Shown here: positions 1 to 32,000 of the stretch, piece by piece | How positions within the stretch are numbered: the first letter of the stretch is position 1 | Layout: the number at the start of each line of letters is the position of its first letter | Source: Promethearchaeota archaeon | GTDB lineage: Archaea > Asgardarchaeota > Hermodarchaeia > Hermodarchaeales > Hermodarchaeaceae | NCBI GenBank assembly: GCA_048938295.1 | Contig: JBHLMI010000003.1 | Coordinates: 30,001-62,000 of the forward strand | Direction of reading: 5' to 3' | DNA length: 32,000 bases | Position numbers and translations under genes: made by a program | The notes under the pieces: generated by a model | Databases searched by the model: none | What the model was told of the DNA's origin: nothing | Seen by the model: only the letters and a program-made list of their open reading frames with translations

Positions 1-1
1 A

Positions 2-298
2 TGGACAGAAATTGCGTACGGTTTAGCTCCCGAGCACCGTCGAAAGGGCTATTGTACAGAGGCAATCGCTTTGATGGTTGATTACCTTTTCTTGAGTAAA
101 GAGATCGAACGCGTTCAGGCCATGGTCATGGAGGAAAACATCGGCTCTAAATTGGCGTTAGAGAAAAATGGCTTCACAAAGGAGGGTGTCCTACGAAGGC
201 TGGCGTTCTTTGTAGGCCGCTATTGGGATATAACGGTCTACAGCATTCTGCGTAGCGAATGGAAGAGCCCAAAGATCCTCCCATATACACGAAAGTAA
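2..298 (+). CDS. RimJ/RimL-family GNAT N-acetyltransferase, 5'-truncated by the window edge
   Basis: The frame is open from base 2: WTEIAYGLAPEHRRKGYCTEAIALMVDYLF. It has the acetyl-CoA motif R-x-x-G-Y, followed by EENIGSKLALEKNGFTKEGVLR, typical of Acetyltransf_3. Confidence 0.85.
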   Translation, partial: WTEIAYGLAPEHRRKGYCTEAIALMVDYLFLSKEIERVQAMVMEENIGSKLALEKNGFTKEGVLRRLAFFVGRYWDITVYSILRSEWKSPKILPYTRK

Positions 299-317
299 CT
301 CAAATTTATCTGAAATC

Positions 318-334
318 GTGTGCAAGTGACCCCT
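318..334 (+). repeat. Left copy of an imperfect 17-bp inverted repeat (GTGTGCAAGTGACCCCT)
   Basis: Matches the reverse complement of 1344-1360 (GTGTGCAAGTTACCCTT) at 15/17 positions; the first 10 bp are identical. Confidence 0.5.
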
Positions 335-647
335 GAAAGGGGTGTCTGGGCAGGGTTTTTAGTAGATTTTAGGGGGTAAAGTGAGGATTTTGAAACTCAA
401 TTCAGATTAGAGGACTTTGGGTATAGTTTGTGGCGAATAGGTGTTCAGGTTTTTGGTGGCCTGGGTGTGTTTGGGCTGGCCTGTGGGGTGCTGGTTGGCG
501 TTCCACTCTGGCTAGCCACGGGGTTTCTGAAATATGTGCGGTGCTTCTTTTTTTCTTGATTTTACCATCGGTGGGAGCATATGGACGTTGTAAGCGATGG
601 ACAAAAGGCGATAGCGCAAGAAAAGGCTAGGTTAACAAAGGTTTCGT

Positions 648-1169
648 CTAACGGGGAATCCATTTTGGTACTCGTTTTTTGTAGTCGAGATAGTCGTTGC
701 CGAATTTCGCTTCAAGGAGGTGTTCTTCGCCTGTGGCTAAGTAGTTGTAGCCAATTATGACGGTGAGGAGTGGAATAAGGGTGAGTAAGGAGAGGGTGGT
801 GATCCAAAAGCCTAGGTAGAGGAGAATTGAGCCCAGATACATGGGGTGTCGGATCCGAGCGTAGAGCCCATAGTCAACTACTTTGGGTTCTGTAGGTTCG
901 AAGACGATGTGTGATCGGGACATAAGGTATATCCCGGCGATGATAATGAAGAGGCCAGGTATGATCGAGAGTAGGAAGGAGAGGATGTAAGTGAGATTAG
1001 AAAAGCCAATGATCATTACAATATACAACGGTAATAACCACAAGTAGCTTGTGAGTCGGAAGACAAAGGAGTCAAGAATCCAAACAAGTATGAAGAAGAT
1101 GGAAAGGCCGATTTGGATGATATGACTGCGCCGTGCTTCACCGGCGAGGTGAGTATGTTCGTGAGGCAT
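648..1169 (-). CDS. Isoprenylcysteine carboxyl methyltransferase (ICMT/STE14/PEMT) family membrane methyltransferase
   Basis: Multiple TM segments. Motifs GLYARIRHPMYLG and EEHLLEAKFGNDYLDYKKRVPKWIP. AGGTGA RBS upstream of the ATG. Confidence 0.85.
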   Translation of the reverse strand: MPHEHTHLAGEARRSHIIQIGLSIFFILVWILDSFVFRLTSYLWLLPLYIVMIIGFSNLTYILSFLLSIIPGLFIIIAGIYLMSRSHIVFEPTEPKVVDYGLYARIRHPMYLGSILLYLGFWITTLSLLTLIPLLTVIIGYNYLATGEEHLLEAKFGNDYLDYKKRVPKWIPR

Positions 1170-1187
1170 GATTATTCACCTTATTAT

Positions 1188-1203
1188 TTTAGGCACACCT
1201 AAA
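1188..1203 (-). promoter_or_regulatory. Palindromic operator TTTAGG-N4-CCTAAA (DtxR/MntR-like) in the ICMT-gene promoter
   Basis: Perfect 6-bp arms, lying between a TTTAAA TATA box (about 1211-1216) and the RBS on the minus strand. Confidence 0.55.
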
Positions 1204-1343
1204 TCAAGTATTTAAAGTTTCACGTTCTCTAATAAACCAACCAAATTACGCTACTAGGAGAGTGCTAGAAACTTACCGAGGAACTGGTTGTATAGAAAGG
1301 TTCAATGGAATGCCTTCATTTAGTCTAGAAAAAGGACTATCGT

Positions 1344-1360
1344 AAGGGTAACTTGCACAC
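1344..1360 (-). repeat. Right copy of the imperfect 17-bp inverted repeat
   Basis: Its reverse complement matches 318-334 at 15/17 positions. Confidence 0.5.
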
Positions 1361-1365
1361 CCGTA

Positions 1366-1548
1366 TCATGCCTGTTTTTCTTCGGGGAGTTCAGATGCGC
1401 TTTTACAAAAGAGGCTGAAGATGAAGCATATTCCAATCATGAAGGGTAGCCAGAGCCAATGTACAAGGACAAGACTCAAGATTATCCCAAGTGTGATTCC
1501 GATGATGACTGCGAGAATAATCCGTTGATACTGTGATACGCGTTGCAT
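1366..1548 (-). CDS. Small two-TM membrane protein (about 60 aa)
   Basis: GGAGGT RBS precedes the ATG at 1548 (MQRVSQ...). Two hydrophobic helices. Confidence 0.65.
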   Translation of the reverse strand: MQRVSQYQRIILAVIIGITLGIILSLVLVHWLWLPFMIGICFIFSLFCKSASELPEEKQA

Positions 1549-1671
1549 GAAGGAACCTCCAATGTGTTTGCCGGTATGCACTTTTTAATTTTATACAGGT
1601 TTCTCGTGGCTAGCAAAGGTGAGTAAGATAGAGTATTATCTAACCTTGCGATTATTTCCAATTGATTTGCT

Positions 1672-2358
1672 ATGAGTAGGAAGAATTACACGCTCATTTT
1701 GCGGGAGAAACTCATTGATCGAGGCGCTTCGCTTATTGGAGTGGCGAATCTTGAGGGGCTTTTGCCCTCCTCCTTTGATCAATTTTCACAAGGAGTGAGT
1801 ATTGGAGTCCGATTATCCGATAGCATTGTAGATGAGTTGCTCACAGGTCCAACAAAGGCATACGCTTATCATTATCACGCTGTGAATCGATTCCTTGATA
1901 ATTTGGCAATTTTTGCGACCAATTTATTACAGAAATGGAACTATAGGGCATTTCCGATTCCAACCTCACAGACCGTGGATTTGAAGCGGCATAAGGCTCA
2001 TCTTTCACACAAGATGGTGGCAACACGAGCGGGGCTAGGTTGGATTGGGAAAAACGCCCTCCTCATTACCCCGGAATATGGACCTCGAATTCGATTAACC
2101 ACCGTGTTAACCGATGCTCCATTGCAACCGGGAAACCCGATTACCGAGAGCCTGTGTGAGAAGTGTCAACTATGTACAGAAGCCTGCCCTGTGGGCGCGA
2201 TTCGTGGCGAACTGTGGATAGTAAAGAGCGAACGGGCCGATCTGCTTGATGTGAATCGCTGTGCAGTAAAAATCGATCAAGGAAAAACCGAGTTAGGTGC
2301 ACCAGTGTGTGGAGTGTGCGTCCGAGCCTGCCCGAAGGGCGGAAGTCACTCAGGTTAG
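1672..2358 (+). CDS. Epoxyqueuosine reductase (QueG)-like / reductive-dehalogenase-type 4Fe-4S protein, short form
   Basis: SHKMVATRAGLGWIGKNALLITPEYGPRIRLTTVLTDAPL, CxxCxxCxxxCP and a C-terminal CGVCVRACP. Confidence 0.85.
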   Translation: MSRKNYTLILREKLIDRGASLIGVANLEGLLPSSFDQFSQGVSIGVRLSDSIVDELLTGPTKAYAYHYHAVNRFLDNLAIFATNLLQKWNYRAFPIPTSQTVDLKRHKAHLSHKMVATRAGLGWIGKNALLITPEYGPRIRLTTVLTDAPLQPGNPITESLCEKCQLCTEACPVGAIRGELWIVKSERADLLDVNRCAVKIDQGKTELGAPVCGVCVRACPKGGSHSG

Positions 2359-2567
2359 TTACTCGTTAGCAGGATGGCTTCTAATGCGAAAACATATAAG
2401 AAGAAGATGATGAGCACCCAGCTGATTGTAGGAAAAATGAGGGCACTGCTTATACAGCCTGCGCCTAGAGCGATTAATACGACAATAAGGACGCGGATTA
2501 ACGTTTGTTGTTCCTTATTTTGAAACATTTCGCTTTTTTTCATAGTTTCCATAACGATATCCCTCAT
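2355..2567 (-). CDS. Small two-TM membrane protein
   Basis: Two hydrophobic helices, TATA-like TTTTATAA upstream, convergent 4-bp overlap with the QueG-like gene. The start may be the ATG at 2552. Confidence 0.55.
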   Translation of the reverse strand: MRDIVMETMKKSEMFQNKEQQTLIRVLIVVLIALGAGCISSALIFPTISWVLIIFFLYVFALEAILLTSN

Positions 2568-2648
2568 AGAAATTTGGAAAACTAGGGATTATAAAATTAA
2601 CTGGGCATCGAAACCCGATTCTAAGGTAGATAGAGGGCGTCTACTGGT

Positions 2649-2828
2649 TTACTTGCGTTTTTCATCAGCACTATTGATCGAGGCACTGAGTTTGACAGTT
2701 CCATCTTTTTCATCGAGTTCGACGGTGATTTGGGCTTCGACCCTTTTGGCTTGACCGGTTTGGATGGGCAGGAGCATGAGCTCAGCGATGCCGTCTAATA
2801 GTGTGTTGTCTTCTGCTTCGGAACTCAT
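2649..2828 (-). CDS. Small hypothetical protein (59 aa), divergent from xerA
   Basis: GGGTGA RBS just upstream of the ATG at 2828; protein-like helix plus beta-strand composition. Confidence 0.55.
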   Translation of the reverse strand: MSSEAEDNTLLDGIAELMLLPIQTGQAKRVEAQITVELDEKDGTVKLSASINSADEKRK

Positions 2829-3153
2829 CACATCACCCGCTGGAGATAATGTGTCTATTCTGTCTCTTGTGTGGTAATTTCCCTAAGAAAGCTGGTATTA
2901 CCTTGTATTTATACCAGAAAGGCTTGAAAAATACGTAAACCTTTGTTTGGACATTAACTAGTTGGCTTAAGTACCAGAGAAAAGCGCTTCTGAGATTCAA
3001 AGTTAGTTTTTACGTCATTCAACCGGAAACACCCCGCTAAATGCCCCAAATGATGATAAAGAAACGGAAAATCCTGCTCCATAACGCAAGCTTTGGTATT
3101 ACCAGCGGTTAAATCAGCTCAATAGAACACTAGTCGAGTCACGTGCTCCCTAG

Positions 3154-4095
3154 GTGAACCACGTTATGGAATATGAAGGTATGAGTGTGGAGTTCACTCC
3201 TATTCACAAACTCGTGAATGAAGCGATTGATCGTTTCACCGAGTATGTTGCCATTGAACGCGGGGGAAGTTACCAAACTTCCCGTGTTTATCGTTATGAT
3301 CTCGAGATGTTCTTTCAATATATTGGGGTTCCACCTCAACAGGTGCAACCTCAACATGTGCGAATGTTTCTGACCCATCTGAAAACTGATAACGGATATG
3401 CAAGCGCCTCGTTAAGGCGAAAACTTGCTTGTTTACGATCTTTTTTCCGTTTCCTGGTCAAGCGACAGCTGTTACCTGCCGATCCAACAGCAGGGCTGAT
3501 GACACCCAAGCTAGGTCAACATCTTCCCCGAACTATTCCCCCAGAGGACGTCAATCGCCTTCTCTGGGCGGCTCGCAACGTAGAGAAAGAGCCTATCCGG
3601 GCCCATACCATCTTCCAAATCCTGTACAGCACTGGGGTTCGCGTTTCAGAACTTTGTGACATCAATATTGAAGACATCGATTTCGCAGAAGGCAACATCC
3701 GTGTCCGCGGCAAAGGTGACAAAGAGCGAATCGTCTTCTTAACGGTTCCCGCCATGAATGCAATTGTTGAATACCTTCAGTTCCGTCCTGCAACTGGCCC
3801 GCTTTTTTTAAATCGCCGAGGTCAACGTCTCTCCCCCTTAACCGTTCAGCGAACAGTGCGTGTCGTTGCCCAGCACGCAGGGGTAACCATAAAAGTTACA
3901 CCGCACGCGTTACGTCATTCCTTTGCCACCCATATGCTCGAACGAGGAGCTGATGTACGGGTTCTTCAGGAACTCCTAGGGCACTCGAATATATCGACCA
4001 CTCAGATATACACCCACGTCTCGCTGGCCCATGAGCGAGCCGTTTTCCAACGTACACATCCATTAGCTGAATCCGATCCTGAGGGAGCCTACTAA
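3154..4095 (+). CDS. xerA: XerA/XerC-D-like tyrosine recombinase
   Basis: N-terminal SAM-like core-binding domain. All catalytic residues present: R (TGVRVSEL), K (GKGDKER), HxxR (HALRHSF), H (LLGH), Y (TQIY). The start may be a downstream ATG (3166 or 3181). Confidence 0.88.
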   Translation: MNHVMEYEGMSVEFTPIHKLVNEAIDRFTEYVAIERGGSYQTSRVYRYDLEMFFQYIGVPPQQVQPQHVRMFLTHLKTDNGYASASLRRKLACLRSFFRFLVKRQLLPADPTAGLMTPKLGQHLPRTIPPEDVNRLLWAARNVEKEPIRAHTIFQILYSTGVRVSELCDINIEDIDFAEGNIRVRGKGDKERIVFLTVPAMNAIVEYLQFRPATGPLFLNRRGQRLSPLTVQRTVRVVAQHAGVTIKVTPHALRHSFATHMLERGADVRVLQELLGHSNISTTQIYTHVSLAHERAVFQRTHPLAESDPEGAY

Positions 4096-4104
4096 CCTTG
4101 TGCC

Positions 4105-4150
4105 ATGGAGGGCTGGAGAACTAGCAGACTCTAGCGCTCCATATTTTTTA
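4105..4150 (+). terminator. Hairpin plus T-tract terminator candidate after xerA
   Basis: ATGGAG-G-GCTGGAG / CTCTAGC-G-CTCCAT stem (13 bp, one G-U pair, one mismatch), followed by ATTTTTTA. Confidence 0.55.
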
Positions 4151-4532
4151 TTAAGTTCCTTATTGAGCGTTTAGTGCTTCATAGCGGAATCGATGTAAAA
4201 TTAGAATTAGCAGTTATCAATATGCTATATTAATCGTTTAATATTTTCTTTCTGAGGAAAATGAGTAATGACAGATTTATATTCATCGAATTACGTATAG
4301 TACAAACATTAACTATAATAAATAAATATTTATGATATCGTATGTTTATATTACCAAATAATTATAATTTTCGATATGAAGAAAATAAATGAGGTTTCAG
4401 ATTAAGCTCAACATACTTATAATATGTTAAAACATTAATCTAAAATAATAAAAAGATTAATATTCACTTAAACAATTAGACTTTACCTAACCCTTACATA
4501 AGCATCAATATGAAATCTGAGCTTTTAATAGG

Positions 4533-5156
4533 ATGCAATACTTATCATTGGACAGAAAGTCTAGTGTGACTTCGATGTCAGAAATCGTTAGTTTAGACCA
4601 GCTTATTCGTACCATGAAGAAGAGTCCAAACTCAATGGAACGGGCACAGGCGGCTCGTGGCATCGGCCACCTAAAGGATCCAGGGGCCATCCAAGCCCTC
4701 TTAGAAGCCTTAGGAGATTCTGATTACGAAGTACGCCAAGCTGTAATTTGGGCACTGGAACAGATTCGGGATGAACACCTAGTCGATGATCTAATTGATG
4801 ATTTGAACCATGAGGACCCGGATGTTCGTCGGGGGGTGGCTTATGTGCTGGGTGAAATAGGTGATCGAGAAGCTGTAGATCCACTCTGTAATGCCCTAAA
4901 TGATGACAACCTCTATGTCAGGAAATCTGCCATTGAAGCCCTAGCTTCTATAGGTGATTGGAAAGCGGTGGACCACATTATTTCGCGGTTAGACGATGAA
5001 GATTTATATGTCCGACAAGCAGCTGCGACTGCTCTAGGAGAAATGGGGGAGATGCGGGCAGAAGAGGCCCTACAACGCTTGTTAAGAACGGAGCAAGAAC
5101 TCATTGTTCGCCATGCAATCAGAGTAGCCTTAGCACGCCTTGCTGGTGGCGATTAG
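4533..5156 (+). CDS. HEAT/PBS-lyase repeat protein
   Basis: About six repeats of roughly 31 aa, e.g. VRQAVIWALEQI, VRRGVAYVLGEI, VRKSAIEALASI, VRQAAATALGEM. Confidence 0.9.
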   Translation: MQYLSLDRKSSVTSMSEIVSLDQLIRTMKKSPNSMERAQAARGIGHLKDPGAIQALLEALGDSDYEVRQAVIWALEQIRDEHLVDDLIDDLNHEDPDVRRGVAYVLGEIGDREAVDPLCNALNDDNLYVRKSAIEALASIGDWKAVDHIISRLDDEDLYVRQAAATALGEMGEMRAEEALQRLLRTEQELIVRHAIRVALARLAGGD

Positions 5157-5702
5157 GTAAAGGTAGTCTATGGTAACTATTATTTTTACTTCGTCTCAGC
5201 ATAGAAGAGGAAGGAGCCCTCCAAGTTTATTTTTCTTATCGCCTATTATTTCAAATAAATATTAGAGTTTTTCTTTCATTAGAAAATACGTGACATTTGA
5301 AATTATGTTAAGAGAATAACTATAATTTATAGAATTGAGCAAATATATTCGATTGATAGAAAATGAGTGATGGTTTATTGATAGCTAGAAAATTAATTAT
5401 TAATATCAATAATTAGTAAAAAAACTAATGTATTACACAGAAAAAAATGTTCTTCCTTTGTCTAAATTTATGCAGAACCATATTAAGGCTGTTATCATCG
5501 GTGATGTTCTTCTTTGTACGAAGTGATGCGAATACATTCAAGTTCGATCGAGGGCAAGTAACTCATTTTCATCGAGTATACAGTTATAGTAGAGATTTTG
5601 GCGAAAATAATGGAGTTGACCAACCGCATATAGAAAAAAGAGAGGAACAGGTGATTAAGAGAATCACCTATTCTAGGTTATTCATCAATTGGGTGGGCGT
5701 GT

Positions 5703-7547
5703 TTAGATCTTAGCTCCACAGGCGGGGCAGAAGCTAACCCCTGGAGGAATTGGTGATCCACAGTTGATACAAGTAACCTCGGAAGAGGATTTATCTGGAT
5801 AGTCGAATTCGTCTGGAGGTGGGGGGTATGAAGTATCTTCAGTTGGTGGAGGTGGCGCTTTAGGACTTGTTGCCTTTTGTGGGCTGCGTCGGACAATTCC
5901 CAGCAGGAGTTTTATGAGCCAAATAATGGCGTAGATTGCAACGAGGAGGATGACGAGAATGACTGGGATGGACCAGGGAATGTCGCGCATTATGGCGATG
6001 ATGAAGTCAAGGATGTTACCATAGACGACGGTTAGTAAGGCCTCATTACTCGATTTTATCCAGACTCTGGTCAAAGCGTCTTCGAAGGTGATATTTGCAC
6101 GTTGGGCGATATAACTGCCTTCACCATAGACGGTGATTTGGTAGGTATGAACCTCCGTTTCACCAGGTGCAATAGAGGTCCAGTTGGCAGTTAAGCTGCC
6201 ATCGATTACGACCAGTCCGGTGGTAAAGCCTTCATAGATAAGCCAGCTTTCTGTGTCGTCGAGATCGACGTTGTAGACTGTTTCAGTGGGATCGATGTTT
6301 TCAAGAGTAATGGTGACAGTTGCGGTGCCCCCGATGGTAATGAGGGGAGTAACAGTTTTTGTAATGCTAAGTCCAGGTGGAAAGTCGCCTTCAAAGCTGA
6401 CGATGATATTCGGAACACTTGGTGTAGCTATCCAGAGGGCGGATGGACGGGCAACCATTGCTCCTTCAGGTCCGGTGGTATTAACCATGTCAGCTGGAGA
6501 ATAGGAGGTAATGTTGACTCCGGCAGGAAATTGCATGATGAATTCAAAGGCTGTCATCGTAGAACCCATTTCGATATTGCCGCTGTGTCCACAGAAGTCA
6601 TTGACATCGAAGGTTTGCTCGGAGGTGCCAAAGAATTTGTCTTTATGTTGGCTGCCCCAAGCAGCGAAGGTTATGGCTTCAGGGGGTTGCATCGCTGTTT
6701 TAGAAGGGGCTGACAAGAAACCACCTTCCATCACAGCCAGGTTGATGAACCCGGATAATCCAATGCCGCCGATGGCATCTTCAGCCAGGGTGGAAGTTAC
6801 CAATTCAGTGCCACCATCTCGTGTAGAACCGAGGTCTTGCATATACGCTTGGAAATGATCCCGTCCTTGGATTTCTACTGGATCCGGGCCAGGGATCCCA
6901 TAGAATCCATATGCTTCGATTCCAACGGTCATGTTAGGGAGTGGCAAAGCCAGTCCAAATATCCGTTCGAAAGGTGTTGTGAGGATTGCTTCGAATTCGA
7001 GGTGAATTGCATTTCCCCATCCTTGGATTTCTGCTGGGGAACCACCCGTGAAAATCATGAGAATAGCGTTGGAGGGTAAAAGATTCAGGATTTCATAGAG
7101 CGCATCCATTTCGGACCCACCACCACTGGTGTCGTTGGTGAGAATGGATAAGATTCCATCGAATACTGTTTGGTATTCACCCCATCGGAAAATGGAAATT
7201 GCCATCAGACACTCTTGATAGGGAGGAGCACTGGTGGTGTATGCCCCAACGTTGCCGACAGCCATCACGGTAGAGGTCATCGAGCCATCTGGATTCACAA
7301 CAAAAGCGGTTAAATCGGCTTCACCTTCCAGTGTGAAGTTTTGTGCACGCATGGCGATGGGTATCGATGAAGTTTGAATATCAAAGGCGTCACTAGATCC
7401 GAGTTGTGGAGACTCGTCTGGTATGCTGAAACCAACTGAAATAAGGAAGCCGCTAAGAATGAACAGGAGACCAAGCGTGATGACGAGAAGCGTAAGGGGG
7501 AGTTGATGATTAAGCTTGCGTGTGTGAGTGATACGTGTACGTTTCAT
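5703..7547 (-). CDS. Cell-surface protein: N-terminal signal/anchor, large extracellular region with a DUF11-like Ig domain, TM helix, Pro-rich tail and C-terminal zinc ribbon
   Basis: N-terminal hydrophobic helix; LSITKTVTP...TVTITLEN Ig-like segment; C-terminal TM; PPPP tracts; CINCG...FCPACG. Confidence 0.75.
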   Translation of the reverse strand: MKRTRITHTRKLNHQLPLTLLVITLGLLFILSGFLISVGFSIPDESPQLGSSDAFDIQTSSIPIAMRAQNFTLEGEADLTAFVVNPDGSMTSTVMAVGNVGAYTTSAPPYQECLMAISIFRWGEYQTVFDGILSILTNDTSGGGSEMDALYEILNLLPSNAILMIFTGGSPAEIQGWGNAIHLEFEAILTTPFERIFGLALPLPNMTVGIEAYGFYGIPGPDPVEIQGRDHFQAYMQDLGSTRDGGTELVTSTLAEDAIGGIGLSGFINLAVMEGGFLSAPSKTAMQPPEAITFAAWGSQHKDKFFGTSEQTFDVNDFCGHSGNIEMGSTMTAFEFIMQFPAGVNITSYSPADMVNTTGPEGAMVARPSALWIATPSVPNIIVSFEGDFPPGLSITKTVTPLITIGGTATVTITLENIDPTETVYNVDLDDTESWLIYEGFTTGLVVIDGSLTANWTSIAPGETEVHTYQITVYGEGSYIAQRANITFEDALTRVWIKSSNEALLTVVYGNILDFIIAIMRDIPWSIPVILVILLVAIYAIIWLIKLLLGIVRRSPQKATSPKAPPPPTEDTSYPPPPDEFDYPDKSSSEVTCINCGSPIPPGVSFCPACGAKI

Positions 7548-7569
7548 TACATGTCACATCCTTAGAAGG

Positions 7570-8205
7570 CTAATTCCGGACGGGGAAAAGTAAACGTCCG
7601 ATGAAACCTCCGATCATCATTGTTACCACCAAGATGATGAAATTGAGCACTGCTGGGAGAACAATTATGTTCACCAAAATCGATTGCAGGAGCACAAGTA
7701 GATTGCTGGGATCAGGTATACCGCCTCCGATTAAGTCTCCAACTCCTCCAGTAATGGCGTTGATGATGGGACCAATTACTGGAGCATCTAGAACATCAAA
7801 TAACGATGTGTTAGGGGGAATATTCGACAGCATCGCCAGAGGGTCGATACCTCCACCTCCTGCAAGGAGAAGCGGAACAATCATGGCAATGAGGCCAACG
7901 ATTAGCATCAGAAAGGTCAAGGTGAAGATGACCATTGCTACTGGAATAGCACCCCAAATACTGCGAACGAACAGCCCGGTGATGAATCCGATTGCTGCCC
8001 AAATGCCAATGATTGGAAGAAAAGTCATAGGCGAGGCAAAGATGAGGAATAGATACATGAGAAAGAATCGCAGCCACGGTCCGAAGTAGGGCGCAAGCCA
8101 TAAGATGATGCTATTGTACTCAGTGGGAATCATAAAGAATGCAATGGTAATGGTGAGGAGAAAGCCAAGAGAAAGCCCGATAAGTTTTCGTCCCATAAGT
8201 CTCAT
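7570..8205 (-). CDS. Multi-pass membrane protein, probably co-transcribed with the downstream surface protein
   Basis: About five hydrophobic helices; 22-bp gap to the next gene on the same strand. Confidence 0.75.
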   Translation of the reverse strand: MRLMGRKLIGLSLGFLLTITIAFFMIPTEYNSIILWLAPYFGPWLRFFLMYLFLIFASPMTFLPIIGIWAAIGFITGLFVRSIWGAIPVAMVIFTLTFLMLIVGLIAMIVPLLLAGGGGIDPLAMLSNIPPNTSLFDVLDAPVIGPIINAITGGVGDLIGGGIPDPSNLLVLLQSILVNIIVLPAVLNFIILVVTMMIGGFIGRLLFPVRN

Positions 8206-8331
8206 TCCTTACAAGTTAATGGTTACGTTTGTCTCTCCAAAACCACACCTTTAAGGTTTCTTGCCGACAAAAAGCCTCAGAGAATCTTATATGTTAATCT
8301 CAAGAAAATCATGTGACAGATTGCAGAGAAG

Positions 8332-8403
8332 TTATTTCCTTTGCTTCTTTCGGCGTCTTCGTCGAATCTTGCGAGCACGTTTCTTTTTCCATTTGTTTCG
8401 CAT
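8332..8403 (-). CDS. rpl41e: Ribosomal protein L41e (eL41/eS32), 23 aa
   Basis: Hand translation gives MRNKWKKKRARKIRRRRRKKQRK*, matching the eL41 pattern MRxKWxKKRxRRxxRxRRK. It is absent from the ORF track because of its length. Confidence 0.9.
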   Translation of the reverse strand: MRNKWKKKRARKIRRRRRKKQRK

Positions 8404-8834
8404 GACGCGCCCATCCACTATCCAGTATATGCCATTCATTTTGGGTGTATAATCATAAAAATAGTGTTAACTAGGCTCTTCTTTCTCGTTGAGTGGAGCC
8501 TTCATAAGGGCTTGAAATGACTCCCAAAGGTGCCTGACATACTGGGTAATTGTATGAGTAGGACATGTTGAACTAGAAACATAACGATCAAGCGTATTGC
8601 TAGCAGTCCAAATTCACCGAATAGTAAAAGAATCGTGAACTCGATCTGGCTGATAGGACCTGCAAAGAACTACGTTGCCGAGAAACTAACAAAATTTATG
8701 AGAAAGAGTCCAAAAGTCGATATGAAGCTTAGAAGCATTTGGATACTTCAAACGTAGAGAAACCTCTGACCGCTTCTGGAGCTTCTAGACATGGGAGCTT
8801 CTTGGGTTTAATCATTGTTGTAATGTTTTTGAAC

Positions 8835-11504
8835 TTAGCGTGTACTTTGAATGAAAGGACGAGTTTTTTTCTGTTCTTGTTCCCATTTCTTTCGTTCAGA
8901 ACGAAGCTTGAAGAGATCAATTTCTTTGTAGATGATCCCTTCCTGTCCTTTGGGCATTGTTCGTTCTTCCCGGTCTTTTTCCGGAGAATAAATGAGGGAA
9001 TCTCCAAATTCAGCGACGTTAATGAAGAAGCTGTAAGCATAGATCGACCGTCGGGCGTCGAAGTGGATGGCTTTGAAATCTGCGGTGACGGGGGTAAATG
9101 CAGGATTGATAATAATATCAATGGCTGGCTCGAAGTTCTTAAGCTCAACACGAAGATCCATGTCCAAAAAGTCACGGCAGATGATGACAGCTATACGCCC
9201 GTACTCTGTGTTAGCAATCGTAATTTGAGCAGCAGACGGGCTTGTGGTGATACCTTCGATGATACGGTGTTTCTGGTAATGGATGATGGCTGGGATATGT
9301 TTGGCTTGCTCCCAGAGTATACCTTCACGGGAAATGATTGTGCTAACGTTCTGTCGTGTATCGGTTTTATGGTATGAACCAGGAATAATATACATGTTAT
9401 GGGTTTTTGCGAGTGAGATCACTTCATCGAATAAAACTTTCGAGTTGAGGTCTATTGTCAATTCGGGGAACGCGAGAATCTTAATCTTGTCTTTTGCGGC
9501 AGCTTCAATCATTCTACGGACCGTTGATTGGATTTCTTTGATTTTGTTTTGGCGAATCCTAAATAGACCAGACCCATCTTCTTGGTAGTATTCGTGGAGA
9601 ATATCGCCCGATTGTGATAGCCCGATTTGGGCAATACCGACTTTGAACTGTGTTTTTTCATGATCTTGCTGGTCTTTCAATAAATCCAGATACACTAGAT
9701 TATATTTCTGTATAGGGGCTGAATCTATCGTAGTCCTTTGGTCAACGATATTTGTAACCGTTTCTTTAATCATCCGCTCAAGAAGTGCATCAAGCTTAGT
9801 TAGTTCAATCAGTTCTTGTCTAGAAGGTGCATCCTTCACAATGAGATCCCATTTTTTCATGTGCGAATCGAGGAGTTTCCTTTCGTTGGAGAGAACCTTT
9901 TCAAGTCTTTTTAATTTCATTTCCTCTGCAATCGCTTGAGCTTGGGTTAGTAGTTTGTTTGCTCGGCCCATATCCATTTCAACTAGGGCAAGTTTGGATT
10001 GCAGGAGATAAGCTTCTGCGAGTAAGTATGGAGAAGATTGAAGCTTGGCGATTTCAAGTAGTTGCTTTGTTAGCTGTGAGATATCACCGATGAGTTCATC
10101 TTCGCCAGTTAGTCTCAATTCTGTTAAAAGGAGGTCACAAAGATGGATCATTGCAGTCTCTTTCAATGAATGATCGACTACTTCTTCAGTGACAACTTCT
10201 TCGAGAATTTCACTTGCCTTTAGTTTTTGGCGTGTGCGCTTACTGGTTTTGAGGATGAGTGCTTTTGCAACACGATAACGTTGATCGATAACACGATTAT
10301 GTCTGCGAGCATTGATCGCACCTAGTTGCGCCAGAGAGTGTTCTATGAGGGCTGAATCTTGTATTTCGATGCCTACTCTAACCAATTCAAATAACACAAC
10401 GCTGGCTAAAAAGTCGTTACCGAATTCGTTGGAGAGAGCTAAACTTTTTTCGTAGCAGTCTTGCGCTCTCTGGTATTCTGCTTTCTTCTGATAAACACTG
10501 CCAATATTGGCTTGTAATAGTGCAATTTGGTCCTTTAACTCCAATTCCTCGTAGATTTTTAGGCTTCTCTGATAGTATTTGAGAGCTTCCTCGAAATCTC
10601 CTTTGAGTTCGTAGATGTCACCGATATTATTAACAGCTAATGCGATATCGGTCTGGATATTGAGCTCTTCGCCCAGCACTAGGCTTCGGTGGTAGTAGTC
10701 TTGGGCCTGGTTGAGATCGCCTTTGAATTGGAATATCACCCCTAGGTTCAGTAGAGACAGGGCGATATCATGCTTATTCCCAAGTTCTTCTTTGATTTTA
10801 AGACTCCGTTGGTGGTAGACTAGGGCCTTATCAAGTTCACCGATTCGAATGTAACAATTTCCCAGATTCGTTAAGGTCACACCGATGTTTCGTCGATCTA
10901 CCAACTCCTCATTGACCTTTAAAGCTCGATGATAGAATGCGAGTGCTTGATCTATGTCCCCTTTTGACCAGTAGACTAGCCCTAGATTATTGAAGCTACG
11001 GGCAACACCTCTCTTATCATTCAGCTTTTGTTTGATTTCGAGACTTCTCAGGTGGTAATTTAATGCTGTATCGAATTTTCCCTTATACCAGTATGCAATT
11101 CCCGCTTGGTTAAGTAACGCCGCTTTACGCTGATTTATTTCAGTTTCTTGTTTCGAATCAATTTCCTTGAGGAGGTCTAACCCCTTTTGAGCAGTTTCCA
11201 AAGCCTTTGTCATTTCAGCTGAGCGCCAGTAAAGTTCAGCCTGTACAACCATCGCATCAATCGTCAGCAAGGGATCAATCTGAGGAGATTGGGACTGCAA
11301 AAGGTCAAACACCATCCTTTGAGCCTTCTCCACTTCATCAAGACTAAGTAAGAGTTGGCTTTCTAGAAGTTTATATGAAAATTGAATCTCAGGAGTCAAT
11401 TCTTCGAAGGCCAGACTCCTTAGTTTTGTAAGGGCTTGTTCATATTCGCCCTCATCTTTCAATTGAGCGATTATTGCAAGTTTAGTCTGAATAACTTTAG
11501 CCAA
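8835..11504 (-). CDS. TPR-repeat protein fused to a C-terminal carbon-nitrogen hydrolase (nitrilase-fold) domain
   Basis: About six 40-aa TPR repeats (NNLGLVYWSKGDIDQALAFYHRAL type). The C-terminal domain has KVGIAQ, LAFPEL (E), QAKH (K) and IICRDF (C). Confidence 0.85.
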   Translation of the reverse strand: MAKVIQTKLAIIAQLKDEGEYEQALTKLRSLAFEELTPEIQFSYKLLESQLLLSLDEVEKAQRMVFDLLQSQSPQIDPLLTIDAMVVQAELYWRSAEMTKALETAQKGLDLLKEIDSKQETEINQRKAALLNQAGIAYWYKGKFDTALNYHLRSLEIKQKLNDKRGVARSFNNLGLVYWSKGDIDQALAFYHRALKVNEELVDRRNIGVTLTNLGNCYIRIGELDKALVYHQRSLKIKEELGNKHDIALSLLNLGVIFQFKGDLNQAQDYYHRSLVLGEELNIQTDIALAVNNIGDIYELKGDFEEALKYYQRSLKIYEELELKDQIALLQANIGSVYQKKAEYQRAQDCYEKSLALSNEFGNDFLASVVLFELVRVGIEIQDSALIEHSLAQLGAINARRHNRVIDQRYRVAKALILKTSKRTRQKLKASEILEEVVTEEVVDHSLKETAMIHLCDLLLTELRLTGEDELIGDISQLTKQLLEIAKLQSSPYLLAEAYLLQSKLALVEMDMGRANKLLTQAQAIAEEMKLKRLEKVLSNERKLLDSHMKKWDLIVKDAPSRQELIELTKLDALLERMIKETVTNIVDQRTTIDSAPIQKYNLVYLDLLKDQQDHEKTQFKVGIAQIGLSQSGDILHEYYQEDGSGLFRIRQNKIKEIQSTVRRMIEAAAKDKIKILAFPELTIDLNSKVLFDEVISLAKTHNMYIIPGSYHKTDTRQNVSTIISREGILWEQAKHIPAIIHYQKHRIIEGITTSPSAAQITIANTEYGRIAVIICRDFLDMDLRVELKNFEPAIDIIINPAFTPVTADFKAIHFDARRSIYAYSFFINVAEFGDSLIYSPEKDREERTMPKGQEGIIYKEIDLFKLRSERKKWEQEQKKTRPFIQSTR

Positions 11505-11665
11505 GATAAAAGCCTCATGAAAGGCGAACTAGTTCTTTCTATTCATAATGAATCCATTTTAAGACTCCGATTGAAATAGGTGTCACTGTTGTAGCTATTG
11601 TTATCTTCTTTAAATAGAAGAAATAAAACTAGATAAAAGGAAAAGAGAGAAACTGTGGTGGAATT

Positions 11666-12502
11666 TTGTTTCACAGATCCATCTCATTACGAAAACTTGT
11701 TTTATCCACTGTATTATTCTTAGTCCTTTCCACTCTCTTTCCTATCACAGTATCTGCAGTACAATTTTGGAGTGAATATTTTGAGGTTGATAATATAGAT
11801 TCCTTGGACGATTGGATTCTTCAGGGATACGAACTAGTTGATGATATATATTCTGAAGTCGATCATGGATTCATTATTGAGAATGGAACGCTGACTGCTG
11901 AAGATGTCTATTACTACTGGCCTAATGTTGGATACCACGGAGACCTGACCCATGTAAGAAGAGCGATTCATAATAGTACCGTGGCATATGGTACTTGGAG
12001 TTTTGATTGGCATGTATCCAGTAGTAATGTTTCCTTCGATTCTGTTAATTTTATATTTACAGATTTAGAAAGCAATTACAATTTATCTGGAGTATCTCAG
12101 GTTCCTAATATGGATGGTTATGCATTAATTTTAGACTCATTTGTTAATGGTGAAATCTACTTTGAGTTATTCCAAGGATTGGAGCGTTACATATTAGCTA
12201 GACACCCTATCATCACTAGACCTAATGAGGTATTTCATTTTGACATCATACGAGATTTATCAGGACAGTTTCAAATCAATCTCAATTCAGAATTAGTTAT
12301 CGAGATAGCGGATGATAGAGTCACTACATCGGAAACATTCAGTTTTGTTTCTTTTCAAGGGAATTCCTCGATCGATAATATTGTTGTTAGTTATAGCATT
12401 GAGGGCGCTCTATCTGACCAGACCCTTAAGATAGTAGCAATCAGTATTGGCATTAGCTTAGTAGTCATTGCTATTGTCATTCTCTTGAAGCGAAAAACTT
12501 GA
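11666..12502 (+). CDS. Secreted, C-terminally membrane-anchored beta-rich protein (possibly a concanavalin-like fold)
   Basis: N-terminal signal peptide, beta-strand-rich aromatic core with NxS/T sequons, C-terminal TM plus KRKT. The fold is inferred. Confidence 0.7.
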   Translation: MFHRSISLRKLVLSTVLFLVLSTLFPITVSAVQFWSEYFEVDNIDSLDDWILQGYELVDDIYSEVDHGFIIENGTLTAEDVYYYWPNVGYHGDLTHVRRAIHNSTVAYGTWSFDWHVSSSNVSFDSVNFIFTDLESNYNLSGVSQVPNMDGYALILDSFVNGEIYFELFQGLERYILARHPIITRPNEVFHFDIIRDLSGQFQINLNSELVIEIADDRVTTSETFSFVSFQGNSSIDNIVVSYSIEGALSDQTLKIVAISIGISLVVIAIVILLKRKT

Positions 12503-12673
12503 TCTAAGTTGGGAAAAAAATGAAATGACCTAGTTCTGATATCTCATACAATGAACGAAACTTTGGTGTTATGAATGGCAGATATTTGAATTTGGACAGT
12601 AAATGAAACAGAATTGGAATAATACCTGAAATTCGCCACACATTTTAACAATAGGCACCTTTTTCATAACTAT

Positions 12674-13486
12674 ATGGATTCTGTAGCTCTAGTTAATTTC
12701 ACTCAAGACTTTTTAAAAACACTAGAACAGGGACTTAAGCAGATCCAGGGATTTGGTTCGCTTGCTTCCCCTGTGATTATAAAACCCAACATCTGTACTA
12801 TTAATGATAACACTGGCTATTCAGTAACCCATACCCTAGTAGTTGAGGCAATTGTAGACTTGCTTTTCCACCACAATTCTAACCTGTCGGTTAAAATCGT
12901 TGAATCTGATTCACAAAGCAAATGGGCTAATGAGGCGTTCACTAAATTCGGATATACTGATCTTGTAGAAAGATTCCAAAATAGGAAATATGATATCGAA
13001 TTGGTTAACCTCAGTGATTGTAAAACGGAAGAATTTCACTTCCAAGGCGAGTACTTTACCAACCCAGAATTGGCAGATATGTTAAAGAAAATTGGATATA
13101 TTATTTCAATAGCACAGGCAAAAACCCATTACTTAACCTCGATTACGGGAGTTTTGAAGAACCTCTTTGGTTTCCTCCCACAGAAAAAGCAGGGATTCTA
13201 TCACCCGAATGTCAACGAAGTTATCGTCGATTTGAACCGGTTGTTTCCCATCAATCTAAGTATCATTGATGCGCGAGTAGGTGTTCATGGTTGGAACGGT
13301 CCCAAGACAACACCGTTAGGTAAGTTCATTCTGGGTCACAAACCTGTATCAGTTGATGCGATACTAGCCCAACTAATGAACCTAGAACCGAACCAAATAC
13401 AACATCTAGTCCAAAGTCAAAAATATGGTCTAGGTACAATAAACCCAAAGGTAATTTATGATTCTGAGATGAATTCTTATGGTTGA
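12674..13486 (+). CDS. DUF362-family protein
   Basis: VIIKPN, IVESD, AKTH...ITGVLKNLFG and IIDARVG motifs. Confidence 0.8.
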   Translation: MDSVALVNFTQDFLKTLEQGLKQIQGFGSLASPVIIKPNICTINDNTGYSVTHTLVVEAIVDLLFHHNSNLSVKIVESDSQSKWANEAFTKFGYTDLVERFQNRKYDIELVNLSDCKTEEFHFQGEYFTNPELADMLKKIGYIISIAQAKTHYLTSITGVLKNLFGFLPQKKQGFYHPNVNEVIVDLNRLFPINLSIIDARVGVHGWNGPKTTPLGKFILGHKPVSVDAILAQLMNLEPNQIQHLVQSQKYGLGTINPKVIYDSEMNSYG

Positions 13487-13958
13487 AATAAGTAGGCAGA
13501 CGATGTTTACTGACCTTGAGTTGTATCTTTGGAGATTCCGCTATTTGCCTAGCGAGGAATGGCGTCCAGAAATCATGTTGAGAGGTTCACCCAAAGCACT
13601 TATCGTTATGCGGGATGCGATTCGGTTGATGCAGGAAGAGTTCAAGGTGCATGGTAAGAGCACTCGCAAGTTTTTATGTAACCCTCCTGAGGATGTTGAT
13701 GTACACCGTTATGCCAAGCTTCGAGATGCAGAAATTGAATGGCTCATCTGGTTAGTCCTGAGATTGCAAAAAGAGCCACCACTATTTGCTGAGTATGAAA
13801 TTAACAACAAGGCCGTAACTATAACTCTGAACGAAAAGACAGTAGCACAGTTACTTAAAATTATTGAGAATGAACTTGATCCCGGAAAGGAATTCCCCAA
13901 TGGCCAGCATGCGCCTGGAGGTCTGTTATTCGCTCCTGATTGGCTTGGAGTTGAATAA
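13479..13958 (+). CDS. Hypothetical protein (159 aa), overlapping the DUF362 stop codon
   Basis: Protein-like ORF with an 8-nt overlap, suggesting translational coupling. No family recognised. Confidence 0.65.
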   Translation: MVEISRQTMFTDLELYLWRFRYLPSEEWRPEIMLRGSPKALIVMRDAIRLMQEEFKVHGKSTRKFLCNPPEDVDVHRYAKLRDAEIEWLIWLVLRLQKEPPLFAEYEINNKAVTITLNEKTVAQLLKIIENELDPGKEFPNGQHAPGGLLFAPDWLGVE

Positions 13959-13981
13959 AAAAGTAAGGGACGAGAAGGCTG

Positions 13982-14059
13982 TTACCAGTCCTCCTCGTCG
14001 TCGTATTCTTCATCCCAATCTTCTTCGTCGTCTTCAGGACCAATCACATATGGGAGCAT
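13982..14059 (-). CDS. Acidic micropeptide MLPYVIGPEDDEEDWDEEYDDEEDW (25 aa)
   Basis: AGGTGA RBS 8 nt upstream of the ATG, in-frame stop shortly upstream, T6 tract about 20 nt after the stop. Not in the ORF track. Confidence 0.6.
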   Translation of the reverse strand: MLPYVIGPEDDEEDWDEEYDDEEDW

Positions 14060-14100
14060 TTTTTCTTTCACCTTTGAGGTTTCAGATTGCTTTGTTTACA

Positions 14101-14114
14101 GTTGAGTGCTCAAC
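14101..14114. promoter_or_regulatory. Palindrome GTTGAG-TG-CTCAAC upstream of the micropeptide gene
   Basis: Perfect 6-bp arms in non-coding DNA, about 40 nt upstream of the ATG at 14059. Confidence 0.35.
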
Positions 14115-14419
14115 CTTTATCCAAAGAACAGAAATGGTGGAACATCCCTGATCTTTGAGCAAGGATTGAGGCAAAGGAGCTGGACCCACCCAGAACAAGG
14201 GTTATTTCTTTCCCTTTTTCCAGGCGGGTATAGTTGCCGTTAAGTAGAGTTGCAAATGTAAGTTATTCAGTGAGAAAAACCTGATTTTAAAGGATTATTT
14301 TTTAAAAAGAAGTGCAAATTAAGCCTCTTTTATTGTAGATATGCATAATTTTACATTTTAAGTCGAATCAAGCACTAATTCCTTGTATAAGTACGAAAAA
14401 AGGCAAAAAATGACGGAAT

Positions 14420-15286
14420 TTAGGTGTCACATATATGTAACCTATTTCGGACTCGGGTCACCGCTGATGCCACTCGATTTACAAATGGAGTAAGATCTAT
14501 TCCAAATTCATTATTGAAGAACTGGGCCTGTTTTCTCAATAGGCGAAGCTGAGTACGTAACCGTTGAAACGACTTTTTGAATTGTGTTGATATACAGGCG
14601 TCATTGTTGATCGATTTCAGTTCCTGAAAAAGAGCACGACAACCATTAATAATCCGTTTTGCACGATTCTCAAACTGTGATTGCACTAGTTGAGAAATTA
14701 ATCGGTGAGTATCAGAACCTATTAATTCAAGACGAGGAGCGTACTCAACCGACTCACTGAGGTCCACGAGCCGGGAAAGGAACTCGCTTGGGCGAAACAG
14801 AGCTGGGACATATTGACGAACCCGCTTTGTTCGAATCTGTGGTAGCAGGACGATTCCCGGTTTTATTCGAATCAATGGCGTGCGATGGAAAAGACGTGAA
14901 AGCTTTCTTCGCTGGAACTCATGCTTCACAGGGTCATAGACTACAAGTATGTATCTCCTTAGTTTCTCCTTCGTTACAGTGACTTCTGTTCTCTTTGTTT
15001 TCGTGATATCACGCCTTGGGATGAATATCAACACATCAGAAGAACCCCGTACAGGAGTGAAACGTGTTGCATTATTTGACCTAATTCGTGCATACACTTT
15101 GGGGCGTAACTGAATAATTCCAGGTTGATTCTGAAAGGCAGCTACGCTATTTTTCAGCAGGATGAAGATTCGAGAATAGCCTTTGAGCTGTTGAGCAGCA
15201 GTTGCCCCTTGCTCCGCTAGACGCTCAGAAGTGGAGTAAATCACACCATCCTTAGGGACTGATGTCATCTTCTTGAAAAGGGACAA
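14420..15286 (-). CDS. PaaX-central/Cas2-like (ChrB N-terminal-like) domain protein, basic, with a helical C-terminus
   Basis: RYILVVYDP...QRRKLSRLF...IRIKPGIVLLP resembles the Cas2/PaaX ferredoxin-like pattern, followed by a long amphipathic helical region. Confidence 0.55.
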   Translation of the reverse strand: MSLFKKMTSVPKDGVIYSTSERLAEQGATAAQQLKGYSRIFILLKNSVAAFQNQPGIIQLRPKVYARIRSNNATRFTPVRGSSDVLIFIPRRDITKTKRTEVTVTKEKLRRYILVVYDPVKHEFQRRKLSRLFHRTPLIRIKPGIVLLPQIRTKRVRQYVPALFRPSEFLSRLVDLSESVEYAPRLELIGSDTHRLISQLVQSQFENRAKRIINGCRALFQELKSINNDACISTQFKKSFQRLRTQLRLLRKQAQFFNNEFGIDLTPFVNRVASAVTRVRNRLHICDT

Positions 15287-15376
15287 ACTATTGTTACTTT
15301 TGTCCCCACCGCTGCTGCTATATTACCTTTTCTAAATTGGTTGGTGGACGAACATCATATAGGGTTTTCTGGAAGT

Positions 15377-18304
15377 TTAGATAGACCGTACTGTCAAATA
15401 GAAGTATTTTGTTTCTGTGTGCACACCATCGACGAGTATGCGTAACTCGATGATGAATGTTGTCAGCAGTACCCCTGGATTAAGGTTCTTCGCATGAATA
15501 GTAATGGTTCCACCCATCAAATCCAGAGGATACATAGTAGACAGGCCCACATTATAGAGGTAGACACCGCCAGAATAAGACGAGGTCACATTGGCACCAT
15601 GATAGTAGATATCAAAGTTCGACCCATAAGTGGCGAGTTGAATGACCACATCGTTTGTAGTCGTATTCCCGTTCTTGACAAGATAACTCAGTGTCGAGTT
15701 TTCACCCACGTTGATGTCAAAGGGATCAAGACTCGTATCCACGAAGTTAACTCCCGTCACCGTTTGGTTATAGCCAAAGAAGAATTGTGCATAGGCTTCT
15801 GCTGCTGTTGCTCCGTACGCGACGTGATTGATATCCTCAGCATCCACCATACCCACATAACGTAGAGTTTCAACAAGCGATTCACCTTCACTTTGAATTG
15901 CGTAAACAGGGAACAGGTAAACGAGTGTGCTACTAAGTGTCATGAGGAGTCGGTTACCGATGCGATAAGGTTGAATCAACACCAAGTCTGATCGGGCTTG
16001 CTGCTCAAAGCTATCAACTGCGGGGTCCACACCGAAGACAGGACTTGTTGGCACTGCCGTATCTGGGTCTACGGAGCCTGCCCTAGCAAATACACCCGTT
16101 CCCACATCGGGTCCGTTCTTAAACAGGTAGAAGCCAGCCATTTTCTGGGCTTCGTGGCGGATGTATCGAACGGCTTGGTAGCCAACCCAATGGAGGCTGC
16201 CATTGTAAGGATAAAGCACGTAGTGGATATCGGGTTGGCTATTGGGCTTTTCGAAGAAATCAGAGTAGTTCCGCCAAACCCAGGGTTCTGTGACGTGGTA
16301 GTAGAAATCAACTGATAATTGAAAGTCGATGAGATTTTCAGGGTAGCGGAGCTGATCTTCCAACCAGACTGGAACATCCTCCCAGGGATACCAATTCTCA
16401 TATAATGACTCGATGAAGAAATTACCTGGATCAGCATTGGGATTTCGTACCCAGGTGATGTCTCCAGTGGCGCAGTTAATAACAGCGAATCCCAGAAGTC
16501 GCAAATAGGAGGATTGAGCGTATTGGAGTTGCAACGGATACCCACTGAAGATTGGTACACAGTAATAGGCTTCCCGGTCAAGGCGATTAAACACCAAATA
16601 CGGGTCATAGTCAGTATACATGAAAGGCAACAGGATAGCTTGAGTTCGTTCCTGAATATCACGATGCATTAACATTTTAGCTGATGGTTCGCTGAAGGCA
16701 AGCCAGGTAAAGCTGAAATCTTCGATACCCCAGACAAGCTTTTTGAGAGCCAGTTCTGGGCCCGTTAGGATATAATCCGGGTTCCCTTCAAAATTATACA
16801 CCCCTGTTTCTGGAGCGATAGCGGTGTCAACCAATACAAATCCCTCAAATCCATTGTTGAATTGACTTGGTGGGCTTTCGCCATAATAAATTGGCATATT
16901 GGCGTTGACCCCGAAAATGCTGAAGAATTGTCCGGGAGTGAGGAATTCGCCGGTTGCGCTGCTAGCGTCAAGGGCTGCAGCGCCTTCAGCGTGGGTATAG
17001 AGGATATATTTTTTGTGGAAGTCATCACGGCTGGGTGGAGTGAGGGAGTAAGGGGTTATCCAGTATTCACGGCCCCCGAGATAGACAATGTCACTGTCTG
17101 CTAGTGACATCCAGTTGGCGATGGTTTGACTCCGCATCTTGTTCCGGCTGGCGTCGAAATCCCATAGTCTTGCATGCCCAAGGACTTCGCCATCCGAGAC
17201 ACCAGAACTATTAACAAGTTGTTCATAGGGAAGATCCCTGACATCCGGTCCTCCAGCCCAGTTGGTAAATTGAATTTCTTTGGTTACTAGAGGATCCCAA
17301 TGCCAGGGTTCCCACATTTGCCCCTGGATAGGTCCTGCGACAAGATATCCAGTATAGAGGGCTGGTCCGACAACCAAAGCGATGGTGATTATTCCTAAGC
17401 CTGCTATCACATGACGGTTCAAACGCGGTATCTCTCCAGCGCGACCGTAGCGGCCAAAGACAGTGAGTCCAAAAGAGATGCCACAAACAATCGCGAAGAA
17501 GACGAAGAGGATAAGGATTTGTATAACAAAGAATTGAGTACCTACGTCGACTTCAATATAGGGTACACCCAGTAGAATCCAAAGGAGGCCTAATGCGACA
17601 ACAAAGCTCACTGAGGCAAGAACCCGGATCTCGGGGTACTCGGTGGAGCGGCCAATACGCCCGAAGTAGTGGATGAGGTCTAATATGACTCGAACAGCCA
17701 TAACAGCAATGAGTAAGGTCATGAAGGTGAAGAAGATAGTATACTGCACCTCAATAGTCGGGATGAGACCAGCCACCACCTCAACAGGAACCATAGGATT
17801 GAAAATGAGTTGAAAGACTTGAGAGACTTGACTCCAATCACCGACCCCTGATGCAGAACTCTGGAAGAGCAAAGCGAGGTAACGCATATTCTCGGTAAAG
17901 ATGAAAGTTAAGAGAAGATAGGAGCCAACGAAAAGTAAAGCTTTCCATCCAATAACCATATACCAAGAGGGAATCCGTCGACTGCTTACGCGATCACTCA
18001 TATAGATGAGATTCAGGGTTTTCGATTCCCAGGGCAACCCAACAAAAGTAATGATTAATGCCATTGGAACGCCAACAAAGAAGAGTAATCCATTCAAGGA
18101 ATAGGTGGCCCACCAGGACACCCCGGCCTTATTCAGATACATTACGTCCAGCATTTTCCAATCTAGCAACATGTTTTGGATACCAAATGCTGCGACAGCA
18201 ATTACACCTATGATAATAAACATAACAATGATAACAGCAAGAATTTTGCGTCGTGATCTACCGATTGTTATGGTCCGTCGTGGTTCATAGTCCAAATCCA
18301 ACAC
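15377..18304 (-). CDS. UPF0182 (COG1615) family membrane protein
   Basis: N-terminal multi-TM region, then ARLWD, DIVY, YTH, IYYGE, DPY and RYP motifs. Confidence 0.85.
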   Translation of the reverse strand: MLDLDYEPRRTITIGRSRRKILAVIIVMFIIIGVIAVAAFGIQNMLLDWKMLDVMYLNKAGVSWWATYSLNGLLFFVGVPMALIITFVGLPWESKTLNLIYMSDRVSSRRIPSWYMVIGWKALLFVGSYLLLTFIFTENMRYLALLFQSSASGVGDWSQVSQVFQLIFNPMVPVEVVAGLIPTIEVQYTIFFTFMTLLIAVMAVRVILDLIHYFGRIGRSTEYPEIRVLASVSFVVALGLLWILLGVPYIEVDVGTQFFVIQILILFVFFAIVCGISFGLTVFGRYGRAGEIPRLNRHVIAGLGIITIALVVGPALYTGYLVAGPIQGQMWEPWHWDPLVTKEIQFTNWAGGPDVRDLPYEQLVNSSGVSDGEVLGHARLWDFDASRNKMRSQTIANWMSLADSDIVYLGGREYWITPYSLTPPSRDDFHKKYILYTHAEGAAALDASSATGEFLTPGQFFSIFGVNANMPIYYGESPPSQFNNGFEGFVLVDTAIAPETGVYNFEGNPDYILTGPELALKKLVWGIEDFSFTWLAFSEPSAKMLMHRDIQERTQAILLPFMYTDYDPYLVFNRLDREAYYCVPIFSGYPLQLQYAQSSYLRLLGFAVINCATGDITWVRNPNADPGNFFIESLYENWYPWEDVPVWLEDQLRYPENLIDFQLSVDFYYHVTEPWVWRNYSDFFEKPNSQPDIHYVLYPYNGSLHWVGYQAVRYIRHEAQKMAGFYLFKNGPDVGTGVFARAGSVDPDTAVPTSPVFGVDPAVDSFEQQARSDLVLIQPYRIGNRLLMTLSSTLVYLFPVYAIQSEGESLVETLRYVGMVDAEDINHVAYGATAAEAYAQFFFGYNQTVTGVNFVDTSLDPFDINVGENSTLSYLVKNGNTTTNDVVIQLATYGSNFDIYYHGANVTSSYSGGVYLYNVGLSTMYPLDLMGGTITIHAKNLNPGVLLTTFIIELRILVDGVHTETKYFYLTVRSI

Positions 18305-18446
18305 CTTTCAGGAAACCTAATCACAAAGGTTATCCTGCGAATACATTGGAGGTTCATGTTTAAGACTTTTGAGTAGCTGCTAGGGAGATGAAGATTGCAA
18401 AAGGGTTAAGTTCATCCATTGAAAATGGCTGACTTGAAGCGTTGGG

Positions 18447-19271
18447 ATGAATATGAGGCAAAAATTGGTGGTCTCGGTTTCTGGCAAGGGTGGTGTGGGC
18501 AAAACCACTATCACAACCCTTCTCCTACGTACATTACTTACACATACACGGCACCAACTCCTGGTCGTCGATGCAGACCCGGTAATGAATCTACCTGCAA
18601 TGCTCAATATTCCGGTTGAGATGAGTGTGGGGGAAGTTGCAACTAAGCTCCGGCTTGACATTGATGCCGGTGTCCTCCCAGCAGCGGCTTCAAAGCAAGA
18701 CCGATTGGAAGGCGATGTCTACGAAGCGTTAATCGAAGGTGATCGATTCGATTTTCTACCCATGGGACGCACTGAAGGCGAAGGATGCTATTGTTTTGTG
18801 AATCGGGTTCTCACACAGATCCTTGATACCATTACAGCGAACTATGATGTAACCCTTCTAGATATGTCTGCAGGTCTTGAGCATCTGAGTCGGCGAACAG
18901 ACCGCAACGTCGACGTCCTGTTGATCGTCATTGATCCATCGAAAATGGCATTTGATGCAGCGGTGCGCATTAAGGAGTTAGCAAAAGAAGTCCACATTGA
19001 ATTTAAGCACATCTGGGTAATTGCCAACCGTTTTCCCTCCGCTATGATTGACGAACTAGCCAAAGACCTGGAAAAACGGCTAAACAATGAGGAACTTGAA
19101 TTAGTAGGAATCGTGCCTGCCGATGATCAGATCGTTGAGTTCAACTTGAAAGGAAAATCACTTTTAGAATTACCTAATGATCATCCTGCAGTGCTGGCAG
19201 TCGATAAGATTGCTAAGCGTATTGGACTGCTAAGTGAAGAACAGCTATTGGAATTACTGGGTCACTCTTAA
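18447..19271 (+). CDS. cooC: CooC/AcsF-type nickel-insertion ATPase (CO dehydrogenase/ACS maturation)
   Basis: Deviant Walker A GKGGVGKTT, DADP, GRTEGEGCYC (CxC nickel site) and DMSAGLEHLSRRT. Confidence 0.88.
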   Translation: MNMRQKLVVSVSGKGGVGKTTITTLLLRTLLTHTRHQLLVVDADPVMNLPAMLNIPVEMSVGEVATKLRLDIDAGVLPAAASKQDRLEGDVYEALIEGDRFDFLPMGRTEGEGCYCFVNRVLTQILDTITANYDVTLLDMSAGLEHLSRRTDRNVDVLLIVIDPSKMAFDAAVRIKELAKEVHIEFKHIWVIANRFPSAMIDELAKDLEKRLNNEELELVGIVPADDQIVEFNLKGKSLLELPNDHPAVLAVDKIAKRIGLLSEEQLLELLGHS

Positions 19272-19390
19272 TAGCTTTAACAGTAGCCCTCAAGAAAAGA
19301 GCCTGACAAACCAGGTAATCATAAGTCTTTTCTAAAGGGACAACAAGGAAAAATAGGATATTGAGGGTATTTTGCAAGTGGTTGGTAATT

Positions 19391-20293
19391 ATGCCTTCAG
19401 AGATTTTTCTTGTTCAAGCAGATAATCGAGCAAAAGCTATCTCCCAATTATTTGATCAATTTGACTTGGAACAATTCGCAAAGAAACAGATTGCCTTAAA
19501 GGCCAACTACAACAGCGCTGATCCCTTTCCTGCCCAGACCCATCTTGAAACCCTAAAGTCACTCGTGAAGAGACTACAGGATGCGGGAGCTAAGGAAATC
19601 GTGATGGGAGAACGAAGCGGAATGGGAGATACAGAAAAAGTCCTCGAGAAAGGTGGAATATTAGACCTTGCCAAGAAACTAAAATTTTCAGTTAGCGTGC
19701 TCAACGACTTGCCCTTTTCCGGTTGGCTGCACTTCGATGTGGAAAACTCGCATTGGGACCGAGGATTCCTATTTGCCCGATTGTTCATCGATGCTGATGT
19801 GATTATCCAAACCTGTTGTCTAAAGACCCATCAATTCGGTGGTCATTTCACACTTTCCTTGAAGAACTCCGTCGGAATGGTGGCACGGTACAACCCCCAA
19901 GATGGCTATGATTATATGAATGAGCTACACGGTTCCCCGCATCAACGAGAAATGATAGCGGAAATCAACACCGCCTATGATCCTGCCTTTGTGCTCATGG
20001 ATGGAACAACAGCCTTTGTGAAAGGTGGCCCTGCAGTGGGAACAGAGGTCTCTCCTAATGTGTTTCTTGCAGGGGCCGATCGCGTCGCTTTAGATGCAGT
20101 AGGTGTTGCTTTACTTCGCCATTATGGAGCCACACCCGAAGTAGAAAAGGGGGCCATCTTCAGCCAAGCGCAACTTGCACGAGCTGTCCAATTAGGACTA
20201 GGTGCATCATCCTTACACGATATCAAACTCGTCCCATTAGATGAACACTCAGAGAAAATCAGCGAAGATATTATCGCTCAATTTGCCAAATAG
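19391..20293 (+). CDS. DUF362-family protein
   Basis: IALKANYNSADPFPAQTH, GERSGMG, LKTHQFGGHFTLSLKNSVG and DRVALDAVG. The ATG at 19391 is preferred over the TTG at 19361. Confidence 0.82.
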   Translation: MPSEIFLVQADNRAKAISQLFDQFDLEQFAKKQIALKANYNSADPFPAQTHLETLKSLVKRLQDAGAKEIVMGERSGMGDTEKVLEKGGILDLAKKLKFSVSVLNDLPFSGWLHFDVENSHWDRGFLFARLFIDADVIIQTCCLKTHQFGGHFTLSLKNSVGMVARYNPQDGYDYMNELHGSPHQREMIAEINTAYDPAFVLMDGTTAFVKGGPAVGTEVSPNVFLAGADRVALDAVGVALLRHYGATPEVEKGAIFSQAQLARAVQLGLGASSLHDIKLVPLDEHSEKISEDIIAQFAK

Positions 20294-20307
20294 GATTACC
20301 TATCAGT

Positions 20308-20976
20308 CTAAGCTTTTTGTTTTGATCTTGCTTTACGATATTCACGCAGAAGCATGATGACCTCTTCATCGGAAACATCATACCATCGTTCGTAAGCATC
20401 TGCAACTGCAAATACTACACCAGAACCTACATGCGGACAAATCAACTCATCAACCCTTTTCCTGACTTTATAGACAGCACCAGCAGAAGCAGTAGGTACC
20501 GCCACAACTATGTGCTTTGGTGAAAGCTGTCGAACCGAGTCAATGGCAGCAAGCATTGTATATCCAGAAGCAAGCCCATCATCTACTAACACTACCACTC
20601 GAGACTTAGGTGAAAAAAGGCCTGCTAAGCCTTTGTATGCCTTTTTTCGATCGTCAATTTGGGTCTTTGTCTGTTCAATTACCACTTGAATTTCTGTATC
20701 CCGGAGTCCCATACGATCCACTAAAGGCTGGTTGAGTAGGACTGTGCCTAACGATGTTAGAGCTCCAAATCCGGCTTCAGGATTAAAAGGGATTTGGAGT
20801 TTCCTTACAATCAGTAAATCCAAATCTGCACTTAACAGCTTGGCTAGTGGTAAAGCTACTGCTAGTCCACCGTTTGGGATCGCAAGGATCAGAGGAACTT
20901 CTGGCCAATCCTTCGCCTTGAGATTCTTGCCTAACACCTTTCCCGCAGCTGTCCGATCTAGATATTGCGTGTTCAA
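20308..20976 (-). CDS. Type I phosphoribosyltransferase, uncharacterised COG1926-like family
   Basis: DRTAAGKVL, LAIPNGG, VRKLQIPFNPEAGFGA and the PRPP loop VVLVDDGLASGYT. Confidence 0.88.
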   Translation of the reverse strand: MNTQYLDRTAAGKVLGKNLKAKDWPEVPLILAIPNGGLAVALPLAKLLSADLDLLIVRKLQIPFNPEAGFGALTSLGTVLLNQPLVDRMGLRDTEIQVVIEQTKTQIDDRKKAYKGLAGLFSPKSRVVVLVDDGLASGYTMLAAIDSVRQLSPKHIVVAVPTASAGAVYKVRKRVDELICPHVGSGVVFAVADAYERWYDVSDEEVIMLLREYRKARSKQKA

Positions 20977-21134
20977 GCTAAATACCCTTTGTTGGATTTG
21001 ATACTAACCTGTGTAGTGGGATAATAAATAGCCAACAGACTCTGCATATGAACAACGTTAATCAGAGCGTTTTTGAAGTATAAGGCAACTGTATACCCAG
21101 TATATATTCTTGCTATGTATGGAGTGCGAAGCCA

Positions 21135-22277
21135 ATGGAAGTCAGGAAAGTCATGCGACTTGGAATGTCATCCCTTGTCGTTTCCGTTCCTAAGGAATGG
21201 GCGGATAAGTACCAACTCGATCAAGAAAGCCGTCTTGTGCTCATACCACAATCAGATGGTAGTATTGCCCTCTACCCGCAGACGGTCCCGCGGGAGAAAC
21301 CGCACACTATCATGCTCAAGACTACACCTGCTGATCCACCTGGTCTGTTAGAAGAGCGGATGGTTGCGGCTTATCTCACCGATTATGATGAGATTCATAT
21401 CCAATCAGAAGGTGTCATTTCTTCCGAACAACGTGACCGCTTACGCGCGTACCTTCGGCTTCTCACTGGTTATCAAATCATGGAGTCCAGTTCAAGTCAC
21501 CTGCTTATCCTCAACGTTGCACGGGTCTCTGAAATGGATGTGGAACGAGCGCTCTATCGGGCCCATACAATTGCCACTTCCATGTTGAAAGATTCGTTGA
21601 AAGCCCTTCAAAATCGGGATGTTAACATGGCTCGAACCGTCATTGGCTTAGAAGAAGATGTCAGCCAATTCTACTTCCTGGTCAACAAGCAATTGCGACG
21701 AGCTTTACTGGATCCCAATGTAATGAGCCGCATCAATATCACCGCTATCGACGCTCTTAATTTCAGTATGGTCCTTCATGGCATTCGTACTGCTGCAGAA
21801 GCCTCCAAAGCCATCGCCAATGCAGTTCTAACTCTTGGCGACCATGATTGCCCAGAAGATATTCTCAAACTCGCACTCAGGAACGGACAATTCGCCACTT
21901 CTATCTTTGAAGATGCAGCCAAGGCTTTCCTTACAAGAAACGATGTTCTTGGCAATCAGATTATCAATAAGGGTGGCATGTGTCCTCCCATGCGTCAGCA
22001 AGCCGAGCGACTTATGGAACGCCATCTCGTCACTATCTGCGAAGATATGCTCCCCTCACTCACACCCGAATCCTGTGCTTTGTTTGGTACACGACAAGTG
22101 GCCCTCACTGTGCTTGAGCAAGTGTTTCAAAGTAACAGCCAAATCGCTGTTGCCGCCGCTACAATTGCTGAACGGGCCATCTGGCGATCCGTAGAAACCC
22201 ACCAACCTCCCATCAAAACCGCTAGGTCTAAGGCAAAAGGTCAGCGGGAATCTAAAACTAAGAAAAAGACCAAATAA
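21135..22277 (+). CDS. Archaeal AbrB-PhoU-family transcriptional regulator (degenerate PhoU repeats)
   Basis: N-terminal RKVMRLGMSSLVVSVPKEWA (AbrB/MazE-like), ERMVAAYLTDYDEIHI, then two PhoU-like helical repeats. Confidence 0.82.
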   Translation: MEVRKVMRLGMSSLVVSVPKEWADKYQLDQESRLVLIPQSDGSIALYPQTVPREKPHTIMLKTTPADPPGLLEERMVAAYLTDYDEIHIQSEGVISSEQRDRLRAYLRLLTGYQIMESSSSHLLILNVARVSEMDVERALYRAHTIATSMLKDSLKALQNRDVNMARTVIGLEEDVSQFYFLVNKQLRRALLDPNVMSRINITAIDALNFSMVLHGIRTAAEASKAIANAVLTLGDHDCPEDILKLALRNGQFATSIFEDAAKAFLTRNDVLGNQIINKGGMCPPMRQQAERLMERHLVTICEDMLPSLTPESCALFGTRQVALTVLEQVFQSNSQIAVAAATIAERAIWRSVETHQPPIKTARSKAKGQRESKTKKKTK

Positions 22278-22417
22278 CTCATTAGCCAGTTTTTTCGTTT
22301 TTAGGTTATTCTTTGCTTGGGTAGGTCGATGTTGCGTTTTGTTATCTAGTTTATATAATTATAATGAATAATGCGTATCATTTATTTTACAAATGTCAAG
22401 GATTATTGTGCAGAATG

Positions 22418-22432
22418 TTAAAAGCTTATATA
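22418..22432 (+). promoter_or_regulatory. BRE/TATA promoter of the 22490 gene
   Basis: TTAAAAG followed by CTTATATA in non-coding DNA upstream of the gene. Confidence 0.5.
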
Positions 22433-22489
22433 TATCCATTGTATATATGATATCAGTAAGGGTCGTATCACAAATATACGATTCAACCC

Positions 22490-22816
22490 TTGGATGGAAT
22501 CATCATGAGCGAAGGATTACGAAAGGTCGTGGGATTGATTCCTAAAGACCAACGCGAACCAGTATCCACAGCACTACTTGATCTGCTGCTGAAAACCAAA
22601 GCTGCAAAGAGCGTCCCCGCTCGGGAAGCAAAGATGGTCTTGCACCTGATGATGCGTGATCTCACTGCCACCGAGATGGGTCTGGAAACTCTCTTTACCT
22701 GTGCCCTTCGGGCCGAACCCATAAAAACCCTAGACGTTATAGGTGACGTTCTCGGTGGCGCTATGGCAGCAGAAGAAGTCATCAAGGCTTTATCCACCTT
22801 GACCGTGACGCAGTAA
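22490..22816 (+). CDS. Small all-alpha hypothetical protein
   Basis: Has its own promoter and terminator; amphipathic helices. The start is probably the ATG at 22505. Confidence 0.75.
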   Translation: MDGIIMSEGLRKVVGLIPKDQREPVSTALLDLLLKTKAAKSVPAREAKMVLHLMMRDLTATEMGLETLFTCALRAEPIKTLDVIGDVLGGAMAAEEVIKALSTLTVTQ

Positions 22817-22857
22817 CCCTGCGCCCTACTGAGTGCCTTTGAGGGATTTCCACACAT

Positions 22858-22900
22858 CGGCGGGTTCCGGTATTTGTGGACCCGCTGGTGACTCTTTTTT
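22858..22900 (+). terminator. GC-rich hairpin plus T6 terminator candidate
   Basis: CGGCGGGTTC / GGACCCGCTG stem (G-U pairs compatible with the plus strand), followed by GACTCTTTTTT. Confidence 0.55.
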
Positions 22901-22911
22901 ATACATTTACC

Positions 22912-22943
22912 AAAAAAAGAAGATAGAGACGCCCAAAGGCGTC
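22912..22943 (-). terminator. Hairpin plus T7 terminator candidate for the minus-strand remnant gene
   Basis: GACGCC-TTTG-GGCGTC, then TCTATCTTCTTTTTTT on the minus strand. Confidence 0.5.
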
Positions 22944-22956
22944 CAAAGCTGGTCAT

Positions 22957-23295
22957 TTACTTAGTCCGTCTCTGCTGACGAATTAGAATACCCATACACA
23001 GTGCGATGATTGTTCCCAGAGCAATGGCTGCAAATGGGAATCCCGGAATTGGAGGAGGTGGTGTAGGCTTAGTTGGAGGTACTTCGTATTCGTAGGTAAT
23101 GCTGAGTGAGGAAAGACGAGGACTACGTTCTATTTTGGTAGTCGTAAGAGTAGCACGCCAGCGTAGGTCATCGCCTGGGGTTGCAAAGGTGTGCATAACA
23201 CCAGGTGTGACAGATTCCCAAGTAGAACCTCCATCCGCAGACATCTCAAATGCAATAGAAGTGCCAGAAGGTTCAAACGCTTTACAAAAGCCTAT
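22957..23295 (-). pseudogene. 5'-truncated remnant of a surface protein with an IPGF-type (PGF-CTERM-like) sorting signal
   Basis: The frame stays open 17 codons upstream of the ATG at 23244 (..AFEPSGTSIAFEMSADGGSTW..) up to a TAA at 23296-23298. No signal peptide. The C-terminus is PPPPIPGF, a TM helix and RQQRRTK. Confidence 0.65.
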
Positions 23296-23330
23296 TTATA
23301 GGGTTATTTTCAAGAGCTAGAGGATTTGAA

Positions 23331-24173
23331 GTGATTAAGCTTGGAACTGCAGGATGGAAGTATGAGGACTGGGTGGGTAGCTTTTATCCTTCGAATAAGC
23401 ACCAGTTCACCTATTTTAGCAAGATCTTCGATACAGCTGAAATCAATTCGACCTTTTATACATTCCCAAGTAAAAAAGTAGTTGAGATCTGGTCTCGTGC
23501 CCCACAAGAATTTTTTTTTACTGCCAAGGTGCCACGAGAAATCACCCATAAACTCCGTTTGGATGTAGAAAAAGGCGCAGATAAACGGATGAAAGATTAC
23601 CTTCAGCTTATGGTCCCATTACTAGAAGCAAACCGATTGGGTCCCCTCCTCATTCAATTACCTCCCTCTTTCGAATTTGATCATATTGACATCTTAGAGA
23701 CTTTTCTACAACCCCTTCCTCGGGAGTGGGAGTATGCAGTCGAGTTCCGTCATCTCTCCTGGATGCAAGATGATACATTCAAGCTGTTACGAAAATTCCA
23801 AATTGCATATTGCATTGTAGATGAACCTCTCCTTCCTCCCCGAATTGAAGTGACTGCCCCATTTGCGTATATCCGCTGGCATGGGCATGGGAAGAAACTC
23901 TGGTACTATTACCTATACAATCAGGAAGAGCTTAGAGATTGGGTTCCAAAGGTCCAAGACATAGAAAAACGAGCACCCAAAGCCGTTTACGGCTATTTCA
24001 ACAATCACTGGCATGGTTTTGCCGCACGGAATTGCATAGAGATGATGGAGCTACTCAACATCCCTCATCACATGCCAAAGCATGTTCAAGAACGCGTCAA
24101 CCGCGTCACTGATGAGCGTATTAAGCAAAAACCAGCGCAGCAAACCTCATTGACAGAATTCTCAGATGATTGA
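23331..24173 (+). CDS. DUF72-family protein (YecE-like)
   Basis: IKLGTAGWKY, AEINSTFY, FTAKVPREITH, LLIQLPPSF, AVEFRH, YIRWHG and YGYFNNH. Confidence 0.92.
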   Translation: MIKLGTAGWKYEDWVGSFYPSNKHQFTYFSKIFDTAEINSTFYTFPSKKVVEIWSRAPQEFFFTAKVPREITHKLRLDVEKGADKRMKDYLQLMVPLLEANRLGPLLIQLPPSFEFDHIDILETFLQPLPREWEYAVEFRHLSWMQDDTFKLLRKFQIAYCIVDEPLLPPRIEVTAPFAYIRWHGHGKKLWYYYLYNQEELRDWVPKVQDIEKRAPKAVYGYFNNHWHGFAARNCIEMMELLNIPHHMPKHVQERVNRVTDERIKQKPAQQTSLTEFSDD

Positions 24174-24182
24174 GAACATAGA

Positions 24183-24602
24183 TTACTTCGAAATCCTGGG
24201 CTCAGATTTCCCACTGGATTTTGATTTGATTCTGGAGTACTTGTAGAACGGAGCCATAAGCAAACCACCAGAAAATACAGCTGTGATTGCTAGCAGTAAG
24301 ATATCAAAGAGCTGTGGATGCACGCCAAAGATACCTTGAAGGGAAACAAAGACAATGATAATCGCGAATGATAAAATCACCTGGATGGCGTAAGTAAATC
24401 GATAGAATCCTGTTCGCACCTGAGAGAGATAATAAGTCATCGTTGCACCGATCCCCCAAATTAGACCAAGTCCCACTGCCCAAAGGAGGCTTAAGATATA
24501 GCCGAAATAAATTGTGATGAGAAATAGCACAGCCATTATCATCATTAGAATAATGACACCTGGAGTCCAAAGTGTTGGATTCTCATTTTCAGAATCTTCC
24601 AA
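24183..24602 (-). CDS. Four-TM membrane protein
   Basis: Four hydrophobic helices; GAGGT RBS upstream of the TTG start. Confidence 0.7.
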   Translation of the reverse strand: MEDSENENPTLWTPGVIILMMIMAVLFLITIYFGYILSLLWAVGLGLIWGIGATMTYYLSQVRTGFYRFTYAIQVILSFAIIIVFVSLQGIFGVHPQLFDILLLAITAVFSGGLLMAPFYKYSRIKSKSSGKSEPRISK

Positions 24603-24648
24603 TTTGTACTTACCTCACTTGGTTGTTTTTCAGGTTGCTTAGATGATT

Positions 24649-25362
24649 CTAGATTTCTATGCGGAGTACACCATAAGTAGTGAGCCACAATCCGATGAGC
24701 ATGAGAATCCGTCCCGATGTGATCACTTGGCAAACGGGGATAACGCGGGTTTCGAGAAGCCCTCCGATTAGTAAGAGGAATAAACCTAGAAAGACAATGA
24801 ACGGTACGAGTTTGGATTCATAGCCTTTGAACTTACGATAATAGAAGTCAATGGCTAGACCTGTAAAAAAGGCTAAAGAGAGACCTACTGTCAGAATGAC
24901 AATAATATCTGGGCGAATATCAGAGATAACCCCAGAACACACCCATTCAGCTGTAGCTGGATTGGATAGAAGCACCACATCGAGTATTACTATGAGCAAA
25001 GGAACGAAAAGGAGGATGACCCCCCATTTTCGAACTTCGAACCACATTGGATGGGCTAAAAGAATACTCCAAAATCCGATGAATGTCACACCAAGCATAA
25101 ACAGGATCCAAAACCATTGCCAGTAAGGAAAGATCACGACAAGACCTGGATGGGTTGGGAAAAACGCTGCACGATAGGTCCATACAGCATGAGCGGCGAA
25201 AAAGAAGAGAAGCGCGATCCCAAACATAATCGTTGGTCGTCGTTCCGGACACCCTTGCTTTGATGCATGATAGAGCGCAATCAAACCCAAAAGGAGTGTA
25301 GATATCATAAAGAGAAGACCGATGGTAAATGTCGTAGCATTCGCCAAAATATATTGGAACAT
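24649..25362 (-). CDS. Stand-alone 7TM membrane protein (HisKA_7TM-like sensor region, no kinase)
   Basis: Seven hydrophobic helices. A GGAGA RBS supports the ATG at 25362 (MFQYILAN...). Confidence 0.7.
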   Translation of the reverse strand: MFQYILANATTFTIGLLFMISTLLLGLIALYHASKQGCPERRPTIMFGIALLFFFAAHAVWTYRAAFFPTHPGLVVIFPYWQWFWILFMLGVTFIGFWSILLAHPMWFEVRKWGVILLFVPLLIVILDVVLLSNPATAEWVCSGVISDIRPDIIVILTVGLSLAFFTGLAIDFYYRKFKGYESKLVPFIVFLGLFLLLIGGLLETRVIPVCQVITSGRILMLIGLWLTTYGVLRIEI

Positions 25363-25494
25363 TAGAACATCTCCATAGTGTTGTTGTTCCGTGACGCTCC
25401 TATAAAACATTGACTAAACTTGTAAAGAAATAGACGAGTAGGAGTACATACTCTGAAAGAATGCACGGCGTCTGGGTTAGTTTCAAGAATTGCC

Positions 25495-26247
25495 CTATTT
25501 GAGAAAGAGATTCGCTAACCGGTATCCGAACCACAAGAGGATGAATCCGACAAGAATGACTGCACGGATACCTACGATTTCAAATGTAAGTGGTGTTATG
25601 AAGAGAGTGAGGAAATCGGCGAGGATACCCACGAAGATAAGTAATAATCCCAACCACATCATCATATCCTTCATGAAGACCTTTTGTCCAAGTCCACGGC
25701 GAGTTCGCATCCAAAGCCAAATGGAAATGAGAGGAACAAGCGCGAGGTAAAACACAGCTGATACTGTAGCCAAGACAGTGAACCCTATTCCATAATAGGT
25801 TCCAAGATTCGGGGCAATCCAACTCACGAACCCATGGACCACAACGTAGGGATGACTTAGGACTGCAAGCCAGATAAGAATGGCATAGCCTCCTAAACCA
25901 ATGAGTGGAATGAGTGCCCCCCATTGGGAGCGACCAGAGAAGAATTCCTTATTGAAAATTCGGATAGCCCAAAAGACCATGAAGAAGGCAGCGAATGCTA
26001 TGAATAGTCCCCATTGGACGGCCCACCCTTGAAGCATAAGCGCAGTGGCATTGGGGATTACTACTATTGGGCGTAATCCAACTGTAAGGTAGGCCAAAGA
26101 AAAGAAGATTAGCATAAATATCGCTAATAGCAAAAGAATGCGGTCTTGTTCAGGTCTGCGAATGTACTCGATAAAGAGGCTCAATCCGAAGATAAGTGTG
26201 ATGATGAATATCGTTAAACTGATGCCAGCGTCTAAAATGATTGACAG
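25495..26247 (-). CDS. Stand-alone 7TM membrane protein, paralogue of the neighbouring gene; probable CTG start
   Basis: The frame is open upstream of the TTG at 26184 and adds a complete first TM helix. GGAGGT lies 6 nt before the CTG at 26247. Confidence 0.65.
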   Translation of the reverse strand: MSIILDAGISLTIFIITLIFGLSLFIEYIRRPEQDRILLLLAIFMLIFFSLAYLTVGLRPIVVIPNATALMLQGWAVQWGLFIAFAAFFMVFWAIRIFNKEFFSGRSQWGALIPLIGLGGYAILIWLAVLSHPYVVVHGFVSWIAPNLGTYYGIGFTVLATVSAVFYLALVPLISIWLWMRTRRGLGQKVFMKDMMMWLGLLLIFVGILADFLTLFITPLTFEIVGIRAVILVGFILLWFGYRLANLFLK

Positions 26248-26394
26248 GTGAAAACCTCCGGAAGCATGACTCCGCTTGAAGACTTATAAAAATGTAGCTT
26301 TTGTGACGATTTTTCTTCTAAGAAGGAACTAACCTTTCCTTTTTTATCGAGAGCCCTGTAATGTTATGCATTCTTCATACGTAGAGGTGATTTC

Positions 26395-27399
26395 ATGGGT
26401 TCGAAACTCCGATTTGCAGTTGAATTTGTCCCACAAGAAGCATACTGGCAGACCACCGCATTAGGGATTTTAGCTGAAAAATATGGCTTCGATTTTTGCT
26501 GGATTACCGACCACTTTAATAACCGATCAGTCTACATCATTTTGAGCCTGTTAGCCAACTATACAGATCAGATTATGCTCGGGCCAGGTGTCACCAATCC
26601 GTACCTAATCAATCCCGTTCAGACTGCCTCTACCATTATGTCCTTGGACAACCTTTCTGGAGGACGTGCCGTCTTAGGCATTGGAGCAGGAGATAAGATA
26701 ACATTGAATCTCTTAGGGATTGAACGTGATAAACCACTTTCAGCTGTGAAAGAGAGTGCTCAAATTTTCCGTACAATCTTTGACACGGGAAAGATCAAGG
26801 ACTTTGAGGGTGAGGTGTTTTCCGTCGAGAAAGCAAAAGTGGCTTTTGAGAAGACCGGGGAAATCCCCATCTATATTGGCGCACAGGGACCCAAGATGCT
26901 GCAACTCGCTGGATCCATGGGCCAAGGCGTCCTCATCAATGCCTCCCACCCAGCCGATTTTAAGTATGCTATGACGCAAATAAAAAAGGGCATCAATGAG
27001 GTGAATCGGAAACTTTCTGATGTGGACATCGCAGCCTATGCCAGCGTCTCAGTCGACAAGAAGATTGAAAATGCCACTAAGGCGGCTACCCCTGTTGTCG
27101 CTTTCATTGTGGCCGGTTCTCCGTCAGTGGTCTTGAAACGCCACGGCATTTCATCTGAAAGTGTTAAGCCGTTAGCGAAGGCTCTTGGGAAAGGTGATTT
27201 TCCCACCGCCTTTGGAGCAGTCACCGATGAGATGCTCGAAGCCTTCTGTATTCGGGGTACACCTGATGAATGCACTGAAAAAATAAAAGCCTTGGAGAAA
27301 GTTGGTATCACCCAATTCGTCTTCGGCTCACCAATCGGACCTAAGAAACGTAGCTCCATGGAACTAGCTAGTAAAGAAATTCTCCCACATTTTACTTGA
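26395..27399 (+). CDS. mer: F420-dependent 5,10-methylene-tetrahydromethanopterin reductase
   Basis: WITDHFNNRSVY, LGPGVTNPY, GRAVLGIGAGD, IYIGAQGPKMLQLAG, VLINASHP and FVFGSPIGP. Confidence 0.92.
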   Translation: MGSKLRFAVEFVPQEAYWQTTALGILAEKYGFDFCWITDHFNNRSVYIILSLLANYTDQIMLGPGVTNPYLINPVQTASTIMSLDNLSGGRAVLGIGAGDKITLNLLGIERDKPLSAVKESAQIFRTIFDTGKIKDFEGEVFSVEKAKVAFEKTGEIPIYIGAQGPKMLQLAGSMGQGVLINASHPADFKYAMTQIKKGINEVNRKLSDVDIAAYASVSVDKKIENATKAATPVVAFIVAGSPSVVLKRHGISSESVKPLAKALGKGDFPTAFGAVTDEMLEAFCIRGTPDECTEKIKALEKVGITQFVFGSPIGPKKRSSMELASKEILPHFT

Positions 27400-27450
27400 A
27401 TACTCTAAAGAATTCTAAAAATCAAAACTGCATTTTAGCAGCTAAGTGGA

Positions 27451-27702
27451 TTATAAATCCTGTTCCATATACGCTTGCCAGGAGAGTGTCGGACTATCTG
27501 ATCCATCAGCCGACAGGGCTAAGGAGGTTACCTTCTTCCGAGTTAGTCGTCCTTCAACAAGGGTTTCCATAAACACTGTAAGATAATGAACGTCACGTTT
27601 ATTCTTATCCTGATGCGTCTCAATGACCTTGACTAACCGGAAAGCATGATCAGGTAATCCAGGAACAGTGCGGGTTTGTGAAGTGATTAGGGGTGGGTTC
27701 AT
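27451..27702 (-). CDS. Small hypothetical protein (83 aa)
   Basis: GAGGG RBS before the ATG at 27702; beta-rich protein-like sequence. Confidence 0.55.
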   Translation of the reverse strand: MNPPLITSQTRTVPGLPDHAFRLVKVIETHQDKNKRDVHYLTVFMETLVEGRLTRKKVTSLALSADGSDSPTLSWQAYMEQDL

Positions 27703-27779
27703 ACAAAAGCCCTCTAATATATATTCAGTATCGCATAACATATATAGCTTGGGGCAATACGCGATATACCCCTCTACAC

Positions 27780-27807
27780 AAATTGAATAATAATTATTAT
27801 TTTAAAT
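27780..27807 (+). other. Candidate dif (Xer recombination) site AAATTGAATAA-TAATTA-TTATTTTAAAT
   Basis: 11-6-11 layout with the inner ATAA-N6-TTAT core. The right arm differs from the E. coli XerD arm TTATGTTAAAT at one position. It is intergenic. Confidence 0.4.
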
Positions 27808-27876
27808 GTATATACACTTTTATGTCGCGTTATACGCATAACCGACAGAAGACGAACATCCAGAATCTCAATTTCG

Positions 27877-28470
27877 TTATAGGGTTTTAACGATCGCCAG
27901 CAACCGATAAGAAGCAAGGGAAGCCAAGTGAGCATGAGCTTCGGCATCTAGGTAATCACCAGCAGATCCATCCAAGAACACCCTTACACGGGCCGGGAAC
28001 TCATCGTCTCCTTGCCAAAGGGCATAGGTATAGGGTACTCGTGGGAGGGCCAGAATGGTGTAGGCTACATCGCCAATTGAGGCTGGCGTTCCGTTGAGTC
28101 GTTGGGCTGCAGCTTCGAAGTGGGTGGGAACTGTGGCTAGATGTTTTTCGATAGGTTTGATAGCACGACCTTCAAATACGGAGTTGTAAACTCGACCACC
28201 AGGAATTGACTTGTAGCTGATATAATCGTTAGTTAAGGGTGTCTCCTTGGCTTTAGCGTATTGATTGAGGAGAAAGAAGATGTATTCGATCTTGGGATCA
28301 AAGGGCTGTTGAAGGGTCAAGTCGGTGATACTGCCATCTTTGAGGTCGACTTCCAGGTCAAGGAAACGCAGCGTGTCAGCGCGAGGGAACCCAAGGCGCC
28401 CTGGGAGAGTGAGAAGTGTTTCTTTGCATTTATCCCAGGTCCATAGGTTGAAACTTTTCATCTCATCCAT
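27877..28470 (-). CDS. DUF3786-family protein
   Basis: YISYKSIPGGRVYNSVFEGRAIKP, ALPRVPYTYALWQGDDEFPARVRVFLDGSAGDYL. Confidence 0.82.
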   Translation of the reverse strand: MDEMKSFNLWTWDKCKETLLTLPGRLGFPRADTLRFLDLEVDLKDGSITDLTLQQPFDPKIEYIFFLLNQYAKAKETPLTNDYISYKSIPGGRVYNSVFEGRAIKPIEKHLATVPTHFEAAAQRLNGTPASIGDVAYTILALPRVPYTYALWQGDDEFPARVRVFLDGSAGDYLDAEAHAHLASLASYRLLAIVKTL

Positions 28471-28654
28471 CTACATCATCACGTCATATCCACGGTAGTC
28501 CGTTTACCATTATTTGAGCGAGGTTTTATGTATACCTCTCTTCCCGATGAGTTTTTTCGCAACGAAACTTCACAAGTAACGCGGTTTCCCGATACTTTTA
28601 AGGCATGATTTGGCGCCCTTATAGATAATCTGAGGTTCGAGATGAGTACCCCCG

Positions 28655-29035
28655 ATGGCGAGAACTACAGTCCATGATGCAAACCACGAAGAGATACTTC
28701 GGGAAATTATCGCGGAGCTGGATCAGCGTCGTGGAATCAAGGGCTGGGCTATTATAAGCCAAGAAGGTTTGCTGATTGAGCATCGAATGCCCGCAGGCAT
28801 CAATCCGCACCTACTGGCAGGGAACGCGGCCGCCTTGGCGCATTCCGCTCATGTTGTCATCGGGCAAACAGAATCAGGTCCTATGAACCGTGTGATACTC
28901 GACGGAGAACGTCACTTCCTCATTCTCGTGGGTGGAGAGAATCAACTTATTTTTCTTGTCATGGTGGAGCACAAAACCGACCTGAAGCCCTTGGGTGAAT
29001 TCCTCGCTACCGCCGCAAACCGATTTCAAAGCTGA
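28655..29035 (+). CDS. Roadblock/LC7 (MglB-like) domain protein
   Basis: GIKGWAIISQEGLLI, LAGNAAAL and the beta-strand pattern VILDGERHFLILV. Confidence 0.85.
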   Translation: MARTTVHDANHEEILREIIAELDQRRGIKGWAIISQEGLLIEHRMPAGINPHLLAGNAAALAHSAHVVIGQTESGPMNRVILDGERHFLILVGGENQLIFLVMVEHKTDLKPLGEFLATAANRFQS

Positions 29036-29049
29036 GACCAAAAGGCCAC

Positions 29050-29562
29050 TTATTTTTCTAAAAAGTCGATTTTGACACCCGAGTCCCTTAACATCTGGAT
29101 TCCGTCTTCATCAGGGTACTTACGCTTCACGACTACGCGGACGACACCTGCGTTGATAAGCATTTTGGCACAGATTGTGCAGGGGGAATGGGTTACGTAA
29201 AGGGTTGCCCCGCGACTACTCACTCCATGAAGGGCACACTGGATAATGGCGTTCTGTTCGGCATGAACACCCCGACAGAGCTCATGGCGTTCTCCGGGTT
29301 TAACTCCGGTTTTCAGCCGTAAGCAGGTTTCTGTGGTACAGTGAACCATATTCATTGGGGCACCATTGTATCCTGTAGCTAGAACGTGCTTATCACGTAC
29401 AAGAACGGCACCGACTTGACGACGAACGCACGTAGATCGAGTCGCTGCTAGGTTGGCAAATTGTGTGAAGTACTCATCAGCGGTGGGTCGACGGCGTTCT
29501 AAACCAGGCTGATTCTTTGCAGGAACCAGGTCGTTGTCATGTGACGTGTTGGAGTCGGTCAT
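29050..29562 (-). CDS. dCMP deaminase (ComEB-like cytidine/deoxycytidylate deaminase)
   Basis: RSTCVRRQVGAVLV, TGYNG, HAEQNAI and PCTICAKMLINAG zinc-binding motifs. Confidence 0.92.
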   Translation of the reverse strand: MTDSNTSHDNDLVPAKNQPGLERRRPTADEYFTQFANLAATRSTCVRRQVGAVLVRDKHVLATGYNGAPMNMVHCTTETCLRLKTGVKPGERHELCRGVHAEQNAIIQCALHGVSSRGATLYVTHSPCTICAKMLINAGVVRVVVKRKYPDEDGIQMLRDSGVKIDFLEK

Positions 29563-29593
29563 TTTCGTGGACCCTAATGTATATACTCAGTCC

Positions 29594-31261
29594 TTATTGC
29601 CCTTGCCCTTTGCTAAGCTTTCGCTTCAACATGGCCTCAATAAACGAGTTGTAAAGTGGATGGGGTTGGTCAGGTCGTGAGGTGTATTCAGGATGATATT
29701 GGACTCCTACCATCCAGTATTTGTTGGACAGTTCAATTGCATTGATGATATGTCCTGTTTTATCTGTCGCTGAAATGACCAATCCAACGTCCTCCGCTTT
29801 TTTCGCGGGATCCCACATAAGGTGATAACGGTGACGGAATCGCTCTCGAACTTGGGTTTTCTTGTAAATACTCCTTAACTTGGTTGAAGCCTTGATATAT
29901 ACAGGATGCCCAGCAAGGCGCATGGTGCCCCCCTTTTCTTCAATCTCCCGTTGCTCAGGTAGCAGATCAACCACGGGGTATGGTGTCTTTGGATCCAACT
30001 CGGTGCTATTGGCTTTTTTCATTCCTAAGGCGTACCGGCATAGAGCCACAAAGAGGAGTTGTGCTCCAAAGCATATACCAAGAAATGGAAGGTCCTCTTC
30101 AACCGCAATCCAAGCCGAACGAATCATCCCTTCTGTTCCTCGTGTACCAAAGCCAGGCGTGAGGAGAATCCCATCATAAATCAGGAGCTTTTCTTTGGCA
30201 TCATCAGTACTCCCCAACATTTCTGCATCCACCATATCAATTGTGACACCAGCTCCCTGATGAGCACCTGCACTTCGTAAGGCTTCGTTGATACTCACAT
30301 AAGTATCCGCCATTGCCACATACTTACCGGGCATAGCAATGCGTAACTGAGTAGTTGGATTCATAAACTGGTTGACAACCGCCTTCCAAGCCGCCATACC
30401 TTCAGGTGGCCGTGCCATCATTTCAAGCCGCTGCAAAATAATGGCATCCAATCCCTGCTCGTAAAATTTAAGAGGTATTTCATAAATTTCATCCAAGTCG
30501 GGATTGGAAATGACAGCCTCAGGGACAACATTGCTATGTAAGGCAATTTTCCGACGCGCTTCTTCAGTTAAAGAAACCTGACTGCGTGCAATTATGACGT
30601 CAGGTTGAAGACCTAGCGCCTGGAGCTGCTTGACCGAATGCTGTGTAGGTTTTGTCTTCAATTCACCCACTGTCGGTAGCAGGGGCACTAGCGTGACGTG
30701 TACCAATAAGGTGTCACAGGATCGCTCCTCGAGCCGAAACTGCCGAATAGCCTCTAAGAAAGGAGCCGCTTCAATATCACCTACCGTACCCCCAACTTCT
30801 ACCATCACCACATCTAACCCTTTCACGGCAGCTCCGACATCTCGTAACCGTCGTTTAATCTCGCTTGTAATATGCGGTATAATTTGCACCGTCTTGCCCA
30901 AGAATTTGCCCAAACGTTCCTGCAAAATCACAGCTAGATAGACTTGCCCGGAAGTGATGTTGTTTCGAGGATGAATAGCCCGCCCAATAAACCGCTCATA
31001 AGTTCCGAAATCCTGATCTACTTCTGCAGACCGATAATCAAAACTGGGGGCCGGAGAAAATTCGAATATTTGGTCTGTAATAAATGGCTCTCCATGCTCA
31101 ATCGGGTTCAATGTTCCTGGATCTACATTTAGATAGGGATCGATTTTCACCAAGTCAATCTCATAACCACGAAACTGAAGCAGCTTAGCAATACTTGCGG
31201 TGGTGTGGCCTTTCCCGATTCCGGATAACACGCCACCAGTTACAAAGATGAATTTGGGCAT
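29594..31261 (-). CDS. pyrG: CTP synthase (divergent, with an insertion in the synthetase domain)
   Basis: MPKFIFVTGGVLSGIGKG, KIDPYLNVDPGT, EVGGTVGDIE, KTKPTQHSV, glutaminase GICFGAQ and QYHPE. AAGGAGG RBS before the ATG at 31261. Confidence 0.95.
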   Translation of the reverse strand: MPKFIFVTGGVLSGIGKGHTTASIAKLLQFRGYEIDLVKIDPYLNVDPGTLNPIEHGEPFITDQIFEFSPAPSFDYRSAEVDQDFGTYERFIGRAIHPRNNITSGQVYLAVILQERLGKFLGKTVQIIPHITSEIKRRLRDVGAAVKGLDVVMVEVGGTVGDIEAAPFLEAIRQFRLEERSCDTLLVHVTLVPLLPTVGELKTKPTQHSVKQLQALGLQPDVIIARSQVSLTEEARRKIALHSNVVPEAVISNPDLDEIYEIPLKFYEQGLDAIILQRLEMMARPPEGMAAWKAVVNQFMNPTTQLRIAMPGKYVAMADTYVSINEALRSAGAHQGAGVTIDMVDAEMLGSTDDAKEKLLIYDGILLTPGFGTRGTEGMIRSAWIAVEEDLPFLGICFGAQLLFVALCRYALGMKKANSTELDPKTPYPVVDLLPEQREIEEKGGTMRLAGHPVYIKASTKLRSIYKKTQVRERFRHRYHLMWDPAKKAEDVGLVISATDKTGHIINAIELSNKYWMVGVQYHPEYTSRPDQPHPLYNSFIEAMLKRKLSKGQGQ

Positions 31262-31363
31262 GTTTCCTCCTTTACTATCCACTACATAAGCCTAGCGGTT
31301 TCCTTGCCGATGCCGGCGCCATAACGTATTTATGCCACATCAAGCAACTGCCCAGCTGAGGGA

Positions 31364-31723
31364 TTGGACTCAATGTTTCGCCGTAAGACGACTAGGCTTC
31401 CATTCAGAAAAGCTTGGGCGCTCATCTTCATTTCCCTCTTAGTCCTGGTCGGCCTATACTTTGGATTTCATGCGATTTCAGTACCTGCCCTGACACCAGT
31501 TGACCAAGCCCGAGTCGCAATTCCCTCACAAGCCTCTCTTTCTTTTTACTCCATAAATTTTGAACCCCCCGACACATCGGATATGCTCTCACAGAGTCTG
31601 ACGAGTTGGCTGCTTCACAGAACCGCGGATAGTTGGTTTCGTTCCATATTAGTTGCCCTCGCAATCCTCCTAATCATGCTGATTGTGATGGCATTAACAG
31701 CCGCCATCCTTCGACAGAACTAA
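31364..31723 (+). CDS. Two-TM membrane protein of unknown function
   Basis: Hydrophobic helices at both ends; divergent from pyrG. Confidence 0.65.
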   Translation: MDSMFRRKTTRLPFRKAWALIFISLLVLVGLYFGFHAISVPALTPVDQARVAIPSQASLSFYSINFEPPDTSDMLSQSLTSWLLHRTADSWFRSILVALAILLIMLIVMALTAAILRQN

Positions 31724-31738
31724 CTCCAGGGAACGCGT

Positions 31739-31841
31739 GGGTTTTCTAGGATGACGGGAAGCATCCTAGAAAGGCGGAACATACCGCTCGTACAGGCAGA
31801 CCCTTTTTTTCGAAGCCTCCAACTCAGGTCTGTCTGTACTC
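31739..31841 (+). ncRNA. Candidate structured RNA element (3' UTR, ncRNA or terminator complex)
   Basis: Three helices: 11-bp perfect (31743-53/31762-72), 5-bp (31773-77/31784-88) and 13-bp (31790-802/31827-39). T7 tract at 31804-31810. No RNA family recognised. Confidence 0.35.
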
Positions 31842-31864
31842 AATTTTTCACCGTTTCCATTAAC

Positions 31865-31894
31865 TTTATATATGTGTATCAATCGATATACATA
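31865..31894 (+). promoter_or_regulatory. TATA box (TTTATATA) overlapped by the inverted repeat TATGTGTATC-AATC-GATATACATA
   Basis: Consensus TATA box plus a 10-bp-arm palindrome with one mismatch. The controlled gene is near or beyond the window edge. Confidence 0.45.
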
Positions 31895-32000
31895 GCGTGG
31901 CAAGGTATCTTGTGTAACGAGATTCTGTGCCTATCAAGGCGTATTGTCTCGCATATAACACAAGCTTGCTGCCTTCGACAACCGCTCTCAGGCGGAGAAC

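Follow-up and report, generated by a model that had tools for sequence, protein, structure and literature searches.

A TPR-nitrilase fusion protein in Asgard archaea with a module related to anti-phage effector nitrilases: a candidate single-gene sensor-effector enzyme

Introduction

Nitrilase modules occur in DRT1, UG5 and CARF-nitrilase, which are proven or candidate immune effectors. Both DRT1 and UG5 need the nitrilase Cys for defence (PMC13275509, PMC13436386, PMC9226505), this being the catalytic Cys in UG5 (PMC13436386), and the C-terminal tail of DRT1 serves as a lid in trans, in a swapped arrangement (PMC13275509). The substrate of the defence-type nitrilases is unknown (PMC13275509). 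Here, we describe a protein of 889 aa, encoded within a window of Asgard archaeal DNA (the whole 32,000-nt stretch that was analysed), in which a TPR solenoid is joined to a nitrilase module that resembles those of these effectors. A literature search found no paper describing such a TPR-nitrilase family.

Like DRT1 (UG1, a class 3 UG/Abi reverse transcriptase; PDB 9yfd), the protein carries its nitrilase module C-terminal to a helical-repeat region and ends in a conserved tail; by HMM the two modules fall in the same divergent nitrilase clade, and their alignment takes in the C-terminal helix. Unlike DRT1, it has no reverse transcriptase domain, DNA-adduct control or defence-island context, its N-terminal part is a TPR solenoid, and its host is an Asgard archaeon. 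The models for RT-associated nitrilases, both the UG5/DRT11 RT-nitrilase and the stand-alone forms (RTasNitrilase, RT_UG5-nitrilase), are among the best-matching defence models for the module and lead among its next-nearest relatives, but here neither a reverse transcriptase nor a transmembrane partner gene lies nearby. The CARF_m7 CARF-nitrilase (PDLC01989, a candidate effector associated with type III CRISPR) gives the top PADLOC score and shares the logic of a sensor-nitrilase fusion, with a CARF domain that binds cyclic oligoadenylate where our protein has a TPR solenoid. Nit2/omega-amidase and other metabolic nitrilases (2w1v, 1ems, 5h8k) have the alpha-beta-beta-alpha fold and Glu-Lys-Glu-Cys tetrad in common with the module, which may also dimerise as they do, through the two helices after the Cys; they are 15-19% identical to the module, which has an extra N-terminal strand (residues 601-607), CRD instead of CWE/CYD from the Cys onward, an invariant tail and a 590-aa scaffold. 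Finally, Rap/RRNPP, MalT-type sensors and OGT/SPY also couple a TPR solenoid to an enzymatic or regulatory output, but the output domain is another one, and the present protein has no STAND NTPase and no DNA-binding domain; its resemblance to TPR-enzyme and TPR-sensor proteins is one of design, not descent.

Results

The coding sequence spans 8835..11504 on the minus strand and is open over 889 codons plus stop; it starts with TTG, and both the start and the 889-aa length are preserved in orthologues. The gene has a GC content of 0.42 and lies in a block (8200-15300) that had been described as A/T-rich and accessory. The block is indeed A/T-rich: with a GC content of 0.403, where the genome averages 0.458, it ranks in the lowest 0.6% of 7.1-kb windows. 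Its accessory character is not supported, gene order being preserved in other species of the genus. Comparison with the closest orthologue shows purifying selection on every part of the protein (omega 0.12 overall, dS 0.46); dN/dS was limited to this pair, synonymous sites being saturated in more distant orthologues. The stretch is present in several sequencing runs, and no RNA run was listed for the gene. A tiny Arg/Lys-rich ORF was considered as ribosomal protein eL41, a reading that was dropped when PF05162 matched nothing in the genome.

Residues 1-557 make up a TPR/helical-repeat solenoid with the tandem 34-40-residue helix-turn-helix repeats of a TPR repeat protein, and AlphaFold2 places 29 helices across residues 2-586. 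The N-terminal helical cap (residues 1-123; 11136..11504, minus strand) is the most variable part, its identity to homologues averaging 26-30%. It is followed by six regular TPR units of 40 residues (residues 124-363; 10416..11135, minus strand; TPR_12 1.2e-42), modelled as paired helices with pLDDT >90; an array of roughly six 40-aa TPRs in a helical scaffold of about 590 aa had been proposed from the sequence, and Pfam TPR_1/TPR_7 recover all six units at residues ~124-363. Next comes a MalT-TPR-like helical-repeat domain (residues 361-557; 9834..10424, minus strand; TPR_MalT 8.6e-19, repeats to ~530), where residues 401-520 are 61-67% identical to homologues. The best fold matches of the TPR part are the peptide-binding TPRs of LGN/Pins (E 1e-12), with others to Rap (4gyo, TM 0.75 on target) and to the OGT/SPY TPRs, and on these models the solenoid is predicted to be of the peptide-binding type. 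No central P-loop NTPase (NACHT, NB-ARC, nSTAND) of the kind found in STAND/NLR-like receptors was detected with Pfam, NCBIfam or PADLOC, and the protein has no Walker A motif. A tether (residues 558-597; 9714..9833, minus strand) leads to the enzyme; it is conserved in sequence, with P560 and M578 invariant, and modelled with low confidence (pLDDT <50 over 559-597), and the full-length model (pTM 0.63) does not fix the placement of the enzyme relative to the scaffold.

The nitrilase-fold core (residues 598-882; 8859..9713, minus strand) is modelled with pLDDT 89.4 and pTM 0.88 and displays the four-layer alpha-beta-beta-alpha fold of the nitrilase superfamily. Pfam CN_hydrolase (PF00795) matches residues 656-869 at 27.9 bits, against a cut-off of 23.2, and the module scores 31 bits in the comparison with the genome's other CN hydrolases. 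The nitrilase fold claimed at the outset was recovered by a Foldseek search with the predicted module, which returned mouse Nit2 (2w1v; E 2.5e-14; VIA Z 25.4, rmsd 3.3 A over 238 residues). Because all nitrilase branches tie structurally (Z 23-25), the branch is not assignable from the fold, and the PDB set searched by Foldseek may predate the DRT1 entry. The catalytic triad, which had been called intact, is present and accompanied by a second Glu: across 109 full-length homologues, E681 (FPEL; 9462..9464, minus strand) is conserved in 109, K735 (QAKH; 9300..9302, minus strand) in 108, E750 (9255..9257, minus strand), which aligns with the Glu of the yeast Nit3 HES motif, in 109, and C776 (ICRDF; 9177..9179, minus strand) in 109. 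The near-invariant helices after the Cys (residues 777-821; 9042..9176, minus strand) form the predicted homodimer interface, with contacts at residues 777-790 and 808-821 overlapping the invariant columns. The homodimer scored 0.60 (best control, 0.18) and passed a mark that 20 of 30 proteins with a structure solved as a pair also reach, as does 1 of 23 with a structure solved as a single chain, although solved nitrilase dimers memorised by the model may account for the pass. The homodimer runs had at least 78% of contacts in common and a partner pLDDT of at least 86. The C-terminal tail (residues 883-889, with FIQSTR at its end; 8838..8858, minus strand), in which F884-T888 are invariant and R889 nearly so, has low pLDDT in the monomer model.

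PADLOC models for defence nitrilases match the module, CARF_nitrilase highest (47.9 bits, 1.8e-13) and RTasNitrilase next to it (43.8 bits, 4e-12), both above the 27.9 bits of the Pfam match. The module's 75 next-nearest relatives, drawn from 1.84 billion representatives, match RTasNitrilase in 58 cases, UG5-nitrilase in 54, CARF_nitrilase in 48 and Drt1a in 35, and some distant relatives carry LRR, HEAT or nSTAND3 regions. DRT1 (9yfd) is the sole solved chain to align over module positions 82-295 of 302, with a weak profile similarity (E 2e-5). In the tree, the defence-type relatives branch between the core clade and the metabolic enzymes. By its sequence relationships, the module belongs to the divergent clade that supplies the nitrilases of anti-phage effectors (DRT1, UG5, CARF-nitrilase). 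A grouping with ordinary metabolic amidases, the outcome that would have undone the original proposal, is not what we see in the PADLOC matches, the tree or the PF00795 scores, where the genome's three stand-alone CN hydrolases reach 79-206 bits against the 31 bits of the module. Nta1 is absent among the listed sequence and fold matches, though the nitrilase branches tie at Z 23-25.

Searches around the gene gave little context. PADLOC on the ten flanking ORFs returned no match for eight, and for one, a HEAT-repeat protein, repeat-level matches only. Neither the protein nor its neighbours contain a reverse transcriptase or CARF domain; a transmembrane partner gene and a metabolic operon are likewise missing from the surroundings of the gene, and the 32,000-nt window showed no CRISPR locus. 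When the ORFs around 80 listed loci were clustered, no family occurred at more than 9 of the 80, so there is no conserved partner gene at these loci; the neighbour families that do recur there reflect lineage-specific gene order. A pattern scan of the viral contigs of IMG/VR with the module profile gave no relative. The missing defence neighbours, partner gene and viral copies weigh against a defence role, and so does the purifying selection on the gene.

The same TPR-nitrilase fusion is found in more than 100 full-length homologues from independent assemblies, complete chromosomes included, which answers the concern that it might be an assembly artefact. Module-bearing loci number 267 among 185,579 species genomes; the 80 listed are nearly all from Asgard archaea, with three WOR-3 bacterial records. 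Within the Asgard archaea the module occurs in 55 of 201 genomes and 5 of 27 families (1-8 matches per genome), with tandem arrays of up to four adjacent copies in other genomes. The WOR-3 record fits a bacterium because ribosomal S8e is absent and L20 present (a search with the archaeal SSU rRNA model gave no match, which is uninformative). The spread is patchy and includes transfer into WOR-3 bacteria. The gene is present in 12 of the 14 genomes of its genus with its order preserved there, and this near-universal presence and conserved order were counted against a defence role.

Both parts of the protein have been shuffled. As it recurs on other scaffolds, the shuffled nitrilase unit comprises residues 588-889 (8838..9743, minus strand) and has at least four further kinds of N-terminal partner, among them an unrelated 975-aa solenoid, beta-helix repeats and S33-type alpha/beta-hydrolases; it also occurs in stand-alone forms. 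The C-terminus of P0111, for example, is 61% identical to the module, and the two N-termini are unrelated. Modules on different scaffolds form one clade in the tree, requiring at least two or three switches. Conversely, proteins that end in a Pkinase domain (E 9.5e-51) or a KaiC-like ATPase, and others that consist of the scaffold only, share 55-63% identity with scaffold region 395-590. This survey agrees with the first-pass view that an enzyme was swapped onto a TPR scaffold. The further idea that the scaffold is expanded specifically in Asgard genomes was not upheld: this genome has two copies only, and a contig whose gene order is bacterial carries the scaffold too, as do Bathyarchaeota-labelled records. 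The kinase-ended scaffold adjoins a TrmD-RplS-RNase HII gene run, an order we take to be typically bacterial. The protein kinase and KaiC-like ATPase that the scaffold carries in place of the nitrilase are domains of a signalling type and were counted against a defence role.

Discussion

We tentatively read the 889-aa protein as a cytoplasmic single-gene sensor-effector enzyme whose likeliest role lies in a defence-type response to conflict or stress rather than in core metabolism, and give this reading slightly less than an even chance. In its favour we count the architecture and fold, the tetrad and tail conserved across more than 100 homologues, the defence-type sequence relatives, the receptor-like modularity of module and scaffold, the patchy spread with tandem arrays, and the homodimer prediction. 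The enzyme is probably ligand-switched.

An unlikely alternative is a protein-directed amidase built on OGT/SPY logic, in which the TPR part recruits a substrate that the nitrilase deamidates or deacylates, in a housekeeping or regulatory role. Within the nitrilase superfamily, Nta1, Lnt and biotinidase have amides of proteins or of acyl-lysine as substrates (N-terminal Asn/Gln for yeast Nta1, acyl-lysine for biotinidase), and several features would suit such an enzyme: the likeness of the TPR part to the peptide-binding LGN/Pins and OGT/SPY TPRs, strong purifying selection on scaffold and module alike, near-universal presence in the genus (12/14) with preserved order, fusion of the module to S33-type alpha/beta-hydrolases as well, and the kinase on the same scaffold as a protein-modifying output. 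However, the module's neighbours in sequence are effector nitrilases and not Nta1, Lnt or biotinidase, and the flexible tether of ~40 residues contrasts with OGT, whose scaffold and enzyme form a continuous channel. The patchy distribution, variable copy number and inter-domain transfer also speak against a protein amidase, as does the occurrence of the module on non-TPR scaffolds and alone. The same relationship to defence effectors weakens the idea of a ligand-gated signalling enzyme unrelated to viruses, with a general sensor scaffold and a nitrilase that makes or destroys a small signalling or stress metabolite, to which we assign the same low probability. Tandem arrays of up to four adjacent copies in other genomes, and the lack of a linked regulator or target gene at the 80 listed loci, count further against it; in its favour are the sharing of scaffold 395-590 with Pkinase, KaiC-like ATPase and scaffold-only proteins, the position of the kinase form beside the TrmD-RplS-RNase HII run, the MalT-type and Rap-type TPR resemblances, and the lack of defence context among the flanking ORFs and at the 80 listed loci.

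It is very unlikely that the protein is an omega-amidase, carbamoylase or similar enzyme of ordinary metabolism, with the scaffold serving localisation or assembly. Such an enzyme would account for Nit2/omega-amidase as the best structural match and for a Pfam CN_hydrolase score above the cut-off, but all nitrilase branches tie in structure (Z 23-25), the nearest sequence relatives are of defence type, no metabolic operon surrounds the gene, and three canonical stand-alone CN hydrolases, scoring 79-206 bits where the module scores 31, are already encoded in the genome. That the gene is decaying, or arose from faulty assembly or gene calling, has a negligible probability: the same 889-aa frame is present in many independent assemblies, including complete chromosomes, the stretch is present in several sequencing runs, and the omega of 0.12 at dS 0.46 is not that of a decaying gene. 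Artefact and pseudogene were ruled out on the homologues and on this omega.

If the protein is the sensor-effector enzyme that we favour, two modules would form the dimer that is usual for nitrilases, with helices 777-790 and 808-821 at its interface, perhaps within larger assemblies, and tail 883-889 would complete or close the neighbour's pocket, as in DRT1. A peptide or protein bound in the TPR groove would decide whether the tethered modules assemble or open, and switching would lead to hydrolysis of a small amide or nitrile via a Cys-thioacyl intermediate. In a bolder form, which we regard as rather unlikely, these proteins would be NTPase-less one-protein immune receptors in Asgard archaea and WOR-3, in which the scaffold (TPR, alpha-solenoid or beta-helix) recognises a viral or stress peptide and licenses assembly of the DRT1-type nitrilase, and an essential amide-bearing metabolite is destroyed. 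Were this so, no simpler sensor-nitrilase system would be known, and the family would offer a tractable way of finding the defence-nitrilase substrate.

The DRT1-type module occurs here in a simpler setting, as one soluble protein with no reverse transcriptase, DNA adduct or partner gene. Its hundreds of natural variants and stand-alone forms could make the chemistry of defence nitrilases easier to find. The shuffling runs both ways (the module on at least four other N-terminal kinds, the scaffold with at least three outputs), spans Asgard archaea, Bathyarchaeota-labelled records and bacteria, and is relevant to the way in which the closest lineage to eukaryotes puts receptor-like proteins together. 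Within the closest orthologue pair, omega is 0.08 for the TPR array and 0.22 for the N-terminal cap, and such low values fit a conserved cellular ligand and a conserved viral ligand equally well.

Description

The TPR-nitrilase gene (8835-11504, minus strand) is open over 889 codons from a TTG start, and its orthologues keep both length and start. Pfam bears out the fusion of a TPR array to a nitrilase domain described in the first-pass annotation: TPR families match densely (TPR_12 at 1.2e-42; TPR_1 and TPR_7 in six stretches each; TPR_MalT at residues 250-529), and CN_hydrolase matches residues 656-869 (27.9 bits against a cut-off of 23.2). The three motifs it quoted for the Glu-Lys-Cys triad are also present, giving E681, K735 and C776, and with a second glutamate, E750, the nitrilase tetrad is complete. 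Neither a hydrophobic segment nor a Walker A motif was detected in the protein, so it is soluble and carries no NTPase. Across an alignment of 108 full-length homologues, E681, E750 and C776 do not vary, residues 776-832 hardly do, and every protein ends in FIQSTR; in the first alignment, 108 of 109 sequences have K735.

An AlphaFold2 model of the whole protein, built on the 108 full-length homologues (mean pLDDT 87.1), folds residues 2-586 as a solenoid of 29 helices and residues 598-882 as an alpha/beta domain. The tether at 559-597 has low model confidence though its sequence is conserved, with P560 and M578 invariant, and the tail (883-889) is likewise low-confidence; because overall pTM is 0.63, the placement of the enzyme against the scaffold is not fixed by the model. 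Solved structures nearest to the scaffold are the peptide-binding TPRs of LGN/Pins, followed by the TPRs of OGT/SPY and Rap regulators. The nitrilase module modelled alone (pLDDT 89.4, pTM 0.88) was compared by Foldseek, as had been proposed, and matched mouse Nit2 (E 2.5e-14; VIA Z 25.4, rmsd 3.3 Å over 238 residues); with every nitrilase branch tied at Z 23-25, the fold establishes membership of the superfamily and names no branch.

Prediction with two copies of the module scored 0.60 against 0.18 for the best control, passing a mark that 20 of 30 proteins with solved pair structures and 1 of 23 with solved single chains also reached, with at least 78% of contacts common to the runs and partner pLDDT of at least 86. 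The predicted interface (residues 777-790, 808-821 and 877-882) coincides with the near-invariant helices C-terminal of the catalytic cysteine. This surface is also the one through which solved nitrilase dimers pair; the pass may therefore reflect the model's memory, and the prediction shows likeness to nitrilase dimers, not binding. In DRT1, a defence nitrilase, conserved C-terminal residues of the neighbouring protomer cover the active site and are required for defence (PMC13275509); the invariant FIQSTR tail may play a similar part here.

With residues 560-889 as query, 881 proteins were matched; nearly all of the best 120 show this architecture at a length of 840-940 residues, so the fusion is real and widespread. 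These 120 have 55-88% module identity and are labelled Promethearchaeota, Thor-, Hod- and Odinarchaeota, with a few WOR-3 bacteria. Scanning 185,579 species, each represented by one genome, for the module pattern gave 267 loci; the nearest is in a Hermodarchaeota MAG (89%), and apart from three WOR-3 records, of which two are complete chromosomes, almost all of the best 80 are Asgard. One WOR-3 complete chromosome has a single copy at 60% identity, lacks ribosomal S8e and carries L20, marking it as a bacterium and indicating that the gene has crossed domains. Within the phylum, 55 of 201 sampled genomes carry the module, falling in 5 of 27 families; a carrier genome has 1-8 matches, in places as tandem arrays with as many as four neighbouring copies. 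The module is present in 12 of 14 genomes of the source genus and 10 of 11 of another.

The source genome also encodes three stand-alone canonical CN hydrolases, which score 206, 181 and 79 bits to PF00795, against 31 and 40 bits for its two fused modules. PADLOC models fit better than the general Pfam model (CARF_nitrilase 47.9 bits, RT-associated nitrilase 43.8 bits). A full HMMER scan of 1.84 billion representatives returned a tight core (at least 40% identity, E <1e-57), a gap, and then distant relatives at no more than 35%. Among 75 distant relatives, RTasNitrilase matched 58, UG5-nitrilase 54, CARF_nitrilase 48 and Drt1a 35, and Pfam CN_hydrolase only 30 at E <1e-4; several have LRR, HEAT or nSTAND3 regions. 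Of the 302 positions of the core profile, 82-295 align to DRT1 (9yfd), C-terminal helix included; no other solved chain is covered to that extent. A quick maximum-likelihood tree unites the 70 core modules in a single clade (SH-aLRT 94), with the defence-type relatives attaching between it and the metabolic enzymes of the source genome; branches there are long, and the placement counts only as consistent with kinship to the defence-type relatives. Mestre et al. (PMC9226505) had earlier noted that the nitrilases of class 3 UG/Abi stand in a clade of their own.

Module and scaffold both recur in other combinations. Proteins of 1277 residues carry the module (588-889) at their C-terminus with 61% identity, behind 975 helical residues that are unrelated to the TPR scaffold; the module also follows beta-helix/NosD repeats at the protein end (P0146, 1616 aa; P0149, 1800 aa) or S33-type alpha/beta-hydrolases (about 534-586 aa), and stands alone in proteins of 287-332 aa. 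By the tree, the type of scaffold must have changed two or three times at the least. One protein, P0128 (1090 aa), joins, in this order, an AAA_16 fragment, the nitrilase and an alpha/beta-hydrolase. Conversely, scaffold region 395-590 is 55-63% identical in proteins with other outputs, and the survey of C-terminal domains suggested earlier found a Ser/Thr kinase (Pkinase 9.5e-51), a KaiC-like ATPase, or the scaffold alone (607-624 aa). A kinase form (L107, 1486-4131) adjoins TrmD, RplS and RNase HII genes, a typically bacterial gene order. A scaffold without end module (L106, 6001-7875) belongs to a protein cluster with a Bathyarchaeota-labelled member; the clusters of the KaiC-like form P0286 and the scaffold-only form P0275 include members so labelled.

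The minus-strand gene at 5703-7547, a conserved neighbour in the genus, encodes 614 aa with a zinc ribbon at the C-terminus and, at residues 408-491, a weak TRAP-beta-like region. ORFs of no family lie at 7570-8205 (211 aa), 11666-12502 (278 aa), 13479-13958 and 14420-15286, with a DUF362 gene at 12674-13486. A UPF0182-family protein (15377-18304, minus strand, 975 aa) adjoins a ParA/MinD-like ATPase (18447-19271), a pairing kept in the related locus L014. An XerC/D-type tyrosine recombinase (3154-4095, plus strand; Phage_integrase 7e-48) is followed by a 207-aa HEAT-repeat protein (4533-5156, plus strand; HEAT_2 4e-48), the sole PADLOC match, at repeat level, in the ten flanking ORFs; no defence-related gene is among the listed neighbours. 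Other species of the genus share the gene order; Thorarchaeota and WOR-3 do not, and no single family of neighbours is found at more than 9 of 80 loci. The block at 8200-15300, with DUF362 and the four no-family ORFs, has a GC of 0.403 (the TPR-nitrilase gene, 0.42) against a genome mean of 0.458, in the lowest 0.6% of 7.1-kb windows; the AT-rich accessory block of the first-pass annotation thus stands as to composition, while the conservation of gene order speaks against a recent island. Compared with its closest orthologue (dS 0.46), the whole gene has an omega of 0.12, the TPR array 0.08, the conserved helical domain 0.10, the module 0.13, and the N-terminal cap and tether 0.22-0.23.

The anatomy is secure: a putative ligand-binding solenoid linked by a tether to an intact effector-clade nitrilase. 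The protein would be a ligand-switched enzyme acting on a small amide, active as a dimer or larger assembly with its C-terminal tail as a lid. Module kinship, receptor-like shuffling, patchy multi-copy spread and inter-domain transfer incline us towards a defence- or conflict-type role, which has nearly an even chance of being correct. The lack of defence context, stable gene order, purifying selection and the kinase and KaiC sister outputs keep alive both a protein-directed amidase and a non-viral signalling enzyme, each of which is rather improbable. HMM fits, distant relatives, the DRT1 alignment and the clade of Mestre et al., with which the tree is consistent, separate the domain from ordinary metabolic amidases, a grouping named at the outset as counting against the sensor-effector reading. 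A plain metabolic amidase is very unlikely.

Downstream of the TPR-nitrilase gene, after about 430 nt and in the same orientation, comes an Arg/Lys-rich ORF of 23 codons (8332-8403, minus strand; MRNKWKKKR start), found at the same place in five other loci from related genomes (L014, L026, L027, L029 and L030). It resembles ribosomal protein eL41, but a PF05162 search of the genome gave no match. Besides this gene, the source genome (2.52 Mb, 91.6% complete) holds one further TPR-nitrilase copy, an 845-aa open frame ending FIQSTRS on contig 2 (about 105.7-108.2 kb; loci L002 and L023), with 58% identity in the module and 32% in the scaffold. Tandem arrays of four genes (G191:C1:157734-170593) and three genes (G121:C33:148257-157065) encode proteins of about 1280 aa with the same nitrilase module on an unrelated solenoid scaffold.

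Follow-up and report, generated by a model that had tools for sequence, protein, structure and literature searches.

Two adjacent genes on the minus strand of an Asgard archaeal contig, here named A and B, encode small membrane proteins to which neither a kinase nor a transducer is attached. In the initial annotation they were read as a receptor pair related to the seven-transmembrane (7TM) sensor regions of histidine kinases and signalling through a separate partner. The question raised by this locus is whether A and B are sensors of this kind or whether another function in the membrane accounts better for them. The window, i.e. the whole stretch of 32,000 nucleotides that was analysed, belongs to a genome assembly of 2.5 Mb in 66 contigs with a completeness of 91.6%. 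The two genes, announced as coding for 237 and about 250 amino acids, were recovered as minus-strand ORFs: A at 24649-25362 (237 aa) and B, read from a CTG codon, at 25495-26247 (250 aa), each encoding a stand-alone 7TM protein.

The ORF of A comprises 253 aa, and all 15 relatives begin at its Met17, which gives a protein of 237 aa. The 253-aa version is regarded as an artefact because its first ATG is located within a conserved TATA box. This TATA-like sequence (TTTTATA, 25401-25407, minus strand) is the conserved promoter candidate of A, and a putative Shine-Dalgarno sequence (GGAGAT, 25369-25374, minus strand) is situated 6 nt ahead of the ATG. A TATA-like box and a GGAG/GAGG motif were found upstream of A at the same distances in 10 loci of the genus.

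The gene model of B had to be corrected at its 5′-end. No ATG, GTG or TTG is present ahead of the first hydrophobic helix. A Shine-Dalgarno sequence (GGAGGT, 26254-26259, minus strand) is located 6 nt ahead of the CTG at position 26247, and the arrangement GGAGGT-N6-CTG-TCA was found in all 8 genus loci scanned, the 6-nt spacer itself being variable. In six of the 8 loci, variation within codons 2-44, i.e. the 43 codons that follow the CTG, is distributed 20/9/36 over the three codon positions, which is a coding pattern. A candidate TATA box (TTTATAA, 26284-26290, minus strand) lies about 40 nt ahead of the CTG; its TTATAA is kept across the orthologous loci, and its TAA forms an in-frame stop codon, so that no room is left for an earlier start. 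Moreover, paralogues with an ATG start possess a helix 1 to which the extra N-terminal helix of B can be aligned. Due to the conserved Shine-Dalgarno and CTG motifs, the coding pattern, the upstream stop and the alignment of helix 1, the start of B was assigned to CTG 26247, and B is consequently 250 aa long with helix 1 included. In the public records, B (206 aa) and most of its orthologues are annotated from an internal ATG and have lost helix 1; automated surveys of topology or fold would therefore miss them as 7TM proteins. The corrected CTG-start model is in this respect of practical value.

Seven transmembrane helices were predicted for each protein by hydropathy and by AlphaFold2, in agreement with the initial annotation, the AlphaFold2 models being of middling confidence and based on shallow alignments (pLDDT 72 for both; pTM 0.75 for A and 0.71 for B). 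Lysine and arginine residues are concentrated in loops 1-2, 3-4 and 5-6 of A and B, from which an outside N-terminus and an inside C-terminus follow according to the positive-inside rule. Very little of either protein faces the cytoplasm: no loop on this side exceeds 14 residues, and the tail comprises 3-5. Among the motifs reported as common to both proteins, FW at the end of helix 3 (W114, invariant in A; F92/W93, conserved in B) and R-x3-L-x-G in helix 7 were found as described, and the helix 6 motif was also present in both but is one residue longer than originally written, namely GLxLxxxGxLx(E/D). The shared motif blocks are brought into register when the two families are aligned with hhalign. 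The possible extracellular cysteine pair was located in A, where the two residues, C158 and C227, are invariant and situated in outside loops. Within the orthologue sets conservation is higher in the loops, on either face, than in the helices, with values of 0.86 (inside), 0.82 (outside) and 0.78 (helices) for A and of 0.81, 0.77 and 0.73 for B, and the outside loops are not hypervariable.

A BLASTP comparison of A with B alone was not significant, and the assignment as paralogues consequently rests on profile comparisons. The profiles of family A and family B were aligned end to end by hhalign (71%, E 3.7e-5), and family A was linked to the rest of the superfamily with 99.4% (E 4e-21). Additionally, a profile from which A and B proper had been left out retrieved four genes in the genome, comprising B (5.9e-39), A (2.2e-20) and a second tandem pair on contig C41 (7e-76 and 1.7e-65). 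By these comparisons A and B appear as true but deep paralogues of one superfamily, as had been proposed. In a quick tree of 31 chosen rows, A was placed on a long branch apart, while B was nested among sequences from other lineages; judged from this tree, the split between A and B is old and not the product of a recent local tandem duplication. A is the most divergent branch of the superfamily.

For a census of paralogues, 1.84 billion representatives were searched exhaustively by HMM, and only 24 clusters were found, all with proteins of at most 264 aa. No fused forms were present among these representatives, which bears out the stand-alone nature of the proteins, and a search of longer proteins yielded no longer relatives of A, the latter being weak evidence. 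All named members of the superfamily are Asgard proteins, and a member was detected in 36 of 400 genomes of the phylum. Within the genus, 12 of the 14 other genomes contain members, with 2-7 matches each, often in tandem and with some copies broken, whereas Asgard genomes outside the genus almost always carry one copy. Outside the genus, A proper and B proper are essentially missing. The superfamily to which A and B belong is unnamed, restricted to Asgard archaea and made up of stand-alone membrane proteins with seven helices.

A third gene, C, was confirmed as the next gene on the same strand; this ORF (24183-24602, minus strand, 139 aa) encodes a four-helix protein whose two ends face the inside, the N-terminus being acidic and the C-terminal tail basic, and starts 46 nt past A. 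C is probably co-transcribed with A because no TATA box is found in the gap between them. A and B each have a TATA box of their own, B being equipped with separate promoter-like signals. The three genes are flanked by a DUF72 gene beside C (23331-24173, plus strand) and by a gene for a luciferase-like oxidoreductase beside B (26395-27399, plus strand), and all genus loci that span the region share the arrangement DUF72, C-A-B, luciferase-like gene. A adjoins B wherever a contig covers both, and C follows A in every locus that reaches far enough. A and B occur together in the same 11 other genus genomes and are both missing from 3. C-A-B is a conserved module within the genus; a gene order conserved in just one genus counts as weak evidence that the genes are functionally linked. 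No significant similarity of C to A, B or HisKA_7TM was detected. C was also considered as a truncated paralogue, which was unsupported (27.5% at best over 70 columns). No recognisable signalling domain and no HAMP or methyl-accepting domain was found in C with Pfam and NCBIfam. A gene with a Loki-CTERM tail is located near the locus.

The genes of the module diverge much faster than their surroundings: orthologue identities within the genus are 45-89% for A, 39-88% for B and 27-74% for C, compared to 75-91% for the DUF72 gene and 82-97% for the luciferase-like gene. Such rapid divergence, together with a family that is almost confined to one genus and amplified there into tandem arrays with some broken copies, would also be expected of surface proteins in fast lineage-specific evolution that act in virus or cell contact or in self-protection, as in immunity, rather than in environmental sensing. 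This explanation is considered improbable, since scans of A, B and C with PADLOC and PHROGs returned no match, the locus is fixed in position between housekeeping genes and shows no mobile-element features, and the outside loops are conserved among orthologues.

Relatives with a known role were sought by profile. Pfam and NCBIfam scans of A, B and C gave no meaningful match; matches of YtpI to B (E 2e-4 to 9e-3, below cut-off) covered a two-helix stretch and were taken as hydrophobic noise. Profile searches of the PDB sequences likewise returned nothing. A search with 7TMR-DISM (PF07695) gave matches nowhere, control genomes included, and therefore carries no information on this competitor family. 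The PF16927 model of HisKA_7TM (cut-off 28.6 bits) did not match A, B or 37 aligned relatives at E values up to 10, and matched nothing in the whole genome at E values up to 1; HisKA_7TM was found in none of 14 genomes of the genus and none of 18 of the family. For the profile comparison, a test set of 29 HisKA_7TM regions from other Asgard genomes was used. These regions are situated in ORFs of mostly about 600 aa, which presumably encode kinases. As competitors served 10 HlyIII and 17 rhodopsin regions, and the reversed HisKA_7TM set was used as a control.

In this comparison, family A was aligned with HisKA_7TM by hhalign over 200 collinear columns (38.5%, E 3.3e-4), the whole superfamily over 133 columns (22%, E 9.5e-4) and family B alone over 43 columns (1.8%, E 0.027), so the signal comes mainly from family A. 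For A, B and the superfamily the values were at most 2.4% against HlyIII (at most 31 columns), 0.1-0.2% against rhodopsins and at most 1.3% against reversed HisKA_7TM, the number of columns varying in the latter two cases. HisKA_7TM is the sole family with a collinear profile match above background, the signal being below any accepted threshold. The kinship with the 7TM regions of histidine kinases that had been postulated is weakly supported by the hhalign signal and by the ESM Atlas results described below, and no Pfam or NCBIfam model matched. The A/B family may well be distant kin of HisKA_7TM, by a signal that is specific but weak.

The rhodopsin values agree with the earlier statement that A and B are not rhodopsins, and helix 7 contains no lysine in either protein. 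It could be supposed that they are degenerate, Lys-less rhodopsin relatives, but in addition to the missing lysine and the negligible profile similarity to Asgard rhodopsins, the real rhodopsin of the genome (PF01036) is a different gene located elsewhere (C63:1579-2181). An archaeosortase-type peptidase using the invariant cysteine and arginine residues on the outer face of A was also considered, an idea prompted by these residues and by the nearby Loki-CTERM tail. The idea was dropped, since a separate gene of the PF09721 family is present on the contig that carries A and B (C32:67585-68112); moreover, no exosortase or archaeosortase model of Pfam or NCBIfam matched A or B. Both of these possibilities are close to refuted.

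The fold was assessed by structure comparison of the predicted models. Foldseek against the PDB gave weak matches to G protein-coupled receptors (GPCRs), with a best E value of 3e-3 and TM scores of 0.5-0.57. In a VIA-align comparison with 48,161 representative chains, all of the 50 matches listed per model have seven helices and nearly all are GPCRs, the remaining listed matches being two designed GPCR-like folds, ACER3, a few microbial rhodopsins (A only) and one unclear entry (A). The predicted structure of A and B is a receptor-type seven-helix fold with the helix packing of GPCRs, and neither the topology nor the fold was found to speak against the initial description. The ESM Atlas structure search, which compares predicted models only and includes no model of B, gave for the model of A TM scores of 0.66-0.71 to five clusters that contain PF16927 and/or outputs of the GGDEF, EAL or kinase kind, the HisKA_7TM proteins among them being either stand-alone or fused to such outputs. 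The score of a cluster of class A GPCRs was 0.60, i.e. below the HisKA_7TM proteins. By sequence features, A and B share the same nearest named cluster in the ESM Atlas, of whose members 10% carry HisKA_7TM.

The predominance of GPCRs among the structure matches, together with a roadblock/LC7 gene at 28655-29035, might suggest that A and B are true archaeal GPCR homologues signalling via Asgard small GTPases and roadblock/longin regulators. This is very improbable. GPCR families of Pfam gave no match, the best hit being that of one B relative to STE2 with an E value of 0.15, and identities in the structural alignments with GPCRs (class A, adhesion/B2 and class C) and designed GPCR-like folds are 4-14%. 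Unlike GPCRs, A and B contain, according to the alignments and to reading of the sequences, no DRY at the inner end of helix 3, no CWxP and no NPxxY in helix 7, and there is no G protein context: no heterotrimeric G protein or arrestin gene was recognised in the neighbourhood. The higher rank of HisKA_7TM models over the GPCR cluster in the ESM Atlas points in the same direction. The roadblock/LC7 gene itself is situated 2.4 kb away on the strand opposite to A, B and C, past two other genes, and no result supported the suggested tie to it.

The alternative with the most weight against a sensor is a role in the membrane that does not involve signalling, i.e. that of a channel or carrier for small molecules or ions, a seven-helix enzyme of the ACER/PAQR type that faces the lipid, or a component of the membrane structure, in which case the fold would reflect a common helix packing. 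In its favour, no signalling partner was found in any context: the locus is not linked to any known gene for a sensor, kinase, GTPase or transducer, and superfamily members outside the genus are found in varied, unrelated contexts with no common neighbour gene. The invariant polar residues of A in or near the membrane (H74, D144, E220 and R234) could likewise serve such a function. On the other hand, A contains a single invariant histidine and no His/Asp metal-site constellation, the hhalign values against HlyIII/PAQR are as low as given above, and PF03006 (PAQR/hemolysin III) was found in none of 13 genomes of the genus. An internal repeat, as small transporters usually have, was not found, and across the whole superfamily the conserved columns are few, two being invariant and two nearly so, none of which looks catalytic. 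Taken together, a non-signalling role is less probable than that of a sensor.

The most likely role of A and B, given about an even chance, is that of a sensor in the membrane, distantly related perhaps to HisKA_7TM and without built-in output. A sensor working with a separate partner is suggested by the receptor fold, the conservation of both faces, the amplification in the lineage and the weak tie to kinase input regions. In such a scheme, a cue would be read at the conserved outer face, which in A would involve loop 4-5 with the C158-C227 pair and in B the block THP..HGF..APNLTTYYG. The change would then be relayed through helices 6 and 7, where the acid at the end of helix 6 and the arginine in helix 7 are shared by both proteins, and the conserved basic inner loops would meet a separate partner. 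C is the sole candidate for this partner in the locus and, by analogy, could contact the receptor within the membrane. We infer sensing, signalling and any partner of A and B from these features; the results lent no support to a heterodimer of A and B or to the separate signalling partner that had been proposed, no kinase, GTPase or transducer gene being linked.

Stand-alone, receptor-shaped 7TM proteins of Asgard archaea are already known as structural clusters (preprint 10.64898/2026.10.28.762692), and this preprint cites Eme 2023 and Liu 2021 for Asgard '7TM proteins'. New are the proof that one superfamily unites A and B, the count of its members across genomes, the module C-A-B and its conservation, a HisKA_7TM signal that is weak yet specific when set against the controls, and the CTG-start gene model of B. 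The result is mostly descriptive, consisting of the superfamily, its range, its copy numbers and the corrected gene model: A and B form a real orphan family with a receptor fold, for which we infer a sensor role. If they are sensors, the 7TM input modules described for histidine kinases would gain an unfused, Asgard-only branch, and a compact three-gene system would be available for how a prokaryotic 7TM protein signals without built-in output, which would bear on the rise of receptor-type 7TM signalling. A bearing on the origin of 7TM signalling had been claimed from the outset and found no support in the results. That A, B and C constitute a self-contained archaeal receptor complex, which signals within the membrane from the 7TM proteins to the helical partner, shares fold ancestry with HisKA_7TM and GPCRs and represents a living, unfused ancestral 7TM sensor in the lineage giving rise to eukaryotes, is a decidedly long shot.

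The partner role of C is conceived by analogy with a known system. HtrII contacts sensory rhodopsin II inside the membrane and receives its signal laterally, and the arrangement at the present locus is similar in that a stand-alone 7TM protein is accompanied by a separate helical protein encoded next to it, which might act as its partner. Unlike sensory rhodopsin II, A and B have no retinal lysine and no rhodopsin kinship, and C differs from HtrII in having four helices and neither a HAMP nor a methyl-accepting domain. With regard to HisKA_7TM, the members of the superfamily differ from the N-terminal input regions found in histidine kinases and GGDEF proteins in their length of at most 264 aa and in the absence of an output domain, and the identity in the profile alignment is 14%. 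At the same time, A and B resemble HisKA_7TM in their size of about 220-250 residues, their seven helices and their short loops, and HisKA_7TM, too, occurs stand-alone, in proteins of 248 aa according to an ESM Atlas cluster.

Translation of gene B (25495-26247, minus strand), which encodes the 250-aa stand-alone seven-helix protein, starts at a conserved CTG codon located 6 nt downstream of an invariant GGAGGT motif (26247-26259, minus strand). In the public records of this gene and of most of its orthologues an internal ATG is used as the start instead, giving a product of 206 aa from which the first helix is lost. A conserved start codon other than ATG, GTG or TTG in an Asgard archaeon may be relevant to gene calling in this group. 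In the paralogous gene A (24649-25362, minus strand; 237 aa), the first ATG of the 253-aa open reading frame falls within the conserved TATA-like box of the gene (25401-25410, minus strand), so that an ORF finder choosing the longest frame over-extends the protein by 16 residues.

In the first outside loop of the B protein, an N-A-T/S sequon (IPNAT) was identified at residues 66-68 (26050-26058, minus strand). It is retained in most orthologues and is a possible N-glycosylation site.

Another tandem pair of the same Asgard-only 7TM superfamily is present elsewhere in the genome (contig C41, 86727-88302; positions 7539-9324 of locus L078). Its first gene seems to have no nearby ATG at the conserved N-terminus. 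After the pair comes a 407-aa protein combining Cys-rich zinc-ribbon-like motifs with an Lrp/AsnC-type helix-turn-helix; the next gene encodes a HEAT-repeat protein. Parts of this gene order also occur in two further genomes from the genus, with the regulator in locus L028 and the HEAT-repeat protein in locus L027.

Within the window, a Roadblock/LC7 gene (28655-29035, plus strand; PF03259, E = 6e-10) is encoded on the strand opposite to the 7TM genes and is separated from them by 2.4 kb and two other genes; no link between it and the 7TM genes was seen. A 95-aa open reading frame at 22957-23244 (minus strand) carries a C-terminal Loki-CTERM sorting signal (NF033507, E = 9e-4, slightly below the cut-off). 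It has no obvious signal peptide and may be a remnant or have a mis-called start. Across the genome, 16 Loki-CTERM matches were obtained at E values up to 0.1, 12 of them above the cut-off, and an archaeosortase-type gene (PF09721) is located on contig C32 (67585-68112).

The genome also encodes a genuine protein of the Bac_rhodopsin family (contig C63, 1579-2181, locus L101; PF01036, E = 1.9e-23). Among the other genomes of the genus, a match was obtained in 10 of 14, but few of the remaining Asgard genomes sampled gave one. HisKA_7TM regions (PF16927), the 7TM input regions of histidine kinases and GGDEF proteins, were detected in other Asgard genomes (loci L031-L060) in open reading frames of mostly about 600 aa. 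They are common in one Asgard family (18/21 genomes), and none was found among 18 genomes of the family to which the present genome belongs, so that kinase-linked 7TM sensors are patchily distributed across Asgard lineages.
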